Shown here: positions 1 through 64,000 of the stretch, one piece after another
Layout of the letters: each line of letters begins with the position of its first letter
Numbering within the stretch: position 1 is the stretch's first letter
NCBI GenBank assembly: GCA_041664245.1
Contig: JBAYLC010000001.1
Span: 86,654-150,653, forward strand
Direction: 5' to 3'
DNA length: 64,000 bases
DNA from: Minisyncoccota bacterium
Lineage (GTDB): Bacteria > Patescibacteriota > Minisyncoccia > UBA6257 > 2-01-FULL-56-20
Translations under genes and position numbers: made by a program
Notes under the pieces: generated by a model
Databases searched by the model: none
The model's input: only the letters and a program-made list of their open reading frames with translations
What the model was told of the DNA's origin: nothing

Positions 1-709
1 AGCCAATCTCCGTTTAGTTGTTTCCATTGCCAAACGTTATGTTAATCGCACGCCCCACTTGAGCATTTTAGATTTAATTCAAGAAGGCAATCTTGGCCTT
101 TCCCGCGCCGTTGAAAAATTCGATTATCGCCGCGGCTTTAAATTTTCTACCTATGCTACTTGGTGGATTCGCCAAGCCATCACCCGCGCCCTCGCTGACC
201 AATCCCGAACTATCCGCATTCCGGTTCACATGGTGGAAACTATTTCTAAATATACCCAAGTCCGCCGCCAATTGATTCAAGAACTCGGCCGCGATCCTTT
301 AACTGAAGAAATTGCCGCCGAAATGGGCATTGATATCGAAAAAGTTCGGCACATTCAAAAAATTTCCCAAGAAGTTCTCTCTATTGAATCTCCGGTCGGC
401 GAAGACGAAGACTCCACTCTCTCTGATTTTATTCCCGACGATAAAGACGCCTCGCCGTCTGAATTAGTGGCCCAGTCGTTGCTTCGCGATCTCATCAAAG
501 AAATTTTAGTTGACCTAAGCGAACGCGAACAAAAAATTGTCAAAATGCGTTTTGGCCTTGAAGACGGTGTGGCGCACACCCTCGAAGAAGTTGGTAAAGT
601 TTTTGGCGTCACCCGCGAACGGATTCGCCAAATCGAATCCAAAGCTCTTGAAAAAATCCGCGATCATGGCAAAGCCGACGCCCTCCGCGCCTTCGAACAA
701 ATGGATTAA
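1..709 (+). CDS. rpoD: RNA polymerase sigma-70 factor, C-terminal part (5' end outside window)
   Basis: The reading frame is open from base 2. Region 2.2 ([11 protein letters not shown]), region 2.4/3 ([14 protein letters not shown]), and a region 4 helix-turn-helix ([20 protein letters not shown]) are present. Confidence 0.9.
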
Positions 710-766
710 TTTTAAGCAATTTCCAATTCCCAATTTTTAATTTCTAACCCTAAACCCTAATGGCTA

Positions 767-2512
767 TTGGCTAACATGTCTTCCGCTAAAATTCGTCAAA
801 AATTTCTAGATTTTTTTCAAACCCGCGGCCACGTAATTCGCCAGTCTTCGTCTTTGATTCCCGATGATCCGTCGGTTCTTTTAACGACCGCCGGCATGCA
901 ACAATTCAAACTCTACTTCACCGGTGACTTAAGCGCGCAGGAGGATTTTCGTTTGCCAAGCGGCGAGCCGGCAAAAGGCGTCGTTACTATCCAAAAATGT
1001 TTTCGCACTTCGGATATTGATGAAGTCGGTGACGATTCCCACCTTACTTTTTTTGAAATGCTCGGCAATTTTTCTTTCGGTGGTTATTTTAAGAAAGAAG
1101 CCATTGAATATGCCCACGAATTTATCACCAAAGAACTGGGTTTAAAAATCGACTACATTAGTGTTTTCGAAGGAAATAAAGAAGTTCCCGCTGATTTAGA
1201 ATCCGAAAAAATTTGGCAATCACTCGGCATAAAAGATATTCGCCGTTGCGGGCGGGAAGATAATTTTTGGGGTCCGACCGGCTCCGAGGGGCCTTGCGGA
1301 CCGACCACCGAAATTTATGTAAATGGCGTTGAGGTTTGGAATATTGTTTTTAACGAATATTTTCAGGATTCCGATGGTCACCTTGAGCCCTTGATGCAAA
1401 AAGGCGTTGATACCGGCATGGGTTTTGAGCGGCTCGTTACCGAAGTTCAAAACAAAAGTAATATTTTTGAAACCGATTTGTTTGAATCGATTTTGAAAAA
1501 TATCCCCGCCGAACTTTCCGAGCGAACCCGCCGTATTCTAGCCGACCATGCGCGGGGGATAGCCTTTCTGATCTCTGATGGCGTCTTGCCGAGTAACAAA
1601 GATCAGGGTTATATTTTGCGCCGCTTGATGCGCCGAGTTATCACCCACGAGCAAATTAATCTAAATAAAGAAAAAAAATTTTCCAGCCTTGATCTGCTGA
1701 AAACTGTTGCAGAAGAATACAAATCCGATTATCCAAATTTAAATAAAGAAAAAATAACCGGTGTTTGGCGGGAAGAGTCCGACAAGTTCACAAAAACTTT
1801 AAGCGCGGGTTTGAAAGAGTTAGAAAAACTAACCTTTGTTGATAGCGTTTCCGCTTTTAGGCTTTACGAAAGCTACGGCCTGCCTTTTGAAATAATCAAA
1901 GAGATTAATCCCGAAAAATCGAAAAATCTAACCCGTGAAAATTTCGATAAAGAATTTGCCAAGCATCAAGAAGTCTCCCGCGCCGGCGCCGAGAAAAAAT
2001 TCGGCGGCCACGGCTTAGTTTTAAATACCGGCGAGCTGAAAGCGGGGAGCGAAGAGGAAATGAAAAAAGTTCTCCGTCTTCACACTGCCACCCATCTTTT
2101 ACATCGCGCTCTTCGCGAGGTACTCGGTTCGGAAGTCGGCCAAGCCGGTTCAGATATCACTCCCGAACGAACCCGTTTTGATTTTTCTTTTCCAAGAAAA
2201 GTAACCCCCGAGGAAATCAAAAAAGTTGAAGATTTAGTCAATCAAAAAATCAAAGAAAATTTGCCGGTCAATTTTGTTGAGCTTCCAAAAAGCGAAGCCG
2301 AAAAAACCGGCGCCCTATTTTTCTTCAAACAAAAATATCCCGAGCGGGTTAAGGTTTATTTTGTCGGGGACACGCTTGAATCTGCTTGGAGTAAAGAATT
2401 TTGCGGCGGGCCTCATGTAAGCCGAACCGGTGAAATCGGAGAATTTAAAATATCAAAAGAAGAAGCCATTTCTGCCGGTGTAAGAAGAATAAGAGCAGTG
2501 ATTTATCCTTAA
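767..2512 (+). CDS. alaS: alanine--tRNA ligase, short form (catalytic + tRNA-recognition + editing domains, no C-Ala domain)
   Basis: N-terminus (KIRQKFLDFFQTRGHVIRQSSSLIPDDPSVLLTTAGMQQFK) and the editing-domain metal motifs (HTATHLLHRAL, CGGPH) match AlaRS. The protein is 581 aa versus about 870 aa for typical bacterial AlaRS. Confidence 0.85.
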   Translation: MANMSSAKIRQKFLDFFQTRGHVIRQSSSLIPDDPSVLLTTAGMQQFKLYFTGDLSAQEDFRLPSGEPAKGVVTIQKCFRTSDIDEVGDDSHLTFFEMLGNFSFGGYFKKEAIEYAHEFITKELGLKIDYISVFEGNKEVPADLESEKIWQSLGIKDIRRCGREDNFWGPTGSEGPCGPTTEIYVNGVEVWNIVFNEYFQDSDGHLEPLMQKGVDTGMGFERLVTEVQNKSNIFETDLFESILKNIPAELSERTRRILADHARGIAFLISDGVLPSNKDQGYILRRLMRRVITHEQINLNKEKKFSSLDLLKTVAEEYKSDYPNLNKEKITGVWREESDKFTKTLSAGLKELEKLTFVDSVSAFRLYESYGLPFEIIKEINPEKSKNLTRENFDKEFAKHQEVSRAGAEKKFGGHGLVLNTGELKAGSEEEMKKVLRLHTATHLLHRALREVLGSEVGQAGSDITPERTRFDFSFPRKVTPEEIKKVEDLVNQKIKENLPVNFVELPKSEAEKTGALFFFKQKYPERVKVYFVGDTLESAWSKEFCGGPHVSRTGEIGEFKISKEEAISAGVRRIRAVIYP

Positions 2513-2538
2513 CAAATCAGGTGTGCTATAATGTAAAA

Positions 2539-3321
2539 ATGAAATTAAAAAAATATTTAATTCCATTTGTTTTTCTGATTTTTTTAATCGCACCAATAAA
2601 TTCCAAAGCTGATCTTCCGGCGCCGTTTCTGATAACTTATTATTTCGATTACAAAACAAATAATTCTTCCCAACTGATTGAAGCAAAGCAAATTAGTTGC
2701 GATGATGAAGTCTGTGTAAGCGGGGATACTCGTAAACTATCTTGCTTTAGTGGTCCTAATGATCGTTGTCAACTGGAAAGTTTTCAATTATGGGGTCCAC
2801 AGAAGTTAATTGTCACCTTTTCCGATAAGGTAAGGCAGAGTAAAGTTTTCAACCAAAAAATCATAAGTACTAAATTTTCTAATCATAGCCAAAGCTTCAC
2901 TGTTGTAGTGGAAGATTCACAATTGATAGTTCAAGACTTTGTTTTTAATAATTCATCTAATTCATCTTCCGATTTAATGATTTTTATTAAGACTTTTCTA
3001 ATTTCTATTTTGATTGAAATTCTTGTCGCATTTTTTTATTTATCACTCATAAGAACACCTAAAAAACTTCAAATTATGGTATCAGTTCTGATAATAAATA
3101 TTATTTCTCTGCCACTCTTATGGTTTGTCCTCCTCCCAAAATTTAGTTCAGTTAACTATGGCCTCATTATAAGTGAATGTGCAGTGGTAATTATTGAAGC
3201 TCTTCTTCTCTTCCTAATCAATCGGAAAATATGGAATTTCTGGGTATTTCTACTACTTAGTATCGCTATGAACTTTTTTAGTCTAGTCCTCGGTACAATT
3301 ATTTATTCAATAACTTTCTAA
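2539..3321 (+). CDS. hypothetical membrane protein (signal peptide, Cys-containing ectodomain, C-terminal multi-TM region)
   Basis: Long ORF with an MKLKKYLIPFVFLIFLIAP signal and a C-terminal half of hydrophobic helices. An extended -10 TGcTATAAT (2524-2532) ends 6 nt before the ATG, so the mRNA would be leaderless. The ORF track begins 18 nt upstream at a non-ATG codon. Confidence 0.5.
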   Translation: MKLKKYLIPFVFLIFLIAPINSKADLPAPFLITYYFDYKTNNSSQLIEAKQISCDDEVCVSGDTRKLSCFSGPNDRCQLESFQLWGPQKLIVTFSDKVRQSKVFNQKIISTKFSNHSQSFTVVVEDSQLIVQDFVFNNSSNSSSDLMIFIKTFLISILIEILVAFFYLSLIRTPKKLQIMVSVLIINIISLPLLWFVLLPKFSSVNYGLIISECAVVIIEALLLFLINRKIWNFWVFLLLSIAMNFFSLVLGTIIYSITF

Positions 3322-3341
3322 GTTTTTATTTATTTACATCT

Positions 3342-3370
3342 TTGACTAAAAACAAATCTCGCGCTAAATT
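3342..3370 (+). promoter_or_regulatory. sigma70-type promoter TTGACT-17-TAAATT
   Basis: Hexamers at 3342-3347 and 3365-3370. The -35 region TTGACTAAAAAyAAATC is duplicated at 3628. Confidence 0.4.
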
Positions 3371-3469
3371 ACCGGAAGTATTGAACCGGTCCAGCAACAC
3401 CCTTTCTCGCCACTTTTTGTGGTATTCGCAGTTCCCGTTGCCATGCTGCGCGGGAGAAAGGAGACAAAG

Positions 3470-3568
3470 ATGTTTTATGGTGCCGGTTCAGACGGTCAGA
3501 AAAACCGGGTTCGGGGCGGTAGTTCTGATGGTCACCACCGCGACTGCGGTGCCGATGGTGATTGCTAG
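3470..3568 (+). CDS. candidate mini-ORF (32 aa, Gly/Asp-rich: MFYGAGSDGQKNRVRGGSSDGHHRDCGADGDC)
   Basis: AAGGAG sits 5 nt upstream of the ATG. The ORF lies inside a promoter-to-terminator unit (3342-3618) in a locally GC-rich segment. It is absent from the ORF track because it is under 60 aa. Confidence 0.25.
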   Translation: MFYGAGSDGQKNRVRGGSSDGHHRDCGADGDC

Positions 3569-3590
3569 ATTGTAAGAGATCTAGTCGATC

Positions 3591-3618
3591 GGGGAGAGCA
3601 GAAGCTCTCCCTTTTTTT
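3591..3618 (+). terminator. Rho-independent terminator
   Basis: GGGGAGAGC-aga-GCTCTCCC hairpin followed by TTTTTTT. Confidence 0.65.
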
Positions 3619-3627
3619 ATTCATCCA

Positions 3628-3656
3628 TTGACTAAAAATAAATCCAGTACTATTAT
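3628..3656 (+). promoter_or_regulatory. sigma70-type promoter TTGACT-17-TATTAT
   Basis: Hexamers at 3628-3633 and 3651-3656. This is a paralogous copy of the 3342 promoter. Confidence 0.4.
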
Positions 3657-3717
3657 TTTCTCAGCACATCAGCCTCAAAACTTAGAGGCATTTGATTCGC
3701 ATCTTTTTCTAACCCAC

Positions 3718-3810
3718 ATGGGGGAAAGGAGGCTGCCTTTCATTAGCAGTATTAGTTTTGATGGCTACCGGCCCACCCGCAAAAATGGCGGTGGCGCCGA
3801 CGGAACCTAA
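3718..3810 (+). CDS. candidate mini-ORF (30 aa: MGERRLPFISSISFDGYRPTRKNGGGADGT)
   Basis: Lies in the second promoter-to-terminator unit (3628-3976). Its Gly-rich C-terminus (KN-GGG-ADG) resembles the first mini-ORF. It has no SD; the AGGAGG at 3727-3732 is internal. Confidence 0.2.
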   Translation: MGERRLPFISSISFDGYRPTRKNGGGADGT

Positions 3811-3931
3811 GCGTACTGCTGACGCCGGTTCCCATTTCCTCAACTTTTCTGGCTTGTCAGAATAGTTGAGTTCCGAGGAAAATGGAGCTGGATATCCCAA
3901 AGGGTCCTAAACCAGCTCCGAAGGCTAGAAT

Positions 3932-3976
3932 TGCTAGAAATTCTAGCGAGGGGAGATCATCTGATCTCCCTTTTAT
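3932..3976 (+). terminator. tandem hairpins ending in a Rho-independent terminator
   Basis: Two palindromes, GCTAGAA-A-TTCTAGC and GGGAGATCA-tc-TGATCTCCC, followed by TTTTATT. Confidence 0.6.
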
Positions 3977-3981
3977 TATAC

Positions 3982-4010
3982 TTGACAAATAAAAATAGGC
4001 ATGCTATAAT
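3982..4010 (+). promoter_or_regulatory. consensus sigma70 promoter TTGACA-17-TATAAT (family member a)
   Basis: Exact consensus hexamers at 3982-3987 and 4005-4010. It is followed by a 66-nt leader ending in a GGAGGA SD. Confidence 0.65.
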
Positions 4011-4076
4011 ACAAAAAGCATATTGAGTCAGAAATAATTGAATTAATTAATAAACACTTGCTTCAAGGAGGATGTC

Positions 4077-4793
4077 ATGAAGCGCAATTTGTTTTCACTG
4101 TTGATGGTCGCCCTGTTTGTTTTAACTTCATTATCTGCCGCTCAAGCCAAAATCGGCCTCTCAGTCAGTAACAAGGTAATGGGTGGCTACATTACCGGTG
4201 TGGGCAAAATGGTTTACCCCGAGCCGGTTCATCAACTCGATCTCGTGCTGAATATGTCTCACGGCTTCTACGCGGAAGGTTGGATGTCGAATGCCCTTAA
4301 TGGTCGGCCAAACTCTGGTCGCGAAATCGACTGGACCATTGGCTGGTCCAACAAGTTTATGAGCGCCGGCATTTGCTACATCGATCTCAATCGGTTGTTT
4401 GACGGAAATTCCACCGACTTGATTGAGCCGTTTGTCGAACTGACCGCGCCGGCGATTGGCGGACTTGTATCGCCATACGTGAAAGGCGAACACTTCCACG
4501 CCACGAGAAATTCAGACCAGCTGTCGGCCACTTCGCTTTCTGCCGGATTGAAAATCAAGTTTCAGCCGGTAAAAAGTCCGTTTTGCTTTCAGCAGAACAT
4601 TAGAGTCGTTCATAACGACGGCCTCTTCGGTTGCGACGAGGGATATCTAGTTCGCTACGAGATGTGGTTGAATATCTCTATACCGAACGGATCGATCAAC
4701 TTACTCCAACTCCGAGTTTTCAATCCGTTGTCCAAGATGAGCGACCGCAAAACCCAAACCGCGGTCGGCTCGGGGATCACTTTCAACTTCTAA
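4077..4793 (+). CDS. secreted hypothetical protein (paralog 1), SPI signal, beta-barrel-like C-terminal motif ...AVGSGITFNF
   Basis: Signal peptide with an AQA|K cleavage site. Shares GRPNSGREIDWTIGW, PLSKMSDR and C-terminal GSGITFNF with the 4965 ORF. Strong SD. Confidence 0.75.
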   Translation: MKRNLFSLLMVALFVLTSLSAAQAKIGLSVSNKVMGGYITGVGKMVYPEPVHQLDLVLNMSHGFYAEGWMSNALNGRPNSGREIDWTIGWSNKFMSAGICYIDLNRLFDGNSTDLIEPFVELTAPAIGGLVSPYVKGEHFHATRNSDQLSATSLSAGLKIKFQPVKSPFCFQQNIRVVHNDGLFGCDEGYLVRYEMWLNISIPNGSINLLQLRVFNPLSKMSDRKTQTAVGSGITFNF

Positions 4794-4816
4794 GTGATTC
4801 CCAAACTCACCCAAAC

Positions 4817-4842
4817 GGGCTCTGCAATGCAGGGCCCTTTTT
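4817..4842 (+). terminator. Rho-independent terminator
   Basis: GGGCTCTGCA-aat-GCAGGGCCC followed by TTTTT. Confidence 0.55.
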
Positions 4843-4869
4843 CTATACTTTTTACCCGTTTATTTAATC

Positions 4870-4898
4870 TTGACAAATCAAAATAGGCATGCTATAAT
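4870..4898 (+). promoter_or_regulatory. consensus sigma70 promoter TTGACA-17-TATAAT (family member b)
   Basis: Hexamers at 4870-4875 and 4893-4898. The promoter plus leader (4868-4964) is near-identical to 3980-4076. Confidence 0.65.
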
Positions 4899-4964
4899 AT
4901 AAGGAGCATATTGAGTTAGAAATAATTGAATTAATTAATAAACACTTGCTTCAAGGAGGATGTC

Positions 4965-5675
4965 ATGAAGCGCTTTTCTATCACCCTAATGGTTGTTGCT
5001 CTCGTCGTCACCGGTTGTTTATCATCAACCGCTGCCACACGGAAGTTCAGCCTCTCCAACGAGGTACTCTCTAGCTACATAGCCGGAGATGCTGAGAATC
5101 TCCACCGCGGGCCGGTCAATCAGACCAATTTTCAAATCAGTTTTAGAGGTTTTTACGTGGGACTCTGGTCTTCAACTGGTCTCGATGGCAGACCTAACTC
5201 CGGCAGAGAAATCGACTACACAATCGGTTGGGCCAATAACGTATTTAGTGTCGGCATCTCGCGCTTCGACCTAAATCCACTTTTCTCTTCTAAGGGTGGA
5301 GATATTATCCAACCATTTGGAGAGATTACAATTTCGGTTTCGAAAGAAGTTTCTCCATTCCTAGCCGTAGAACATCTTTACGTCACAAAGGATCCGGCGA
5401 AGAACTCAGCGACATCAGTTGCCGCTGGTGCGAAACTGAATTTCCAACCAGAAGGAAGCACCGTGAGCTTCTCTCATAATTTGAGAGTTGCCTACAGCGA
5501 TGGAGTTTATGGGGTGGATAAGGGATATATTTTCCGTTATGAATTCCGACTAAATAAGGAATTCCCCGGCGGAACGTTCAACCTCTTCCACTTTCGTTAT
5601 CTCCAACCGCTATCCAAGATGAGCGACCGTTGGAACGAAGTCGCGGTCGGCTCGGGAATCACCTTTAATTTCTAG
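4965..5675 (+). CDS. secreted hypothetical lipoprotein (paralog 2), same family as 4077-4793
   Basis: Lipobox-like VVTGC at the signal peptide end. About 40% identical to paralog 1 and shares its C-terminal AVGSGITFNF. Strong SD. Confidence 0.75.
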   Translation: MKRFSITLMVVALVVTGCLSSTAATRKFSLSNEVLSSYIAGDAENLHRGPVNQTNFQISFRGFYVGLWSSTGLDGRPNSGREIDYTIGWANNVFSVGISRFDLNPLFSSKGGDIIQPFGEITISVSKEVSPFLAVEHLYVTKDPAKNSATSVAAGAKLNFQPEGSTVSFSHNLRVAYSDGVYGVDKGYIFRYEFRLNKEFPGGTFNLFHFRYLQPLSKMSDRWNEVAVGSGITFNF

Positions 5676-5707
5676 CCTGGTGATTCCCACAATCAAACCG
5701 AGGGTTC

Positions 5708-5740
5708 TGCAACACAGAACCCTCATTTTTTTATTTTTAT
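5708..5740 (+). terminator. Rho-independent terminator
   Basis: GAGGGTTCTG-caacaca-GAACCCTC followed by T7. Confidence 0.65.
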
Positions 5741-5818
5741 TTATCAGAATGATAAATAAAAATAAATCCTTCGTAGCATCAGGCAAAGAATGGTCTATTA
5801 GTATCCGCAACTTTTAAT

Positions 5819-5846
5819 TCATAAATCATAAATCATGAATCATAAA
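5819..5846. repeat. 7-nt tandem repeat (TCATAAA x4, one variant)
   Basis: Read directly from the sequence. It lies immediately 3' of the folC stop. Confidence 0.7.
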
Positions 5847-5852
5847 TCACCC

Positions 5853-7124
5853 CTAGAAGCTCTCCCTCCTCTCCAAAATCCACTCCTCCGGATACCACTT
5901 TTGTCTTAACTCTCCGGTCAAAAAAAACGAACCCGTTGCCAAAATTAAATCTTCCGGCTTGGCTAATTTAAAAGCTTTACTTAGCGCCTGCCACGGATCC
6001 AAATAAACTTCCACCGGAATTTTTTTATACTTTTTAATTTGCTCGGCCAGCGTAAAGGGATTTCGGCATTTTCTTTCTTTTATTTCAAATCGTGTCGCCA
6101 AAGCGTAGTCCGCTTTCGGCGCAATCACTTTTAAAATCGAATCAATATCTTTATTTTCCGCCGCCGCTAAAACCAAAAACAATTTTCTGTATTTTAGTTT
6201 TTCCAAATTTTCCACCGTGCTTTCCATCTTCGATTCATTATGCGCGCCGTCTAAAACTACCAGCGGCTTTTTTTGAACAATCTCAAACCGGCAGGGGAGC
6301 CGAGATTCTTTTATTCCCGCCGCGACGAATTTATTTTGAATTCCCGTCGCGCCAAGAATAGCCCGAACGAGCGCCGCGTTAGTCAAAAGATAATCTTTTG
6401 CCACTGCCGGCACTAAATTAAATTTTGATCCTGTCTTTTGGCACTCCTCTCTAAAAATATCCAAAAGCGCCGGCCGCGCCTCGGTTGTAAAAAATTGCGA
6501 ACCGCGCTTAATGATTCCCGCTTTATCTCGCGCAATTCTCGAAAGCGTTTTCCCTAAAATATGAGTATGGTCGTAGTTGATATTAGTAATCGCCGTTATT
6601 AATGTTTTTTGAATCACGTTTGTGGAATCATATCTTCCGCCCATCCCCACTTCCAAAACCGCCCACTCGCATTTTGTTTTTTTGAAATATAAAAAAGCGA
6701 TGGCGGTAAAGATTTCAAAGTAAGACGGCCCGCCGTCTGGTCCCTCGCGAAACGCTTTATCGATTATCGGTTTCAGTTCCTCAACAATTTTCGCCAATTC
6801 ATCCGGCGCGATATATTTCTCGCCGACTTTAATTTTTTCAATTGAGGTGGTCACAAAAGGGGAGGTGAATAGCCCCGCTTTTTTTCCCGCCTTAACTAGT
6901 CCCAAATGAACGGCACTCGCCACCGAGCCTTTGCCCGACGTTCCGGTGATGTGGATGTATTTTAGTCCTCGCTCCGGCCGGCCGAGAAGTTCCAAAAGAT
7001 AATTCATCCGCCTCAAGTAAATCTCCGGATTTTTATGGTCGCTAAGATAATCCTTCCCTAACGGAAGGTTATAAAGCCCCTCTAAAAATCCAATCGCCTT
7101 AAAATATTTATCAAACTTTTTCAT
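5853..7124 (-). CDS. folC: folylpolyglutamate synthase / dihydrofolate synthase (Mur ligase family)
   Basis: P-loop HITGTSGKGSV, DGAHNE motif, and the overall Mur-ligase architecture. Confidence 0.85.
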   Translation of the reverse strand: MKKFDKYFKAIGFLEGLYNLPLGKDYLSDHKNPEIYLRRMNYLLELLGRPERGLKYIHITGTSGKGSVASAVHLGLVKAGKKAGLFTSPFVTTSIEKIKVGEKYIAPDELAKIVEELKPIIDKAFREGPDGGPSYFEIFTAIAFLYFKKTKCEWAVLEVGMGGRYDSTNVIQKTLITAITNINYDHTHILGKTLSRIARDKAGIIKRGSQFFTTEARPALLDIFREECQKTGSKFNLVPAVAKDYLLTNAALVRAILGATGIQNKFVAAGIKESRLPCRFEIVQKKPLVVLDGAHNESKMESTVENLEKLKYRKLFLVLAAAENKDIDSILKVIAPKADYALATRFEIKERKCRNPFTLAEQIKKYKKIPVEVYLDPWQALSKAFKLAKPEDLILATGSFFLTGELRQKWYPEEWILERRESF

Positions 7125-7182
7125 TATCCAATTAGCGGATTATAACCAATCCATTAATATTTTCCCATCTTTTTGCCTGCTA

Positions 7183-7210
7183 TTGACAAATTCAATTAAT
7201 ATGATATAAT
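7183..7210 (+). promoter_or_regulatory. sigma70 promoter TTGACA-16-TGaTATAAT (family member c)
   Basis: Hexamers at 7183-7188 and 7205-7210. The downstream CTAAAAAGCAAA resembles the other family members. Confidence 0.55.
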
Positions 7211-7262
7211 CTAAAAAGCAAACCCAGAAACTAAACATAATCGAAAATAGAAAGAAGGGAAA

Positions 7263-7589
7263 ATGGTAAGAGCGGAAGAAATTAAAGTTGGGGTGCTGAT
7301 CTGGTTAGCGGGTCCCTGTTGTCCCTGTGTAGTATCAGAGGTGGATTCAACCTCTCGCGAATTCAAAGCTACCTCGTTCGAGAACTTTGAAGAATGCGAG
7401 TTTCATTTTTCTCAAGTCGATGGTGACTCAGAGATTTGCACGCCAGTAAGAGCAATCCAATATCTTGCTGAACGTCTGAATGAAACCGAAGGCGAACTTT
7501 CTGGTCTAAGGCGTGAGGTGGCCGCACTTGAGGATGACGAGTCTAAAATTGTATCTGCAATAGGCACGATCAGTAAGCTTCTCTCCTAG
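7263..7589 (+). CDS. hypothetical protein (Cys-rich N-terminus GPCCPC, C-terminal coiled-coil-like region)
   Basis: ORF with its own promoter and terminator. No recognisable family. Confidence 0.5.
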   Translation: MVRAEEIKVGVLIWLAGPCCPCVVSEVDSTSREFKATSFENFEECEFHFSQVDGDSEICTPVRAIQYLAERLNETEGELSGLRREVAALEDDESKIVSAIGTISKLLS

Positions 7590-7621
7590 TCAGCCGTTAA
7601 TTAGGCCATCTAGAGAATCTC

Positions 7622-7650
7622 CCGAAAGGCGACCCACAAGGCCGCCTTTT
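7622..7650 (+). terminator. Rho-independent terminator
   Basis: GGCGACC-cacaa-GGCCGCC followed by TTTTTCTT. Confidence 0.5.
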
Positions 7651-7742
7651 TCTTATCCATTGACATTTTCAAAATTTTATAACAAAATAAGAAAAGCAAT
7701 TTAGAGAATTCCTCAATCAGAAATGGAGACGAAAAAATAGAT

Positions 7743-7913
7743 ATGCTTTCGACAATTGTGACGGAGATCATAAATAATCCCGCTAGTATCTTTCTTGGTA
7801 GTTCTGCAGTGGCGGTGTTTGCTCTTCGCTTCGCCGCTCGGCCAAAGTCTGTATCAAGGCTCAAGCAATTCGAAACTCACACCCGCGAACCCGTTGAGAA
7901 AGTTTTGCCATAG
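7743..7913 (+). CDS. candidate small membrane protein (56 aa, one TM helix)
   Basis: ATG to TAG gives 57 codons, with a hydrophobic stretch ASIFLGSSAVAVFALRFAA. It sits between a weak promoter (about 7662) and a strong terminator (7955-7992). It is preferred over the antisense 7610..7864 track ORF, which overlaps the upstream terminator. Confidence 0.3.
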   Translation: MLSTIVTEIINNPASIFLGSSAVAVFALRFAARPKSVSRLKQFETHTREPVEKVLP

Positions 7914-7954
7914 ATCATACCCAGCCTCCTCCTTATACTCCTGCATAAGATGAA

Positions 7955-7992
7955 GTCCCGAGTCACCCACCCTCGACCCGGGACTTTTTTTC
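7955..7992 (+). terminator. Rho-independent terminator
   Basis: AGTCCCGAGTC...GACCCGGGACT followed by T7. Confidence 0.6.
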
Positions 7993-8139
7993 ACCTCCAA
8001 AAATCCTGGCGTAAGCCAAAATATAGAGGTGAACCCTCCGTAGCTCGAAGAGCGGAGTAGGGTATTCCACTATGCTTGCCTTTATGCTTGCCTTAGAACC
8101 AGCCAAGTTTTAGTATTTAAAAGCTCTCTAAATTTTTTT

Positions 8140-9906
8140 ATGCCGAACAATAATCCTTCCACATTAAAACGCATTATTTCGCTTCTTAGGGACCGCAAAA
8201 AAACGGTTATTTTTTTGTTTGCCCTTATAACTATTTCTCAAACCGCCAGTATCATCGCTCCGTTTATCTCTAAAACTTTGATTGATACTTTAACGGCCTT
8301 CATCAAAAACGGCGGGGGAGCAATGCCGTGGAATGCTTTGATTTATTGTGCGCTGGGAATCTTGGTCGTAACGGTTGTAAGTAGTATTTTACATTCCGTC
8401 TACAGCTACTATCTTTTTGAAATGGTCACCAAGGTAGAAGATAAACTCCGCAGTTTGGCGTTTGAAAAATATCTTCAACTTCACTCTCTTTTTCACCATA
8501 GCGCTTCAAGCGGCCAAATAATCGGTCGCATCGAACGGGGTGGAATTTCCTTTTACGCCATCGTAAACGACATCATTGGGGAAAATCTCGTTCCGCCGTT
8601 AATTATTTTCGCTGGTTCGTTTTTGGCGTTGCTCTACGAAAACGTCTGGATTGCCCTCGCCGTTTTAATTCCGTTTCCAATTTATCTTTTAGCCACTCGC
8701 CGAATCGCTAACAAAATTTATCTGATTGAACAGCGCTCGAATGACGCTTTTGAAAATGTCTCCAAAGAAATTTACGACGTCGCCGGCAATGTCTTAACCG
8801 TCAAAAAATTTTCCCAAGAAGAAGCTGAAAAAGAAAATCATGAAATGTTAATCGGCCAAGCGCGCGAAATTCAATACACCGCTGAAAAGCTTTGGGGAAA
8901 AATCGAAAGCATCCAAACCGCCATCGCCACCACCGGTCGCGTCGCCGTTCTAGCTTTAAGTGCTTGGTTCGTTTTAAAAGGCGACGCCACCATCGGCCAA
9001 TTTGTTTTGTATATCACCCTTCAGAATATGGCGTACCAGCCGCTCACCTCGCTCTCTTCTCTCTTCACTCGCATCCGCCGGAATATGACCCGCGTTGACC
9101 GCTTGTTTTCCATTCTCGACGAACCGCTTAGCGTTATCGACAAACCCAATGCTTCTGTCTTGGCGCCGCTAGAAAAACAAATTGAATTTAAAAATGTTTC
9201 CTTCTCGTATCGCAGTGATGATCAATTTGCGCTCAAAGATATAAATGTTTTAATTCCCGCCTCAACCACTATAGCCTTGGTCGGCCGGTCGGGGAGTGGA
9301 AAAACAACTTTCGCTAATTTACTGCTCCGTTCCTACGATCCGCAAAAAGGAGCCATTCTCGTGGACGGCGTTGATATCCGAGATGTCACGAAAGTAAGTT
9401 TGCGAAGTCAGATTGCGGTTGTGCCCCAAGAAGTCGATTTATTTTCCCGCACGGTTGCGGCGAACATTGCCTATGGCCGCGACGGCGTTTCGCGGGCGCA
9501 AATCGAAAATGCCGCCAAAACTGCTTTAGCCCACGACTTTATTCTTAAATTAGAAAATGGCTACGAAACTGTCGTCGGCGAAAGGGGAATCAAGCTCTCC
9601 GGCGGCGAGCGCCAAAGGATCGGCATCGCCCGCGCGGTTTTACGCGATCCTCGGATTTTGATTTTAGATGAAGCAACGAGCCAGCTCGACACCGAAAGCG
9701 AGCAGATTATTACCAAAGCCACCGACGCTTTGATTAAAAATCGAACTTCGCTGATTATCGCTCACCGGCTCTCCACCGTTATCCACGCCGATATGATTTT
9801 GGTTTTCAAAGACGGAGTGATTGAAGCAAAAGGCACCCACGCCGAGTTGCTCCAAAAAAGCCCAACCTACGCCAAACTTTATTCTCTCCAATTTGCCGAC
9901 GAATAA
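8140..9906 (+). CDS. ABC exporter, fused permease-ATPase (MsbA/ABCB-like)
   Basis: An N-terminal TMD of about 6 helices, then Walker A GRSGSGKTT, signature LSGGERQRIGIARA, and Walker B ILILDEATSQLD. Confidence 0.9.
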   Translation: MPNNNPSTLKRIISLLRDRKKTVIFLFALITISQTASIIAPFISKTLIDTLTAFIKNGGGAMPWNALIYCALGILVVTVVSSILHSVYSYYLFEMVTKVEDKLRSLAFEKYLQLHSLFHHSASSGQIIGRIERGGISFYAIVNDIIGENLVPPLIIFAGSFLALLYENVWIALAVLIPFPIYLLATRRIANKIYLIEQRSNDAFENVSKEIYDVAGNVLTVKKFSQEEAEKENHEMLIGQAREIQYTAEKLWGKIESIQTAIATTGRVAVLALSAWFVLKGDATIGQFVLYITLQNMAYQPLTSLSSLFTRIRRNMTRVDRLFSILDEPLSVIDKPNASVLAPLEKQIEFKNVSFSYRSDDQFALKDINVLIPASTTIALVGRSGSGKTTFANLLLRSYDPQKGAILVDGVDIRDVTKVSLRSQIAVVPQEVDLFSRTVAANIAYGRDGVSRAQIENAAKTALAHDFILKLENGYETVVGERGIKLSGGERQRIGIARAVLRDPRILILDEATSQLDTESEQIITKATDALIKNRTSLIIAHRLSTVIHADMILVFKDGVIEAKGTHAELLQKSPTYAKLYSLQFADE

Positions 9907-9944
9907 TTAAATACCCCCCCAAAAGCCGAGATTTTTTCCAACCA

Positions 9945-9973
9945 TTGACAAATTCTAGTAGTATTGCTATAAT
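9945..9973 (+). promoter_or_regulatory. consensus sigma70 promoter TTGACA-17-TATAAT (family member d)
   Basis: Hexamers at 9945-9950 and 9968-9973. The downstream ACAAAAAGCAAA is identical to member a. Confidence 0.6.
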
Positions 9974-10019
9974 ACAAAAAGCAAACTAGAAACTATATAT
10001 ACCCAAAGAGGAGGTTTTT

Positions 10020-10364
10020 ATGAATCCGTCCGTCCTGGCTCTTATCGGTTTGGCAATCATATTAGCGGCCTATGCAGTCGCCAAAAAGATGCGTCATTCC
10101 AGCAATTCCAATTTACAGCGCTCAACAATTCCAGTTCCGACCAGTCGCGAGCTTGTCACCGCCGGCAAGACTGCATCAAAGTCTAAGATTGGGGAACCCG
10201 TGAGGTTCCACAGTAAGCGTCATGGTTGGCGTGAAGGTATCTTTATGGGATACACGCGTGGTGGTCGGAAAATCTTGGTTGGTCTCTGGTGTAAAAACGG
10301 CCAGGACAAGTTTCAGGTCCGCCGCGCTGTTGCCAAAGTTGAGTTCTGCAATCCGTGCGCCTAA
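10020..10364 (+). CDS. hypothetical protein with N-terminal TM anchor
   Basis: ORF with an AGAGGAGG SD, its own promoter and its own terminator. Confidence 0.55.
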   Translation: MNPSVLALIGLAIILAAYAVAKKMRHSSNSNLQRSTIPVPTSRELVTAGKTASKSKIGEPVRFHSKRHGWREGIFMGYTRGGRKILVGLWCKNGQDKFQVRRAVAKVEFCNPCA

Positions 10365-10411
10365 GCCGACACTAGTTGCCTACCTAACCGGTCCCACCTG
10401 CCTCCGCCCGA

Positions 10412-10448
10412 GTCCCGCATCATCTGCCTTTGGTGTGGGACTTTTTTT
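10412..10448 (+). terminator. Rho-independent terminator
   Basis: GTCCCGC...GTGGGAC followed by T7. Confidence 0.5.
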
Positions 10449-10519
10449 ATTGACAAAAAACAGATTTAAGATAAAATACAGCCAGAAATTTACTGTAACC
10501 AATAAAGGAGGAATCCGCG

Positions 10520-10879
10520 ATGATAAATCCGGAACAGCTTGAGCTAGGTTTATTTATCTGGTGGCAAGCCAGTCGCGACGGAAGCCGCACCTGGGGTTGT
10601 CTGGGTAGAATTGAAGTAATATACCCGGGTGAAAACCTCTTCAAAGTTCGACTTTTCGATGATTTTTCCCTCGTCGAATTCAAAATCGAAAAACTCCAGG
10701 CCGAAGACGAGGTGTTTCTCGAGGAAATGAAAGTAGTTGATCCCGCCGAGACAAAGCAACTTCTCAAAAAACGTCTCGAAGATATGTCTTCGGAGTTTAG
10801 CGCCGTGACGGGGAAGGCTGAACATTTAGGGGCGGCAATGGGCATGATCCAGATGATACTGGAGGAGGCTAGTGTTTAG
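10520..10879 (+). CDS. hypothetical protein
   Basis: ORF with an AAGGAGG SD. A TTGACA-16-TAAAAT promoter lies at about 10451 and a terminator at 10910-10938. Confidence 0.55.
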   Translation: MINPEQLELGLFIWWQASRDGSRTWGCLGRIEVIYPGENLFKVRLFDDFSLVEFKIEKLQAEDEVFLEEMKVVDPAETKQLLKKRLEDMSSEFSAVTGKAEHLGAAMGMIQMILEEASV

Positions 10880-10909
10880 TACTAGCTAGTCCGCCGACAG
10901 CGCCATAAA

Positions 10910-10938
10910 GGGTGAGCTTACCAAAGCCCACCCTTTTT
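10910..10938 (+). terminator. Rho-independent terminator
   Basis: GGGTGAGC-ttaccaaa-GCCCACCC followed by TTTTT. Confidence 0.55.
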
Positions 10939-10970
10939 CCTTTTCTTAGTGTTATAATAAAAAGCAACAA

Positions 10971-12020
10971 ATGGAAATTTCCAAACTCCCCGAATACGAC
11001 AATCACGAACTCATTTCTTACTTCAACGACAAAAAAACCGGCCTCCGCGGATTTATTGCTATTCATAATACAAATCTTGGTCCTACTGCTGGTGGTACTA
11101 GATACTTCCAATATAAATCCGAAGAAGAAGCGCTTCGTGATGTTTTGCGCCTGTCGAAAGCAATGACATATAAATGCGCTCTTGCCGGCGTGCCTCATGG
11201 CGGCGCGAAAGCAGTTATTATTAAGGATCCCAAATTTCCTAAAAATGAAAAATTTTTAGCCGCCTACGCCAAGCGAATTAATCTTTTGAACGGTAATTTT
11301 TCCACTGGTGAGGATGTCGGTATCTCACAAGAAGACGTAAATATTCTAAGCAAATATTCTAAATTTATGATCGGCCATAAGAACCTTGCCGGCGACCCAA
11401 GTCCCTGGGCTGGTCTCGGTGTTTTTTGGGCGATGCATGCCGCTCTTCAATCGGTTTTTGGCAATGATAAATTTTCCGACAAAAGCTTTGCTATTAAAGG
11501 TCTCGGTAAAGTTGGTTTTAGTTTATTAGAGTTAATTTATAAAAACGGCGGTCGAAACATCTTTGTCACCGATATAAATAAAGAAACAGCTAACATCGCT
11601 AAGAAAAAATTTCCCGAAATTAAAATTGTCAGTCCGAATATAATCCACAAACAAAAAGTTGATGTTTACGCTCCTTGCGCCATGGGTGCGGAATTTACCG
11701 AAACTACGATTAAAGAATTAAAATGCAGAATTATTTGCGGCGGCGCCAATAATCAATTAGCCAACAAGAAAATCGGCGAAGATTTACATAAGAAAAAAAT
11801 CCTGTATATTCCCGACTATCTCGCTAACGGCGGGGGATTAATAAACGTCGTCAGCGAACTTCGGCCGGAAGGATTCAGCCGCAACTGGGTGGAGCAAAAA
11901 ACTAAAGCTATCTGTCAAACTGCCCAAAAAATTATTGACCTATCAAAGAAACAAAACAAGTCCACTAGTGAAGTTGCCGATCGTCTAGCTGAAAGTATTT
12001 TTGGAGCAAAGAGTATTTAA
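10971..12020 (+). CDS. Glu/Leu/Phe/Val dehydrogenase family enzyme, leucine (or phenylalanine) dehydrogenase-like
   Basis: The match to LeuDH runs end to end: IAIHNTNLGPTAGGTRY, GLGKVG (NAD binding), and GGANNQL...YIPDYLANGGGLINV. An extended -10 TGtTATAAT at 10950-10958 sits just upstream. Confidence 0.85.
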   Translation: MEISKLPEYDNHELISYFNDKKTGLRGFIAIHNTNLGPTAGGTRYFQYKSEEEALRDVLRLSKAMTYKCALAGVPHGGAKAVIIKDPKFPKNEKFLAAYAKRINLLNGNFSTGEDVGISQEDVNILSKYSKFMIGHKNLAGDPSPWAGLGVFWAMHAALQSVFGNDKFSDKSFAIKGLGKVGFSLLELIYKNGGRNIFVTDINKETANIAKKKFPEIKIVSPNIIHKQKVDVYAPCAMGAEFTETTIKELKCRIICGGANNQLANKKIGEDLHKKKILYIPDYLANGGGLINVVSELRPEGFSRNWVEQKTKAICQTAQKIIDLSKKQNKSTSEVADRLAESIFGAKSI

Positions 12021-12050
12021 AATCGCCATATTTTATGATACAATTTCGCC

Positions 12051-13562
12051 GTGGCAGACATCGAGCCAAACGATAGAAACGCTCGCAAAATCCTTTCGCT
12101 CATAAGGACAAAAAAGGATAATTTTTGGTCTCGTGAGCGGGAACAACGGCCTCTCAAACTTTTTCACGAAGCCGCCCGCCGCGTTCCGGCGTATAAAGAT
12201 TTTCTAAAAAAGAATCATATTGATCCTAATAAAATTAAAAATTTTAAGGATTTTCAGCAAGTTCCCCTCACTAGCAAAAAAGATTATTTAAGAAAATATC
12301 CGCTTGAAAAATTATCCTGGGACGGCCACCTAAAAAAACCAATTATATTTACCTCTACCTCTGGTTCAACTGGTGAACCTTTCTATTTCCCAAGAGAACA
12401 TAAACTTGATTGGGATTATTCAATTCTTCTAGAACTATTTCTAAAAAATAGCTCCTATCAATCAGAGGGGCCAGTTCTCATTATTGTCGGATTTGGTATG
12501 GGTGTTTGGATTGGCGGCCTTATAACTTATCAAGGTTTCGAAATTGCCGGTCGCCGCAGTGGTTTACCAATTTCAATAATTACTCCTGGTATCAATAAGT
12601 CAGAAATTTTTCACGCCCTTAGAAATTTATCTCCCAATTTTAAAGAAACTATTATCGTTGGATATCCGCCGTTCATCAAAGATATTATTGATGAAGCTAA
12701 AGAAGCAAAAGTTGATTTTCGAAAAATTAATCTTCGTTTTTTATCGGCTGCCGAAGCCTATACCGAAAAATTTCGCGACTACGTAGTAAATAAAGGATTT
12801 ATAAAAAACACCCTTGCGGATGTGTTGAATGTTTATGGTACTGCCGATATTGGAGCAATGGCTTGGGAAACTCCGACTTCCATATGGATTAGAAGACAGC
12901 TAATTAAAAGAAAAAATGTTTTCGAAAAAGTTTTCCCTCATATTGTAAAAACTCCGACTCTCGCCCAATATAATCCGTTCTTTATAACTTTTGAAAGCCA
13001 AAATGAAGAAGTTATTCTCTCTGGAAATAATACAGTTCCTCTTATTCGTTACGCTGTCGGCGATCATGGCGGTGTTTATAATTTTTCGGAGCTAAAAAAT
13101 ATTTTAGATTCTAATAATATAAACATTAAATCAAAAACAGCGCTTTCAGAATTAAGAGGCAATATTTACGAATTGCCATTCGTTTATGTCTACGAACGCA
13201 AGGATCTCTCAACCACTCTTTGCGGTCTTCAAATTTATCCTGAAATTATTCGTGAAGCTCTACTTAATCCAATTATCTCTGAATTTTTAACCGGCAAATT
13301 TACGATGTTTACTAAGTTTGATAAAAAACAAAATCAATTTCTTGAACTTAACTTGGAGTTAAGGAAAAATAAAAAAATTACACCCGCACAGTCTAAGAAA
13401 GCCCAAGATGTAATTGTTTTAAATTTACGACTTAAAATTTCAGAATTTCGGGAACTCCATAATTATTTAAAGAAAAGGGCTTTGCCAAAACTTGTTTTTT
13501 GGCCAAGCGAACATCCGCTTTATTTTAGGCCGGGCGTAAAACAAAAATGGGTTAAAAAATAA
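12051..13562 (+). CDS. PaaK-like adenylate-forming enzyme (phenylacetate-CoA ligase / coenzyme F390 synthetase family)
   Basis: P-loop motif TSTSGSTGEPFYFP and a later YGTAD motif, typical of the ANL/PaaK superfamily. GTG start 7 nt after an extended -10 TGaTACAAT, so the mRNA would be leaderless. Confidence 0.65.
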   Translation: MADIEPNDRNARKILSLIRTKKDNFWSREREQRPLKLFHEAARRVPAYKDFLKKNHIDPNKIKNFKDFQQVPLTSKKDYLRKYPLEKLSWDGHLKKPIIFTSTSGSTGEPFYFPREHKLDWDYSILLELFLKNSSYQSEGPVLIIVGFGMGVWIGGLITYQGFEIAGRRSGLPISIITPGINKSEIFHALRNLSPNFKETIIVGYPPFIKDIIDEAKEAKVDFRKINLRFLSAAEAYTEKFRDYVVNKGFIKNTLADVLNVYGTADIGAMAWETPTSIWIRRQLIKRKNVFEKVFPHIVKTPTLAQYNPFFITFESQNEEVILSGNNTVPLIRYAVGDHGGVYNFSELKNILDSNNINIKSKTALSELRGNIYELPFVYVYERKDLSTTLCGLQIYPEIIREALLNPIISEFLTGKFTMFTKFDKKQNQFLELNLELRKNKKITPAQSKKAQDVIVLNLRLKISEFRELHNYLKKRALPKLVFWPSEHPLYFRPGVKQKWVKK

Positions 13563-14606
13563 ATGAAGTTTTCGGCTGACAATATAAGAAAAATCGACAA
13601 GGAGGATTTTTGGAAATTATCCGGCGGGGAAGACAGAATAAAATTTCTTCTTCGTTACGGAGTTTTAGCTCCCTCAACTCATAATAGCCAGCCCTGGCTG
13701 TTTAAGATTTTTCCAAGCTCAGTAGAAATTTATTACAACAAAGAAAAAGAAATCATTGAGGCCGATCCCCATGGTCGGGATTTATTTATAAGTTTTGGTT
13801 GTTTAATAGAAAACATTGTCACTGCCGCATCCTTTTTTGGAGTTGATACAGAAGTAAAATATTTGCCGGCTAAAGAAGTGAAGAACGAATTAATCGCGAC
13901 AATTGTTTTTAGTAATCTAAAAAACAATGACTTTTCACCGAATAAAGACGACTCGCTTTTGAATATTATCAAAACTAGAATTAATGCTCGAGGAATTTTT
14001 GAGAATAAAACAATTTCTCCAGATACGGTAAACAAGCTTATTTCTCTTAATGAAGATCCCAATATTAAAATAAATTTTATTACTGACAAGAAAAAAATCA
14101 ATCGTATTGCAGAGCTAACCGAACTTGGGCTTCACGAAGCCTACGCAAGAAAAAAATTCCGTATGGAAATGTCTAAATGGTTGAATCACAACCTTTCTAG
14201 TAAAAAAGAAGGCATTCCGGGATTTTCCTTGAGGATGTCTCTTTTAATCTCTTTAGCATTTCCGAAATTAGTTAAATTTCTCAATGTCGGTAAAGCCGTC
14301 GGAGTTTTGAATTACAAAAGCGCCGCTTCCGCTCCTGGTATTGTTATAATTGGTTCGAAAGACAATCAACCGGAAACTTTTCTTAAGGTCGGAAGAATAG
14401 CGGAAAGGTTAATGCTTCATTGTAAGCTTTATAATCTAAAAACATCCATTTTTCTTGCTTCGATAGAGATGGGGGACTACTGGAAAGAAATTCAAAAAAT
14501 TACAGAAAACGATTTTTTCCCCCAATTTATTTTTTGCATAGGATATCTAAATTACAATCAAAAATACAATTTTCGTTATAGAGTCGAAGAAAAAATTATA
14601 AAATAA
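13563..14606 (+). CDS. nitroreductase-fold flavoprotein (SagB/McbC-like or Acg-like double nitroreductase domain)
   Basis: APSTHNSQPW nitroreductase signature near the N-terminus. At 347 aa it is longer than single-domain nitroreductases. Its start abuts the previous stop. Confidence 0.6.
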   Translation: MKFSADNIRKIDKEDFWKLSGGEDRIKFLLRYGVLAPSTHNSQPWLFKIFPSSVEIYYNKEKEIIEADPHGRDLFISFGCLIENIVTAASFFGVDTEVKYLPAKEVKNELIATIVFSNLKNNDFSPNKDDSLLNIIKTRINARGIFENKTISPDTVNKLISLNEDPNIKINFITDKKKINRIAELTELGLHEAYARKKFRMEMSKWLNHNLSSKKEGIPGFSLRMSLLISLAFPKLVKFLNVGKAVGVLNYKSAASAPGIVIIGSKDNQPETFLKVGRIAERLMLHCKLYNLKTSIFLASIEMGDYWKEIQKITENDFFPQFIFCIGYLNYNQKYNFRYRVEEKIIK

Positions 14607-14610
14607 AAAA

Positions 14611-15741
14611 ATGCCTAAAAAATCGCCATCTTTAGAGAAAAAAATTAACAACCTAATCTATAATCGCGACTTGCAAAATTTTGAGCCCATCGTATTTGAC
14701 CTTAATATTTCTACCCATGAGGAAAAAATTTCGAAGCTGATCGAGAGAAAAGAAATTATTGAGATCGTCGATGATTTCTCCGTTCAACAAGAAGAATTAG
14801 CCCTGATAAAAAATCCAACCCTTCTTTCTAATCAGGAAAAACTCAAGAAAATTTTACTTTCATTTAAAGGATTAGATATAAATCATGGGAAATGGGTCTT
14901 TTATCCTTGGCGGCGGACTTTGGTTCATCTTTTAGATAGCAGAGATTTTCAAAGAGTTAAAACTTCTAGAAATCTAAACCTTATTTTACCTCAAGAGCAG
15001 CAAAAATTTGAAAAAGCCAAAATCGGGATTGCCGGCTTAAATGTTGGTAATCCAGCCGCCATCTGCCTTGCTCTCGAGGGAGTGGGAGAAATTAAATTAG
15101 CCGACATTGATCCGCTCTCTCTTTCCAATCTCAATCGCTTTCGCGCCGGAGTTTGTGATTTGGGTTTGAATAAAGTCACTCTTTCCGCTCGCCAAATAAA
15201 AGAGATTAATCCATTTTCTAAATTATCGGTATTTTTTAATGGCATCGTTGCCGGCCGAACAGAAGAGTTTCTGCTGAATCCCAAAATTGATGTTTTAGTG
15301 GAGGAAATGGACAACTTAAGATTGAAACTGGAGATTCGAGAAAAAGCTAGAAAGAATAGAATTCCCGTCGTCATGGTTACCGGCAACGGGCCAAACGTTA
15401 TTATTGATATTGAGCGGTTTGATAAAAATCCCAATCTTAAATTCTTGAGTGGTTATCTTAAAGAAGATTATCTTAAAAGATTAAAAACTTTAGACTTATC
15501 AAAATTAAAAGTTAATCAAAAAGTTTTATTAGCTCGCGATTTTATGGGCGCTCGTTATCTCACTAAACGCCTGCAAGATTCCTTCCTCTTGGTCGGTTCA
15601 AAATTAGCCGGTATTCCCCAGCTTGCCGAATCGAGTTTTCTAAGAGGAGCGGCGGTCTGCTATTTTGTCCGGCAAATTGTTTTAGGCAAAAATGTTCCCT
15701 CAGGAAGATATAATCTTAATCTCGAGGACATCCTAAAATAA
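14611..15741 (+). CDS. ThiF/MoeB/E1-like protein with ~130-aa N-terminal extension
   Basis: Rossmann region IGIAGLNVGNPAAICLALEGVGEIKLADID, an SLSNLNRF motif (compare ELSNLNRQ), and DVLVEEMDNL...IPVVMVTGNGPN. Confidence 0.7.
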   Translation: MPKKSPSLEKKINNLIYNRDLQNFEPIVFDLNISTHEEKISKLIERKEIIEIVDDFSVQQEELALIKNPTLLSNQEKLKKILLSFKGLDINHGKWVFYPWRRTLVHLLDSRDFQRVKTSRNLNLILPQEQQKFEKAKIGIAGLNVGNPAAICLALEGVGEIKLADIDPLSLSNLNRFRAGVCDLGLNKVTLSARQIKEINPFSKLSVFFNGIVAGRTEEFLLNPKIDVLVEEMDNLRLKLEIREKARKNRIPVVMVTGNGPNVIIDIERFDKNPNLKFLSGYLKEDYLKRLKTLDLSKLKVNQKVLLARDFMGARYLTKRLQDSFLLVGSKLAGIPQLAESSFLRGAAVCYFVRQIVLGKNVPSGRYNLNLEDILK

Positions 15742-15751
15742 TTTTTAGTTT

Positions 15752-17353
15752 ATGCTGGCCAACAACTTAAATTTATTTTTTACTTTCTTGGGAGCTTCAG
15801 CTACCGCCTTTTTGGGGTTTTTGGTTTTTCTTCATGACAGAAAAAGTTGCACAAATAAAATCTTTATTATCCATTCCTTTATAGCGATAGTTTGGGCAGT
15901 TGTAAATTATTTTTCTCTAAATCCGCCAGATAATAACAATTTGCTTTGGATTCGACTCGTTATATTTTTCGCCGTGCCATACGTGCTTGTTTTTCTTTTA
16001 TTAGTTTTAAATTTCCCCAATGAAAGATTAATAATCAAAAAAAGAAATCTTTTTTTGATTATTTTCTTGATGATAGTGATGATGGCGGGTGCGCTATCTC
16101 CTTTTGTTTTTCAAGAGCTCATTTCCTCAACCTCAACCCAAGTTTCGCCCACTCCGGGAATTTTGATGCCCCTCTTTGGTCCCTTGCTGGTATTTTTCTT
16201 TTTGCTCAGTTTCTTCTTGGTTATAAAAAAATATTTTAAATCAGACGGAGTCGCCAGAAGACAGTGGTTATTTATCGGTTCTGGGCTTTTAGTTGCTTAC
16301 ACGCTTTTGATATTTTTCGTCTTTGTGCGAGTAGTCGTTTATCAAGATACAACATTTGTCATTTATTCCCCGTTGTTTATTCTTCCAATTTTTGCCGGCA
16401 CAGCTTTTGCTATTCTTAAACATCAACTTTTTCGAGTAAAAGTTATTGCCACAGAAATTCTTATTTTTGGTCTTTTGGCTGTTAGTCTTATTCAACTATT
16501 CCTATCCGAAAGCACATTAGCTCTCGTAATTAATCTATGGATTTCCGCTCTCTTGCTTTTAGTCGGCGTTCTGTTAATTCGAAGCGTTTTAAAAGAAGTT
16601 CGCGAGCGTGAACAACTCCAGGACTTAACCAAACAGCTCCAAGACGTTAACGCGAAACTCGATAATTTAAGCCGATTCAAAAGCCAAATGCTTTCCTTGG
16701 CTGCTCACCAAATTAAAGCTCCGCTCGCCACAATAAAAGGATTCTCAACAATCCTAATCGACGGCCTCTATGGCCCAGTCACCGACAAAATTAAAGACAC
16801 CCTCAAAAAAATTCGTTTCTCCGCCGACGACCTGATTAATTTAATCAACACTCTTCTTGACCTTCGCCATGTTGAAGAGGGGAAAATGGACTATAATTTT
16901 CAGGCCGTAAAAATTAAAGACGTCGCCACCGAGGCTTTTGATGTTATTAAATTTCCCGCCCAACAAAAGGGGATTCAATTCACTCTTGATTGCTCAACTG
17001 AAGCGAACGTAAACGCCGATCCCCAAAAGCTCAAACAAGTCCTTCAAAATTTAATTGATAATGCCGTCAAATACACCTCCGAGGGTTTTGTTAAAGTTGA
17101 TCTGAAAGAAGAAGATGGTTTTGTGATTTTCTCCGTTACCGACTCTGGCCTTGGCATTCCCGCCGATCTTTTACCCCATCTTTTTGACGAAGAGTTCGTT
17201 CGCGATGAACGGGTTAAAAAAGAAATTCTTGGTACCGGCTTAGGTCTCTACATCGCCAAAAAAATTATCAACGACCATCGCGGCGAAATCGGCGTTAAAT
17301 CCGACGGCCCCGGCAAGGGAAGTTGCTTCTTTGTAAGATTAAAGAAAATTTAA
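15752..17353 (+). CDS. sensor histidine kinase with large polytopic N-terminal membrane domain
   Basis: About 8 predicted TM helices, then HisKA (AAHQIKAPLATIKGF), N box DNAVKYT, G1 DSGLGIP and G2 GTGLGLYIAKKII. Confidence 0.85.
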   Translation: MLANNLNLFFTFLGASATAFLGFLVFLHDRKSCTNKIFIIHSFIAIVWAVVNYFSLNPPDNNNLLWIRLVIFFAVPYVLVFLLLVLNFPNERLIIKKRNLFLIIFLMIVMMAGALSPFVFQELISSTSTQVSPTPGILMPLFGPLLVFFFLLSFFLVIKKYFKSDGVARRQWLFIGSGLLVAYTLLIFFVFVRVVVYQDTTFVIYSPLFILPIFAGTAFAILKHQLFRVKVIATEILIFGLLAVSLIQLFLSESTLALVINLWISALLLLVGVLLIRSVLKEVREREQLQDLTKQLQDVNAKLDNLSRFKSQMLSLAAHQIKAPLATIKGFSTILIDGLYGPVTDKIKDTLKKIRFSADDLINLINTLLDLRHVEEGKMDYNFQAVKIKDVATEAFDVIKFPAQQKGIQFTLDCSTEANVNADPQKLKQVLQNLIDNAVKYTSEGFVKVDLKEEDGFVIFSVTDSGLGIPADLLPHLFDEEFVRDERVKKEILGTGLGLYIAKKIINDHRGEIGVKSDGPGKGSCFFVRLKKI

Positions 17354-17356
17354 AAA

Positions 17357-17377
17357 CCCCGCTTCCGCGGGGTTTTT
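17357..17377. terminator. bidirectional Rho-independent terminator between convergent HK and rpmE
   Basis: CCCCGC-ttcc-GCGGGG flanked by A5 upstream and T5 downstream. Confidence 0.7.
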
Positions 17378-17378
17378 C

Positions 17379-17630
17379 TTATTTCTTTTTTGTGCGCGTT
17401 TTCTTTACTATTTTCGGTGTCGTCGAAGCTTTCGCTCTCCTGGTCTTGAACTTCTCGACTCGTCCCGCCGTGTCAATCAACTTCTCTTCACCCGTGTAAA
17501 AAGGGTGGCACTTGCTGCAGATTTCTACCTTAATTTCCGCTTTTGTCGCGCCAGTAGTAAAAACTTCCCCGCATGCGCAGTGGACTTTTGCCGCCGGAAA
17601 ATAGGTTGGATGGATGTCCTTTTTTGCCAT
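17379..17630 (-). CDS. rpmE: 50S ribosomal protein L31
   Basis: MAKKDIHP start and a C..C....C..CHPFYTG zinc-ribbon pattern. Confidence 0.85.
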
Positions 17631-17644
17631 GATTTTATGGGTCT

Positions 17645-17693
17645 ATTATACACACCCCTCTAAATTTGACAAGCTTTTTCTGGTGTATATAAT
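17645..17693. promoter_or_regulatory. divergent overlapping promoters sharing one -35 element (plus: TTGACA 17666-17671 / TATAAT 17688-17693 toward 16S; minus: TTGTCA / TATAAT 17645-17650 toward rpmE)
   Basis: Consensus hexamers on both strands. Spacers are 16 nt each. Confidence 0.5.
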
Positions 17694-17890
17694 AACCCTG
17701 TTATGAATAAGGCCTGATAAACTCACAAAATATCTAATTTTGACGTGAGCTGTCGGCCTTTCGACAGCTTTTTTAAAACTTAAAATAAGCCACCAAAATA
17801 CATACAGAGTAATTGTTAATCAATTACTCGCGAGAGTTTTTTAGTTGTCCCAATATTTTTTTTGATTTTTATTTTAAAATCTTATTTTTT

Positions 17891-19445
<1,555 letters not shown>

Positions 19446-19630
19446 AAACTAACTTTTGAAAAAATCTTTCTGCATAAAGCAGATTGTAAATTAATTCAAA
19501 AGGTTTAGGCCGATCATGTCTCTCTACTCTGAAGCACTGCAAAGTGGATCATGGTAGTGAGACATGCGCATTAATTGGGACAACTAAAAAGCTCTTTGAG
19601 ATTTTCATTTTTTTTGGTAGAATCGGATAA

Positions 19631-20002
19631 ATGGATAAAAAGATCCTAGTAATCGAAGATGATCGGTTTTTGTCATCGCTAATGAAAGCCCGCCTTGAAA
19701 AGGAGGGCTATAAGGTGTCTCAAGCGTTTGACGGAGAAGAAGCCCTAAGCTTATTAAGGCAACAAAAGCCGGATCTAATCGTTATGGATTTAATTATGCC
19801 TAAAGTTTCTGGTTTTGAACTTTTGGAAAATGTTTCGGTTGATCCTCAACTAAACCATATTCCAATTATGATTTTGAGTAACCTCGGGCAGGAAAGTGAC
19901 ATCGAAAAAGTGAAACGTCTTGGGGCGGCTAAATATTTTGTAAAAGTAAAAACTTCCATTGACGAGCTAGTTGCCCACGTCAAAGAAATGTTAAATTTGT
20001 AA
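19631..20002 (+). CDS. single-domain response regulator (CheY-like receiver)
   Basis: VIEDD acidic pocket, phospho-acceptor D in DLIVMDLIMP, and a conserved K near AKYFVK. No output domain. Confidence 0.85.
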   Translation: MDKKILVIEDDRFLSSLMKARLEKEGYKVSQAFDGEEALSLLRQQKPDLIVMDLIMPKVSGFELLENVSVDPQLNHIPIMILSNLGQESDIEKVKRLGAAKYFVKVKTSIDELVAHVKEMLNL

Positions 20003-20003
20003 A

Positions 20004-20318
20004 ATGATTGAAGAAAAAATTTTAGAAAAAATTAAACCCGGCGCCAAGGTTAAAGTTTCCACAACGGCGGGGGAAGGTGTGTCTACGTTTGAGGGATTAG
20101 TTATTGCCCGAAAACACGGCAAGGAAGAAGGCGGCACCTTTACTGTTCGCCGAATTTTGGCCGGCGTTGGAGTGGAAAAAGTTTTTCCCATTCATTCTCC
20201 GATAATTACCAAAATCGAAATTGTTAGCTCTCCTAAAAAAATTCATCGCTCCAAACTTTATTTTGTCCGAGAGTCCTCTGGTAAAAAAATTCGTCAGAAA
20301 CTCGGCGTTTCACTATAA
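20004..20318 (+). CDS. rplS: 50S ribosomal protein L19
   Basis: FEGLVIARKHGK...FTVRRI...GVEKVFPIHSP pattern typical of L19. Confidence 0.85.
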   Translation: MIEEKILEKIKPGAKVKVSTTAGEGVSTFEGLVIARKHGKEEGGTFTVRRILAGVGVEKVFPIHSPIITKIEIVSSPKKIHRSKLYFVRESSGKKIRQKLGVSL

Positions 20319-20437
20319 GTCGCTTATCGCAAATAGCTAATCGCCCATCAAACTTGCGTCAGTGGCTTATTTTTATATACTAACGGTAGGTAATTTATCA
20401 TGATTTGCGATTTGCATTTCGCGATTTGCCTAAACAG

Positions 20438-20519
20438 GCGCGGGTGGCGAAACTGGTAGACGCACTACCTTGAGGTGGTAGCGCCGCAAGGCTTGCAGGT
20501 TCGAGTCCTGTCCCGCGCA
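20438..20519 (+). tRNA. tRNA-Leu (anticodon GAG), long variable arm
   Basis: Acceptor GCGCGGG/CCCGCGC, D arm GTGGCGAAACTGGTAGACGC, anticodon loop TTGAGGT, and T loop GGTTCGAGTCC. CCA is not encoded. Confidence 0.8.
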
Positions 20520-20725
20520 CGATTACAAAATCTTAGTCCCGCTTTGGCGGGATTTAGATTTTGTTGAGTCCCGAGGAGTCCATCAGTCGGCGGACCGACG
20601 AGGGGCTACATTAATTTCGGACAGGATTAGAACACGAAAGGGGGTCGGGGGAAAGCGTTAGGGTTTCCATGAGTCGATTTAATTTTTACTACGACAAAAA
20701 ATCATACTTTTGCTATACTGAACAA

Positions 20726-21475
20726 ATGAAAAAACTTTTCCCATTTTTCGCAATATTCTTCTCCTTATCAGCAGTCGCTTTTGCCGCCAATTTGAATTAC
20801 CAAAGTCCCACTGGCCATTTTTCTATAGCCCTGCCGGCTGATTGGGAAGAAATTCCCCAAGACACCATTAATCAATTTGTCGAAGCGGTGATGGATTCAA
20901 ACACCACAACTACGGCGCCAAAATACACCGCCGGGTTTCAGGTTCAAAACCAAGACTATTTTGTTTACCCGTATCTTCTTATTGAAGAACATGACGCGAA
21001 CTCTCCAACCTATTCCGAAATTTTAAATGAATTTTCCAGTAATAATCTTCCTGAAAAAGCGAACGATAAAATGCAAGATGTTTCCGGTTTGATCAAAAAT
21101 GCCACCTTCGACAAACCTTATCTCGATCAAAATCGCCAAGCGATTTTTATGAATTCAATAATTGAAACGAATAGTGGTCTCGGTGACAACGTCAAAAGCC
21201 TAACCGTTCTATTTCCCGGAAAAAACGCAATCATTCAACTTAGTTTTTCCGCTCTGCAGTCGGAATATGAAAAAAATTTTCCTAATTTCGAATCAGTGAT
21301 CAATAGCTTCAAATACAACTCTGGCTATGAATACGCCGGGCCTCAGACAAAAAAAGCCGCCGGCATTTTTGGCGGCGGCTATCTAGAAGATGCGATAATA
21401 GTTATTGTTATTTTCCTCTTAACTTTTATAATCGGCCGATTTTTCAAGAAAAAACGAGCAAGCAATGCTATATAA
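20726..21475 (+). CDS. secreted hypothetical protein with C-terminal TM anchor
   Basis: Signal peptide MKKLFPFFAIFFSLSAVAFA and a C-terminal hydrophobic helix followed by KKKRASN. The ORF track starts 57 nt earlier, but the ATG at 20726 precedes the signal peptide. Confidence 0.55.
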   Translation: MKKLFPFFAIFFSLSAVAFAANLNYQSPTGHFSIALPADWEEIPQDTINQFVEAVMDSNTTTTAPKYTAGFQVQNQDYFVYPYLLIEEHDANSPTYSEILNEFSSNNLPEKANDKMQDVSGLIKNATFDKPYLDQNRQAIFMNSIIETNSGLGDNVKSLTVLFPGKNAIIQLSFSALQSEYEKNFPNFESVINSFKYNSGYEYAGPQTKKAAGIFGGGYLEDAIIVIVIFLLTFIIGRFFKKKRASNAI

Positions 21476-22556
21476 ATTTCTTCTTAAACCCATATTTTTT
21501 AAGTTCGACCCCGAATTAGTTCATAACCGAATTATCTCACTCGGGGAATTTTTGGGCCGATTTTCGTTAACAAAAAAAATTACCGCCAAACTGTTTAATT
21601 ACGAAAATTCTAAACTCGAAACTGAAGTCTGCGGCATTAAATTCAAAAATCCCGTCGGCCTCGCCGCCGGTTTTGATAAAGACGTTCGTCTCACTCAAAT
21701 CATCCCCGAAGTCAGTTTTGGTTTTATGGAAGTCGGCGCCGTAACTCATCTGCCCTGCGCTGGTAATCCCGGCCGCCATCTTGTTCGTCTTCCGGAAGAT
21801 AAATCCCTAATTGTCTATTATGGCCTCAAGAATATCGGCTCCGAAGCAATTTCCAAAAAACTTCCGGGTTTAGAATTTAAAATCCCGGTTGGAATTAATA
21901 TCGCCAAAACTAACCAAGCCGACATTAAAGGCGATAAATCAGTCGAGGATTATGTCCAAACCTATCGACTTTTGGCCTCGCGTTTTTCTTACGCCACAAT
22001 TAACGTTTCTTGCCCCAATGCCCAAGACGGCTGCACCTTTCAAGATCCCGTCTTTTTGAAAAAATTAATGGCCGCTCTAAAAAACGAACCAAAATCAGTG
22101 CCGGTGTTTCTCAAACTCTCCAATCATTTATCCCTCAAAGAAGTCGATGATATTCTTGAAATCGTTGAGGAGTCAAAATTGGTTGACGGTTTTGTTCTTT
22201 GTAATCTTTCCAAAGACCGCGCCAGTTTGAAATTAAAATCCCAGCCAGAAGTTTTAAATATTTTACCCGCCGGAGGAATCTCTGGTGCGCCAATTCGCCG
22301 GAAATCTAATGAATTGATTAAGTATGTTTATAAAAAAACTAACGGTCGGTACAAGATAATCGGCGTGGGCGGAATCTTTGATGCCGAAGACGCCTACGAA
22401 AAAATAAAATTTGGTGCCTCGCTTGTTCAAATTATTACCGGTTTAATCTATGGTGGTCCGGCCACAGTAAAAAGAATCAATCGCGGTTTAGTTCGTCTTT
22501 TAGAAAAAGACGGTTATAAAAATATTGAAGAAGCCGTTGGTGTGGAAGCGTATTAG
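21465..22556 (+). CDS. pyrD: dihydroorotate dehydrogenase (class 2-like)
   Basis: GLAAGFDK motif, NVSCPNA, and a C-terminal GVGGI...GASLVQI region. It overlaps the upstream gene by 11 nt. Confidence 0.85.
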   Translation: MLYKFLLKPIFFKFDPELVHNRIISLGEFLGRFSLTKKITAKLFNYENSKLETEVCGIKFKNPVGLAAGFDKDVRLTQIIPEVSFGFMEVGAVTHLPCAGNPGRHLVRLPEDKSLIVYYGLKNIGSEAISKKLPGLEFKIPVGINIAKTNQADIKGDKSVEDYVQTYRLLASRFSYATINVSCPNAQDGCTFQDPVFLKKLMAALKNEPKSVPVFLKLSNHLSLKEVDDILEIVEESKLVDGFVLCNLSKDRASLKLKSQPEVLNILPAGGISGAPIRRKSNELIKYVYKKTNGRYKIIGVGGIFDAEDAYEKIKFGASLVQIITGLIYGGPATVKRINRGLVRLLEKDGYKNIEEAVGVEAY

Positions 22557-22593
22557 TTTATTTATCTTTTTTATTTTATTAGAATAACTACTA

Positions 22594-22923
22594 ATGGAAC
22601 CCCGGGAGAAATTCGAAATTTCCGAATTCGAAAAATTTTTAGAAAAATACGAAGTCACTCGGATTTCGGATCGTCTTTTTGACCGTTTCGCGACGCTCGT
22701 GGTCGCCGCTTTCGGCTTAATTGCTGCTCTAGCCTGGGACGATGCCTTTAAGAATTTCTTCTCAAAAATTTTTGGTACTGAAAGTATTTGGGATAAAATT
22801 TTATATGCTGTTCTTGTTACGCTTCTAGCTGTGGTCGCCTCCCTTGTCGCTAGTTCTCATTTTCGAAAGCATAAGAAGAAAAAGCCGGCATCTCGCTTTA
22901 GTTTTTTTGGGAGAAAAAAATGA
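22594..22923 (+). CDS. hypothetical small membrane protein
   Basis: Two hydrophobic segments and a Lys-rich C-terminus. Confidence 0.45.
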   Translation: MEPREKFEISEFEKFLEKYEVTRISDRLFDRFATLVVAAFGLIAALAWDDAFKNFFSKIFGTESIWDKILYAVLVTLLAVVASLVASSHFRKHKKKKPASRFSFFGRKK

Positions 22924-22967
22924 ACCTCGATATTTAGTCGGGGTTTATAATCAAGGTTAGTATCGGT

Positions 22968-23561
22968 ATGAGAAAAAAATATATTATCGGTATCGACGAA
23001 GTCGGCCGGGGCCCTCTTGCTGGTCCCGTTTTTGTGGCGGTTGCCTGCCTGCCAAGAGATTTTAAAATTAGAAATAAAGAATTAGGAAAACTAGCTGATT
23101 CCAAAAAACTATCACCTCAGGCACGAGAAAAATGGTTTGAATATTTTAAAAATCATCCCGAAATAAAATTTGCTGTCGCCCAAATCAGCCCCAAAGTTAT
23201 TGATAGAATTAATATATCTCACTCCGCCAATCTCGCCGCCCTCCGCGCTTTTCATCGGCTAGCATCAGGTATCAAGTGTCATGTGCCAGATACTTATCTA
23301 GACGGGGGATTATATCTCGGCAACGGAAAAAATCGTTTGCCGGGAAAGACAATAATCAAAGGCGACGAAAAAATTACTGCCATTAAAATCGCTTCAATTA
23401 TTGCTAAGGTAAAACGCGATGCTTTAATGAAACGACTAGCAAAAAGGTATCCCCGCTACGGCTTGGAAATCCATAAGGGCTATGGCACTCGCGCCCATTT
23501 TGTGGCCATTAAAAAACTCGGTCCCAGTGAAATCCACCGTTTGACGTTCCTTCATAAATAG
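22968..23561 (+). CDS. rnhB: ribonuclease HII
   Basis: GIDEVGRGPLAGPVFVA catalytic motif near the N-terminus. Confidence 0.85.
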   Translation: MRKKYIIGIDEVGRGPLAGPVFVAVACLPRDFKIRNKELGKLADSKKLSPQAREKWFEYFKNHPEIKFAVAQISPKVIDRINISHSANLAALRAFHRLASGIKCHVPDTYLDGGLYLGNGKNRLPGKTIIKGDEKITAIKIASIIAKVKRDALMKRLAKRYPRYGLEIHKGYGTRAHFVAIKKLGPSEIHRLTFLHK

Positions 23562-23611
23562 CTTAGTATTACCAACAAATAGAAAGATTTTTTTATCTTT
23601 TATATTGAAAC

Positions 23612-23764
23612 ATGGGTGGCGTACCAATAAAACATCATAGCAAAGGAAAAGTCGGCCGGCGTCGGTCGCATCACGCTCTTAAGAAGGAGCGTCTTTTGGT
23701 ATGTAAAAGTTGCGGTTCACCCAAGTTGTCTCATCGGACCTGCGCCGAATGCGGCAAGAAATAG
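23612..23764 (+). CDS. rpmF: 50S ribosomal protein L32 (50 aa)
   Basis: GRRRSHHALK and C..CG....HR.C..CG zinc-ribbon pattern. Not in the ORF track because it is under 60 aa. Confidence 0.7.
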   Translation: MGGVPIKHHSKGKVGRRRSHHALKKERLLVCKSCGSPKLSHRTCAECGKK

Positions 23765-23798
23765 TTTAGTGTCATGTGCCAAGTGTCAGGATTTTTCC

Positions 23799-23833
23799 TG
23801 ATATCTGATACCTGATAGTTGATACTTGATATG
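23799..23833 (+). repeat. perfect 7-nt periodic repeat TGATAnn x5 ending in the nusB ATG
   Basis: Reads tgatatc tgatacc tgatagt tgatact tgatATG. Each unit resembles an extended -10 (TGnTA). Confidence 0.7.
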
Positions 23834-24292
23834 GCAACTCGACATCTTATAAGAACCGTCGTTCTCCAATCGCTCTACGAATGGGACTTTTATGATCGTA
23901 AAAAAGATATCACCGATATCATGGAGCGCAATCTCCTGGAATTTGCGCCGGGTATTGATGAGCCGGAATTCGCTTGGAAAATTCTTAAAAGCGTCATTGA
24001 CCACATCAAAGACATTGACAATGTTTTAACCAACGCCGCTCCCGAGTGGCCGCTTGATCGAATTGCCATCATTAACCGCAATGTTTTACGAATCGGTCTC
24101 GCCGAACTTCTCTATTCCGATCCCAATGAAGTTCCTCCCAAGGTGGCAATAAATGAAGCGATCGAGATGGCTAAAAACTACGGTGGCCCCAACGCGGTAA
24201 AATTTATAAATGGTGTCCTTGGAACTATTTATCGGGAAATAGAAAAAGGCAGAGGGGAAAAAGAAAGCAGTAAGGCAGAAAAAAAGGACTAA
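23831..24292 (+). CDS. nusB: transcription antitermination factor NusB
   Basis: [17 protein letters not shown] is NusB-like, and the protein is about 150 aa. Confidence 0.75.
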
Positions 24293-24293
24293 G

Positions 24294-24983
24294 ATGAATT
24301 CCAACGAACTCGAAGAAAATATTGGCATAAAATTTAAAAATCTGGATTTACTCAAAGAAGCGCTGACTCATCGTTCTTATCTTAATGAAAAGCCGGCTTG
24401 GCATCTTCCGCATAACGAACGCCTTGAGTATTTAGGTGACGCGGTTCTAGAGCTGGCGGTTACCGAAAAACTTTTCAAAAAGTTCAACAGCTTCCCCGAA
24501 GGGAAATTAACAATTCTGCGGGCGGCTTTGGTTAACTATCAAATTCTAGCCAAAGTGGCCGTTGAAATCGGCTTGGAAAAGTTTATCCTAATGTCGCGTG
24601 GCGAGGCCAAAGATAAAGGCAAAGCGCGGGAAGTTATTTTGGCAAACGCCATAGAGGCTCTAATCGGCGCTATCTACCTTGACCAAAATTTTGAGAAAAT
24701 AAGCACCTTCGTTGATAAATTTATTATTATTCATCTGAAGGATATTTTGAAAAACGAAACCTATAAAGACGTCAAAAGTAAACTTCAAGAAATTATTCAG
24801 GAAAAACAAAAAATCACTCCAACCTATAAAGTTATTGAAGAAAAGGGGCCGGCCCATCAGCGGACTTTTCGAATCGGAGTTTATTTCAATAATGAATTTA
24901 TTGCGGATGGTATTGGCGCCTCCAAACAAGAAGGCGAGCTGGAAGCGGCTCGATCTGCTCTAAAAAAATTAAAATTTAAATAA
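24294..24983 (+). CDS. rnc: ribonuclease III
   Basis: ERLEYLGDAVLEL signature and a C-terminal dsRBD. Confidence 0.9.
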   Translation: MNSNELEENIGIKFKNLDLLKEALTHRSYLNEKPAWHLPHNERLEYLGDAVLELAVTEKLFKKFNSFPEGKLTILRAALVNYQILAKVAVEIGLEKFILMSRGEAKDKGKAREVILANAIEALIGAIYLDQNFEKISTFVDKFIIIHLKDILKNETYKDVKSKLQEIIQEKQKITPTYKVIEEKGPAHQRTFRIGVYFNNEFIADGIGASKQEGELEAARSALKKLKFK

Positions 24984-25006
24984 TTTGGCCAGTTTTAATT
25001 ATCCCG

Positions 25007-27193
25007 ATGAATTTTTTAAAAAGACTAGAGCTAAACGGTTTTAAATCTTTTGCCGGAAAAACAACTCTCGATTTTCCCGCGGGTATCACCGCCATTGTCG
25101 GTCCTAACGGCTCTGGCAAATCAAACATCGTCGACGCCATTCGCTGGCTTTTAGGAGAAAGGGAAGCGAAAAACCTTCGCAGTGCGCGGGCCGAAGACTT
25201 AATATTTGCCGGCACGCCCAATCGCCCTCGGCTCGGCTTGGCACAAGCCAGTTTACATTTTGAAAATAAAAACGGTTTTTTTCCGGTTGATTTTTCTGAG
25301 ATATCAGTCAGCCGAGAAGTTAATCGTGATAACGTTAGCCGCTATTTTTTAAACAGCTCTGAAGTCCGGCTTAAAGATATTATTGATTTTTTTGCCCGCG
25401 CCAGATTAGGAACAAAGGGTTTTATTATTGTAAGCCAAGGCCAAAGTGACATCTTTATCAAGGCCACTCCCAGCGAACGCCGGGAGATGATTGAAGAAAT
25501 GCTTGGCTTAAGAGAATATCAACTCAAGAAAACTCGCGCCGAAAATCGCCTAAGCCAGACAAAAATTAACCTCGAAAAAGTTCAAGCTCTCCTTGAAGAA
25601 ATCGCCCCCCATCTTCGCTCGCTTAAACGACAGACTAGCCGATGGGAAAAACGCGGGGTGCTTGAGGATGAACTAAAAAATTTAGAAAACTCCTTCTTTG
25701 GCTCCCGCTACCATTCGCTTAATCAAGAAATCACGCGAATTGAGAAAGAAATCGAAAATCACAAAGGGGAACTTACTCAATTGCTCGAGGAAAAACGCCG
25801 CGCCGAGTATCGGCAAAAAGAAGTCGAAGCCCAAGAACCAAAAGAACGCGCCGAGCTTAAAGTTATTAAAAATGAAACCTCTGAACTGCTTCAAAAACAG
25901 CAGCAAATTCAAAAAGAACTCGGCCGCCTCGAAGCTCAGCTGGAGATAGGAGATAAAAGTGATGTTTCTTCTCCCTCCACCGAAAAGGTTCTTGCCTTGG
26001 TAAAAAATCTTCGAGCGAAATTAAAGTCCGCCCTCGAAAATGGTGGAGATTTGAAAGCAACAATCCACCAAATCATTCGGGAAATAGATCAAGTAATTGA
26101 AGCTGGCCACAACCCAAATGGAATTTCCATTTCCAAAGAATTAAGAGAAAAATTTGAAAACGTTAACAAGGAATTTAAAACGATCGAAGCCAAACTTCTC
26201 GATCTTCGGGAAAAAGAAAAAAATCTTGAAAAGAGTCAGGAACATTTCTATGAGCTTTTCAAATCAGCCATGATGACCGTGGAAAATGCCAAAGCGAAGA
26301 TTGAAGAATGGGAAAGCGCCAATCAGAAACGCTTATTCGAAAAAGAGCGGTTGGAAATGCGCCGTGATGAACTCCGTCGCCAGATTGTTGAAGCCGGCCG
26401 CCATCCTCACGAATTTGAATCATTAAGTCAGTCCGTTCTGGCGCATATCGAAGAAGCCGAATCGCGGGATCTGGAAAAAAGAATTTTCCGCCTGCGGGGC
26501 GATCTTGCTAGCTTAGGTGAAATTGACCAAGCCATTGTTAAAGAAGCCAAAGAAACCGAAGAACGCCACGAATTTCTGAATCGAGAACACGAAGACATCG
26601 AAAAAGCCCGAGTTGACCTCATTAATTTGATCAACGAACTCACCGAAAAAATTCAGGTTGAATTTGACGAAGCCATGGGAAAAATCAACCATGAGTTCAG
26701 TAACTTTTTCTCGATTATGTTCGGCGGCGGCCACGCCCGTTTGAAAGTTAAAAGATCCTTGCCTAAACCGCCGGTTTCCGAAATTACCGAAGGTGAGCCA
26801 GAAATAAAGGAAGTTGAATCCGAAGAATCAGCGGCCAAGAAGCCCCGCGAAGAGGGAATTGAGATAGAGCTTAGTCTTCCTAGAAAAAGAATTAACTCAT
26901 TGGATGTTCTCTCTGGCGGCGAAAGAAGCCTAGTCGGCATTGCCGCTCTTTTTGCTATGATTTCGGTGAGTCCGCCGCCCTTTCTGGTTTTAGACGAAAT
27001 CGATGCCGCCCTTGATGAAAGAAATACTAAGCGTTTTGCCGAGATTCTCAAAGAATTTTCCCGGAAAACCCAATTTGTGATTGTTACTCATAATCGCTCC
27101 ACTATGGAAGTGGCTGATGTGCTCTACGGCGTAACTCTAAACCAAGACGGTACGTCAAAAATTTTGTCGCTCAAACTCGAACCCGCCGTTTAG
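25007..27193 (+). CDS. smc: SMC-family ATPase, short form (728 aa)
   Basis: N-terminal Walker A GPNGSGKSNIVDAIRWLLGE. A long Glu/Lys/Arg-rich coiled-coil middle region. C-terminal LSGGERSLVGIAALFA signature and LVLDEIDAALDE Walker B. Confidence 0.75.
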   Translation: MNFLKRLELNGFKSFAGKTTLDFPAGITAIVGPNGSGKSNIVDAIRWLLGEREAKNLRSARAEDLIFAGTPNRPRLGLAQASLHFENKNGFFPVDFSEISVSREVNRDNVSRYFLNSSEVRLKDIIDFFARARLGTKGFIIVSQGQSDIFIKATPSERREMIEEMLGLREYQLKKTRAENRLSQTKINLEKVQALLEEIAPHLRSLKRQTSRWEKRGVLEDELKNLENSFFGSRYHSLNQEITRIEKEIENHKGELTQLLEEKRRAEYRQKEVEAQEPKERAELKVIKNETSELLQKQQQIQKELGRLEAQLEIGDKSDVSSPSTEKVLALVKNLRAKLKSALENGGDLKATIHQIIREIDQVIEAGHNPNGISISKELREKFENVNKEFKTIEAKLLDLREKEKNLEKSQEHFYELFKSAMMTVENAKAKIEEWESANQKRLFEKERLEMRRDELRRQIVEAGRHPHEFESLSQSVLAHIEEAESRDLEKRIFRLRGDLASLGEIDQAIVKEAKETEERHEFLNREHEDIEKARVDLINLINELTEKIQVEFDEAMGKINHEFSNFFSIMFGGGHARLKVKRSLPKPPVSEITEGEPEIKEVESEESAAKKPREEGIEIELSLPRKRINSLDVLSGGERSLVGIAALFAMISVSPPPFLVLDEIDAALDERNTKRFAEILKEFSRKTQFVIVTHNRSTMEVADVLYGVTLNQDGTSKILSLKLEPAV

Positions 27194-27341
27194 AATATTA
27201 AAACACATGAAGAAGTGCCCCCGTTACGCTGTGTATAATCGCTGTTGCTTAGGGGGGGTAGTGTTACAATCAAAGTAGATCAAAATAATATAAACCAAAG
27301 GTCAATAATTCCCGATTTTGGGAAATAATATAAATAAAAAT

Positions 27342-28937
27342 ATGAAAAAAATATTAGGTATCGTTTTATTCGTTGTTATCGGTTTCGGTATTTTTCCCAG
27401 TCACGGTTCCGCTCAAACGGTCGGCGAGCTTCAAACGATGATCAACACCTTATTACAAGAGATTCAGAAACTCCAAGCCCAGCTGGCGGCAACTCAGCAA
27501 ACCGGCGGTCAATGGTGCTACACATTTAATAATAATTTAGGAGTGGGTAGTACTGGAAACGCAACTCGCAACGACAATACTGGTGAAAATGATATCAAGG
27601 CGCTTCAAACTGCGTTACAGAAAGAAGGCTTTTCGTTAGGCAACAGCGGCGACATCAAAACCGGTTATTTTGGCGAAGACACTGCCTCCGCCGTTGTTGG
27701 TTTCCAAGAGAAATATAAATCAGAAATCCTAACTCCGTCCGGACTCAATCATGGCACCGGCTACGTCGGTAAGGCGACCCGAAGCAAATTAAATAAATTA
27801 TATGGTTGCGGCGCAACTAGGACTAATCCCCAAACGAATAACACCATAGCGCTGATTTCTCCAAATGGAGGGGAGCAGTGGACGGTAGGCACGGTAGGCA
27901 CAGGCGGCAACGGTGTTTCTATTAAATGGACTCCCGATCCGTATTCTCGTTATGTAGAAGCCTATCTTGAGAAAAAACAAAATGATCAATTTATTGTAAT
28001 TGGTAAAGTCGTGCCATCGGGGTATGGGTCAATAGAGTGGGACGGAAACATTGATAGGGCTCCTTGGTCTGCTCCAGCAGGAGATGGTTACTATATCAGG
28101 TTAGTCAACACACAAACCGGAGCAACCGATCGCAGCGATGCGCCCTTTACTATTTTAACGCCCGGAACGGCTATTGGTTGTAAGGACGAGCAAGGAGGCA
28201 AACCAGTGATTACTTCGCTTTCGAGCAATTCTGGTCCAGTAGGGACAAAGCTTGAAATTAAGGGTTGTAATCTCTCTGGTTTTGAAGGAGACAAGAACTT
28301 AGTGATAAAAAATAGCCAAGGCGTAGGAGGAATCCTTTATGGAGAATCTGGGTCAACTTCTAATCTTATAAAAGTTACTTTGAATTCTCCGTTGTGCCAG
28401 GGAGATAACTCTTACAGTGGATTACCTTGCAATGCTTGGCTCACGTTAACCCCCGGGACATATAAAATCTACACGAGACCATGGAGTGAAAATAGTAACG
28501 AGGTAAATTTCACAATCACAAGCGTGCCTATGTCCGTTGTGTCTGTCTATTTTGGTAAAATTTCTGATTCAAATACACTTAATTGTAGTGTCACCAGTCC
28601 CGTGTCTCGTTCAATCCCACAAACGTTAGCCGTTGCTCGCGCCAGTCTCGAACAGTTGCTACAAGGACCCACTATGTTTGAATCTCAAGCAGGTTTCCGA
28701 ACCTTCCTTGGCGCGGGAATAAATATAAATTCATTGACAATCACGAACGGAGTTGCATATGTAGACTTTTCCGCACTTTCAGATCCGAGTGGAAGTGGAG
28801 CATGTGGTGTTGCTAAAATTGTATCTCAAATCACAAATACACTAAAACAATTTCCAACGATTACAAGTGTAAAAATGACCGTGAATGGAGAAGATGCCTC
28901 GATAATACTTGAAAGGATGGCCGCCGCAGTGGGTTAG
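27342..28937 (+). CDS. secreted protein with peptidoglycan-binding-like and GerMN/Gmad2-like domains
   Basis: Signal peptide MKKILGIVLFVVIGFGIF. LQTALQKEGFSLGNSGDIKTGYFGEDTASAV resembles PG_binding_1. The C-terminal region resembles GerMN. Confidence 0.55.
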   Translation: MKKILGIVLFVVIGFGIFPSHGSAQTVGELQTMINTLLQEIQKLQAQLAATQQTGGQWCYTFNNNLGVGSTGNATRNDNTGENDIKALQTALQKEGFSLGNSGDIKTGYFGEDTASAVVGFQEKYKSEILTPSGLNHGTGYVGKATRSKLNKLYGCGATRTNPQTNNTIALISPNGGEQWTVGTVGTGGNGVSIKWTPDPYSRYVEAYLEKKQNDQFIVIGKVVPSGYGSIEWDGNIDRAPWSAPAGDGYYIRLVNTQTGATDRSDAPFTILTPGTAIGCKDEQGGKPVITSLSSNSGPVGTKLEIKGCNLSGFEGDKNLVIKNSQGVGGILYGESGSTSNLIKVTLNSPLCQGDNSYSGLPCNAWLTLTPGTYKIYTRPWSENSNEVNFTITSVPMSVVSVYFGKISDSNTLNCSVTSPVSRSIPQTLAVARASLEQLLQGPTMFESQAGFRTFLGAGININSLTITNGVAYVDFSALSDPSGSGACGVAKIVSQITNTLKQFPTITSVKMTVNGEDASIILERMAAAVG

Positions 28938-28978
28938 TCAACACGCAAACCGGAGCAACCAATCGAAAATAATTTTTA

Positions 28979-29003
28979 CCCCCTTGAGTAATCAGGGGGT
29001 TTT
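28979..29003 (+). terminator. Rho-independent terminator
   Basis: CCCCCTTGAG-taa-TCAGGGGG followed by TTTT. Confidence 0.55.
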
Positions 29004-29058
29004 GTAAAAATTTCACAATCTGCCTCGCAAACGTGTTATGTGCTAAAATAAACAAGTT

Positions 29059-30213
29059 GTGATCAATTTTGGAATTTTTGAAAAACAGGAAAATTTTTTA
29101 ATCATTGAAGTTAATTCGGCTTCCACTACCGGCCTCTTAATTGGTTTAAGCGAGGAAAAAAATATTACCCTCAAGAAATATTGGCCGGAATTTTCTTTGT
29201 CAAAATTTTACCGCCGTTTTCGGCGTCGCCTCGAAAAATGGAAAATAATTGTTGTTGCCGAGCCGTCTCTCGCGTTGACTACTATTATTCCCGTCAAGCT
29301 TGATCGCGAGCTAGAGCTTGTCAAAGAACCGATTTCCGCTTCCGAACTTGAAAATATGCTCGCTCAAGCTACCGCCAAAGTTTTTAATCAGTGTCGGGCT
29401 GAAGCCAGCCAGAAACTCGGCCTCGACGAATTAGACACTATCATCATCGAACACAGCGTCAGTAATTTTAAAATCGACGGCCACAAAGTGATGAGTCCGA
29501 CCGGATTTCGAGGTAAGCATATTAACGCCTGTCTGGAATTAACTTTAACTACTCGAAAGATTTTTGATGATTGGAAAAATTTCTTTGGTGCCAATTATGA
29601 TAAAAGATTTTTTTTCACCGAATCATCCAAAGCCGAATTGTCTGCCCTAAGAAGATTAAAGCCGATGCCGATTAATTTACTTTCTTTAAGAAACGACTCG
29701 GCTGCCTTTTTTATTCTTGAAGGCGACGCTGCGGGATCAATCATTAGCCGTGGAAATTTAAATTGGTCACTCCGGCTTCTTCTGGGGGTTATTTCAGAAA
29801 ATTGGCAAATTAAAGAAAGTGTTGCCGCTCGTCTTTATAATTCCTATCTAAACGATAATATTTCGCCGAGAATGAAGTCCCATTTTGATAAAATTTTAAA
29901 ACCAGTTTTAGATCTGCTTTTCAAACAAATCGGCGCCGCCAAAATGAAGGGTCCCGCTTTTATGGATAGTGACTTAACTCTTCCTGTTATTTTTCCGAAA
30001 AAAGTCGGCAAGACGACCATTCACAACTTGCCAGATGTTTCTTCGTTAAAAGAACTGGGATTTAATATAAAACCCGAAGAATGGCCGATCCCCGCCGATC
30101 AGATTTTCCGGCGGCTTTCCCCATTTTTTGAGTTTTATTATAGAGGCAAAGAATCCCCGATTAATAGCTGGCTCCGCCGTCGTCTGCATTGGCTTGGTTC
30201 TATTTCCAGTTAA
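29059..30213 (+). CDS. hypothetical protein
   Basis: Long ORF with no confident family match. An actin-like ATPase fold (PilM/FtsA-like) is possible but unsupported. Confidence 0.45.
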   Translation: MINFGIFEKQENFLIIEVNSASTTGLLIGLSEEKNITLKKYWPEFSLSKFYRRFRRRLEKWKIIVVAEPSLALTTIIPVKLDRELELVKEPISASELENMLAQATAKVFNQCRAEASQKLGLDELDTIIIEHSVSNFKIDGHKVMSPTGFRGKHINACLELTLTTRKIFDDWKNFFGANYDKRFFFTESSKAELSALRRLKPMPINLLSLRNDSAAFFILEGDAAGSIISRGNLNWSLRLLLGVISENWQIKESVAARLYNSYLNDNISPRMKSHFDKILKPVLDLLFKQIGAAKMKGPAFMDSDLTLPVIFPKKVGKTTIHNLPDVSSLKELGFNIKPEEWPIPADQIFRRLSPFFEFYYRGKESPINSWLRRRLHWLGSISS

Positions 30214-30247
30214 TTGTGTAAAATTTGAGTTTTTATGTTAATATAAA

Positions 30248-31876
30248 TTGGCAAAATTAGTTTCTACATCTATGAGGAAAATTTTTATAAATAAAAACGA
30301 AGGCGTCGCCGAAATTGTCGAAAAAATTATCGCCGAACTTGAGCCGGAATTGATTCTCGTTATTCCAAAAAATTCCATCCTCACCGAATCAATTAGTAAT
30401 TTTCATTTGATCAGGCGCGAAGCCGAAGCCAGCGGCAAAAGCATCCAAATTGAATCGGTTGACGAGAATATTCTCTCCTTGGCTAAAGCTAGCAAGCTTG
30501 ATTCAGCTCATCCGTTTTTTGAAAAGAAGAGAGTTGGCTCGGCGGTTTCCGATATTGTCCCCAGCGGAACTCGTCCAAAATCAAGAAAAAAATTATCTGT
30601 CAAAGATATCGAAAGCGAAGACGCCGAAGAGGATGATGATCTTGATGAAGAAATTGAAGAGCTAAGTTCCAAAGGAGAAAGGGGGGGTGGTTTTGATAAT
30701 AGTCCCGTCTTAGAGCATCGTCATTCCCGAAAAAGATTTTTCGGTCCTAAATTTTTTATTTTTGTTGGCCTGGTGATTGTCGTCATTATCGCCGGAATGT
30801 TCTTAATCAATAAATTCAGTCAGGCAGAGGTAATTATTAGTTTTAAAAAATCCCCTTGGCAATATCAGGGAACAATAACGGCTAATGTATCTGCTTCTCA
30901 AATTGATTTGAGTGATAATGTTGTTCCCGCCTCTTCCCCAACTGAAGAAAAAAGCAGTGTTTCGTCTTTTCCCGCTTCTCAAAAACAAAATGTAGCCGAC
31001 AAAGCCACCGGAAAAATCACTATCTATAACGCCTATAGTTCGGCAAAGCAATCCTTGGTTGCCACCACTAGATTTGTAACTCCGGACGGAAAAACTTTTC
31101 GAATTGATAAATCCATTACCGTTCCAGGGGCTGAAGTTAAAGACGGGAAAATTATTCCTTCTAGTATCGAGGCCGACATTACCGCCGACAAAGCCGGAAC
31201 CGACTACAATTTAGGTCCCATTGATAAATTAACTATTCCCGGTTTTAAGGGTTCACCGAAATATAGCGCTTTCTACGGCGTGATTGCCGGCAAAACCACC
31301 GGTGGGTTTATCGGAGAAAGATTGGCCCCGACGACCAAAGACATCGCCGCCGCTAAAACTAAGGTTACCGACGATCTCAAAGCTAGTTTTAAAAATAGTC
31401 TCTTCTCAAAACCACCAGAAGGATTAAAAATATTAGATGGCGCCACCACTCAAGAAATTGGAAAATTGTCGGTTATAACTAAAGTTGACGAGAAGGGGAA
31501 TTTTTCCGTTGTCGGCACAATTACTCAAAAGGCCATTGCTTTCAAGGAGAGCGATTTAAAAACTTTACTGGAATCAATCGTGGCTAAAGATAACCCTGAT
31601 ATGGTTTTTGAAAAGTACGACGTAACTTATAGCCAAATAACTCCTGATTTTAAAAATAATAAACTTAGTCTTTCGATTTCCGTCAAAGCCACGCTGACTC
31701 AAAAATTCTCCCCCGAGGAATTTAAGAAAACAATCCTTGGTAAAAAAATAGAAGAGGCAAAAAGTTTAGTTTTGAAGATTCCTAATTCAGAAAATGCCCG
31801 GGTTCGTTTATGGCCCAGCTGGTTTGTCTTCAGTATTCCTGGCAACGCCTCTAGGGTAAAAATAACCGTTAACTAA
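30248..31876 (+). CDS. hypothetical bitopic membrane protein (acidic cytoplasmic N-domain, one TM helix, large extracytoplasmic domain)
   Basis: Acidic run ESEDAEEDDDLDEEIEE, then TM helix FFGPKFFIFVGLVIVVIIAGMFLI. Confidence 0.45.
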   Translation: MAKLVSTSMRKIFINKNEGVAEIVEKIIAELEPELILVIPKNSILTESISNFHLIRREAEASGKSIQIESVDENILSLAKASKLDSAHPFFEKKRVGSAVSDIVPSGTRPKSRKKLSVKDIESEDAEEDDDLDEEIEELSSKGERGGGFDNSPVLEHRHSRKRFFGPKFFIFVGLVIVVIIAGMFLINKFSQAEVIISFKKSPWQYQGTITANVSASQIDLSDNVVPASSPTEEKSSVSSFPASQKQNVADKATGKITIYNAYSSAKQSLVATTRFVTPDGKTFRIDKSITVPGAEVKDGKIIPSSIEADITADKAGTDYNLGPIDKLTIPGFKGSPKYSAFYGVIAGKTTGGFIGERLAPTTKDIAAAKTKVTDDLKASFKNSLFSKPPEGLKILDGATTQEIGKLSVITKVDEKGNFSVVGTITQKAIAFKESDLKTLLESIVAKDNPDMVFEKYDVTYSQITPDFKNNKLSLSISVKATLTQKFSPEEFKKTILGKKIEEAKSLVLKIPNSENARVRLWPSWFVFSIPGNASRVKITVN

Positions 31877-31893
31877 TGCTTTTCAGGCCTATA

Positions 31894-31923
31894 TTGACAC
31901 CCTCTGGCTTTTTAGCTTATAAT
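31894..31923 (+). promoter_or_regulatory. sigma70 promoter TTGACA-18-TATAAT upstream of infA operon
   Basis: Hexamers at 31894-31899 and 31918-31923. Confidence 0.45.
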
Positions 31924-31943
31924 TTCCAAACCAGTTTTAGTTT

Positions 31944-32165
31944 ATGGCTCTAAATTCAGGTTCTGATCTCGAACGCCAAATCGGGCTTGTAAAAGAAGCA
32001 TTGCCCGGGTTAGCCTTTAAAGTTTCCTTAGGAGAAAATAAGGAAATAATGGCATACCTGGCTGGTAAAATGAAGTTACATCGAATCAGGATACTCCCCG
32101 GCGATAGGGTGATGGTTGAAATAAGTCCCGATGGCCGTCGCGGCCGGATTATTCGCCGATTGTAA
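31944..32165 (+). CDS. infA: translation initiation factor IF-1
   Basis: S1-like fold sequence ...ISGKMK..RIRILPGDRV.VE.SPYD-like, about 72 aa. Confidence 0.85.
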   Translation: MALNSGSDLERQIGLVKEALPGLAFKVSLGENKEIMAYLAGKMKLHRIRILPGDRVMVEISPDGRRGRIIRRL

Positions 32166-32175
32166 AATTTAAAAA

Positions 32176-32289
32176 ATGAAAGTCAGATCGTCAATTAAAA
32201 GAATTTGCAACTACTGCAAAATAGTCAAAAGGGGAGGTCGGAACTACGTTATCTGCAAGAATCCCAAGCATAAACAACGACAGGGTTAA
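32176..32289 (+). CDS. rpmJ: 50S ribosomal protein L36 (37 aa)
   Basis: [37 protein letters not shown]. Not in the ORF track. Confidence 0.8.
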
Positions 32290-32310
32290 GCACCCATTTT
32301 TTAATTAACT

Positions 32311-32694
32311 ATGAGAATAATCGGCGTCAACGTTCCCGACGATAAAAAAGTAGAATTTGCTCTTACCTATCTTTATGGTATTGGTTTGTCTTTAAGCCGC
32401 CAGATTTTAAACAACGCGAAAATCGATCTAGGTAAAAGAGCGAAAGAATTGACCGCCGAAGAAGTAAATAAAATTCAAAATGTTTTAGAAAAAAAATATC
32501 AAGTAGAAGGAGAGCTAAGGCAGAGCATTAAACGAAATATTGAACGGTTGAAAAATCTTCAAACCTACCGGGGAACCAGGCACGCCCGCCGTTTGCCGGT
32601 GCGAGGCCAACGGACAAAAACTAATTCCCGAACAGTTCGCGGAAACGTTAGAAAAACTGCCGGTAGCGGCAAACGTAAAGTTGACCTTAAATAA
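32311..32694 (+). CDS. rpsM: 30S ribosomal protein S13
   Basis: MRIIGVNVP...ALTYLYGIG start typical of S13. Confidence 0.9.
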   Translation: MRIIGVNVPDDKKVEFALTYLYGIGLSLSRQILNNAKIDLGKRAKELTAEEVNKIQNVLEKKYQVEGELRQSIKRNIERLKNLQTYRGTRHARRLPVRGQRTKTNSRTVRGNVRKTAGSGKRKVDLK

Positions 32695-32695
32695 C

Positions 32696-33148
32696 ATGGG
32701 AAAGAAAAAAGTTATCGCTCAAAACGCCGAAACGGCCTTAAAAGAGAAATCAGTAGTCGATGAAGCGTCGGTTCGTTCCAGTATTTCAAAAAAATCAAAA
32801 AGAATTGATCGGGGACGGATATACATAAAATCTTCCTATAACAACACCTTAGTGAGCGTCACTGATGTGAATGGAAATCTAATCGCTTGGGTTTCTTCTG
32901 GTTCGATGGGTTTTTCCGGTCCCAAAAAAGCTACTCCTTTCGCTTCGTCAAAAATTATTAATACCTTAAGTGAAAAATTAAAAAACACCGGCCCAACCGA
33001 TGTTGATGTAATAATGAAGGGCATTGGCGGCGGGCGCGATTCTGCTATTCGTTCTCTGGTTAATCACGGCTTTAATATTATTTCCATTAGAGATGTTACT
33101 CCGATTCCGCACAATGGTCCGCGACCGCCAAAACCTCGCCGCGTCTAA
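32696..33148 (+). CDS. rpsK: 30S ribosomal protein S11
   Basis: RIYIKSSYNNTLVSVTDVNGN...SSG..GF.G.KK.TPFA pattern. Start taken at ATG 32696. Confidence 0.85.
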   Translation: MGKKKVIAQNAETALKEKSVVDEASVRSSISKKSKRIDRGRIYIKSSYNNTLVSVTDVNGNLIAWVSSGSMGFSGPKKATPFASSKIINTLSEKLKNTGPTDVDVIMKGIGGGRDSAIRSLVNHGFNIISIRDVTPIPHNGPRPPKPRRV

Positions 33149-33164
33149 ATTTTTATATTTAATC

Positions 33165-33785
33165 ATGATCAAAGCAAAAGAAAAAAAAGAAAGAGCTCTT
33201 GGCGAACGGCTTCACCTGAAAGGGCGCTGCCTAACCGCAAAATGTGCGGCGGTTCGCAAACCTTACAAACCCGGCGTTCACGGCCAGAGCCGAAAAGGCG
33301 GTAACAGAACTCTCTCCGAGTTTGGTCGGCAGATTAAAGAAAAGCAGAAATTTAAAGTCAGCTATGGCCTTACCGAAAAGAATTTGAAAAATATTTTTGA
33401 GGCCGCCCTCAAAACGAAAGGTTCCACCGCTGCAAAGCTTATTGAACTTCTTGAGCGCCGTTTGGATAACGCAATTTTCCGCCTCGGATTTTCCGTTTCC
33501 CGGCAATCTGCCCGCCAACTTATCAATCATGGCCACATTTTTGTTAACAAAAGCAGAGTTCGTTCACCCGGATTTCTATTAAAGAAAGGGGATATTATTG
33601 CCTTTCGTTCTGAATCTAAAGATATCAAGGTCGTAAAAGACATTGTTGATTCTATAAAAAAATACGAGGCGCCGGAGTGGCTCATTCTTGATAAAGAAAA
33701 ATTGGAGGGTCGGGTTATAAAAGAGCCGAACGATCTTACGCCGCCATTTGAAGTAAGTTTATTAATTGAATCATTTTCAAAATAA
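33165..33785 (+). CDS. rpsD: 30S ribosomal protein S4
   Basis: Zinc-finger-like C..C region and an S4 RNA-binding domain (LDN.IFRLG...AR.LI.HGHI.VN). Start taken at ATG 33165. Confidence 0.8.
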   Translation: MIKAKEKKERALGERLHLKGRCLTAKCAAVRKPYKPGVHGQSRKGGNRTLSEFGRQIKEKQKFKVSYGLTEKNLKNIFEAALKTKGSTAAKLIELLERRLDNAIFRLGFSVSRQSARQLINHGHIFVNKSRVRSPGFLLKKGDIIAFRSESKDIKVVKDIVDSIKKYEAPEWLILDKEKLEGRVIKEPNDLTPPFEVSLLIESFSK

Positions 33786-33824
33786 AATCTAAAAACCAGT
33801 CGATTAAAAATTTAATTTAAAAAA

Positions 33825-34613
33825 ATGAATTTTACCTATCTTAGTAAAACGGTCAGCATTAAAACGATTTCCGAAAGTCTGAATCAGGGCGTTTTTGAAA
33901 TCGAAGGCCTTTTTGCCGGTTATGGTCTAACCATCGGCAACGCTCTCAGGCGAGTTCTCATTTCTTCTTTGCCTGGCGCCGCGGTCACTCAAATAAAAAT
34001 TAAAAACGCCTCCCACGAATTTACGACCCTTCCCGGCGTAAATGAGGACATGGTGGAAGTATCCCTTAATTTTAAAAAACTTCGTTTTAAAATGAGCATC
34101 GATGAACCGCAAGTTTTAACCCTAAAAGTCAAAGGTGAAAAAGTTGTCACCGCGGCCGACATAAAAATTAATTCCGAAGTTGAGATCGTTAATCCTAATG
34201 AAATAATCGCCACTCTAACCTCAAAAAGTGCTGAGTTAGATATAGAGCTAACTGTTAAGAGGGGATTGGGATACTCTGCTGTTGAAGCCAGAAAAGACGA
34301 AGAAAAACTTGGAATTGGTGCTATCGCCATTGATGCTTTCTTCTCGCCTGTCAGAAAGGTAAGCTACACAGTTGAAAATATGCGGGTTGGTGATATTACT
34401 AACTATAATCGGCTGAGATTTGATATCGAAACTGATGGCACTATAAGCCCCTCTACCGCCCTCCATAAATGCGCCAACATTTTGATTGACCACTTCAAAG
34501 CCATTTCCGAAGTTAACGCCCAGGAATTCGATCTTCCCGCGACTAAAGTCAGCAAGGAAAACGAAGGGGTAAAAATAAAGAAAGCTTCCAGTAAGAAAAA
34601 GAGCGAAAAATAA
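33825..34613 (+). CDS. rpoA: DNA-directed RNA polymerase alpha subunit, N-terminal domain only (no alpha-CTD)
   Basis: GNALRRVLISSLPGAA and the NTD architecture. The protein ends after about 262 aa with a Lys-rich tail (KIKKASSKKKSEK). The ~80-aa alpha-CTD is missing, and rplQ follows directly. Confidence 0.8.
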   Translation: MNFTYLSKTVSIKTISESLNQGVFEIEGLFAGYGLTIGNALRRVLISSLPGAAVTQIKIKNASHEFTTLPGVNEDMVEVSLNFKKLRFKMSIDEPQVLTLKVKGEKVVTAADIKINSEVEIVNPNEIIATLTSKSAELDIELTVKRGLGYSAVEARKDEEKLGIGAIAIDAFFSPVRKVSYTVENMRVGDITNYNRLRFDIETDGTISPSTALHKCANILIDHFKAISEVNAQEFDLPATKVSKENEGVKIKKASSKKKSEK

Positions 34614-34632
34614 TAACCATTAATCATCTTCC

Positions 34633-34986
34633 ATGCGTCATCAGAAAGAAGGAAAAAAATTTCATCGGTTGAGTGGTGATCGCCGCCATTTTCTTAGGAA
34701 CTTAGCCAGCGACTTAATTCGAACCGGCAAAATTAAAACTACCGAAAGCCGGGCTAAAGCTCTGCGCCCGCTTGTGGAAAAGATGATTACTCTTGCTAAA
34801 AAACAAGACCTCGCCAGCCGGCGCCTTCTTATCTCCCGCCTGCATAATCAAAGAACTTCTAAAAAACTTTTTGAACAAATCGCGCCCCGTTATTCTGAAA
34901 GAAGGGGAGGCTACCTTAAAATAACAAAAACCGCCCTCACGCGAAAAAGAGATGGTTCGAGATGGGCTATAATTGAATTCGTCTAA
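34633..34986 (+). CDS. rplQ: 50S ribosomal protein L17
   Basis: MRHQKEGKKFHRLSGDRRHFLRNLASDLI start typical of L17. Confidence 0.9.
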   Translation: MRHQKEGKKFHRLSGDRRHFLRNLASDLIRTGKIKTTESRAKALRPLVEKMITLAKKQDLASRRLLISRLHNQRTSKKLFEQIAPRYSERRGGYLKITKTALTRKRDGSRWAIIEFV

Positions 34987-34991
34987 CTTTT

Positions 34992-35342
34992 ATGGAATAT
35001 CACATTGACGCAAAAAATAAAACCTTGGGCCGTCTAGCTTCAGAAATAGCGCTGATTCTCCAGGGCAAAAAAAGTCCCGCTTACGATCCGCGGCTGGTTG
35101 GCACCGATAAGGTGATTATCGAAAATGTTGGCACAATAAAAATTACCGGCCGAAAAGCCAAGCAAAAAATCTATTACCGGCACACCGGCTATATGGGCCA
35201 CTTAAAGTCAGCCACCTTCGAAGAAATTATGGCGAAAGATCCCAGAAAAGTCCTTCGGGAAGCGGTGAGAAGGATGTTGCCCAAAAACTTTTTAAACCAA
35301 AAGAGAATGAATAATCTGATTTTTGTCGAAAGCAAAAAATAA
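34992..35342 (+). CDS. rplM: 50S ribosomal protein L13
   Basis: LGRLASEIALILQGKKSP pattern. Confidence 0.85.
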   Translation: MEYHIDAKNKTLGRLASEIALILQGKKSPAYDPRLVGTDKVIIENVGTIKITGRKAKQKIYYRHTGYMGHLKSATFEEIMAKDPRKVLREAVRRMLPKNFLNQKRMNNLIFVESKK

Positions 35343-35348
35343 TTTTAA

Positions 35349-35804
35349 ATGATTAAAAAAGAATTAAAACCGAAAACTGCCGCTTCCGAAAGTTCTTCAA
35401 CAGCAATCAAGTCAAAAGTCCGCTATTTTGAAGGTATCGGCCGCCGCAAAACTGCTGTTGCTAGAGTCAGGATTAGTCCCGGTCATGGCAAAGCAATAGT
35501 TAACGGCAAAGATTTAATCGCTTATTTCAAAATTTCTAGACTTGGGGAATCTGCTCTTTCTCCGCTTAGGGAGTTAAAACTTAGCGATAAATTTGATGTG
35601 CAGGCAAAAATTATCGGCGGGGGAATCAATGCCCAAGCTGAAGCTCTTCGCCATGGTTTAGCTCGGGCGCTTGTTCTCTCTGATGAAGAATTAAAAAAGA
35701 GATTAAGAGTTTTTGGATTTTTGACTCGGGATTCCAGAATGGTTGAGCGGAAAAAGTATGGCTTGAAAAAAGCAAGGCGCGCGCCTCAATGGAAGAAACG
35801 GTAG
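35349..35804 (+). CDS. rpsI: 30S ribosomal protein S9
   Basis: GRRKTAVARV and C-terminal GLKKARRAPQWKKR. Confidence 0.9.
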   Translation: MIKKELKPKTAASESSSTAIKSKVRYFEGIGRRKTAVARVRISPGHGKAIVNGKDLIAYFKISRLGESALSPLRELKLSDKFDVQAKIIGGGINAQAEALRHGLARALVLSDEELKKRLRVFGFLTRDSRMVERKKYGLKKARRAPQWKKR

Positions 35805-35846
35805 TTTCTGGAATTGAGGCGAAAGAGGGGGTCGGGGAGAAACGGG

Positions 35847-35935
35847 AAATGAGTTTCTCCCTGTTTAGGAGTAAACTAAGAACCGAGGGTTCTTAGGGAG
35901 CCCCGCGCTAAGCGGGACGACGCCGAAGCGGAAGA
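35847..35935 (+). other. structured intergenic element: three consecutive perfect hairpins without U-tracts
   Basis: GGGAGAAAC...GTTTCTCCC, CTAAGAACC-gag-GGTTCTTAG and CCCGC-gctaa-GCGGG. Confidence 0.4.
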
Positions 35936-35953
35936 ATAGATAAATTTTTCCCG

Positions 35954-36385
35954 ATGAAACGCTACGTAATTTCATTCATCTCTCTAATTATAATCTTCCA
36001 TTTTCTTGCCTGTTTTTTAAATTGGTACAAATCGCTTCCTTGGCTTGACGTTCCAATGCATCTAATCGGTGGTGTCGCGGCTGCCGCTCTTTTTTTCTAT
36101 CTCTTTTTGGAAAAATATAAAATCATCGATCCCAATCGAAATTTTTCGCTCATTATAATTCTTTCCCTTAGTTTTGTGGCTTTGATTGGTGTTCTTTGGG
36201 AATTTTATGAATACCTGGCTGACGTATATATATTCGCCAAACATCCCCTTTATCTTGTCTATGATCGAACTAACCTCCCAGATGTGATAAAGGATTTATT
36301 CAACGATCTCTTGGGCGGCTTGGCGCTCTCGCTAGTTTTTCTCAAAAGCAACAAAAAGCAGTCAAGCCTGGTTGGGGATAATTAA
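35954..36385 (+). CDS. hypothetical membrane protein (4 TM helices predicted)
   Basis: Hydrophobic helices. No family call. Confidence 0.45.
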   Translation: MKRYVISFISLIIIFHFLACFLNWYKSLPWLDVPMHLIGGVAAAALFFYLFLEKYKIIDPNRNFSLIIILSLSFVALIGVLWEFYEYLADVYIFAKHPLYLVYDRTNLPDVIKDLFNDLLGGLALSLVFLKSNKKQSSLVGDN

Positions 36386-36469
36386 ACCAAAAACAAAGCA
36401 AGTAAAACATAGCCTTTTAGCCTAATAGAGTTGTATTTGCTCATCTAGAAAATTTTGAATGTTATAATG

Positions 36470-36607
36470 GAATTAGATCCTGCTTATGATTTCGGATCAA
36501 ATTATTACTAAAGGGAATCTCAAATTTCGTTAGCCCGAGGGCTAACGTTGCGGATACCCACCTGGATTATATCCGGGAGATCAAGGCAGGATCCTAAAAG
36601 AGCCCCA
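36470..36607 (+). ncRNA. candidate small RNA (~130 nt) with extended -10 promoter and closing long-range helix
   Basis: Extended -10 TGtTATAAT at 36460-36468. 5' GATCCTGC (36477-84) pairs with 3' GCAGGATC (36586-93). Internal perfect hairpin CGTTAGCCC-gag-GGCTAACG (36527-47). It ends at a U-tract in GGAGCTTTTTTT. No gene lies downstream on the same strand; DedA converges from the minus strand. Confidence 0.4.
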
Positions 36608-36608
36608 A

Positions 36609-37241
36609 TTATTTGGAGCTTTTTTTGTTTTTAAAATATTCAATTATTCTCTCCCTAGTTTTCTTGTCTTTTAACACTCTTAAAATAACGGGCCCGCCGG
36701 TAAAAATAATTATTCCCGCAACAATCAAGAGAATGTAGTTATCGGCATTAGGTAATACTTCCCCTAAGAAATATCCAACCAGAGTTAATCCCGTCGCCCA
36801 CAAAGCTCCGCCCAAAATATTGTAAGTTACAAAACTAGGATAATGCATTTTCCCGACGCCGGCCAAAACCGGTGCTAGAGTTCTTATGAACGGCAAAAAC
36901 CTCGCCAAGATTATAGTTTTCCCGCCGTGTTTTTCGTAAAACTTTTTTGCTCGTTCTATATTGTCCTTATGTAAAAAAAATGAATCCTCGCTTTTAAAAA
37001 TAGACGGCCCAAATTTTTTTCCCAAAGAGTAACCAATACTATCTCCCGCCACCGCCCCCAAAAATATAATAACAATTGCCGGCACTATGTTTAGATATCC
37101 TTGTGAAGATAAAAAACCAACCGTAAAGATTAAACTATCTCCCGGCAAAAAAAAGCCGATAAGAACTCCCGATTCGGCAAAAACGATTAGAAAAACACCT
37201 AAATACCCTATCGCTTTTACTAATAAAACTAAGTCAAACAT
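36609..37241 (-). CDS. DedA-family membrane protein
   Basis: FAESGVLIGFFLPGDSL and a later G..R motif, typical of DedA / SNARE-associated proteins. Confidence 0.8.
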   Translation of the reverse strand: MFDLVLLVKAIGYLGVFLIVFAESGVLIGFFLPGDSLIFTVGFLSSQGYLNIVPAIVIIFLGAVAGDSIGYSLGKKFGPSIFKSEDSFFLHKDNIERAKKFYEKHGGKTIILARFLPFIRTLAPVLAGVGKMHYPSFVTYNILGGALWATGLTLVGYFLGEVLPNADNYILLIVAGIIIFTGGPVILRVLKDKKTRERIIEYFKNKKSSK

Positions 37242-37245
37242 TTTG

Positions 37246-37316
37246 TCGGGCTGCCGGGAGTCGAACCCGGTCTACACCCACCCCAAGGGTGCGTACTGCC
37301 GCTATACTACAGCCCG
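37246..37316 (-). tRNA. tRNA-Pro (anticodon GGG)
   Basis: The reverse-complement folds into a cloverleaf with U8, anticodon loop TTGGGGT with G37, and T loop GGTTCGACTCC. CCA is not encoded. Confidence 0.75.
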
Positions 37317-37381
37317 TTAGAAATTATCTACCTTACGCCTAAATATATTAGCTTAATTTAGTCCCATATCAAAAAACCGCC

Positions 37382-37570
37382 TCACTTGGCGGTTTTTTGT
37401 TGAGTCCTCATACATCTCGTACACGCCAAAACCCGTTTCCCGTCAGGTGTTTTGGTAATCTGAAGATTAGGATATTTTCTTGAATAATTAGTGGGATTAT
37501 AATGCCCCCGAAGCAATTTTCTGGTTCCTTGCATCGTTGAGCCCCGCCCACATATCTTACATTGTCGCAT
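37382..37570 (-). CDS. rpmB: 50S ribosomal protein L28
   Basis: C.ICGRG...G.......R...PNLQ......G.R...C..C pattern. A terminator hairpin overlaps the 3' end. Confidence 0.65.
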   Translation of the reverse strand: MRQCKICGRGSTMQGTRKLLRGHYNPTNYSRKYPNLQITKTPDGKRVLACTRCMRTQQKTAK

Positions 37571-37594
37571 GCCGCTAATAATAACCTATAGACT

Positions 37595-37876
37595 CTAAAA
37601 AATCAAATTAAAGCCGACTCTTTTAAGTCGGCCCTCAATTCTTGGCACAAAAGAACGAGTTGAGCCAAATTCGATATCCCAAATCCAGCTTGGTATTCTC
37701 CTGTCGATTTCAGCTTGCTGTCTACTGCGTTCGACATCCAATTTTAACTGCCCAAGAGCTTCGTCGCTCATCGGCCCAGTCACTCCGGTAAAAATCGGTT
37801 TTGTAGCCAGAGTATCATCGGTGACTTGATCGTGGCCTTCCATAATTCCTCCTCTTATCGTTGAAAATCTAAACAA
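37595..37876 (-). CDS. hypothetical protein
   Basis: ORF only. Confidence 0.35.
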   Translation of the reverse strand: MFRFSTIRGGIMEGHDQVTDDTLATKPIFTGVTGPMSDEALGQLKLDVERSRQQAEIDRRIPSWIWDIEFGSTRSFVPRIEGRLKRVGFNLIF

Positions 37877-37950
37877 CTAATTCAATAATATAAAACAACC
37901 TAAACAATTACAACATTACGATACTTCGATTCTTGTCCCCTCAAAATATC

Positions 37951-38415
37951 CTAGGAGCTAACCTTCAACTTCTTCGCTTTCTTGCGATTCAATTTTTGCA
38001 AGTGAACCGTTAAAATTCCGTTTTTAAAATCCGCCCACGATTCCTCCGGATCAATTTCTTGGGGTAAAATCACCGAACGGGCAAATCTCCCCCAGTAGCA
38101 CTCTTGATAGAAATAGTCCTCATCCTTCACTTCTTTTTTTCGCCGCCGATGGCCTTTTATCGAAACTGAATCGGTTGTGATATTAATATCCAAGTCATCC
38201 GGTTCCACCCCTGCTACTGCGGATTCAATCACAATCTCGGTCGGTGTCTGGTAAACGTCAACTGTTAATTGCCCCTCCGGTTCATCCTCAAATCCATCTC
38301 CCTCGTTTTTCCGAACATTTATCTTCGAGCGGCTCAGAACACCGCTCTCCGATTTCGCGAGCTCAACTTCTGGGGTTTGTCCGTTTTCTTCAAAAAAATC
38401 TTCCTCTTTACTCAT
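37951..38415 (-). CDS. small heat shock protein, Hsp20/alpha-crystallin family
   Basis: Alpha-crystallin domain with a C-terminal GILTVHLQK motif. Confidence 0.8.
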   Translation of the reverse strand: MSKEEDFFEENGQTPEVELAKSESGVLSRSKINVRKNEGDGFEDEPEGQLTVDVYQTPTEIVIESAVAGVEPDDLDINITTDSVSIKGHRRRKKEVKDEDYFYQECYWGRFARSVILPQEIDPEESWADFKNGILTVHLQKLNRKKAKKLKVSS

Positions 38416-38514
38416 GCTTTTATTCTACATTTTTTAATATTTCCTCGCAAACTCCGATATTCACATTATTTTTTCTTTAATTCCAGCACCGTCTATTGGT
38501 GGCAGGCGCTATTT

Positions 38515-39207
38515 TTAAACTTGTCGCCTCCTAAGCTTTTCAAAATCCCCAACAATTAATAATCCAATAATAAGTAGAAACGGAACTGTGTAAATTAGTC
38601 CGTCGTTATGTCCACTACCAAGGACGATAAGGTAATTAAAAATTCCATGAATCAAAGTTGCCAGTAAAACTCCTAAAATAAGGAATTCTTTTTTATTAAA
38701 TTCTCTAATGCTTATTGCCCAGTAAAAACCTAAAATTCCTGAAGCCAAAGTATGGAGCAATGTTGCGCCCACAAATCGTAAGGAAATTGCGCTGAACAAA
38801 TTTACGAATGGAACCGCTCCAGCCTTACTCAAAATACTGCTTATAACCGCGATATTCTCAAGTGTCGCAAATCCAAGCGCCGCCACAACTATGTAAATCA
38901 TCGTATCTACCGGCTCGTCAAAAAATCGGCTTTTTTTTACGATAAAATAAACCGCTCCAAATTTGCAGATTTCCTCTACGAAAGCAAAAGCTAAAAGCCC
39001 TCCGATTGAATAGCGTTCTAATAAATTTGACTGGAAAATTTTATCAATATTAACTTGAGCAAAAAGAGCTAAAACAGCAGAAAACGCCCCCGCCAAAAAA
39101 ACAAAGAATATTATTTTTTTTGGTTCTGGGTGTAAATCTTCTTTAAGATAAAAAATCAACCACGCAAAACCAGGGATGAGTCCTAAAGCAATCGCAAGAG
39201 TGATCAT
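38515..39207 (-). CDS. PrsW-family intramembrane metalloprotease
   Basis: EEICKF (EExxK), LHTLASG (FxxxH-like) and HGIFN (HxxxN) motifs in a polytopic membrane protein. Confidence 0.7.
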   Translation of the reverse strand: MITLAIALGLIPGFAWLIFYLKEDLHPEPKKIIFFVFLAGAFSAVLALFAQVNIDKIFQSNLLERYSIGGLLAFAFVEEICKFGAVYFIVKKSRFFDEPVDTMIYIVVAALGFATLENIAVISSILSKAGAVPFVNLFSAISLRFVGATLLHTLASGILGFYWAISIREFNKKEFLILGVLLATLIHGIFNYLIVLGSGHNDGLIYTVPFLLIIGLLIVGDFEKLRRRQV

Positions 39208-39258
39208 TTATCTAAACAATTATAACATTTAAAACATTCGGAACATTTTCAACTGTAT

Positions 39259-41655
39259 TTACCATTTTTCCACCATCAAAATTTTCTTCGGCTCAAACTT
39301 CCGGTAAATCTCTTCCGTCACGTAAGGCATAAACGGGTGAAGCATTTTTAGGCTTTCTTTAAGAATTATCTCAAGCGCGCCATAAGCCGCTAAAGCGTCT
39401 TTTTTATCTTCACCACCAAGCCGTGGTTTAGCCTCCTCGATTAATTTATCGGCAAAAGTGTGCCAGAAGTAGTGGTAGGCCTTTCCCGCCGCCAAATGAA
39501 ATTCAAATTTTTCAATATGTTTTCCAACTTGCGATTTTATTTTCAATACCGCCGCAATATTTTTTTTATCTTTTGATGTTAGTGCTATTTTCGGCGGGGG
39601 ATTTAGAGTTTCCCGATTCATCAAAACAAACCGAGAAGCGTTCCAAATTTTAGTGGCAAAGTTTCGATAACCGCGAATTTTATCTTCGGAAATTACAATA
39701 TCGTTTCCCGGCGTGTTGCCCACCGTAAGCGCCATTCTCACGGCGTCCGTTCCATAAGTCTCTGCCACTCCCAAGGGATCAATTACATTGCCTTTTGATT
39801 TAGACATTTTTTGCCGGTCTTTGTCTCTCACTAAACCGTGCAAATAAACATCTTTAAACGGCACCTTGCCCGTTCGGTATAATCCCAACATCACCATTCT
39901 CGCCACCCAGAAAAAGAGAATATCGTAGCCAGTCTCCATCACATCCGTCGGATAGAAAGTTTTAAAGTCATCCTTATGTTTCGGATTTCGAGTTTCGGAT
40001 TTCGAGCTTCCACTTTTCTCGTCCGAGGCTAGCAAAGTGGCGAACGGCCACTGCCCCGACGAAAACCAAGTGTCAAAAACATCTTGATCTTGTACCCATC
40101 CGTAAGATTCAGGAGGCGTCTTGCCAATAAAAATCTTGCCTGGAGTATTTAGTCTATTAATTTTATTATTTTGGATCCACGCTTCGTCAATCCAATTATT
40201 ATCTTTTAGTGTTTGTATTGATTTCAAGTCAAGCTGAATTATTCCATCTTTATTTGGTCCCGCCCATCTAATTTTAAATTTATCAAACTCCCAACTTAAT
40301 TCTTCCGGCTTAATGTCCACTTTTTCACAAAAAGATTTAAGATAAAAATGTTGGGCCTCAAATTCTGTTCCTATTTCTGTTTTAAACCACGCCGGGATCC
40401 TTATGCCCCAAACAATTTGGCGAGATATGTTCCAATCGCGGATATTTCTCAGCCAATGGAGATAAACTTTTTCTAAATTTTTCGGATGAATTTTTATTTT
40501 CTTCTCCGTTACCGCTTTGATGGCTTTTTCGGCGAGTGGCTTGGTTTTCACAAACCATTGCGGGCGGGGGAGCGGCTCAAGCGTGTTCCCGCACTTGTAG
40601 CACGTCGCGATCTGGTGTTTATAATCTAATTCAGTTTTTTCTAAGATGCCGATTTTTCTCATCGCTTCTGCTACTTTCTCCCGTGCTTCCGCTACTTTTA
40701 GTCCCGCAAATTCTCCGGCTTCGCTGGTTAATCGCCCCGTCTCATCAATCACAATTTTCGGTCCGGGAATTTCGTTTTTGTGCCTTTGCCAAATTTCGTA
40801 GTCAGTCGAATCGTGAGCCGGTGTAATTTTTACCACGCCGGTGCCGAACTTCGGATCTACCGCTTCGTCACCAACTACTTTAAATTTAAGCGGCCCCAAT
40901 AAACCAACGGCTTCTATTTCTTTTCCAATATATTTTTTATATCGTGCGTCTTTCGGGTTTACCGCCAATCCGGTGTCGCCAAACTTCGTTTCTGGTCTAA
41001 CGGTGGCGAGCGTCAGCGGCCCGTATTTTATGAAATAAAGCGGATCTTCTTTCTCTATATATTTAACTTCTAAATCCGAAAGCGCTGTCCGGTGTTTTGG
41101 GCACCAGTTAACAATTTTCAAATCGCGATAAACCAGTCCATCTTTATAAAGTTTCTCAAAAGTTTCATAAACAACTTCAATGATTTTCGGATCCAACGTA
41201 AAAGTTTCTCGCGACCAATCGCAAGACGCGCCAAGTTTTTTTGTCTGGGCGTACATCAACTTTTTATTCTCCTGCGTAAAGTCCCAAATTTCCCGCCAGA
41301 GTTCCTCGCGGGGGATTGAAAACCTATTCCGTCCCTCTTTATCCAATTTTTTGTCATAAACCACTTGAGTTTCAAACCCGGCGTGGTCGGCTCCGGGAAG
41401 CCACAAAGTTTTTCGGCCCTTCATCCGCCAAAAGCGAATTAAAATATCCTGAAGCGTTAACCCCACCGCGTGGCCGATATGAAGCGAACCGTTAGAATTA
41501 TTCGGCGGCATCATCACCGTGAAGGTTTTAGGTTTTAAGTTTTTGGTTTTAGATAGTGGTAAATTGTCGGGATTGAAATATCCCGACTTTTCCCAAAGTT
41601 CATAGATTTTCTCCTCTACTTTGTTGTGGTTATACCGCGGTTCTAAATTATCCAT
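39259..41655 (-). CDS. valS: valine--tRNA ligase
   Basis: HIGH-type motif (PPNNSNGSLHIGHA), PGADHAGFETQ (ValRS-typical) and KMSKSKGN. Confidence 0.85.
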   Translation of the reverse strand: MDNLEPRYNHNKVEEKIYELWEKSGYFNPDNLPLSKTKNLKPKTFTVMMPPNNSNGSLHIGHAVGLTLQDILIRFWRMKGRKTLWLPGADHAGFETQVVYDKKLDKEGRNRFSIPREELWREIWDFTQENKKLMYAQTKKLGASCDWSRETFTLDPKIIEVVYETFEKLYKDGLVYRDLKIVNWCPKHRTALSDLEVKYIEKEDPLYFIKYGPLTLATVRPETKFGDTGLAVNPKDARYKKYIGKEIEAVGLLGPLKFKVVGDEAVDPKFGTGVVKITPAHDSTDYEIWQRHKNEIPGPKIVIDETGRLTSEAGEFAGLKVAEAREKVAEAMRKIGILEKTELDYKHQIATCYKCGNTLEPLPRPQWFVKTKPLAEKAIKAVTEKKIKIHPKNLEKVYLHWLRNIRDWNISRQIVWGIRIPAWFKTEIGTEFEAQHFYLKSFCEKVDIKPEELSWEFDKFKIRWAGPNKDGIIQLDLKSIQTLKDNNWIDEAWIQNNKINRLNTPGKIFIGKTPPESYGWVQDQDVFDTWFSSGQWPFATLLASDEKSGSSKSETRNPKHKDDFKTFYPTDVMETGYDILFFWVARMVMLGLYRTGKVPFKDVYLHGLVRDKDRQKMSKSKGNVIDPLGVAETYGTDAVRMALTVGNTPGNDIVISEDKIRGYRNFATKIWNASRFVLMNRETLNPPPKIALTSKDKKNIAAVLKIKSQVGKHIEKFEFHLAAGKAYHYFWHTFADKLIEEAKPRLGGEDKKDALAAYGALEIILKESLKMLHPFMPYVTEEIYRKFEPKKILMVEKW

Positions 41656-41699
41656 TTAAGTTGATTCTATTAGATTTTCCGGCTTTTTCCAATTGGAAG

Positions 41700-41719
41700 A
41701 AAAAAAAGACCCCAGGGTC
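41700..41719 (-). terminator. Rho-independent terminator (minus strand) between tsaD and valS
   Basis: GACCC-cag-GGGTC palindrome with T8 on the minus strand. Confidence 0.6.
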
Positions 41720-41835
41720 TCGGCAAGAGGTGTAAAAAAGAGGGCCTTTTTACGTGGAGTAGCATTCCAGCCTCTCGCTATCCTAGAGTCCTCCGCAGGC
41801 TATAGTATTTTTGCTCAAATATCAAGTTTCTATTT

Positions 41836-42900
41836 CTAAATCCCAAGATTTCCGTCTGCCTTCAGTGGGTATTTTTTCTTTCGCAAAAAATCCATATATC
41901 CCGCTGCCGCAATCATCACGGCGTTGTCAGTATTATGTTTTTTATCCGCCGCTAAAAAATTTATTTCTTCGGCTCGGGTTGCCTTCTCTAGATTTTTTCG
42001 GAGTGCCTGATTTGTTGCTACTCCACCTGAAAGCAAAACGGATTTTGCTTTAAATTCTTTTGCCGCCCGCATTGTTTTTTTTACTAAAACATCAATAGCC
42101 GCTTGTTGAAAACTAGCCGCCACGTCAGCAATATTTTTATTCGTATTATTAGTATCATTCGAATGCATTCGTATATTGGTATCACGTAAATAATAAAGCA
42201 CCGAAGTCTTAAGTCCTGAAAAACTGAAATCATAATTTTTTTCGTAAATCATCGGTCGGGGAAAATTAACCGCCGCTGGGTTTCCCTTTTTGGAAAGTTT
42301 TTCAATCTCCGGTCCGCCGGGGTAGGGAAGTTTAAGCAATCTTGCCACCTTATCAAATGCTTCACCAACGGCATCATCTCTTGTTTCGCCTAATTTTTTC
42401 CAGGTTTTTAAATCTTTTAATAAAAGCAAAATAGTGTGCCCGCCGCTTACAATCAGCGCCACCGCGGGGAAATTTTTTTTGATGCTTGATACCTGGCACT
42501 TTATGTTTGTTTTCTTCGGAAGAAGAAAACTATAAAGATGTCCTTCTAAATGACTTACTCCCAAAAGCGGTTTTTTATATTGCTTTGCCAGTTCTTTAGC
42601 GAACGTAATTCCCGTCCAAAGTGCCGGCTCCAATCCTGGTCCAACTGTCACTGCGATCAAATCAATATTCTGGCACTTAATACCTGACATCTGACACTTT
42701 TTAAAAAGAATTGGAAGATTCTTGATGTGTTCCCTCTTCGCTAAGTTTGGCACTACTCCTCCAAATGGCCGGTGAATTTTAATTTGAGAAGCCACAAAAC
42801 TTTTCAAAATTTTAAATTTTGGTGCCATCAAACCGCCACTCGCTTCCACTAGTGCTATTGCAGTTTCATCGCAACTCGTCTCAATTCCTAGAATAATCAT
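41836..42900 (-). CDS. tsaD: tRNA N6-adenosine threonylcarbamoyltransferase
   Basis: MIILGIETSCDETAIALVE start and the Kae1/TsaD family architecture. Confidence 0.85.
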   Translation of the reverse strand: MIILGIETSCDETAIALVEASGGLMAPKFKILKSFVASQIKIHRPFGGVVPNLAKREHIKNLPILFKKCQMSGIKCQNIDLIAVTVGPGLEPALWTGITFAKELAKQYKKPLLGVSHLEGHLYSFLLPKKTNIKCQVSSIKKNFPAVALIVSGGHTILLLLKDLKTWKKLGETRDDAVGEAFDKVARLLKLPYPGGPEIEKLSKKGNPAAVNFPRPMIYEKNYDFSFSGLKTSVLYYLRDTNIRMHSNDTNNTNKNIADVAASFQQAAIDVLVKKTMRAAKEFKAKSVLLSGGVATNQALRKNLEKATRAEEINFLAADKKHNTDNAVMIAAAGYMDFLRKKKYPLKADGNLGI

Positions 42901-42919
42901 ATTAAGAAAAAATCTAACT

Positions 42920-42994
42920 TGGTAGCCCTAAGGGGAATCGAACCCCTATTTACGCCGTGAAAGGGCGCCGTCCTAGCCATTAGACGATAGGGCC
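42920..42994 (-). tRNA. tRNA-Glu (anticodon UUC), CCA encoded
   Basis: The reverse-complement gives GGCCCTATCGTCTAATGGCTAGGACGGCGCCCTTTCACGGCG...GGTTCGATTCCCCTTAGGGCTACCA. Confidence 0.75.
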
Positions 42995-43129
42995 AACTTC
43001 TAGTTACTAAAAATAAAATTTTAGCACCCAAAAGTCAACTTACCCTCATTATTTAAAATAGAAATACGAGTTCAACTTATCAACACCTCTTTTTAAAATT
43101 ATTTCGCTATAATAATCAAAGAAAGACAA

Positions 43130-44218
43130 ATGAGAAAATTTCGCCATTTTTTCGTGCATTTTAAAAAAAACCAAAGTGACAGTCGGTCCGGCTTCACTCT
43201 TCTTGAACTAATAATTTTCTCCGCTATTTTTGCGATTGTTGCGGTTAGTTTTACCGCCATTTTGATTTCAATAACCGGCGTTAGTATTCGCCAAACTGGC
43301 TCATCGGCTGTTAATCAAGAAAGCCAGTTTGTGATGCAAACTATCCAACGCTACATTCAAGAGTCAAGTTTAATTGATATCAAGCTGCCCTCAGTGCAAA
43401 CAAGCAACCCAACTTCAACATCCTTCACAAGTTTATCACTCACCACTACTACTCTCCAGCTAGTCATGCCCACCAGCACCACCGACGGCGGTGATGGAAC
43501 AACTAGTACTGTAAAAATATACGCCTCATTAGATGGAGTAGTATATCTTGAAGGTCGTTCTGCGACTCCTGAAAAACTAACCACCAACAATGTTAGAGTC
43601 GATAAATTAGAATTTACAAAACGTTCTAATCCGCCAAGCGGCCACGACATCGTGGATGTGGCTCTCACTATTTCCTATAATACCCCCGATATTACAAAAA
43701 AATTCTCCCAGTTTCTTCAGACTTCAATTTCACGGGCCAATGCAGCATCGTTCGACGACAATCTAGTGCCTATCTCTAGTGGCGTAAGTGCTTATAGCGT
43801 CGGTCTCCCCGGCAACAGATGGAATTCTATTAACGGCATAATAAATTTTGACGAGAGTGATCGTATTGGTATTGGTATCAGTTCTCCGCCTGTCCCTGGC
43901 TATCAACTCTACGTCAATAACGGCAATCTAGGCGTCAAAGGAACAGCCGCCGGTTCCTCAACTTTTCAGGGTAACCTTACTCTCGTTCCAGCTGGCGGCC
44001 AAACAACCTCCTCATTTAAAATAAATCCAGGAATTATGTCGCTTAGAGGAATTATGTCGATTTCAAGTAGTAGTTTCACTGATGGAGTTTCATGCAACGA
44101 TCAAACAAACGCCGGATACATAAAATACGATGAAGCTTCAAAAAAACTCCAGGTCTGTATATTTAACGGCGGTTGGAGTTGGCAGTATATAATGGCCACT
44201 ACCACTCCTAATTTTTAA
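43130..44218 (+). CDS. type IV pilin-like protein (class III prepilin signal), large (362 aa)
   Basis: A leader ending ...SDSRSG, then FTLLELIIFSAIFAIVAV, the hallmark G|F-T-L-x-E prepilin peptidase site with a hydrophobic helix. Confidence 0.75.
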   Translation: MRKFRHFFVHFKKNQSDSRSGFTLLELIIFSAIFAIVAVSFTAILISITGVSIRQTGSSAVNQESQFVMQTIQRYIQESSLIDIKLPSVQTSNPTSTSFTSLSLTTTTLQLVMPTSTTDGGDGTTSTVKIYASLDGVVYLEGRSATPEKLTTNNVRVDKLEFTKRSNPPSGHDIVDVALTISYNTPDITKKFSQFLQTSISRANAASFDDNLVPISSGVSAYSVGLPGNRWNSINGIINFDESDRIGIGISSPPVPGYQLYVNNGNLGVKGTAAGSSTFQGNLTLVPAGGQTTSSFKINPGIMSLRGIMSISSSSFTDGVSCNDQTNAGYIKYDEASKKLQVCIFNGGWSWQYIMATTTPNF

Positions 44219-44256
44219 AATCACTTTTATTTTGTGCTATAATTAAAAATAAAAAA

Positions 44257-44814
44257 ATGAATAACAGCAAAAAAACAATTATCAGCTTAGTGGTAATTCT
44301 TATCGTTATAATTCTAGTAGCGGTTGGAATAATTTTAGGCGGTAGTAATTCCGCTAAAAATCCAACTTCTGATAACAACCCGGTTTTAAACAGCAACGCC
44401 AGTAATTCTCAAGATATTTCTAATCTTCCCCCGATTGGATCTGTTCCGATCGGCACCTCTGTTCCTAATAAAGATTCAAATACGCCAAGCAATGTCGCAA
44501 AGCCGGATTCCGTTTTGCCCGCTGCGCCAGGTTCTGATTCTAGCTATCGTAATTTCGAAATTAAAGCTCAAGGCGATAAGTTTTCTCCCGATACCATTAT
44601 CGTCAACAGAAATGATGTTATTACAATAAAAATCTCAGCGGTTGATAAAAATTATGATTTCACTCAATCTGACTATGGTTTAAAAATTAACATCCCAAAG
44701 GGCGAAATAAAAGACATTCCTTTTCAAGCCTCCGCCTCTGGCAAGTTCACTTTTTTTTGTAGTTCCTGCGGTGGTCCGAAAAAGGGTCCGATCGGTTATC
44801 TAATTATTAAATAA
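44257..44814 (+). CDS. hypothetical membrane-anchored extracytoplasmic protein (possible cupredoxin-like fold)
   Basis: N-terminal TM anchor, a low-complexity Ser/Asn/Pro linker, and a C-terminal FTFFCSSCGG motif. Confidence 0.4.
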   Translation: MNNSKKTIISLVVILIVIILVAVGIILGGSNSAKNPTSDNNPVLNSNASNSQDISNLPPIGSVPIGTSVPNKDSNTPSNVAKPDSVLPAAPGSDSSYRNFEIKAQGDKFSPDTIIVNRNDVITIKISAVDKNYDFTQSDYGLKINIPKGEIKDIPFQASASGKFTFFCSSCGGPKKGPIGYLIIK

Positions 44815-44819
44815 AAATC

Positions 44820-45236
44820 ATGAACAAAAAAATTATTATTATCTTAATTATTTTAGTTATCGTTTTAATCGCCTTAACAGTTTGGCTCGTTTTGAAATTA
44901 GGAAACTCAGACACTGCAAAAAACGCAAGCAATACGTCCGATCTTTCTTTCGTAACTTTAACAAACGGAGAAACTTATTTCGGCAAGCTTTCTTTTTTCC
45001 CATCCCCAAGACTCACCAATGTTTTTTTCCTTCAACGCACTGCTGACGCTAAAAATAATCCTCAAATCTCACTCCAAGCATTCAAAGACACTCTCTGGGG
45101 GCCGGTTGATGAGCTTAATCTAAATCCTAAAGAAATAATTTCTTGGGCTAAGCTAAGAAGCGATAGCCAAGTTGTTCAAACTATTACCAGCCAGTTTAAC
45201 CAACCCAAACCGGCGCCAGTATCTCAACCGCAATAA
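44820..45236 (+). CDS. hypothetical membrane-anchored protein
   Basis: N-terminal TM helix. ORF only. Confidence 0.4.
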   Translation: MNKKIIIILIILVIVLIALTVWLVLKLGNSDTAKNASNTSDLSFVTLTNGETYFGKLSFFPSPRLTNVFFLQRTADAKNNPQISLQAFKDTLWGPVDELNLNPKEIISWAKLRSDSQVVQTITSQFNQPKPAPVSQPQ

Positions 45237-45239
45237 CTC

Positions 45240-47459
45240 ATGTTAAGTAAAAATATAAAAATTTCCCTTATTATCATCTGCGCCCTATCCGTTTCAGTTG
45301 CCGGTTTCTGGTTAATCTCAAAAACTTTTGCCTTTATTGGTCCCTCGGCCAACCCACCTAGCGGTGACGGAGTATTTAAGGCTATCCTGTTAGATGGCGG
45401 TGGAGTGGGTCTAAAAATTGGTAATGGTATAGAATCAATCACCGATACGAGGCTTCTAATTCACAATCAAGAATCAAACCTTGTCGATCTCAAAATCTAC
45501 AACCCAAACGCAATTGATAGGCAAAATATTTTTGTCGTCAATGGTGCTTCTGGTGTTTCCGTCGGCACAACAACTGTCCCTGCTGTTTTTTTAGGAGGCA
45601 ATCCTAAGTATAGGCCGGGAGCCTGCAGTAATACAGTGGGAGAAAGCGGCTCTAATTGCCCGCTAATGTACATAGGGGGAAAATTAATAAGCGAAACCAT
45701 CGGCACCTACAATATCAACGCTTCCGGCACCGTCACTTCCGACGGGGGTTTTATTGGTAATCTTATCGGCGGTGTCTCTGCTAGTGGTGTCACTGCCGGA
45801 ATATTTGGTTCGGCCGGAGTGGGTGGTATCTATGCTTTTCCGAGTAGTTTAGGAGTTGGTCCTAATCCCTCACTTCCAGAATTTCAACTTGATCTATACG
45901 GCGACGCTACTAATAGCGGAATAATTTCTCGGGGAACATATCTCTCAGGAGATACTCTTTCCACTAGTGGAGCCGGTACTAGATTGATTTGGTATCCCCG
46001 AAAAGGGGCCTTTAGAGCGGGCGGAGTTTCTGGCACTCAGTGGGACAATACTAACATCGGTGATTATTCTATTGCGCTTGGTAATGATGTCATCGCCTCC
46101 GGTGGTATTGGTTCCACCGCGATTGGTGATAGTGCCACCGCCTCTGGGTGGTATGGTTCCACCGCGATTGGTGAAAATGTTACTGCCTCCGGCAAGGGTG
46201 GTTCCACCGCGATTGGTTATTACAACACTGCCTCCGGCGAAGGTGGTTCCACCGCGATTGGCGCCAATAACACCGCCTCCGGCAAAAATGGCTCCACAGC
46301 ACTTGGTTATTACACTCAAGCACTAGCAACAACTTCTATTGCCATTGGCACCTATGTCAGATCTTCTAATTATAATTCCATGATCTTGGGTAGTGGTTGT
46401 CGAACTAACGATTCAACTTGGCCCTGCACGATGATAAACAACACCCCCGAATCACTTTACGTAGGTTTCAATAGTGATATCCCTACCCTAGTCGTTACTC
46501 GGAGTAATGGCACAAGCACGACTGGTAATGTCGGCATTAGTAAAACTTCACCTACCTACAAATTAGATGTCGGCGGCGACGTCAACATCACCGGCACTTA
46601 CCGCGTCAACGGAGCAGCATTCGTTTCCGGCATAAACGGAACCGGCACTGATTTATATGTTCCTAAATGGACTAGTGCCGGTACGAAGCTCACTAACTCA
46701 AGTATTTACGATAATGGTGGACAGATAACTCTTGGCACTTCCGCCATGAATCTCTCTCTTCCTGGCCTGATTAATAGTGATCTCACCTTCCGGCCAGACT
46801 ATACCGCTACTATAATTGGCGGTAGCGGAGGAGCAAGTGCCCCATATGATGGTATGCCTCTCTCAATAAAAGGTGGTGCAGCAACCGGAGGGGGTTTTAT
46901 TGGTGGCAATCTCTATCTTGATGGAGGTACTCCCACTGGTGGATCAGCGGCTGGTAATGTTCTAATACAAACTGGTGTGGCTGGCAATGTAGGTATCAGT
47001 AAAACTCCTTCTTCTATTTATAAACTAGATGTCGCCGGCGACATTAATATCACCGGTAGTTATCGTATTAACGGAGTGGCTTTCAATCCTGTGACCGGCA
47101 CCGGTGCTTCTACTAATGTAGCAAAATGGACTGGCCCCTCATCACTCGGAAACTCAATAATGACTGAAAACGCGACTGGGGTTGGTATTGGCATAGCTAA
47201 TCCCGGCCAAAAATTAGATATTCAACCCACAGCTGGCTACCCCTCGATTCTCCTAAGAAGCTCATCTGCTTCTTCTGGCGGGGCATATATTTTTATGCTC
47301 ACTGCAAACGGTAGCGCATCAGGAGGAGATGCCGTTTGTTCCGCAATTGTGGCCAACTCCAAATGCCTTATGTCGTGGAGTTCGGTGGGTTCTAAGCAAA
47401 ACTGTGGTGCTAGCGGATCGGCAAGCGAAAGATATATCTGCGTTGGTTTTGCTCTCTAA
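45240..47459 (+). CDS. large secreted repeat protein with YadA-head/Hep_Hag-like 15-aa repeats (GSTAIGxxxTASGxG)
   Basis: Signal peptide. Five 45-nt tandem repeats at 46111-46335 encode STAIG..TASG units. Gly/Thr/Ser-rich throughout. Confidence 0.6.
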   Translation: MLSKNIKISLIIICALSVSVAGFWLISKTFAFIGPSANPPSGDGVFKAILLDGGGVGLKIGNGIESITDTRLLIHNQESNLVDLKIYNPNAIDRQNIFVVNGASGVSVGTTTVPAVFLGGNPKYRPGACSNTVGESGSNCPLMYIGGKLISETIGTYNINASGTVTSDGGFIGNLIGGVSASGVTAGIFGSAGVGGIYAFPSSLGVGPNPSLPEFQLDLYGDATNSGIISRGTYLSGDTLSTSGAGTRLIWYPRKGAFRAGGVSGTQWDNTNIGDYSIALGNDVIASGGIGSTAIGDSATASGWYGSTAIGENVTASGKGGSTAIGYYNTASGEGGSTAIGANNTASGKNGSTALGYYTQALATTSIAIGTYVRSSNYNSMILGSGCRTNDSTWPCTMINNTPESLYVGFNSDIPTLVVTRSNGTSTTGNVGISKTSPTYKLDVGGDVNITGTYRVNGAAFVSGINGTGTDLYVPKWTSAGTKLTNSSIYDNGGQITLGTSAMNLSLPGLINSDLTFRPDYTATIIGGSGGASAPYDGMPLSIKGGAATGGGFIGGNLYLDGGTPTGGSAAGNVLIQTGVAGNVGISKTPSSIYKLDVAGDINITGSYRINGVAFNPVTGTGASTNVAKWTGPSSLGNSIMTENATGVGIGIANPGQKLDIQPTAGYPSILLRSSSASSGGAYIFMLTANGSASGGDAVCSAIVANSKCLMSWSSVGSKQNCGASGSASERYICVGFAL

Positions 47460-47487
47460 ACTATCCCGTGATCAGATTAATTAGAAA

Positions 47488-49638
47488 TCACTCTGGGTGA
47501 ATTATCTTTTGAAATTCATCCAGTTTTGATTTTAGGAGCGGATATTTTTTCAGCCTCGAATCGGTTTTCAAAATTCCCAGCGCCGCCTCGCGGCTATTTT
47601 TTATTAAATTGAAATCTTGAAGCCCACTCATCGCGAGATCGGGGAGTCCCGTCTGGCTTCGGCCCAAAAACTCTCCCGGCCCTCTAAATTTCAAATCCCG
47701 CTCCGCCAATTCAAAACCGTTTTTTGCCTCCAGAATTGCCTTAAGTCGCCTTTGGGTTGTTTCACCTTTTGAATCCGTAAATAAAAAACAATACGACTGA
47801 TGTTCGCCTCGTCCCACTCGACCTCTAAATTGGTAAAGTTGAGCCAATCCGAATCGATCGCTCCCTTCAATCATCATAATCGTCGCGTTAGGAATATCCA
47901 CTCCGACTTCAATAACTGACGTGGAAACTAAAATATCCGTTTTTCTCTCGCTAAAATCGTGCATAATTTTTTCTTTCTCCTTAGCCTTAAGTTGGCCGTG
48001 GATCATCTGAACTCTTAAATCCGGAAATATATTTTTTGATAATTTTTCAAATTCCTCTTTAACCGATTTAACTTCAAAATTTTTCTGAAAATAAATAACT
48101 TCTTTCTCATTTTGAGCCGCTTCTGGTTTTTCAATCCTTGGGCAAATCACAAAAACTTGTCGGCCATTTTTTGCTTCTTTTCGGATAAATTCGTAAGCCT
48201 CTCCGCGATTTTCGGGAGCGACTATCTTGGTAATTATCCGCTTTCTCCCCTTCGGCAACTCATCAATTATCGAAATATCCAAGTCGCCAAAAATTGTGAG
48301 CATTAATGTTCGGGGAATCGGGGTGGCGGACATACTCAAAAAATGAGGGATTAACCCACTCGAAGTTTTTAAAAGTTCTGCTCGCTGCCTAACGCCGAAC
48401 CGATGTTGTTCGTCCACAATCACTAGTCCTAAGTTTTTAAACTTCACATCTTTCTGGATCAAAGAATGAGTGCCGATAACGATTTTCACTTCCCCAGTCT
48501 GAATTTTTTTGAGCATGTTTTTTTTCGGCACTTCGCTTCCTAATTCGTCATCATAAGAAACTTTTGCCCCGCTTGAAGTAAGGATCCCGAAAGCCGGGAG
48601 TATCTCATCGGCAACCTTTTCTCCCAATCTTTTTAAAAGCAATTTCATCGTTTTAAAATGTTGGTTAGCCAAAACCTCGGTTGGCGCCATAAACGCGGCC
48701 TGAAAGCCGTTTTTCGCGGCTAATAAAGCTGTTAAGACCGCCACTATCGTTTTCCCTGAACCCACGTCGCCTTGGAGCAAACGATTCATCGGTCGATCCT
48801 TATCTAAATCTTTTATAATTTCCCAAAATGATTTTTTTTGGGAAGGAGTTAGTTCGAACGGCAACGCGCTAACAATTTTTTTTACGTAGGGAATATCCGT
48901 CTCAATTCTCGGAGAGTGCTCTTGGGCTAATTTTATTTTTTGCTGAATATTGAAAAGTTGAAGCAGAAAAAGATTTTCAAAAGCGAATCGGCGCCTTATT
49001 TTTTCTGTTTGTTCTAAATCATCCGGAAAATGAATTTTTCGGATTGATTCGTCGATATTGGGCAGATTTTGTTCTTTCAAAATTTCCTCCGGAAGAAAAT
49101 CTTGAAGATGTATTAAATCCTTAAGTACCGGTTGGACTAAAAAACGGAGCGCTCGGGAGGTTAATCCCCGGGTCTCTGGGTAGATCGGCACCAATCGAGC
49201 GGTATGCCTCGTTTCGCTTCGCCTTGAAGTTCTTGTTAATTCGTAATCCGGATGTGATAGATATACTTCGTTTTCCCCGAGCGCCACTTTCCCCGAAAAA
49301 TTCATCATCCGGCCCGGTTTTATGATATTTTTTAAATACGGTTGGTTGAACCAAACCGCCCTCACCTCTCCCGATTCATCCTCGATAGTCGCCTCCACAA
49401 TCACCATCCTTTTCCTCCAGCTTCTTCTGATTTCAACTTCTTTAACTAGCCCATTTATTGTTGCTTCCTGGCCGGGCTCAAGGTCGCTAATCTTATAAAT
49501 TTGAGAAAAATCTTCGTAACGATTTGGAAAATGCCAGACTAAATCACCGACTGTTTTTAAACCCAACCTCTCTAAGCTTTTTAGAAATCGGGGGCTAATA
49601 ATAGAAATTTTCGAAAGCGGCGTGATTAAAGTAAACAC
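47488..49638 (-). CDS. recG: ATP-dependent DNA helicase RecG
   Basis: N-terminal wedge/OB region. Helicase motifs GDVGSGKT, DEQHRFG, and GQLKAKEKEKIM...SVIEVGVDIPNAT. Confidence 0.9.
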   Translation of the reverse strand: MFTLITPLSKISIISPRFLKSLERLGLKTVGDLVWHFPNRYEDFSQIYKISDLEPGQEATINGLVKEVEIRRSWRKRMVIVEATIEDESGEVRAVWFNQPYLKNIIKPGRMMNFSGKVALGENEVYLSHPDYELTRTSRRSETRHTARLVPIYPETRGLTSRALRFLVQPVLKDLIHLQDFLPEEILKEQNLPNIDESIRKIHFPDDLEQTEKIRRRFAFENLFLLQLFNIQQKIKLAQEHSPRIETDIPYVKKIVSALPFELTPSQKKSFWEIIKDLDKDRPMNRLLQGDVGSGKTIVAVLTALLAAKNGFQAAFMAPTEVLANQHFKTMKLLLKRLGEKVADEILPAFGILTSSGAKVSYDDELGSEVPKKNMLKKIQTGEVKIVIGTHSLIQKDVKFKNLGLVIVDEQHRFGVRQRAELLKTSSGLIPHFLSMSATPIPRTLMLTIFGDLDISIIDELPKGRKRIITKIVAPENRGEAYEFIRKEAKNGRQVFVICPRIEKPEAAQNEKEVIYFQKNFEVKSVKEEFEKLSKNIFPDLRVQMIHGQLKAKEKEKIMHDFSERKTDILVSTSVIEVGVDIPNATIMMIEGSDRFGLAQLYQFRGRVGRGEHQSYCFLFTDSKGETTQRRLKAILEAKNGFELAERDLKFRGPGEFLGRSQTGLPDLAMSGLQDFNLIKNSREAALGILKTDSRLKKYPLLKSKLDEFQKIIHPE

Positions 49639-49687
49639 CGCCTATATTATAACATTTGGCTCAATCTATAACTTCTTAATCCCTAAC

Positions 49688-50734
49688 TTACAATAGTAGC
49701 GCTTCTAATAAAATTGGCCCCAGTGTTTCTTTCCGAGAGGTGCCGGCGTATGTTTCCATTTTATAGTAATAAGGGTCAGAGACCGTATTATCGTTGAGTT
49801 GAAAAGAATATGGTCCGTTTAAAATCGGATTATTTTGATCTAAAAGTTTTACCCAGTTGCTTTGAGTTGGCGAGCGGTAAACAATCACACGAGTTATATC
49901 GTCGGTTAAATTCTGCCAGCCGATTTCGATTTTTCGATTCACGTGAGCTACCCAAAAACTTGCCGTCTGTGCTGTGCTTGTTCCGGTCACTTGTCCTGAT
50001 GGACTGTAATAACAAATATAGCCAGGTACATTACAGATGTCCGGTTGTTGTCCGTTAGGCGGGGGTTGATTTCCAATTGGCGGCGTTGTGGTTGAGTTTT
50101 GCCCGGGCGGCAAATCGCTCGGGGGTGGATTACTCGGCGGTTGGTTTGAGAGCGGGGGAGTGTTGCTGGGCAAATTTTGTGAACTGCTTGAAGAATTTTG
50201 GCCGTTGCCGCTTCCACCCGGCGTTCCTCCGTTGTTTGTTCCGCCGGTGTTTTGCGCCACTCCGGTGGCTTTCCAAATAACTTTTCCATCGGCGGAAATT
50301 CCCTGGAACTCATAGATAAAAGTTTCTGGGTTTTCAACTTTTCCCAATTCAAAACTTCCGGAAATCGAGCCAGCGGGGATGGTTACGGTTTGCCAAAGCG
50401 TCAACTCATCACTATCTTTATTTTTTCGGTAGATATTTATTTTCTTTGTTTCTTCCGCCACCCCATCCCAAAGCAAAACCAGAGATCCATCATAACGAAC
50501 GCAAATACTAATTGTTACCTTTCCGTCTTTCGCTCGATTGATAATGTTAGTGCAAGCACTATCGGAATTTGAATTAGCCCGGTTTTTTAAAATAATAAAA
50601 GCCGTTACTCCGCCCGCGACAATTAAAACTGCCGCCGCGATAATTACAGCGTAGAAAAATTTTCTTGAACCGGGCGATTGCGGTTCCTTTTTTGACGCGC
50701 CCTCTCCGCCCTTATACATCCAGCTGACGTCCAT
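49688..50734 (-). CDS. hypothetical membrane-anchored protein with Pro/Asn/Gln-rich low-complexity linker
   Basis: TM helix FFYAVIIAAAVLIVAGGVTAFII. The linker reads NQPPSNPPPSDLPPGQNSTTTPP. Confidence 0.45.
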   Translation of the reverse strand: MDVSWMYKGGEGASKKEPQSPGSRKFFYAVIIAAAVLIVAGGVTAFIILKNRANSNSDSACTNIINRAKDGKVTISICVRYDGSLVLLWDGVAEETKKINIYRKNKDSDELTLWQTVTIPAGSISGSFELGKVENPETFIYEFQGISADGKVIWKATGVAQNTGGTNNGGTPGGSGNGQNSSSSSQNLPSNTPPLSNQPPSNPPPSDLPPGQNSTTTPPIGNQPPPNGQQPDICNVPGYICYYSPSGQVTGTSTAQTASFWVAHVNRKIEIGWQNLTDDITRVIVYRSPTQSNWVKLLDQNNPILNGPYSFQLNDNTVSDPYYYKMETYAGTSRKETLGPILLEALLL

Positions 50735-50748
50735 TGTTTTATTACAAT

Positions 50749-51084
50749 TTATCTAAAAATTAAAACTCCCACGATATAGGAAAATAAATTCATTACAATA
50801 GACAAAACAAGCATTTTTTTCACGTTTTGCCGGAGTGCAAAAGTTAGTAATAGCAACTCAATAAAAACAATCAGGATTTCAAAAAATAATACGATAGTTA
50901 TATTTACTCGAATAAAAGAATAAGCGTTATTTATCCACAAAAAATAATTAAGTATTGGATTTGTTATTAAATTTACACAAACAACACTGACGATTGAGTT
51001 TTTATTTCTAAAACCCAATATAACAGCAATCAATACTTCCACCGCTATTGTGAGTAGTAACGCTGGAAAAAAATTATTTGGCAT
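50749..51084 (-). CDS. hypothetical small membrane protein
   Basis: Three hydrophobic helices. Its start overlaps the upstream gene end. Confidence 0.4.
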   Translation of the reverse strand: MPNNFFPALLLTIAVEVLIAVILGFRNKNSIVSVVCVNLITNPILNYFLWINNAYSFIRVNITIVLFFEILIVFIELLLLTFALRQNVKKMLVLSIVMNLFSYIVGVLIFR

Positions 51085-51379
51085 TCCTTCGTCTTATTTT
51101 TATTAAAACTACGGCTGAAATAACCGTAACAATTACTATTGCACCACACAAAATCAACCCGTTTTGTCCAAAAGGATTATTTTCACTTCCTCCTTCACCT
51201 AGTGGATTCAGGGTACAAAAATGCGTTTGCGGAGTTTGTCCTGGAAGACAATCTGGGGGCACTGCAACATCCGCATAAGCGACTGAAATAAGAACAGTCA
51301 TTGTGAATATCAAACTAGCTATTAAGAAATAAGTTTTTGTATTTTTTGGCATATTTTTTAAGTTATTGATCACGTTCAT
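51074..51379 (-). CDS. hypothetical secreted/anchored small protein
   Basis: Signal-anchor and a C-terminal TM helix followed by RRRNAK. ATGA start/stop overlap with the upstream gene. Confidence 0.4.
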   Translation of the reverse strand: MNVINNLKNMPKNTKTYFLIASLIFTMTVLISVAYADVAVPPDCLPGQTPQTHFCTLNPLGEGGSENNPFGQNGLILCGAIVIVTVISAVVLIKIRRRNAK

Positions 51380-52452
51380 TTATTATGACTAAAAATTTCA
51401 CTTTTTGATAGTAGTTGCAATCCACCGTATAGAGCAGCGGCGGAAATAAAGATGATAGTAAAAATTGTTATGGAGCTATTAAATAGCGGCTTCAAGTTTG
51501 TAAAAACAGGAAATGCGCCTATAAGCAAGGCGAAACAAGTTAAACCAAAAGCAAAAGCAGGTCTTCCGGGCAATATGTTTGATATCGCGACTAAGGTAAC
51601 GGGCATGGTTATATTAAATAAAAACATCCCCGTAATAGCGAGATATGGAATATTTGAACCAAATACAAGAAAAGGTATTGATAAAAATAAAGAACCTACT
51701 GCAACCCTAATCCAACCGAACTTATCCGCTAAAATTCCCCCAAATCCTTTGCCCAACACAACGGCAATTGTTAGGGCGATTAATAAATTAAAGTTTAATT
51801 TCCACGGAAAAAAAACAATAAAACCCACAAGCGATCGAATTGTGACTGATAAAAATACTAAAAGTAAAATAGCTTCGAAATAGTTAAATTTATTTTTTAC
51901 AATCTTGTCATTCCTATAATTCATTTCCGGTTTCCTTATTTTGAATATGAGGAAACACAAAATAAGTAAGATTAAAATAAATGGCCAAACGATAAAATGT
52001 CCATTTTTTCCTAGTATCGTTCCAATTAAAAGACCAAGTGCGCCAGGCGCAACATAAATTCCCGGAGCAGCCGCTTTTCCAGGAGTTAAATTCAAGCTAA
52101 TGCTACCCCCGCCTATATGAAATAAAGCATTACCGACTCCCGCAAAAATAATTGCGGTAATCGGGAAATGTAAAAATATAAGAGCAGAAATTCCCGACAA
52201 AATACAACCCGACAAAACGGCTGCTCGGGGAGATTTAAAATAATCGATAAACAGACCGAGACCGGCCTGAAGTCCAAACGCAAGAACATTATACAGAACA
52301 ACAAGGCCAAAAAACTCTTGTACCCCAACAATTTTATCTCTTAAAATTGAAAAAATTACTGCCGCACAAAGTGCATCAACTACTCCATGTGTAATCCCAT
52401 AAACAATAAGATTAGAAGATATACTCTTTATTGATATTTTTTTATTTTCCAT
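51376..52452 (-). CDS. polytopic membrane protein (transporter-like, ~10 TM helices)
   Basis: Hydrophobicity pattern. No diagnostic motif recognised. Confidence 0.45.
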   Translation of the reverse strand: MENKKISIKSISSNLIVYGITHGVVDALCAAVIFSILRDKIVGVQEFFGLVVLYNVLAFGLQAGLGLFIDYFKSPRAAVLSGCILSGISALIFLHFPITAIIFAGVGNALFHIGGGSISLNLTPGKAAAPGIYVAPGALGLLIGTILGKNGHFIVWPFILILLILCFLIFKIRKPEMNYRNDKIVKNKFNYFEAILLLVFLSVTIRSLVGFIVFFPWKLNFNLLIALTIAVVLGKGFGGILADKFGWIRVAVGSLFLSIPFLVFGSNIPYLAITGMFLFNITMPVTLVAISNILPGRPAFAFGLTCFALLIGAFPVFTNLKPLFNSSITIFTIIFISAAALYGGLQLLSKSEIFSHNK

Positions 52453-52495
52453 AAAAACCGTCTCAATAAATTATCTTTGATTAAACTAAGCTTAG

Positions 52496-52568
52496 TGCCC
52501 CCACCAGGACTCGAACCTGGGACCTTCTCCTTAAGAGGGAGCAGCTCTACCAACTGAGCTATAGGGGC
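52496..52568 (-). tRNA. tRNA-Lys (anticodon CUU)
   Basis: The reverse-complement gives GCCCCTATAGCTCAGTTGGTAGAGC...CTCTTAA...GGTTCGAGTCCTGGTGGGGGCA. Confidence 0.75.
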
Positions 52569-52629
52569 CTGCTTATTCGCTTCCTATTTTACCCAAGTAT
52601 TCTATAATTGAAAAGATAGAGTAAAAAAT

Positions 52630-53103
52630 ATGATTCGAAAATCATTCGTTTTTCTCGTATTTTTTGTTGTAACAGTTAGTATCACTTTCCCGGCATTCGC
52701 CGCTGCGCCCGTTCCCACTTTAGTTGAAGGAGCTAACGAGAGTAAACCCGCTCCAAAAGTTATTCAAGCTAAACCTAGTTTCTCTCTTCAATCTGTTAAG
52801 TTGTGCCTTACTGCTCAATTTTCAGAAGATGATATAAAAAATTTTTCGGCCGGGATTAATCCTTCCGAAAATGAAAAAGCTATTATGTCTAATTGCCTTT
52901 CTTCGCTTATAAAGAGTTTATTAGTTTTTTCTGGGAGTTTTAATAAATTCCCTAACATTTCAGAAAATCAATCAATTGCCAATCCAAAAAATATAAAAGC
53001 AGAAATCAATCCTGCTCCTCCATCGCCAACTTCTTTAATTAATCCAATTAATCTAATGGCGAATATTGTGTCTCAAATTTTTAATTTGTTATTTAAAATT
53101 TAA
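52630..53103 (+). CDS. hypothetical secreted protein
   Basis: Signal peptide FVFLVFFVVTVSITFPAFAAAP. Confidence 0.4.
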   Translation: MIRKSFVFLVFFVVTVSITFPAFAAAPVPTLVEGANESKPAPKVIQAKPSFSLQSVKLCLTAQFSEDDIKNFSAGINPSENEKAIMSNCLSSLIKSLLVFSGSFNKFPNISENQSIANPKNIKAEINPAPPSPTSLINPINLMANIVSQIFNLLFKI

Positions 53104-53148
53104 GAGATTTTTTTGGTGGCGGTTATGTGTAAAATTTATTGGGCTACT

Positions 53149-54402
53149 TCATTTCCCTATATATCCCTCCTTCCGCGCTTTGAATCCTTGGAATTGTGCG
53201 GGTGTGTCGTCAAAGAGTTGTCCTAGAATTTTTCCCCGAAATCCAGATTTTGATACTACTGGAAAAAAGTTTTCTGGAACTCCCAATCTTCGCAATTGGC
53301 TTGTTGCTTGTTCGGGATTACCCCCGGTAAAAATCACAACCTTCTCTCCTTTTTGAACAAGCTCTTGTAATCTTTGTAGCAGGGGGTCATTAATTCGCCC
53401 ATTAATTATTAAAGTTCCATCAACATCAACAAAGTTACCGGGTTCAACTTCTTGAGCAGTTTCCGATGCCTTTATATTTTCCAATAGTGATTCTGGCGAT
53501 ACATTCGGCTGGTCGCCCAAGGAAAAATTTTTGGAAAAGTAATCTTTCACCACCTCTTTTTCAATATTACATTTTGCCAAAATTTCCAAAAATTTTTTTA
53601 ATCCATCAGATTCTTCATCCCCGAAAATCAAAAAGGGATGATCACTTACAACCCTCACAACCTTCTCAACAAATTCTCGAGGTGTTTTTGACGTCAGGAA
53701 AGCACCCACACCGTCTTTAAATTTTTCGTTGTAAGATTCATTAAATGGAGAATCTGGATGAAGCATGAAGGGTTTGTCTATGTCTTCCATGGAAAGACGA
53801 TCCATATTCCATTTCATCATTGGCAATACCATTCGGCTAACATTAAGAGATTCCTCATCCTCAACCGCAAGCTTAACTCCTTCATTTGCTATTTTTTTCG
53901 CCGCTTCGTGAGTTTCAGGATACGTCAGAAGAGAACTTCTCCTAGGGTATCCTTCAATTAGGTGGCATGCCCTATGATTCCACTCTGTTCGTTTCCCTAT
54001 CATATCCGGCGTATCTGCATCTTCACTGGTGTATTTCGGCTTTTCTAATTTAATCAACTCATCAACTAAAACCTCAATAAGGTTTTTATATTTTTCTTCC
54101 GGAGTTTGTGCGTCAAGAAGACGACTTGATAATCCCTCATTTAGGTCAAGGTTTCCATTTGCCTCTGCCTGGTACGTGTAATATTTAGAGTAGTCAGGAA
54201 CTCCAATTCTTTCAGCCAACTCCTTTACTGCGCTAAATCCTTTCTGCTCTATGGCCTTTTTCCATATTGAACTGTCGCCAACTACTTCCCGTGTTTCTCT
54301 AATTTGCTTTGTTTCTTCATCCTCAACCTCAGGAGATGTTTCTTGTTTAGGAGTTAAATCCTTATTGTCGTGTTCTTTGTTGAATCCTTCTTGAGGGGGC
54401 AT
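53149..54402 (-). CDS. hypothetical protein with C-terminal HAD-like hydrolase domain
   Basis: VDVDGTL (HAD motif I, DxDGT) near residue 330. About 300 aa of N-terminal sequence of unknown function. Confidence 0.5.
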   Translation of the reverse strand: MPPQEGFNKEHDNKDLTPKQETSPEVEDEETKQIRETREVVGDSSIWKKAIEQKGFSAVKELAERIGVPDYSKYYTYQAEANGNLDLNEGLSSRLLDAQTPEEKYKNLIEVLVDELIKLEKPKYTSEDADTPDMIGKRTEWNHRACHLIEGYPRRSSLLTYPETHEAAKKIANEGVKLAVEDEESLNVSRMVLPMMKWNMDRLSMEDIDKPFMLHPDSPFNESYNEKFKDGVGAFLTSKTPREFVEKVVRVVSDHPFLIFGDEESDGLKKFLEILAKCNIEKEVVKDYFSKNFSLGDQPNVSPESLLENIKASETAQEVEPGNFVDVDGTLIINGRINDPLLQRLQELVQKGEKVVIFTGGNPEQATSQLRRLGVPENFFPVVSKSGFRGKILGQLFDDTPAQFQGFKARKEGYIGK

Positions 54403-54486
54403 TTAGTTCTTAGTTTAATGATTTATATACGATTATTCTCAGTTTAGTAAAATTATTTTTTCCGTGCAAATTTTGCTTTTCAGCTG

Positions 54487-54560
54487 TGCGCCCACCAGGA
54501 CTCGAACCTGGAACCCTCTGCTTCGAAGGCAGATGCTCTATCCAATTAAGCTATGGGCGC
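54487..54560 (-). tRNA. tRNA-Arg (anticodon UCG)
   Basis: The reverse-complement gives GCGCCCATAGCTTAATTGGATAGAGCATCTGCCTTCGAAGCAGAG...GGTTCGAGTCCTGGTGGGCGCA. Confidence 0.75.
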
Positions 54561-54657
54561 AAGAAAGGGAAATTTCTAGTCTTGTGCGCTTTCGCTCCAA
54601 TTCTAAATAATTTTCGCCATTTTTACAAAAACTAAAGAATCACGTATAAATAGATAA

Positions 54658-55314
54658 ATGACTTCCAGTTTCCCGTTTCTAATTTTTCAACTTATCGTTT
54701 TGATCTTTTCGGTGATGATCCACGAAATTTCCCACGGCTACGTGGCGGAGAAACTTGGCGATCCCACCGCGCGCCTCGCCGGCCGCTTAACTTTAAATCC
54801 AATTAAGCACATCGATATTTTTGGTTCCATCCTTTTGCCGTTTCTGCTTTTTATTTCCGGCTCGGGTGTGATTTTGGGCTGGGCTAAACCAGTTCCTTAT
54901 AACCCGTTCAATCTACACAAAGATATGAAATATGGTCCGCTCAAAGTGGCTCTGGCTGGTCCAGCTTCTAATATCTTACTTCTAGTCGTTCTTAGCCTTT
55001 TCGCGCGGTTAACCGTTGGTGTTTTAAGTCCGACTATAATCGCCCTTTTTGGCTTTATCGCTTTTCTAAATATCTATTTAGCTATTTTTAATCTTGTGCC
55101 AATTCCACCACTCGATGGTTCAAAAATTTTGCCGCTCATTCTCCCTCGCCGCTACGCTTTCGATATTGAAAGATTTGGTTTTATGGGTATTTTTATAGTT
55201 TTTATTTTCGTCTATTTATTTTCCCCAATAATCTCCAAAATCGCCGCCTGGATTTTTCTTAACATCGCCGGCAGCCACGTTTTTATAACCACCTTCCAAG
55301 TTTTGGGTGGATAA
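54658..55314 (+). CDS. site-2 protease family zinc metalloprotease (peptidase M50B-like)
   Basis: HEISHG (HExxH) within the first TM helix, and LNPIKHIDIFGS, typical of M50B. Confidence 0.75.
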   Translation: MTSSFPFLIFQLIVLIFSVMIHEISHGYVAEKLGDPTARLAGRLTLNPIKHIDIFGSILLPFLLFISGSGVILGWAKPVPYNPFNLHKDMKYGPLKVALAGPASNILLLVVLSLFARLTVGVLSPTIIALFGFIAFLNIYLAIFNLVPIPPLDGSKILPLILPRRYAFDIERFGFMGIFIVFIFVYLFSPIISKIAAWIFLNIAGSHVFITTFQVLGG

Positions 55315-55337
55315 GGACTTATAAATAAGAGCAATAT

Positions 55338-55446
55338 TTGACATTATTCCTTCTTTTTTCTAACATTTATCCGATGTCCTAAACAGTCACGATTTTGAAC
55401 TGTTTACAGTGAGCAAGTCGAACTGCCCGAGGACAGTTCATTTTTT
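55338..55446 (+). promoter_or_regulatory. str-operon promoter (TTGACA-17-TAACAT) plus leader with attenuator-like alternative hairpins and a terminator-like stem + U6 ending 12 nt before rpsL ATG
   Basis: Hexamers at 55338-43 and 55361-66. Hairpin A:B is AAACAGT...ACTGTTT (55381-405). Hairpin D:E is GAACTG-cccgagga-CAGTTC (55420-439) followed by TTTTTT. Segment B (GAACTGT) is identical to D and could pair with E instead. Confidence 0.45.
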
Positions 55447-55457
55447 ATATTAAAACA

Positions 55458-55874
55458 ATGCCTACATTTCGTCAGTTATTAAAAAAAGGCAGGAAAGTCG
55501 CCAAGGTTAAAACTAAAGCGCCGGCTTTGGTTAATTATTTTAATACTATTAAAAATAAGCCAGTTAATTCTCCCTCGCCTTTTAAAAGGGGAGTGTGCGT
55601 TAAAGTTTTTACTACTACTCCGAAAAAACCAAACTCCGCTTTGCGAAAAGTTTGCCGGGTTCGTCTTACAAACGGCTCCGAAGTTACTGCCTATATTCCT
55701 GGTGAGGGTCATAGTTTGCAAGAGCACTCCATCGTTGTGATTCGAGGCGGTCGGGTTAAAGACCTGCCGGGCGTTCGTTATCACGTTGTTCGGGGCGTTC
55801 TTGATGCGACCGGCGTTGAAGCGCGAAAACAACAGCGGTCAAAATACGGAACTAAAAGAGCAAAAAAGAAATAA
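55458..55874 (+). CDS. rpsL: 30S ribosomal protein S12 (with ~14-aa insertion)
   Basis: [12 protein letters not shown]...[19 protein letters not shown]...[17 protein letters not shown]. Confidence 0.9.
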
Positions 55875-55875
55875 C

Positions 55876-56355
55876 ATGCGTAAAAAAAGAGTTTATAAAA
55901 AGTATTACGGACCCGACAGCCAGTACAATCGGGTTGATCTTGGCCGTTTTATTAATTATGTAATGAAGGACGGGAAAAAGTCCGTCGCTGAAAAAGTAGT
56001 CTATAACGCTTTTAAAAAAATAAAAGAAGTTACCAAGGAAGACCCCATTTCTATTTTCGAAAAGGCGATGCAGAATGTTTCTCCTGTTCTTGAGGTCGTC
56101 TCAAAAAGAGTTGGCGGCGCCAACGATCAAGTCCCCCGAGAAGTTACCGCCGAGCGCCGCTTCATTCTTGCCTCTCGGTGGTTGATTGCCGCCTCTAGGG
56201 CAAAAAAAGGAAAGCCGATGGCCGAGCGCCTTGCCGAAGAATTTATTGCCGCCTCGAAAAACGAAGGCGTTGCCATTAAGAAAAAACAAGATACCCACAG
56301 GATGGCCGAAGCCAACCGAGCTTTCGCTCATTTTGCCAATCGACCAAGTAGATAA
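55876..56355 (+). CDS. rpsG: 30S ribosomal protein S7
   Basis: FINYVMKDGKKSVAEK...VSKRVGGANDQVPREV...HRMAEANRAFAHF. Start taken at ATG 55876; the track ORF reads through from inside rpsL. Confidence 0.9.
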   Translation: MRKKRVYKKYYGPDSQYNRVDLGRFINYVMKDGKKSVAEKVVYNAFKKIKEVTKEDPISIFEKAMQNVSPVLEVVSKRVGGANDQVPREVTAERRFILASRWLIAASRAKKGKPMAERLAEEFIAASKNEGVAIKKKQDTHRMAEANRAFAHFANRPSR

Positions 56356-56410
56356 TTAATAAAGAAGAAGACTTTTGAATTTTGTCTTTTAACTTTTGAT
56401 CTTTTGAAAC

Positions 56411-58516
56411 ATGCCCCGTCTCTACCCCATTGAAAAAATCCGCGATATCGGCATTATCGCCCACATCGATGCTGGTAAAACTACTGTTTCCGAACGGGTT
56501 CTTTTTTACACCGGCATCTCCCATAAAATTGGCGAAGTTCACGAAGGGACAGCGGTTATGGATTGGATGGAGCAAGAACAGGAGCGTGGTATCACTATTA
56601 CTTCCGCCGCCACGACTGCTTTCTGGATACCTACTTATCACCGCGGCGACAAAAATTTTGAACACCGGATTAATTTAATTGACACCCCCGGTCACATCGA
56701 CTTCACCGTGGAAGTTAAGCGCTCGCTCCGCGTTTTAGATGGTGCGGTAGTTGTTTTTGACGGCGTTGCCGGAGTAGAGCCCCAATCTGAAACTAACTGG
56801 CACTATGCGGATGAATACAAAGTTCCGCGAGTTTGCTTCATTAATAAACTCGACCGAATGGGCGCCAGTTTTGACCGAAGTTTGGCTTCTATTTTCGAAC
56901 GACTTACTCCAAATGCCGTTCCCATCCAAATTCCTATCGGCACAGAATCTAATTTTTCCGGAGTAATAGATCTCCTCCAAAATAAAGCCTTTGAATTCCA
57001 AGGTGATCATGGCGAGCGAGTTACAGAAATTCCTATTCCTGAAGATTTGAAATCTAAAGCCGAGAAATTGCGCCACGATATGATTGAAAAAATAGTCGAG
57101 ACTAATGACACCCTAATGGGTGATTATCTAGGCGGAAAAGAAATTTCCATTGAAGATCTTCGCCGTGTTCTTCGAAAAGCTACTATTGATAATAAATTAA
57201 TTCCAGTTCTCTGTGGCTCCGCCCTAAAAAACAAAGGGGTCCAATTTATGTTGGATGCCGTCGTCGATTTTTTACCTTCGCCACTCGATATTCCTCTAAC
57301 AAGAGGAATTGACCCAAAAAATGGAGAAGAAATTTCTCGCAAACCGTCCGACGACGAACCATTCACCGCTTTAGCTTTTAAAGTTGCCACTGACCCTTAC
57401 GTCGGTAGTTTAACTTACTTCCGTGTCTACGCCGGAAAACTTCAGCGTGGTTCCTATACCTTAAACTCGGTAAAAGACGAACAAGAACGCATTGGCCGTA
57501 TTGTTCGAATGCACGCCAATCAAAGAGAAGAGGTTGAAGAGATTTATGCCGGTGAAATTGGCGCTATTGTTGGTCTAAAAGATACCACTACCGGTGATAC
57601 GCTTTGCGCTATTGATAATCCAATTATTCTTGAAAAAATTACTTTCCCCGAGCCGGTTATCGGTGTTCGGATTGAACCAAAAACAAAAGCCGACCAGGAA
57701 AAAATGGGCAATGCTCTTCATCGTTTAGCTGATGAAGATCCCACCTTCCGAGTCGCCGGCGATCCGGAAACAGGAGAAACTATCATTTCTGGAATGGGTG
57801 AACTTCATTTGGAAATTATCGTTGATCGAATGAAGCGGGAATTTAGCGTTGATGCAAATGTCGGCCGTCCGCAAGTTGCCTACAAGGAAGCAATCACCGC
57901 CGAAGCTGAAGCGGAAGGAAAATACATCCGCCAATCGGGCGGCCGCGGGCAATACGGCCACGTTTGGCTTAAAGTCCGTCCGCTCGAAAGGGGAAAGGGC
58001 TTTGTTTTTGTTAATGATATCAAGGGGGGCGATATTCCTCGTGAATTCATTCCCGCTGTTGAAAAAGGCGTTCGGGAAGCAATCGGCAAAGGTGTCGTTG
58101 CTCATTATCAAGTTGTAGACGTTGAGGTTTCTCTTTTTGACGGTTCTTATCACGACGTCGACTCTTCTGAAGCGGCTTTCAAAATCGCCGGTTCAATTGC
58201 CTTTCAAGATGCCGCCAAAAAAGCCAAACCGGTTATTCTCGAGCCAATTATGAAAACTCAGATTCTTATTCCGGCTGATTTCTTGGGCGAAGTTACCGGC
58301 GACCTTAATTCTCGCCGCGGCCGCATCGAAGCAATTGAAGACCGCGCCAATATAAAGGTAATTGACGCCTTGGTTCCGCTCTCTGAAATGTTTGGATACG
58401 CCACTCAAATCCGTTCCATGACCCAAGGTCGGGGATCCTTCACGATGGAATTTAATTCCTACGAAATAACTCCCAAAAACATTGAACAATTAATTGTTGA
58501 GGGTAAGAAAAAATAA
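56411..58516 (+). CDS. fusA: elongation factor G
   Basis: [27 protein letters not shown] and five-domain length. Confidence 0.95.
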
Positions 58517-58523
58517 ACAAAAT

Positions 58524-58553
58524 TTGACACAGAAAGTAATAATCGGTTACAAT
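58524..58553 (+). promoter_or_regulatory. internal promoter TTGACA-18-TACAAT upstream of tuf
   Basis: Hexamers at 58524-29 and 58548-53. Confidence 0.4.
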
Positions 58554-58615
58554 TAAATCCGCTTAAAAAAATAAATAAACCAGGTCGAAAAAATTAAATT
58601 TATATATTAAATAAA

Positions 58616-59812
58616 ATGGCAAAAGAAACATTTGAACGTTCCAAGCCCCACGTTAACGTCGGTACCATTGGTCACGTCGACCACGGCAAAACCACTTTAA
58701 CCGCGGCTATTACCCATATCCTCCATATGAAGGGTTTGGCAAAAAAAGAAGAAAGTGTTGATCAAATTGATAATGCCCCGGAAGAAAAAGCCCGCGGTAT
58801 TACTATTGCTCTCCACCATTCCGAATATGAGTCTGAAACCCGCCACTATGCGCACATTGACGCTCCTGGCCACGCCGACTATATCAAAAACATGATTACC
58901 GGCGCCGCCCAGATGGACGGTGCAGTTCTAGTGGTCGCCGCCACGGATGGCCCGATGCCTCAGACCCGAGAACACATTCTTCTTGCTTATCAGGTTGGTG
59001 TTCCAAAAATAATTGTCTTTCTAAATAAAGTTGACCAAGTTGATGACCCGGAGCTTATTGATCTTGTTGAATCCGAGGTTCGGGAACTTTTAAAGAAATA
59101 TAATTTTGATGGCGACAACACTCCGATTATTCGCGGTTCGGCTCTTAAGGCTTTAAACGCCACCTCGCTGGATAGTGAAGAAGCTAAGCCGATTCTCGAG
59201 CTCGTTAAGGCGCTCGATGAATATATTCCCGAGCCAGTTCGGGAACTCGACAAACCATTCTTAATGCCAATCGAAGACATCTTCTCGATTGAAGGTCGCG
59301 GCACGGTTGTTACCGGTCGCGCCGAACGGGGAAAAATTAAAGTCAACGAGGAAATTGAAATCGTTGGACTTCGCCCCACTCAAAAAACCGTGGTTACTGG
59401 CATTGAAATGTTCAATAAAATCCTCACCGAAGGATTAGCCGGTGATAATGTCGGCATCCTCTTGCGCGGTTTGAAGAAAGAAGATGTTGAACGCGGCCAA
59501 GTTGTTGCTAAACCAGGCAGCATTACTCCGCACACTGATTTCGAAGCTGAAGTTTATATCTTAAGTAAAGAAGAAGGCGGTCGTCATACCCCGTTCTTCA
59601 AAGGATATAAGCCCCAGTTTTACATTCGAACCACTGACGTTACCGGCGAAGTTACTCTTCCCGAAGGAACCGAGATGGTTATGCCCGGTGACACGATAAA
59701 GTTTAACGTCAAATTGATTTCACCAGTCGCGCTTGAAGAAAAAATGCGGTTTGCTATCCGCGAAGGCGGAAAAACCGTTGGCGCCGGCGTCGTGACAAAA
59801 ATTAACAAATAA
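58616..59812 (+). CDS. tuf: elongation factor Tu
   Basis: [33 protein letters not shown]. Confidence 0.95.
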
Positions 59813-59858
59813 ATATAAAAAATTAAATTTAAAGTGAGTTTAATTTTGAATCTCTAGT

Positions 59859-60191
59859 ATGCCCAAAAAAAAAGAAGTTGAATTGGCTCAGAAGTTGCGG
59901 CTGAGAGTGCGGGGATATGATCATAAGCTGGTTGATAACTCGATAAAGCAGATCATTGAAACCGCCGAACGCCAGGATGCTAAGATCGTCGGCCCCATCC
60001 CGCTTCCGACCGAGCTCAAGAAATACACCGTCAACCGTTCAACTTTTGTCCACAAGGATTCCCGGGAACAGTTTGAGTTAAGGATTCACAAAAGATTGAT
60101 TGACATCTTAAATCCCAACCAAAAAATCATTGAATCCCTAAGTAACCTGAATCTTCCCGCGGGGGTAGACATAGAGATAAAAATGGTATAG
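59859..60191 (+). CDS. rpsJ: 30S ribosomal protein S10
   Basis: IRLRVRGYDHKLVD...IVGPIPLPT pattern. Confidence 0.9.
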   Translation: MPKKKEVELAQKLRLRVRGYDHKLVDNSIKQIIETAERQDAKIVGPIPLPTELKKYTVNRSTFVHKDSREQFELRIHKRLIDILNPNQKIIESLSNLNLPAGVDIEIKMV

Positions 60192-60264
60192 AATTTCATC
60201 CAAGGTTAGCTTACAGAAATCAAAATTGCCGGGGCTAAGCCTCGGCAATTTTGATAAGAAAAAC

Positions 60265-60819
60265 ATGCCTTTCCTACTTGGTAAAAAAGTTAAAATGAGC
60301 CAGATCTGGGCTGACAAGAAAGTTGTTCCGGTAACCATCATTAAAGCCGAACCCAACACGGTTTCTTTGCTGCGTACCAAAGAAAAGGATGGCTATGAAG
60401 CGGTCCAACTGAATCTTGGAAAAATTAAAAAAGAATTTAAAAACCACCCCAGTTTTAACGAGTTAAAAGTTGGTGATAAAATCGACCTTTCCATCTTCAA
60501 AGTCGGTGATGTCGTAAGAATTTCCGGAACCGCCAAAGGCCGCGGTTTCCAAGGCGTTGTTAAAAGGCACGGTTTCGCCGGTGGCCCCAAGACTCGAGGT
60601 CAGAAAAACCGTTGGCGCGCTCCTGGTTCAATCGGCAGCACAGCGCCTCAGCGGGTTACCCCAGGAAGAAAAATGGCTGGCCATATGGGCAGCGATCGCA
60701 TCACTGTGAAAAATTTAAAAATCGCCGCCGTTTTGCCGGAAAAAAATACCCTAATGATAAAAGGAGCGGTTCCCGGTTACCGCGGCACGCTTTTAGAAAT
60801 AGTAAAAGTCAAAAAATAA
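60265..60819 (+). CDS. rplC: 50S ribosomal protein L3
   Basis: LLGKKVKMSQIW... matches the L3 N-terminus. Start taken at ATG 60265. Confidence 0.85.
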   Translation: MPFLLGKKVKMSQIWADKKVVPVTIIKAEPNTVSLLRTKEKDGYEAVQLNLGKIKKEFKNHPSFNELKVGDKIDLSIFKVGDVVRISGTAKGRGFQGVVKRHGFAGGPKTRGQKNRWRAPGSIGSTAPQRVTPGRKMAGHMGSDRITVKNLKIAAVLPEKNTLMIKGAVPGYRGTLLEIVKVKK

Positions 60820-60820
60820 A

Positions 60821-61477
60821 ATGAAAGCTGATCTCTATAATTTAAAAAATAAAACAGTGGGGGAGATTAGTCTTCCTGATAGAATTTTTGGCGCCCACTG
60901 GAATCCCGAACTAGTTCGCCAAGTTTCTATGGCGCAGATGGCTAATCGCCGCCGCCCGTGGGCGCACGCTAAAGATCGTTCAGAAGTAAGCGGCGGCGGC
61001 CGAAAGCCATGGCGGCAAAAAGGCACCGGCCGGGCTCGGCATGGTTCCATTCGCTCTCCTTTATGGATTGGCGGAGGTAAAGCTCATGGTCCAAATAAGG
61101 AGCGTGATTATTCTCAAAAAGTAAACAAGAAAATGCTTCAAGGCGCCTTGTTTTCTGTTTTATCTAAAAAACTTAAAGATGGAGAGTTAAGATTTTTTGA
61201 TTCGCTTGCCATTGAGCTTCCAAAAACAAAAATTCTCTCAGGGATTCTTCGTGAACTCACGAGTGCTAAAAAGAGAGCCAGAAAATTGGATGTTTTAATG
61301 ATTCCGGATTTGGAAAACAAGAAATTATTCCGCGCCGCTGCCAATATTCAAAAGACCAAAGTTTTATCGCCGAAATCTTTAAATGTTTATGATCTTTTAA
61401 ACTACAAAAATATTTTCATTGATAAAGAAGCTGTTCCGGTAGTCGAAGACTGCTACACAAAGTTAACTAAAAAATAA
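60821..61477 (+). CDS. rplD: 50S ribosomal protein L4
   Basis: Sequence similarity to L4 and its conserved position in the S10 operon. Confidence 0.85.
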   Translation: MKADLYNLKNKTVGEISLPDRIFGAHWNPELVRQVSMAQMANRRRPWAHAKDRSEVSGGGRKPWRQKGTGRARHGSIRSPLWIGGGKAHGPNKERDYSQKVNKKMLQGALFSVLSKKLKDGELRFFDSLAIELPKTKILSGILRELTSAKKRARKLDVLMIPDLENKKLFRAAANIQKTKVLSPKSLNVYDLLNYKNIFIDKEAVPVVEDCYTKLTKK

Positions 61478-61478
61478 A

Positions 61479-61760
61479 ATGTCCCGAGATTCACTTTTAA
61501 TCAAAAAACCTTGGATTACCGAAAAAGCTACCACCTTGAGCGAGATTGGCAAGTATGTTTTTATTGTTAAGCCCAAAACCACTAAATCGGAAGTTAAAAA
61601 AGCGATTAAGGAAATTTACAAAGTCGATCCAGTGAGCGTGAATATTATTAATCGGCCCCCGAAAAGGAAGCGCTTTCGCAACTCCACAAATCTCCGGTCA
61701 GGTTATCGGAAAGCGATCGTTACCCTTAAAAGTGGGCAACATATTGATTTGATAAAGTAA
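61479..61760 (+). CDS. rplW: 50S ribosomal protein L23
   Basis: IKKPWITEKAT...YVFIVKPKTTKSEVKKAIKEIYKV. Confidence 0.9.
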   Translation: MSRDSLLIKKPWITEKATTLSEIGKYVFIVKPKTTKSEVKKAIKEIYKVDPVSVNIINRPPKRKRFRNSTNLRSGYRKAIVTLKSGQHIDLIK

Positions 61761-61766
61761 TCTATT

Positions 61767-62597
61767 ATGAAATCCTACGCCCCAACAACTCCTTCCCGAA
61801 GACACATGACTTCGGTGAGCTACAAAAAAACTTTAACCGGCGACAAACCTTGGCGGCCGCTTTTAAAGCGCCTAAAAAGCCATTCGGGACGAAATTCTCA
61901 AGGACGGATTACCGTTCGGCATCAAGGCGGAGGAAATAAACGGCTCTATCGTATGATTAATTTCAAGCAATTAGAAAACCCGGCCAAATTAAAAGTTGAA
62001 ACCTTAGAATACGATCCCTATCGCACTTCTTTTATCGCTCGGGTTATTGATAAATCAAACAAGCGCAGCTACATTCTCGCCGGTTCGGAAATGAAAGTCG
62101 ACGATGAGATTATCGTTGGCGATACCGCTCCGCTTAAAACCGGCAATCGTCTCCGGTTAAAAAATATTCCTGTTGGTTATCAAGTTTTTAATGTTGAAAT
62201 AAAACCGGGCAAAGGCGGTCAAATGGCTCGCTCAGCCGGTTCTTACATAGAAATTTTAGCTCAATCCAATGGTTATACTGATCTTAAACTTTCCTCAAAC
62301 GAAGTAAGGCGAGTTTCCTGGGATTGTTTTGCTTCTATTGGCCAAGTTTCCAACTCGGAGCATAATTTGGTGGTTATCGGAAAAGCCGGCCGTTCAAGAT
62401 GGCTCGGTATCCGGCCAACGGTTCGCGGGTCCGTTATGAACCCCGTTGATCATCCTTACGGTGGTGGTGAGGGCCGGACTCAGCGCGGAACGCGGAAGCC
62501 AAAAACCCTTTGGGGAAAAGTTACTGGTGGGCATAAAACAAGAAATAAAAAGAAATGGTCCAATAAACTTATTCTAAAAAGAAGAGTTAAAAAATAA
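61767..62597 (+). CDS. rplB: 50S ribosomal protein L2
   Basis: [16 protein letters not shown]...HPYGGGEGR. Confidence 0.95.
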
Positions 62598-62598
62598 T

Positions 62599-62937
62599 AT
62601 GAGCCGATCATCAAAAAAAGGTCCTTTTGTGGATCCAAAATTACTGGAAAAAATTTCCAAATTTAAACCCGAGAACAGCCCGGCCATTAAAACCTGGTCG
62701 CGAGCTTCTGAAATTTCCCCCGAAATGGTTGGTTATACTTTTAGCGTTCACAACGGCAAAAATTTTATTGACGTAAGAGTTAGTGAAGAAATGGTTGGTC
62801 ATCGGCTCGGTGAATTTTCTCCGACCAAAAAATTCTTAAGGCATGGAGGTAAAATGCAAAAAGAGATCGAGCAAAAAGCTACCACCAAGCCAACCGCCGC
62901 TCCCGCCGCCAAATCTAAACCAGGGGCTAAAAAATAG
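62599..62937 (+). CDS. rpsS: 30S ribosomal protein S19 (C-terminally extended)
   Basis: [12 protein letters not shown]...HNGK.F..V.....MVGHRLGEF, plus a roughly 20-aa Ala/Lys/Pro-rich tail. Confidence 0.9.
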
Positions 62938-62942
62938 AACAT

Positions 62943-63470
62943 ATGAAAGATCAAATTGCAAAACTTAGCTATCTCAGAATTGCTCCTCGAAAAGTTCGAG
63001 CAGTCGCCAGTTTGCTTAAGGGTTTGTCGGTCAATGAGGCTGAAGCCCAGCTTTTGGTTCAACGTCGCCGGCCAGCTAAACCACTTTTGAAATTATTGCG
63101 TTCGGCTATCAGTAACGCTAAAAATAACAGCAATCTGGACGTCAGTAGTCTTTTCGTTAAAATTGCCCGAGTTGATCAAGGTCCAATGATTAAGCGGTCC
63201 ATGCCCCGCGCCCGAGGTTCATCTAGTGAAATTCAAAAAAAGATGAGCCATGTTACGCTTATTTTAGGAGAAAATTCTAATCTTAAGCCAGCTCGTTTTA
63301 AAATTATTATTAAAAAGAAATCGAAACTTCCCAAAGAAAAATCTTCTAAGAAATCCAGCCGGGAAAAAACGAAAGAGAATTTAGAAAATCGCGAAACCAT
63401 TTCACCGAAAAAGTCTAATTCCGGGGTTTTAAAGAAAATGTTTAGTCGAAAATCTGGCATGGGCAAATAA
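62943..63470 (+). CDS. rplV: 50S ribosomal protein L22 (C-terminally extended, Lys-rich tail)
   Basis: LRIAPRKVRAVASLLKG..V.EA...L core, plus a roughly 60-aa basic tail. Confidence 0.85.
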   Translation: MKDQIAKLSYLRIAPRKVRAVASLLKGLSVNEAEAQLLVQRRRPAKPLLKLLRSAISNAKNNSNLDVSSLFVKIARVDQGPMIKRSMPRARGSSSEIQKKMSHVTLILGENSNLKPARFKIIIKKKSKLPKEKSSKKSSREKTKENLENRETISPKKSNSGVLKKMFSRKSGMGK

Positions 63471-63481
63471 AATCTTTAATC

Positions 63482-64000
63482 ATGGGTCAAAAAATTAATC
63501 CACAATCATATAGAACGGGAATTACTAAAGACTGGCCGGTCCGCTGGTTTATTAGGGGTAGCTACCGTGGTTTTTTGGAGGAAGATGAAGCCATTCGCCG
63601 AGTGATAAAGGAAAAAATTAACTTGGCCGGAATAGTTGGTGTTGAAATTGAACGCGCCGCCAATAATCTAAAAATTTTCATTCGCGCTGCTAAGCCCGGT
63701 TTTGTGATTGGCCGGGGAGGAAAAGGAATAGAGGATTTAACAAAATCTATCGAGAAAGCTATAAGAAAGATTAGGAGCACAAAAGAAAGGGTGCCACTAA
63801 GTCTAAATGTCGAGGAACTTAAGAGAACCGAAGCGTCTGCATCCTATACTGCTCAACAAATTGCCTGGGACTTAGAAAAAAGAATGCCTTTTCGGCGCAC
63901 CATGAAAAAATATCTAGAAGGTTTGATGCAAATGAGAGAAGTTAAAGGTGCCAAAATTTTATTGTCCGGCCGGCTTGGCGGAGCCGAAATCGCTCGCCGG
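63482..64000 (+). CDS. rpsC: 30S ribosomal protein S3 (3' end beyond window)
   Basis: MGQKINPQSYRTGITKDW and a KH domain GRGGKGIEDL. The reading frame is open to the window end. Confidence 0.9.
   Translation, partial: MGQKINPQSYRTGITKDWPVRWFIRGSYRGFLEEDEAIRRVIKEKINLAGIVGVEIERAANNLKIFIRAAKPGFVIGRGGKGIEDLTKSIEKAIRKIRSTKERVPLSLNVEELKRTEASASYTAQQIAWDLEKRMPFRRTMKKYLEGLMQMREVKGAKILLSGRLGGAEIARR

Follow-up and report, generated by a model that had tools for sequence, protein, structure and literature searches.

Tandem paralogs encoding predicted porin-like beta-barrel proteins share a near-identical expression cassette in a Candidatus Paceibacterota (CPR) chromosome

Region 3979-5740 of the window, that is, of the whole 64,000-nucleotide stretch of DNA that was analysed, carries two paralogous genes, here called A and B, arranged in tandem between alaS and folC. 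The source record is labelled Candidatus Paceibacterota (CPR) by NCBI, which bears out the CPR-type organism considered in the original prediction, and a 16S rRNA gene (17887-19450) lies on the same contig together with the S10 ribosomal protein operon. The features of the locus are as follows.

3981 to 4086, plus strand: cassette A, comprising promoter, leader, Shine-Dalgarno site and first three codons; the tract most likely homogenised with cassette B
3982 to 4010, plus strand: promoter A, TTGACA-17-TATAAT with an extended -10 TG, 12/12 consensus positions
4011 to 4076, plus strand: leader A, A/T-rich and unstructured, with the Shine-Dalgarno sequence GGAGGA at 4067-4072
4077 to 4793, plus strand: gene A, an open reading frame of 238 aa, NCBI locus tag WCX12_00475
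4817 to 4837, plus strand: intrinsic terminator A, a 9-bp stem (7 GC pairs) and a T-run downstream of it
4869 to 4974, plus strand: cassette B, with promoter at 4870-4898, leader at 4899-4964, Shine-Dalgarno sequence at 4955-4960 and first three codons
4965 to 5675, plus strand: gene B, 236 aa, paralog of gene A, NCBI locus tag WCX12_00480
5700 to 5724, plus strand: intrinsic terminator B, the orthologous counterpart of the terminator at the outgroup locus L001

Each gene thus has an intrinsic terminator of its own. The two proteins are 47% identical (BLASTP, 111/238, E 4e-76), somewhat more than the approximately 40% estimated originally. A family profile recovered gene B with hmmsearch at E 5.8e-78, and a search of the window with the same profile returned no copies beyond A and B. 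Two RNA-like units, at 3372-3615 and 3657-3975, adjoin the locus. Taken as a whole, the locus is probably explained by an old tandem duplication, with a period of 888 bp, of a monocistronic gene in a CPR chromosome.

The near-identity that had been noticed between the 5' regions of the two genes was confirmed: at the fixed 888 bp offset, 3980-4076 and 4868-4964 agree at 91 of 97 positions, and the best block, 3981-4086 against 4869-4974, at 100 of 106 (94.3%) with zero gaps. The tract had been ended too early in the original prediction, as it continues to the third codon (to 4086). Outside of it the identity of A and B drops to approximately 40% upstream and 57% downstream. With the nucleotide identity of the coding sequences (56.8%) as the expected rate, 100 or more matches in 106 would arise with a binomial probability of about 3e-18. 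An exact match of 49 nt (4031-4079 and 4919-4967) is unique within the window and was reproduced in none of 100 shuffles; likewise, the cassette occurs in the window only at the A and B sites. All of the expression elements described beforehand are present in both copies, namely the TTGACA-17-TATAAT promoter, which in B also reaches 12/12 consensus positions and carries TG ahead of the -10 hexamer, the 66 nt that separate the -10 hexamer from the ATG, and GGAGGA spaced 4 nt from the ATG. The GC content of cassette A is 28%. From a consensus extended -10 sigma-70 promoter, a leader that is A/U-rich and unstructured, and a strong Shine-Dalgarno sequence we infer that each copy is expressed at a high and largely constitutive level.

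The history of the cassette was approached using a single-copy ortholog, L001, which is located on an independent metagenome contig at the same alaS...folC position and which is the sole outgroup locus for the inference of conversion. The coding sequences of A and B are strongly diverged (dN 0.45; dS 3.4, i.e., saturated; third-position identity 38%), whereas A and L001 share 78% amino acid identity with a dS of 1.4, and B and L001 share 48%. The leaders group differently: those of A and B are identical at 62 of 66 positions, whereas either copy is only 70% identical (49/70) to the leader of L001. Hence the phylogenies conflict, the leader pairing A with B and setting L001 apart, the coding sequence pairing A with L001 and setting B apart, and a tract of 100/106 identity stands against 57% in the coding sequence; this is the pattern of gene conversion or concerted evolution, seen here with one outgroup. 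Moreover, L001 is itself mixed: it is like B in its terminator and in codons 4-8 (the stem of terminator B, GAGGGTTCTG...CAGAACCCTC, is common to both) and like A in the remainder of its coding sequence, which points to repeated recombination between A and B. The 3' ends of A and B are moderately similar, at 72-77% over the last 30 codons. Relatives beyond A, B and L001 are about 30% and at most about 33% identical, so that A has its closest paralog in B and B in A. In contrast to the leader, the 29-nt promoter is nearly invariant, with 28/29 identities for A and B, 28/29 for A and L001 and 29/29 for B and L001, and an identical 29-mer is found on the unrelated contig L006. The L001 pattern thus points to an old duplication, a strongly constrained promoter core and a leader most likely homogenised within this genome by gene conversion.

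Two other accounts of the cassette have to be considered. According to one, which we consider unlikely, functional constraint alone preserved it, and the leader serves as a riboregulatory element or as a target for an sRNA or a protein. The near invariance of the promoter, even in L006, and the fact that the leader identity to L001 is somewhat above that of synonymous sites (third-position identity 54%) are in line with such constraint. However, the L001 leader differs at 16 positions and in 5 indel columns with its gene still intact. Folded with and without the first codons, the leaders of A, B and L001 were less stable than shuffled sequences (z-scores of +0.6 to +1.5; +1.0 to +1.5 for leader A), their sole feature being a weak hairpin around the Shine-Dalgarno sequence and AUG. 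Additionally, no leader match to Rfam beyond chance level was obtained in a scan of the window at gathering thresholds or in a scan of 3300-5900 at E<=10, and the leader paired no better than shuffled leaders did with the two adjoining RNA-like units (RNAduplex). A riboswitch or structured cis-regulatory leader is therefore disfavoured by stability against shuffles as well as by Rfam. According to the other account, A was duplicated recently and the coding sequence of the new copy, B, changed rapidly because selection on it was relaxed or positive, so that divergence has simply yet to reach the cassette. The tandem arrangement and the related flanks (GTGATTCCCA and the terminator) would fit this scenario, but rapid protein evolution does not erase synonymous sites, which are saturated between A and B in contrast to A and L001, and B is equidistant from A and L001; we regard a recent origin as scarcely credible. 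Of the two possibilities offered in the original prediction for the conserved cassette, conversion is thus the one that the outgroup pattern favours, whereas a leader constrained as a riboregulatory or sRNA-target element gains no support, in view of its poor folding, the blank Rfam result and its dissimilarity to the leader of the ortholog.

Following from gene conversion as the preferred explanation, we propose that the 29-nt promoter, conserved between genomes with its spacer included, is under strong purifying selection, and that conversion between the copies would have homogenised promoter, leader and first codons after the split from the single-copy relative, while conversion tracts extending into the diverged coding sequences would not have persisted. 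The sequence identities, the outgroup pattern, the fold prediction and the family features are direct results, whereas the direction and number of the conversion events are deduced. The outcome would be two functionally diverged channels, one of them probably lipid-anchored, under identical expression control. Concerted evolution of paralogous outer-membrane protein genes, of which babA and babB of Helicobacter pylori are an example, likewise yields diverged centres and near-identical ends by intragenomic recombination; unlike in such cases, the homogenised tract is here an essentially non-coding expression cassette made up of promoter, leader and three codons. Local recombination of porin genes is also mentioned in a preprint (bioRxiv 10.1101/2021.09.21.461324).

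Regarding export, both proteins possess by pattern a cleavable N-terminal signal peptide. The N-terminus of A consists of MKR, a hydrophobic core and a type I cleavage site between AQA and K, giving a Sec signal peptide of residues 1-24, while that of B consists of MKR, a hydrophobic core and the lipobox-like VVTG-C18 (Cys codon at 5016-5018). The latter satisfies a PROSITE-style rule, [LVI][ASTVI][GAS]C following a positively charged n-region and a hydrophobic h-region, which is also satisfied by 7 of 137 short family members. Both motifs had been recognised before, with a type I signal ascribed to one protein and a lipobox to the other; this distinction is less sharp than it seemed, as B retains at the aligned position a possible type I site as well (between STAA and T), so that lipidation of B is plausible but not established. 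At the opposite end, both proteins terminate, as originally described, in ...AVGSGITFNF, and the final G-I-T-F-N-F corresponds to a C-terminal beta-signal with a final aromatic residue. Among 151 relatives, a terminal F is found in 95 and a C-terminus of the form Gxx[hydrophobic]x[aromatic] in 83.

The suggestion that the proteins are beta-barrels was supported by structure prediction. An AlphaFold2 model computed from a 60-sequence alignment (pLDDT 94.8, pTM 0.84) contains 12 long strands, an even number, which as antiparallel amphipathic strands are predicted to form a closed barrel with a hydrophobic exterior, and short turns alternate with longer loops. The strands are dyad-amphipathic, with 3% charged residues on the hydrophobic face and 24% on the opposite polar face, and conservation is highest on the lumen face and in loops L2 and L6; the conserved lumen is polar and acidic (E83, D85, D103, D114, R224), so that cation selectivity would be expected. 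Foldseek returned 97 matches in the PDB at E<=1e-3, which among the matches listed are outer-membrane barrels throughout, with KdgM, NanC, FapF and Tsx among the neighbours at a probability of 1.00. The best TM-scores, 0.54-0.61 normalised to the query and 0.63-0.73 to the target, were obtained with the 12-stranded channels VhGalP (0.61/0.68), KdgM (0.54/0.73) and NanC (0.55/0.63). KdgM, NanC and VhGalP as well as Tsx, PcoB and FapF are like A and B in strand number and in the alternation of short turns and longer loops, whereas sequence identity to them is only 8-12%, and a sequence profile search of the PDB gave chance-level matches only (e.g., dUTPase, E 0.04). These channels are BAM-dependent and belong to diderm Proteobacteria, where they occupy the outer membrane; A and B differ from them in that their loops are short and that L2 and L6 are among the most conserved parts. 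Each copy is therefore predicted from the model to be a Sec-exported protein of approximately 215 residues forming a porin-like 12-stranded transmembrane beta-barrel with a GxxFxF beta-signal, for which we infer a channel function.

Furthermore, the family to which A and B belong comprises 585 cluster representatives at E<=1e-3. A k-mer protein search retrieved a single ortholog besides the proteins of A and B themselves, a profile k-mer search only 10 proteins, and a profile search for related loci 3 loci, all from CPR. Among sequence matches to the relatives, TorF/Gcw_chp alone turns up repeatedly: 27 of 60 match Gcw_chp (PF09694) at E<=0.01, with a best E of 9.3e-9, and 17 of 60 match TIGR02001 (TorF); barrels of the autotransporter, OprB and DUF481 families were matched as well. 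The scores of A and B themselves lie under the curated cut-offs, namely 12.2 and 14.5 bits, respectively, against 24 bits for PF09694, and 15.5 bits for B against 47.15 bits for TIGR02001. Members of TorF/Gcw_chp are similar to A and B in size (~240 aa), N-terminal signal peptide and all-beta fold, and gene B aligns to positions 1-212 of 244 of the profile. TorF itself is not known to have a demonstrated function. On these sequence comparisons, which stay below the curated cut-offs, the A/B family is a distant relative of the TorF/Gcw_chp lineage of putative porins. It is a CPR-centred branch, the members of which stem from CPR so far as names exist, unlike the TorF/Gcw_chp proteins of Proteobacteria, and some of which carry N-terminal polytopic helical extensions that also set the branch apart. 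For one of these long fused relatives, P0005, AlphaFold2 predicted the barrel with pLDDT ~95 and the helical N-domain with ~85-90, the pTM of 0.50 and the disordered linker rendering the relative placement of the domains uninformative. No homolog of the N-terminal domain was found in the window.

Instead of barrels, A and B could be secreted soluble beta-rich proteins with a sandwich or an open sheet and a coincidental terminal aromatic residue. This possibility draws on the reported lack of an outer membrane in CPR (PMC6744442) and on the scores of A and B under the porin-family thresholds. On the other hand, the confidently predicted 12 long strands and the structural neighbours listed, all outer-membrane barrels, favour a barrel over a soluble sandwich, which had been named as the decisive comparison; the hydrophobic strand face is near charge-free while the polar charged face is the more conserved one, and the C-terminal beta-signal is conserved across the family. 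Soluble proteins are thus quite improbable. A further alternative accepts the barrels and places them in an ordinary envelope, the contig or the genes deriving from a diderm through mis-assembly, mis-binning or very recent horizontal transfer. It is suggested by the distant kinship to proteobacterial Gcw_chp/TorF and by the GC3 of gene A, which is unusually high (0.62, z = 3.1, i.e., 3 SD over the window mean). Against it, the pair lies between alaS and folC on the contig that also bears the 16S rRNA gene and the S10 operon, the alaS...folC synteny is repeated in an independent sample, and all eight carriers named to taxon are CPR (8/8), namely the window and seven more relatives, the latter all CPR MAGs with contigs of up to 557 kb. 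Moreover, identity of about 30% to relatives outside A, B and L001 indicates that any transfer was not recent. A diderm source of this kind is highly improbable, while the high GC3 of gene A means that the family as such may be of foreign origin in this lineage.

Porin-like barrels in a genuine CPR genome, as favoured here, are notable because CPR are generally held to have no outer membrane. The lack of both an outer membrane and outer-membrane proteins has been reported (PMC6744442, PMC7137472, bioRxiv 10.1101/2021.05.31.446380), that of the proteins from genomic surveys (PMC6744442, PMC7137472), whereas PMC4508563 cites a contrary report in which microscopy showed an OD1 endosymbiont with an outer membrane. 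A Pfam scan of 23 proteins of the 64-kb window revealed no family of outer-membrane biogenesis and none of BAM/Omp85, POTRA, Lpt, Lol or Skp, and no description of porin-like barrels in Patescibacteria was found in the literature searched. We put forward, tentatively and as the less probable side of the matter, that many Parcubacteria/Paceibacterota treated as monoderm make abundant TorF-like beta-barrel channels with a BAM-type beta-signal, which are placed either in an outer layer of their own or in the host. If this were true, CPR cells would either possess an unrecognised outer lipid layer with a non-canonical assembly route, or export the barrels into the outer membrane of the host cell, possibly by means of the host BAM, where they would serve as pores for feeding or attachment. 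In that case, those variants in which the barrel carries a polytopic helical domain at its N-terminus would point to a dedicated cytoplasmic-membrane partner or anchor.

Independently of where the barrels reside, the cassette offers a clean and small case of conversion confined to an expression module, which would keep diverged paralogs co-expressed. The number of membranes in CPR/Patescibacteria, one or two, matters for reconstructing the evolution of bacterial envelopes, in particular repeated loss of the outer membrane in Terrabacteria, and for understanding the way in which these auxotrophic epibionts acquire metabolites. A sizeable CPR-centred barrel family with a conserved beta-signal and, at this locus, perfect consensus promoters provides a concrete protein to localise, and locating the barrels in the cell's own envelope or in the host membrane would make the membrane question directly testable.

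The two paralogous genes are arranged head to tail and repeat every 888 bp, and since each gene carries its own terminator, A and B are two separate monocistronic units:

4077-4793, + strand: gene A, encoding 238 aa
4965-5675, + strand: gene B, encoding 236 aa
Each cassette: promoter TTGACA-17-TATAAT (12/12, extended -10 TG)
Each cassette: A/T-rich leader of 66 nt
Each cassette: Shine-Dalgarno site GGAGGA, 4 nt upstream of ATG
Each cassette: coding part, the first three codons (MKR)
4817-4837: terminator of gene A, hairpin and T-run
5700-5724: terminator of gene B, hairpin and T-run

The near-identity originally noted for 3980-4076 and 4868-4964 was borne out (91 of 97 positions), and the match extends over 100 of 106 ungapped positions when 3981-4086 is compared with 4869-4974 at the fixed 888-bp offset. 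The 49-mer at 4031-4079 is identical in both copies and unique to them within the window, and none of 100 shuffles gave any match. With a chance of about 3e-18 for 100/106 matches given the coding-sequence background, the identity of the cassettes (GC of cassette A, 28%) is real and not due to chance. The proteins are diverged as noted, albeit at 47-48% identity by alignment rather than about 40%; the coding sequences share 56.8% of their nucleotides and 38% at third positions, with dN of 0.45 and a saturated dS of about 3.4. The GC3 of gene A (0.62) lies 3.1 SD above the mean of 63 window ORFs and is also higher than in EF-Tu and the ribosomal protein genes (0.35-0.56); for gene B it is 0.50. 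The high value of gene A could be due to codon selection or foreign origin.

One further close homolog, P0002, came out of a k-mer search. It is about 77-78% identical to the gene A protein; its gene is present once on an independent Logan contig (L001, SRR22388063), where it likewise occupies the alaS ... folC position. This locus served as the one outgroup for the A/B comparison.

Pairwise comparison of gene A, gene B and the L001 locus
Coding sequence, amino acid identity and dS: A-B 48%, 3.4; A-L001 78%, 1.4; B-L001 48%, 3.0
29-nt promoter, identity: A-B 28/29; A-L001 28/29; B-L001 29/29
66-nt leader, identity: A-B 62/66; A-L001 49/70; B-L001 49/70

From the coding-sequence pattern it follows that the A/B duplication is older than the split from the L001 lineage, and as no other relative exceeds about 33% identity, A and B derive from a duplication within this lineage and not from separate acquisitions. 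Judged from these alignments, the promoter core including its spacer is strongly constrained from one genome to another. Leaders differ between the genomes and are near-identical within this one, and the simplest reading is gene conversion (non-reciprocal recombination), as had been proposed, which since that split would have homogenised the promoter and leader together with the first codons: the leaders of A and B agree at 62/66 positions against 49/70 with L001, while the coding sequence of A groups with L001. Conversion tracts extending into the functionally diverged coding sequences would not have been kept. Codons 4-8 of the L001 gene (22/24) and its terminator stem are B-like, the remaining coding sequence being A-like, which points to further A/B exchange. 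This pattern fits the loss of one copy in L001 through recombination close to the 3' end, which is well conserved (A and B share 72-77% of their nucleotides over the last 30 codons). Concerted evolution at the ends of paralogous outer-membrane protein genes is an ordinary phenomenon; the present case is of the same kind and is confined to the expression module.

The competing proposal, that the leader is conserved as a riboregulatory element or sRNA target, was not supported. All three leaders (A, B and L001) are less stably folded than dinucleotide shuffles (z +0.6 to +1.5), no leader matched Rfam, pairing with two neighbouring RNA-like elements was no better than chance, and the leader sequence changes freely in the L001 ortholog. 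An unstructured A/U-rich leader combined with a strong Shine-Dalgarno site and a consensus promoter would be expected of a highly expressed gene. Strong promoter-like sites are common among other family members, with leaders of about 40-120 nt from the -10 hexamer to ATG, and another perfect 12/12 promoter precedes the family member at locus L003. An exact copy of the 29-nt gene A promoter, TTGACAAATAAAAATAGGCATGCTATAAT, was also found on an unrelated metagenome contig (L006, JGI Ga0209542_10134874), so this module, with its spacer, is conserved outside the barrel genes as well. There, at 1578-2420, it is followed by about 800 nt of GC-rich sequence ending in a long hairpin, with no + strand ORF of at least 60 aa in the first ~560 nt downstream and short + strand ORFs of 74 aa from 2170 and 60 aa from 2249. 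This sequence has no significant Rfam match (best E 0.16, far under the gathering score) and folds at -332 kcal/mol compared to -275 +/- 7 for shuffles (z = -7.7); a large structured RNA, so far unannotated, may lie here.

Several further features lie upstream of gene A or elsewhere in the window:

2521-3321, + strand: ORF of 266 aa, signal-like at the N-terminus, hydrophobic and multi-pass in its C-terminal region
3372-3615, + strand: RNA-like element immediately upstream of gene A (promoter-like site 3342-3370, terminator 3591-3612)
3628-3975, + strand: second RNA-like unit (promoter-like TTGACT-17-TATTAT at 3628-3656, terminator 3948-3973)
45240-47456, + strand: 739-aa YadA-head protein with an N-terminal hydrophobic segment (YadA-head repeats, E 1.8e-10)

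The 266-aa ORF has no Pfam or NCBIfam match and a GC content of 31% (z = -2.4 versus window genes). In L001 it is missing from the stretch that separates alaS from the barrel gene, which makes a lineage-specific insertion probable. The region of the 3372-3615 element (3322-3640) shows 85% mean column identity to L001 1455-1722, higher still in the overlapping core, which exceeds the 75% of the adjacent coding sequence. The element has an MFE of -105.8 kcal/mol compared to -79.7 +/- 4.8 for shuffles (z = -5.4, 0/200 as good), a compensatory C-G to T-A change in its terminator stem and no Rfam match. A conserved ORF of 32 aa (3470-3568, ...HHRDCGADGDC) may lie within it, and the element is a candidate for a new sRNA of about 240 nt or for a leader with a small peptide. 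The second unit holds about 320 nt between promoter-like site and terminator, has no convincing ORF and is absent at the syntenic L001 locus. The YadA-head gene is preceded (43130-45233) by genes for a type IV pilin-like protein, which has the N_methyl motif, and for a cupredoxin-like one; together they may form an adhesin cluster.

The only family matched in direct scans of A and B was the Gcw_chp/TorF putative porin, with sub-threshold values for Pfam Gcw_chp (E 0.18 for A, 0.036 for B) and TIGR02001 (TorF; E 0.009 for B, nearly the full profile covered). As the curated thresholds were not reached, A and B are not assigned to TorF/Gcw_chp and by sequence stand at the periphery of this uncharacterised lineage. 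When 1.84 billion cluster representatives were searched exhaustively with the profile, 585 relatives reached E<=1e-3, and 269 of them E<=1e-10; most measure 230-260 aa. Among 60 aligned relatives, Gcw_chp was matched at E<=0.01 by 27 (best 9.3e-9) and TIGR02001 by 17, and the remaining family matches were exclusively autotransporter, OprB, DUF481 and MetA-pathway barrels. The C-terminus G-I-T-F-N-F matches the beta-signal pattern, which is a family trait: the final residue is F in 95/151 relatives and 83/151 end in Gxx[hydrophobic]x[aromatic]. The gene A protein has a standard AQA|K signal cleavage site. Gene B carries a lipobox-like VVTG-C18, so its protein may be lipid-anchored; comparable sites occur in 7/137 short relatives. 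Twelve of the top 151 relatives are at least 400 aa long, among them P0005, P0010, P0019, P0035, P0055, P0057, P0071, P0082, P0091 and P0120 (loci L010 976-2439 and L004 5311-6564), and have an N-terminal polytopic alpha-helical extension fused to the barrel, in the order conserved helical membrane domain, signal-like helix with an AxA|Q-type site at its end, barrel. Their N-terminal domains fall into at least two homology groups without Pfam match and have no homolog in the window; in an AlphaFold2 model of one such protein both parts, but not their mutual placement, were modelled well.

The predicted beta-barrel gained clear support from structure prediction. The AlphaFold2 model of A, built from the 60-sequence alignment, is very confident (mean pLDDT 94.8, pTM 0.84) and has 12 long antiparallel strands behind a signal helix; the strand connections alternate between longer loops of 8-15 and short turns of 2-7 residues. 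No solved structure was found in the PDB for any sequence relative. Foldseek gave 97 PDB matches at E<=1e-3, and those listed are all outer-membrane barrels or engineered derivatives, namely FapF, NanC, KdgM, VhGalP, PcoB, Tsx, OmpG, COG4313, autotransporter beta-domains and general porins, the best TM-scores being those of the 12-stranded KdgM/NanC/VhGalP group (up to 0.61 query-normalised, 0.73 target-normalised). In function, A and B would resemble small monomeric 12-stranded channels such as KdgM, NanC and Tsx. Across the alignment the strands show a dyad pattern with a hydrophobic face (mean Kyte-Doolittle +1.7, 3% charged) opposite a polar one (-0.8, 24% charged). Conservation is highest in the polar face and in loops L2 (NSGRE) and L6 (SKMSDR), with E83, D85, D103, D114 and R224 near-invariant, which argues for a specific channel or binding site, probably cation-preferring, and not for a mere scaffold.

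With regard to the host, NCBI labels both proteins (WCX12_00475 for A, WCX12_00480 for B, on a 286,926-bp contig) as Candidatus Paceibacterota bacterium. The window contains a bacterial 16S rRNA gene (17887-19450) followed by a response regulator gene and no 23S, five tRNA genes, an S12-S7-EF-G-EF-Tu-S10 ribosomal cluster, type IV pilin-like genes, and a PG_binding/Germane protein. All taxon-named relatives are CPR, including Doudnabacteria, Harrisonbacteria and Liptonbacteria, and the only confirmed matches among 185,579 species-representative genomes scanned were in Paceibacterota, Kaiserbacteria and the Parcubacteria group. The gene contexts of other relatives are mostly similar to CPR: on a 531-kb contig (L007) the barrel gene adjoins a 3.3-kb 23S rRNA gene and 5S without 16S, L011 has a split transketolase, a 1.05-Mb contig (L013) has DUF4012 and DivIC, and L012, with chemotaxis genes, is less clearly CPR. 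In L007 (3697-7227) the 23S gene exceeds the length of the Rfam model by about 390 nt. CPR genomes typically have rRNA genes that are unlinked or carry insertions. The CPR assignment is based on taxon labels and gene contexts.

A protein with such a modelled surface must be located in some lipid layer. CPR bacteria have been described as lacking PilQ and a TonB system and as having a Gram-positive-like envelope (PMC6744442), cryo-TEM shows no outer membrane and OMP genes are "generally missing" (PMC7137472), and CPR were grouped with Chloroflexi in a monoderm clade (bioRxiv 10.1101/2021.05.31.446380). An outer membrane was reported in an OD1 endosymbiont (Gong et al. 2014, as cited by Nelson & Stegen, PMC4508563). 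Our literature search found no description of porin-like barrels in Patescibacteria. Outer-membrane-biogenesis families were matched by 0/23 window proteins scanned, and a 64-kb window says little about the whole genome. The CPR cell could have an outer layer that has gone unrecognised, or the barrels could sit in a host cell's outer membrane; the cytoplasmic membrane is the least likely site. In two of the loci examined the barrel gene lies directly beside an MFS transporter gene (L002 10001-11877, L011 9996-11995), and in a third (L003 9986-12503) it adjoins the gene of a 487-aa multi-pass membrane protein, by sequence reading a putative Nramp-type transporter; the transporter neighbours, in a small sample of loci, hint at a coupled uptake route. 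Together with the helical extensions of the long relatives, they are side observations relevant to the location of the barrels, without deciding it. The unusual element is the host lineage: this barrel family keeps its beta-signal intact, is apparently widespread and centres on CPR, bacteria considered monoderm, and the significance of the finding rests on this envelope question more than on the promoter duplication.

Follow-up and report, generated by a model that had tools for sequence, protein, structure and literature searches.

A gene cassette of Patescibacteria that joins putative oxazolone-forming enzymes to a membrane sensor kinase

What do an amino-acid dehydrogenase, an adenylate-forming ligase, a nitroreductase-fold flavoprotein, a ThiF/E1-like protein and a histidine kinase have in common, that they should lie together in one compact locus of a Paceibacterota (CPR) bacterium with a tiny genome? 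The first-pass annotation could name no pathway for this combination and leaned towards TOMM-type peptide tailoring. Comparison with characterised enzymes points instead to the chemistry of oxazolone synthetases built from a ThiF domain and a flavin-dependent oxidase (FDO). We hold it about an even chance that the operon is a small-molecule biosynthesis unit, namely a split and re-partnered oxazolone-synthetase pathway to which a membrane sensor kinase of its own is genetically coupled. The window is the whole analysed stretch of 64,000 nucleotides, and all positions refer to it.

Layout and transcription signals of the locus

The gene calls and coordinates of the five open reading frames were exact, and their families were confirmed with Pfam and NCBIfam (Table 1). 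A coordinate check also bore out the operon-like compactness described before, with gaps of 30, 0, 4 and 10 nt. Housekeeping genes flank the cassette (aminoacyl-tRNA synthetase genes, EF-Tu/EF-G, rRNA and ribosomal proteins).

Table 1. Features of the locus; the five-gene unit spans 10971-17353 on the + strand
Feature	Position	Strand	Remarks
Extended -10-like motif TGtTATAAT	10950-10958	+	12 nt 5' of dehydrogenase ATG
ELFV-family amino-acid dehydrogenase	10971-12020	+	349 aa; Pfam ELFV_dehydrog_N, ELFV_dehydrog
Extended -10-like motif TGaTACAAT	12036-12044	+	Inside 30-nt dehydrogenase-ligase gap; 9/12 consensus positions
PaaK-family (ANL superfamily) adenylate-forming ligase	12051-13562	+	503 aa; GTG start; no Pfam match
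Nitroreductase-fold protein, Acg-type FDO	13563-14606	+	NCBIfam; putative C-alpha/C-beta desaturase
ThiF/E1-like adenylating enzyme, TrzS (Rv1355c) clade	14611-15741	+	376 aa; putative ATP-dependent cyclodehydratase
HisKA_7TM sensor histidine kinase	15752-17353	+	533 aa; Pfam HisKA_7TM, HisKA, HATPase_c
Bidirectional intrinsic terminator	17352-17377	.	11-bp stem, 6 G-C pairs, T-runs both strands
Receiver-only response regulator	19631-20002	+	123 aa; Pfam Response_reg

Both extended -10 motifs, proposed earlier as promoters, are present in the sequence, but promoter-like matches in the region exceed those in shuffled sequences only modestly (29 vs 19.2 ± 5.0), so that the motifs are no evidence of function. 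The upstream motif is a candidate promoter for the entire five-gene unit, and no -35 element could be recognised upstream of it. The internal motif stops 6 nt short of the ligase GTG; since the gap between dehydrogenase and ligase is frequently tiny or overlapping in relatives, a promoter at this place is unnecessary. No terminator was found inside the unit. The single strong one, 3' of the kinase, sits between the kinase stop and the convergent rpmE (L31; identified with Pfam) and closes the transcription unit.

Linkage of enzymes and kinase across Patescibacteria

The cassette is found again in 54 species-representative genomes and 80 metagenome loci, where the order of its genes is shuffled, and every locus found belongs to Patescibacteria. 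Occurrence counts refer to the 36 complete species-level loci, while searches for partners and carriers covered 134 CPR loci. The ligase is present in 33/36 loci, the FDO in 35/36, the kinase in 35/36 and an amino-acid/2-oxo-acid enzyme in 20/36. Ligase, FDO, ThiF-like protein and kinase are found together in 33-35 of the 36, in at least six distinct gene orders with the kinase always at the 3' end; in over 100 related genomes the kinase lies almost always 3' of the enzymes. Overlaps of 4 nt are frequent at the junction between the nitroreductase-fold and ThiF genes. A reciprocal scan of metagenome loci, in which the kinase sensor domain was the only query, returned the core enzymes upstream in 49 of 51 assessable loci, and the ligase in 43 of the 51.

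This clustering is far beyond chance. Co-localisation in related genomes had been named beforehand as the deciding observation, and it is conserved, contrary to the scattering that would have pointed to a coincidental neighbourhood. The housekeeping genes around the cassette are what speaks for such a coincidence of unrelated housekeeping genes; set against the togetherness of the four core genes through rearranged orders and their independent recovery via the sensor domain, its probability is close to nil, and we regard it as refuted by the genome survey.

The kinase carries an N-terminal HisKA_7TM membrane sensor with about 8-9 hydrophobic segments (aa 8-276), a HisKA domain with H319 in the H-box HQIKAPL, and a HATPase_c domain; it also has the N, G1 and G2 boxes. 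Among 35 cassette-linked kinases the sensor domains can be aligned over their full length, and in 35/36 loci no more than 6.5 kb separate the gene from ThiF. Far from being an oddity in a biosynthetic operon, as it had first seemed, the kinase is the most faithfully linked partner of the cassette (35/36; 49/51). Its conservation beside the enzymes suggests that one cluster both makes and senses a small-molecule signal; we infer the sensing role from this linkage, which is silent on the ligand. The statement that no cognate regulator lies nearby was only partly right: rpmE and the 16S rRNA gene stand between the kinase and the receiver-only regulator of Table 1, a possible partner, but in 4/36 relatives a regulator of this kind comes directly after the kinase.

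Families and predicted activities of the enzymes

The ThiF-like protein matches the Rv1355c-family model of NCBIfam with 299 bits, against 68 bits for the next family, and falls below the equivalog cut-off of this fusion model (476). Its residues 22-375 align to model positions 9-339, and it shares 38% identity with a bona fide member of the Rv1355c family (283 aa aligned). Judged by these sequence matches, it belongs specifically to the TrzS/Rv1355c clade. The ATP-site residues are kept, as is the Asp aligned with the catalytic Asp of ThiF, whose equivalent in TrzS (Asp217) is required for cyclisation (PMC12856293). The GLNVGN loop, described in the first-pass annotation as non-canonical, is a trait of the clade (a Rhodococcus TrzS-type protein has GLSVGS). 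The N-terminal extension, likened then to an RRE-like domain, is covered by the Rv1355c-family model and so is no peculiarity of this gene. When MccB or PaaA is superposed, at most about 255 residues align and the N-terminal ~110 aa find no counterpart in the peptide-binding domains, which leaves an RRE unsupported.

The nitroreductase-fold protein scores 183 bits with the NCBIfam 'Acg family FMN-binding oxidoreductase', just under the cut-off of 199. PRK14851 gives 78 bits, and the Rv1355c-family fusion model, over its positions 373-645, gives 66 bits. Among solved structures the best match is Acg of M. smegmatis (2ymv), which shares the motif APSxHNxQPW; the same structure is reported to be nearest to the FDO domain of TrzS (PMC12856293). 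Compared with a TrzS-type protein of Rhodococcus, similarity to the FDO half is weak (25% identity over 154 aa, E 2e-6). Being of the Acg/FDO type, the protein differs from NfsA/NfsB-type reductases. No SagB-type family is among its NCBIfam matches.

These results bear on the original lead, a TOMM/microcin-type RiPP system in which the E1-like protein and a SagB/McbC-like dehydrogenase modify a ribosomal precursor peptide. The pair does resemble TOMM C and B proteins, and structural comparison places PaaA and MccB near the ThiF core. We nevertheless consider such a system very improbable: the flavoprotein is of another family, the ThiF ATP site is intact and the N-terminal region lacks the expected superposition. 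Further, as noted before, YcaO and a precursor are absent: no YcaO was found in the 21 window ORFs of at least 350 aa and three smaller ones scanned, there is neither a conserved ORF of at least 60 aa nor a Cys/Ser/Thr-rich peptide ORF, for which the gaps between the genes leave no room. Since oxazolone synthetases use small N-acyl amino acids rather than peptides, neither would be expected. What was right in the lead, by homology to the oxazolone enzymes, is the idea of the two proteins as heterocycle makers.

Activation of a sulfur carrier or ubiquitin-like protein (ThiS/MoaD/Ubl type), with the ThiF-like protein as E1, was also suggested, and would fit its membership of the ThiF/MoeB/E1 superfamily and its weak matches to ThiF, MoeB, UbaA and Cap2 models. 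All four scores are far under their cut-offs (ThiF 64 vs 159 and MoeB 48 vs 266, for example). The window holds no credible GG-ending small ORF, and across the 134 loci there is no recurrent gene for a carrier, E2, rhodanese or JAB protein. Among the ThiF-like proteins there is no conserved catalytic Cys and no CxxC pair, C152, in a Rossmann helix, being the only nearly conserved one. We give this idea hardly any weight.

When solved structures are compared by sequence, the ThiF core comes closest to the TcdA tRNA dehydratases (46 bits). In JGI annotation, homologs of the protein are labelled TcdA. The enzyme could then target a macromolecule or envelope component, for instance by cyclising an N-carbamoyl or N-acyl amino acid on tRNA in the manner of TcdA, or by modifying a lipid or cell-wall precursor, with ligase and FDO as helpers and the kinase monitoring the envelope. 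The multi-pass membrane nature of the kinase agrees with this, as do the JGI label and a TrpRS gene within 6.5 kb in 8/36 loci, but the position of TrpRS varies and most loci lack it. The TcdA model gives 51 bits (cut-off 304) against 299 for the Rv1355c family, whose characterised members use free N-acyl amino acids (PMC12856293), and we find a macromolecular target improbable.

The ligase is only 15-18% identical to solved PaaK-family enzymes, and its PDB sequence matches are PaaK and BT_0428 only; against NCBIfam PaaK it reaches 54 bits (cut-off 646). A Foldseek search with its AF2 model (pLDDT 85.8) placed PaaK1 2y27 at the top (E 2e-22, TM 0.66-0.77), then BT_0428, and then NatL2, AjiA1 and ClxA, the last three being PaaK-family ligases that make ester or amide bonds (PMC7204872, PMC9400959, PMC12519233). 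Invariant among 60 homologs are the P-loop T103-S104-G105, Y262-G263, R333/Y334/G337/D338 and K497. The product may be a CoA thioester, an amide or an ester, among which the sequence cannot tell. Queries with the actinobacterial putative TrzA-like protein, GNAT and KAS III found no relatives in the 134 CPR loci. We propose that the ligase is an acyl-activating, N-acylating enzyme standing in for the OxzA/TyzA/TrzA acyltransferase.

The dehydrogenase has LeuDH 3vpx (272 bits) and TrpDH 5b37 (241 bits) as best solved relatives, and scores 303 bits with NCBIfam Trp_DH_ScyB, below the cut-off of 600. Relative to LeuDH 1LEH, its pocket carries L40->A, A113->G and V291->L, while K68, K80 and D115 are kept; G113 is found in 19/19 and L291 in 18/19 cassette-linked orthologs. 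The earlier assignment to Leu/Phe dehydrogenases holds for the family, but the predicted pocket is PheDH-like, not LeuDH-like, in all orthologs, and the enzyme is an accessory one. Its slot is filled by ELFV dehydrogenases in 13, HisC-like aminotransferases in 6 and an IlvE-type aminotransferase in 1 of the 36 loci, three mutually unrelated families. Since the other 16 lack an adjacent amino-acid/2-oxo-acid enzyme, the dehydrogenase/aminotransferase step is not obligatory.

Alternatively, the operon, under two-component control, might serve the catabolism or salvage of hydrophobic or aromatic amino acids: the dehydrogenase or aminotransferase would give the 2-oxo acid, the PaaK-like protein would be an acyl/aryl-CoA ligase, the nitroreductase-fold protein a reductase, and the kinase would sense the substrate. 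Among solved structures, true phenylacetate-CoA ligases are indeed nearest to the ligase, catabolism is a classical role of amino-acid dehydrogenases and aminotransferases, and nutrient sensing is equally plausible for the kinase. This scheme leaves the TrzS-clade ThiF cyclase, the most specific and constant member, without a role, and the flavoprotein is not of the reductase type. Moreover, the neighbourhoods contain no recurrent gene for downstream catabolism, such as a decarboxylase, ferredoxin oxidoreductase or thiolase, and the 16/36 loci without the first enzyme are hard to accommodate. We judge a catabolic role unlikely.

Proposed pathway and known oxazolone systems

The oxazolone proposal builds on what is established here: gene content, ThiF/FDO homology, intact catalytic motifs, absence of the acyltransferase, and linkage that is two-way and holds in shuffled orders. 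In an accessory first step, suggested by family and pocket, the ELFV dehydrogenase would interconvert a bulky hydrophobic, Phe/Leu/Trp-like amino acid and the corresponding 2-oxo acid, a HisC-like or IlvE-type aminotransferase taking its place elsewhere. The PaaK-family ligase would then adenylate a carboxylic acid, possibly the 2-oxo or an aryl acid, and join it to the amine of an amino acid, directly or via a thioester, yielding an N-acyl amino acid and thus substituting for the acyl-CoA-dependent N-acyltransferase. As in its homologs TrzS, TyzB and OxzB, the ThiF-like enzyme would adenylate the amino-acid carboxylate, with the amide oxygen closing a 5(4H)-oxazolone ring, and the Acg-type flavin oxidase, likewise by homology, would desaturate C-alpha/C-beta to an unsaturated oxazolone or closely related heterocycle. 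Finally, as the two-way linkage suggests, the 7TM kinase would sense the product, a precursor or a breakdown product in the membrane and signal to a receiver-only response regulator. We infer both the product of the cassette and the ligand of the kinase.

Many Patescibacteria inhabit low-oxygen groundwater. Since the known oxazolone-pathway FDOs need O2 (PMC12856293), another electron acceptor, or another reaction, may apply in the cassette. It is possible that the cassette is a CPR-wide signalling module.

In the known systems, ThiF and FDO turn N-acyl amino acids into oxazolones (bioRxiv 10.1101/2020.06.11.147165, PMC10404671, PMC12856293). OxzB, TyzB/TyzC and TrzS (= Rv1355c) combine ThiF with a flavin-dependent oxidase, and the ThiF-like and nitroreductase-fold proteins of the CPR cassette are a split form of these synthetases. 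Whereas the known systems possess an N-acyltransferase (OxzA/TyzA/TrzA), the cassette lacks one and has a PaaK-family ligase instead. New here are this replacement, the accessory slot open to three families and the two-way-linked 7TM kinase, in what would be a re-partnered relative of the oxazolone enzymes known from Mycobacterium and Pseudoalteromonas.

Organisation and conservation of the cassette

The five open reading frames (ORFs) of the cassette all lie on the forward strand, exactly where the first-pass annotation had placed them, and Pfam and NCBIfam searches confirmed the protein families that it gave. Successive ORFs are separated by 30, 0, 4 and 10 nt; we found no convincing terminator within the unit, and Rfam detected no regulatory RNA in or near it. 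Both extended -10 motifs previously proposed as promoters are present in the sequence, in an AT-rich region whose promoter-like matches exceed chance only weakly (29 against 19.2 +/- 5.0 in shuffled sequences).

Coordinates in the window of the cassette genes, candidate control elements and neighbouring features
Feature	Position	Strand	Description
ORF unrelated to the cassette	2521-3321		no Pfam match
Fused ABC exporter	8140-9906		588 aa; ABC_membrane + ABC_tran
Near-perfect sigma-70 promoter	9945-9973		TTGACA-17-TATAAT with TG
Orphan ORF	10020-10364		114 aa
Terminator	10410-10443		13-bp stem, between the two orphan ORFs
Near-perfect sigma-70 promoter	10450-10477		TTGACA-16-TAAAAT
Orphan ORF	10520-10879		119 aa
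Extended -10 motif	10950-10958		candidate promoter, TGtTATAAT; read from sequence
ELFV dehydrogenase	10971-12020	+	349 aa; Pfam and NCBIfam
Extended -10 motif	12036-12044		candidate promoter, TGaTACAAT; read from sequence
PaaK-like ligase	12051-13562	+	503 aa, GTG start; NCBIfam, no Pfam domain
Nitroreductase-fold protein (FDO)	13563-14606	+	347 aa; Pfam/NCBIfam
ThiF-like protein	14611-15741	+	376 aa; Pfam/NCBIfam
Kinase	15752-17353	+	533 aa; HisKA_7TM + HisKA + HATPase_c; Pfam
Bidirectional terminator, strong	17352-17377		after kinase stop, faces convergent L31 gene
Perfect promoter	17666-17693		TTGACA-16-TATAAT, 5' of 16S rRNA gene
16S rRNA gene	17887-19450		1564 nt, no insertion; stand-alone
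Receiver-only regulator	19631-20002		possible kinase partner
Adhesin-like protein	45240-47459		739 aa; YadA-head repeats

The window comes from a metagenome-assembled genome of Patescibacteria/Paceibacterota, and the cassette is surrounded by housekeeping genes. G+C content is low across 12-16 kb of the window, and GC3 is 0.27 in the ligase, 0.32 in the flavin-dependent oxidase (FDO), 0.35 in ThiF, 0.37 in the dehydrogenase and 0.39 in the kinase, with most other window genes at 0.33-0.62. The values for ligase, FDO and ThiF lie within the range of the whole window (0.26-0.62), at its low end. They may have arisen as the core cassette spread laterally between lineages of Patescibacteria (CPR bacteria), but they are suggestive of transfer at most, and we therefore rejected them as evidence of it. 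The unrelated ORF at the left of the window has a GC3 of 0.26, as low as the core cassette genes.

Homolog searches showed that the ThiF-like and ligase families are abundant in Patescibacteria, with many matches on common contigs, and the first neighbourhoods inspected held the same genes in differing orders. A scan of GTDB species representatives, annotated by BLAST with the window proteins, yielded 54 loci, all from Patescibacteria. Thirty-six loci were complete, having at least 4.5 kb on either side, and in these we counted genes within 6.5 kb of ThiF. The FDO and the 7TM kinase were each present in 35 of the 36 and the ligase in 33. An enzyme of amino-acid or 2-oxo-acid metabolism was found in 20: the ELFV dehydrogenase in 13, a HisC-like class I/II aminotransferase in 6 and an IlvE-type class IV aminotransferase in 1. 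Gene order varied (ligase-FDO-ThiF-kinase; FDO-ThiF-dehydrogenase-ligase-kinase; FDO-ThiF-ligase-kinase; the window's own), and 4-nt overlaps were frequent at FDO-to-ThiF junctions.

The linkage also holds when approached from the kinase. We searched metagenome contigs with the membrane sensor domain only (aa 1-285, as a 12-sequence alignment) and took the best 80 loci, 51 of which had at least 3.5 kb upstream. Core enzymes lay upstream of the kinase in 49 of these 51 (FDO in 47, ThiF in 45, ligase in 43), so that the core genes, whose neighbourhood the first-pass annotation had suggested surveying, are co-localised in this set as across the 36 complete loci. This search added the orders ligase-ThiF-FDO-kinase and ThiF-dehydrogenase-ligase-FDO-kinase, and the kinase was the final gene in every locus. 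Constant membership with shuffled order is the classical sign of functional coupling, as distinct from synteny by descent.

Clustering of the neighbourhoods revealed no other gene family recurring consistently, and most of the apparent conserved ORF clusters were rejected as antisense shadow ORFs inside conserved genes. One locus from Candidatus Liptonbacteria (L145:7860-13516) carries an apparently broken cassette, in which dehydrogenase, ligase and ThiF remain; ThiF is followed by an NTP_transf_2/DUF6922/AbiEii toxin-antitoxin-like insertion and a large LCAT-domain protein, and neither FDO nor 7TM kinase occurs within 9 kb.

The cassette enzymes

The first-pass annotation could not attach the cassette to a pathway with a name. 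By means of NCBIfam and the literature, its ThiF and FDO genes can be traced to an oxazolone-synthetase fusion. With the model 'Rv1355c family protein', the ThiF-like protein reaches 299 bits (residues 22-375 on model positions 9-339), with the next-best NCBIfam family at 68 bits, and the FDO matches positions 373-645 of the same model with 66 bits. The equivalog cut-off of this model, which describes the fused architecture, is 476 bits and is missed by the two separate proteins; as they match the two halves of one fusion, the two genes correspond to those halves. The TrzS-type reference for residue-level comparison (TrzS being Rv1355c) was a gene on a Rhodococcus plasmid, whose score with the model is 839 bits; between its ThiF half and the ThiF-like protein, identity is 38% over 283 aa (E 3e-60). 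Alignment with E. coli ThiF shows conservation of the ribose-binding Asp, of the Arg of SNLNR, of the Lys and also of the catalytic Asp, which is D234 in EEMDN (DCTDN in E. coli). Its counterpart in TrzS, Asp217, is essential for cyclisation (PMC12856293). These features place the ThiF-like protein in the OxzB/TyzB/TrzS-type cyclase clade, with an intact adenylation site. The GLNVGN loop, which had been regarded as non-canonical, is a trait of this clade, the Rhodococcus protein having GLSVGS at that position.

An RRE-like N-terminal extension had also been suggested for this protein. Its predicted structure (pLDDT 94.3) aligns with MccB and PaaA over 222-233 residues only, all of them ThiF core, and in no fold comparison did more than about 255 residues align; the N-terminal ~110 residues are therefore not superposed on the peptide-binding domains of MccB and PaaA, and the whole-model alignments give the suggestion no support. 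This region has no Pfam match and aligns with the N-terminus of the Rv1355c family in NCBIfam, a family whose substrates are small molecules (PMC12856293).

The best NCBIfam match of the FDO is the 'Acg family FMN-binding oxidoreductase' (183 bits, just below the cut-off of 199), and it also matches the FDO half of the PRK14851 model. Among solved structures it is nearest to Acg (2ymv), with which it has the motif APSxHNxQPW in common; for the FDO domain of TrzS, too, Acg has been reported as the nearest solved structure (PMC12856293). The similarity to the FDO half of the Rhodococcus protein is distant (25% over 154 aa, E 2e-6). We assign the gene adjoining ThiF to the flavin-dependent oxidases, the FDO subgroup of the nitroreductase superfamily.

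The pairing of an E1-like protein with a nitroreductase-fold protein, and an azole or azolone ring as predicted outcome, superficially recall TOMM/microcin B17-type peptide tailoring, where the pair accompanies YcaO and the flavoenzyme is a McbC/SagB dehydrogenase. The cassette differs in the intact ATP site of its E1-like protein and in its Acg/FDO-type flavoenzyme. YcaO is absent from the 21 window ORFs of at least 350 aa and from three smaller ones scanned, the window has no small Cys/Ser/Thr-rich peptide ORF, and the 54 loci contain no additional conserved ORF of at least 60 aa; the lack of YcaO and of a precursor peptide noted in the first-pass annotation is thus borne out, and this reading finds no support in the ORFs and loci scanned. 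Sulfur-carrier or Ubl activation, the other route proposed there, was set aside for its low family scores (ThiF model 64 against a cut-off of 159, MoeB 48 against 266, UbaA 31 against 450), because no credible GG-ending carrier ORF exists in the window, and because conserved Cys pairs are lacking in the ThiF family: C152 is its sole nearly conserved Cys, and there is no CxxC. A defence system was rejected; PADLOC returned weak E1-E2 (CBASS Cap2-like) matches for ThiF and nothing for the other cassette proteins.

In known oxazolone synthetase systems the partner is an N-acyltransferase. Searches of 134 CPR loci with actinobacterial queries (a putative TrzA-like protein, GNAT and KAS III) found no relatives at E <= 0.01, and the partner position is occupied by the ligase. 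This protein shows weak N-terminal matches to the PaaK and F390-synthetase models of NCBIfam; with the PaaK equivalog TIGR02155 the match (54 bits, N-terminal half only) does not reach the cut-off of 646. Its predicted structure (pLDDT 85.8) is closest to PaaK1 (E 2e-22, TM 0.66-0.77, 16% identity) and BT_0428, followed by NatL2, AjiA1 and ClxA. These last are benzoxazole-pathway ligases of the PaaK family, which are reported to turn their acyl-adenylates into esters or amides (PMC7204872, PMC9400959, PMC12519233). The ligase family is tightly conserved (66% mean column identity among 60 homologs), with P-loop, YGTAD motif, RYxxGD hinge and C-terminal Lys497 all preserved; the adenylation motifs are kept in a more divergent subtype as well. 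Motifs and model together indicate a PaaK-like fold, predicted to be competent for adenylation, whose acceptor could be either CoA or an amine.

On two actinobacterial linear plasmids, from Streptomyces (L062:6914-8712) and Kitasatospora (L064:6227-9111), we observed ThiF genes that match the cyclase half of the Rv1355c model only (414-422 bits) and lack a neighbouring FDO. In one case a GNAT acetyltransferase comes next; in the other, the ThiF protein has an extra N-terminal region of ~257 aa and the next gene encodes a KAS III. They may be further cyclase variants with other acylating partners, and such pairings fit the idea that acylating partners are interchangeable in the cyclase clade.

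Both ELFV domains of the dehydrogenase score above their Pfam cut-offs (84 and 62 bits), and the protein matches LeuDH 3vpx with 272 bits. Alignment with LeuDH 1LEH shows K68, K80 and D115, the catalytic residues, to be conserved and three pocket positions to be changed (L40->A, A113->G, V291->L); of the 19 cassette-linked orthologs, all share Gly113 and 18 share Leu291. In mutagenesis work, Gly/Leu at the positions of PheDH Gly124/Leu307 is the PheDH signature and Ala/Val that of LeuDH. We take Gly113/Leu291 to be the equivalent of the PheDH-type pocket, which suggests a substrate with a bulky or aromatic side chain. With both domains, the catalytic Lys and Asp residues and a hydrophobic pocket, the protein is predicted to be an ELFV-family Leu/Phe/Trp dehydrogenase. 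The aminotransferases that fill its slot in other loci (IlvE-type, 393 bits, above cut-off; HisC-like, 213 bits, below cut-off) belong to types that act on hydrophobic or aromatic amino acids.

The sensor kinase and neighbouring genes

All three domains of the kinase score above their Pfam cut-offs, and the protein carries H319 and the motifs DNAVKY, DSGLG and GTGLGL. Phospho-accepting His, N and G boxes and sensor together identify it as a two-component sensor histidine kinase. A receiver-only regulator lies directly 3' of the kinase in 4 of the 36 relatives.

Several other genes were observed near the cassette. In 8 of the 36 complete species loci (among them L003:3309-4304 and L024:15525-16571), a gene for a true tryptophan-tRNA ligase, scoring 271-300 bits on TIGR00233 and so above the cut-off, is found no more than 6.5 kb away, in some loci directly 5' of the dehydrogenase and in others 3' of the kinase. 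This frequency is far above that expected of a gene present once in a ~1 Mb genome; the gene is also found in L077, L111, L112 and L129. This proximity may point to Trp as a substrate (compare the tryptazolones) or be inherited synteny. The fused ABC exporter of the window, 1 kb upstream of the cassette, has full-length homologs (34-36% identity) beside the cassette in L010:4351-6141, where the gene is immediately 5' of the dehydrogenase, L041:14126-15928 and L129:12405-14162. It could export the product, with an association that is weak (4 of ~130 loci). The two orphan ORFs between exporter and cassette, each preceded by its own promoter, have no Pfam match and no homolog in the 134 related loci. 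Beyond the L31 gene, the 16S rRNA gene of the window, whose 64 kb contain neither a 23S nor a 5S rRNA gene, occupies the place where L003 has a LAGLIDADG endonuclease ORF (16566-16994). The YadA-head-repeat protein may bear on an attached, episymbiotic way of life.

Proposed pathway and comparison with known systems

Starting from the observed gene content, the ThiF and FDO homology, the intact motifs of ligase, ThiF and kinase, the missing acyltransferase and the two-way linkage, we predict the substrates, product and kinase ligand of the cassette as follows. The ligase would activate an acid, possibly a 2-oxo or aryl acid supplied by the accessory dehydrogenase or aminotransferase; ThiF would cyclise an N-acyl amino acid to a 5(4H)-oxazolone, which the FDO would desaturate; and the 7TM kinase would detect the product or a precursor and signal to the receiver-only regulator. 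We tentatively propose, as a possibility that we consider rather unlikely to prove correct as a whole, that the cassette is a self-contained chemical signalling circuit, widespread in Patescibacteria, in which ligase, ThiF and FDO make a membrane-permeant, oxazolone-like N-acyl-dehydroamino acid without acyl-CoA and the 7TM kinase is its receptor. A weak point of the proposed pathway is oxygen: the known oxazolone FDOs require O2, of which many CPR habitats offer little.

The discovery of oxazolone synthetases dates only from 2020-2025, and we know of no role for their products. The authors of one study noted the resemblance of oxazolones to acyl-homoserine lactone signals (PMC12856293). If the proposal is true, it would amount to quorum-sensing-like or symbiont-host communication in ultra-small, genome-reduced bacteria and would assign a first physiological role to natural oxazolones. 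The two-way link to one membrane sensor kinase offers a first testable hypothesis for their function and suggests a means by which uncultured episymbionts might detect one another or the hosts they live on. Almost no specialised metabolism is generally expected of CPR bacteria, with their tiny genomes, so that a four- or five-gene cassette of oxazolone type across many lineages is unexpected. The ligase family, for which there is no Pfam model, would be a new pathway feed, possibly CoA-free, of interest to enzymology and biocatalysis. In the available literature we found no published description of the cassette in CPR bacteria, of the ligase partner or of the kinase link, and the JBC papers on oxazolone enzymes mention neither CPR bacteria nor ligases nor histidine kinases.

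The closest known system is TrzAS (PMC12856293). The window ThiF most resembles the N-terminal half of the TrzS family, including the pre-Rossmann region and the shortened glycine loop, both systems have an Acg-type FDO partner, and by analogy an ATP-dependent cyclisation followed by flavin-dependent desaturation of an N-acyl amino acid would be common to both. In contrast to the fused TrzS of mycolic-acid actinobacteria (Mycobacterium/Rhodococcus), the domains are encoded in CPR bacteria by separate genes, mostly FDO then ThiF; the FDO is distant from that of TrzS, a PaaK-family ligase is the constant partner instead of the acyl-CoA N-acyltransferase TrzA, and the unit includes a 7TM histidine kinase. 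Separate proteins with this chemistry are known from TyzACB of M. tuberculosis, in which ThiF (TyzB) and FDO (TyzC) are encoded by separate neighbouring genes (PMC10404671). OxzB of Pseudoalteromonas rubra, the first oxazolone synthetase (bioRxiv 10.1101/2020.06.11.147165), is the founding ThiF-nitroreductase enzyme. Set beside the cassette by their published descriptions, these systems are alike in using small-molecule substrates and no precursor peptide; they differ in having a synthase of N-acyl amino acids (TyzA/OxzA) that is AHL-synthase-like or FeeM-like and uses acyl-CoA, and in lacking ligase, amino-acid dehydrogenase and kinase. The product of OxzAB, TyzACB and TrzAS is a 2-alkyl-4-arylidene-oxazol-5-one formed from an N-acyl aromatic amino acid, for which the cassette's sole sequence hint is the PheDH-like pocket. 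Given the missing N-acyltransferase and the missed equivalog threshold, we describe the cassette as one that would work like these systems, not as a member of them.

More distant parallels exist for the single parts. NatL2, AjiA1 and ClxA have the PaaK-type fold and provide a precedent for acyl-adenylates feeding (ox)azole formation through ester or amide bonds; the CPR ligase is only 15-16% identical to them, is ~70 aa longer and forms its own family. Their reported substrates are hydroxy- or amino-benzoic acids, and their partner is an amidohydrolase in place of the ThiF/FDO pair. Among solved ThiF-fold structures and sequences, the closest are AclA (PDB 9egb), which ranks first among the structural neighbours of the ThiF core, and the tRNA ct6A dehydratase TcdA. 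TcdA uses ATP to cyclodehydrate an N-acylated amino-acid moiety, but it acts on tRNA and has no N-terminal region, and the window ThiF scores 51 on its model against a cut-off of 304. In cqsA-cqsS, luxM-luxN and phcB-phcS, genes for the synthesis of a hydrophobic signal adjoin that of the multi-pass membrane kinase that detects it, sometimes followed by a regulator; their enzymes and sensor domain are unrelated to those of the cassette, in which the neighbourhood is what suggests a link between product and kinase. Compared with all these systems, the cassette appears to be new in its other acylating partner, its interchangeable amino-acid/2-oxo-acid accessory enzyme, its dedicated sensor kinase and its wide distribution in Patescibacteria.
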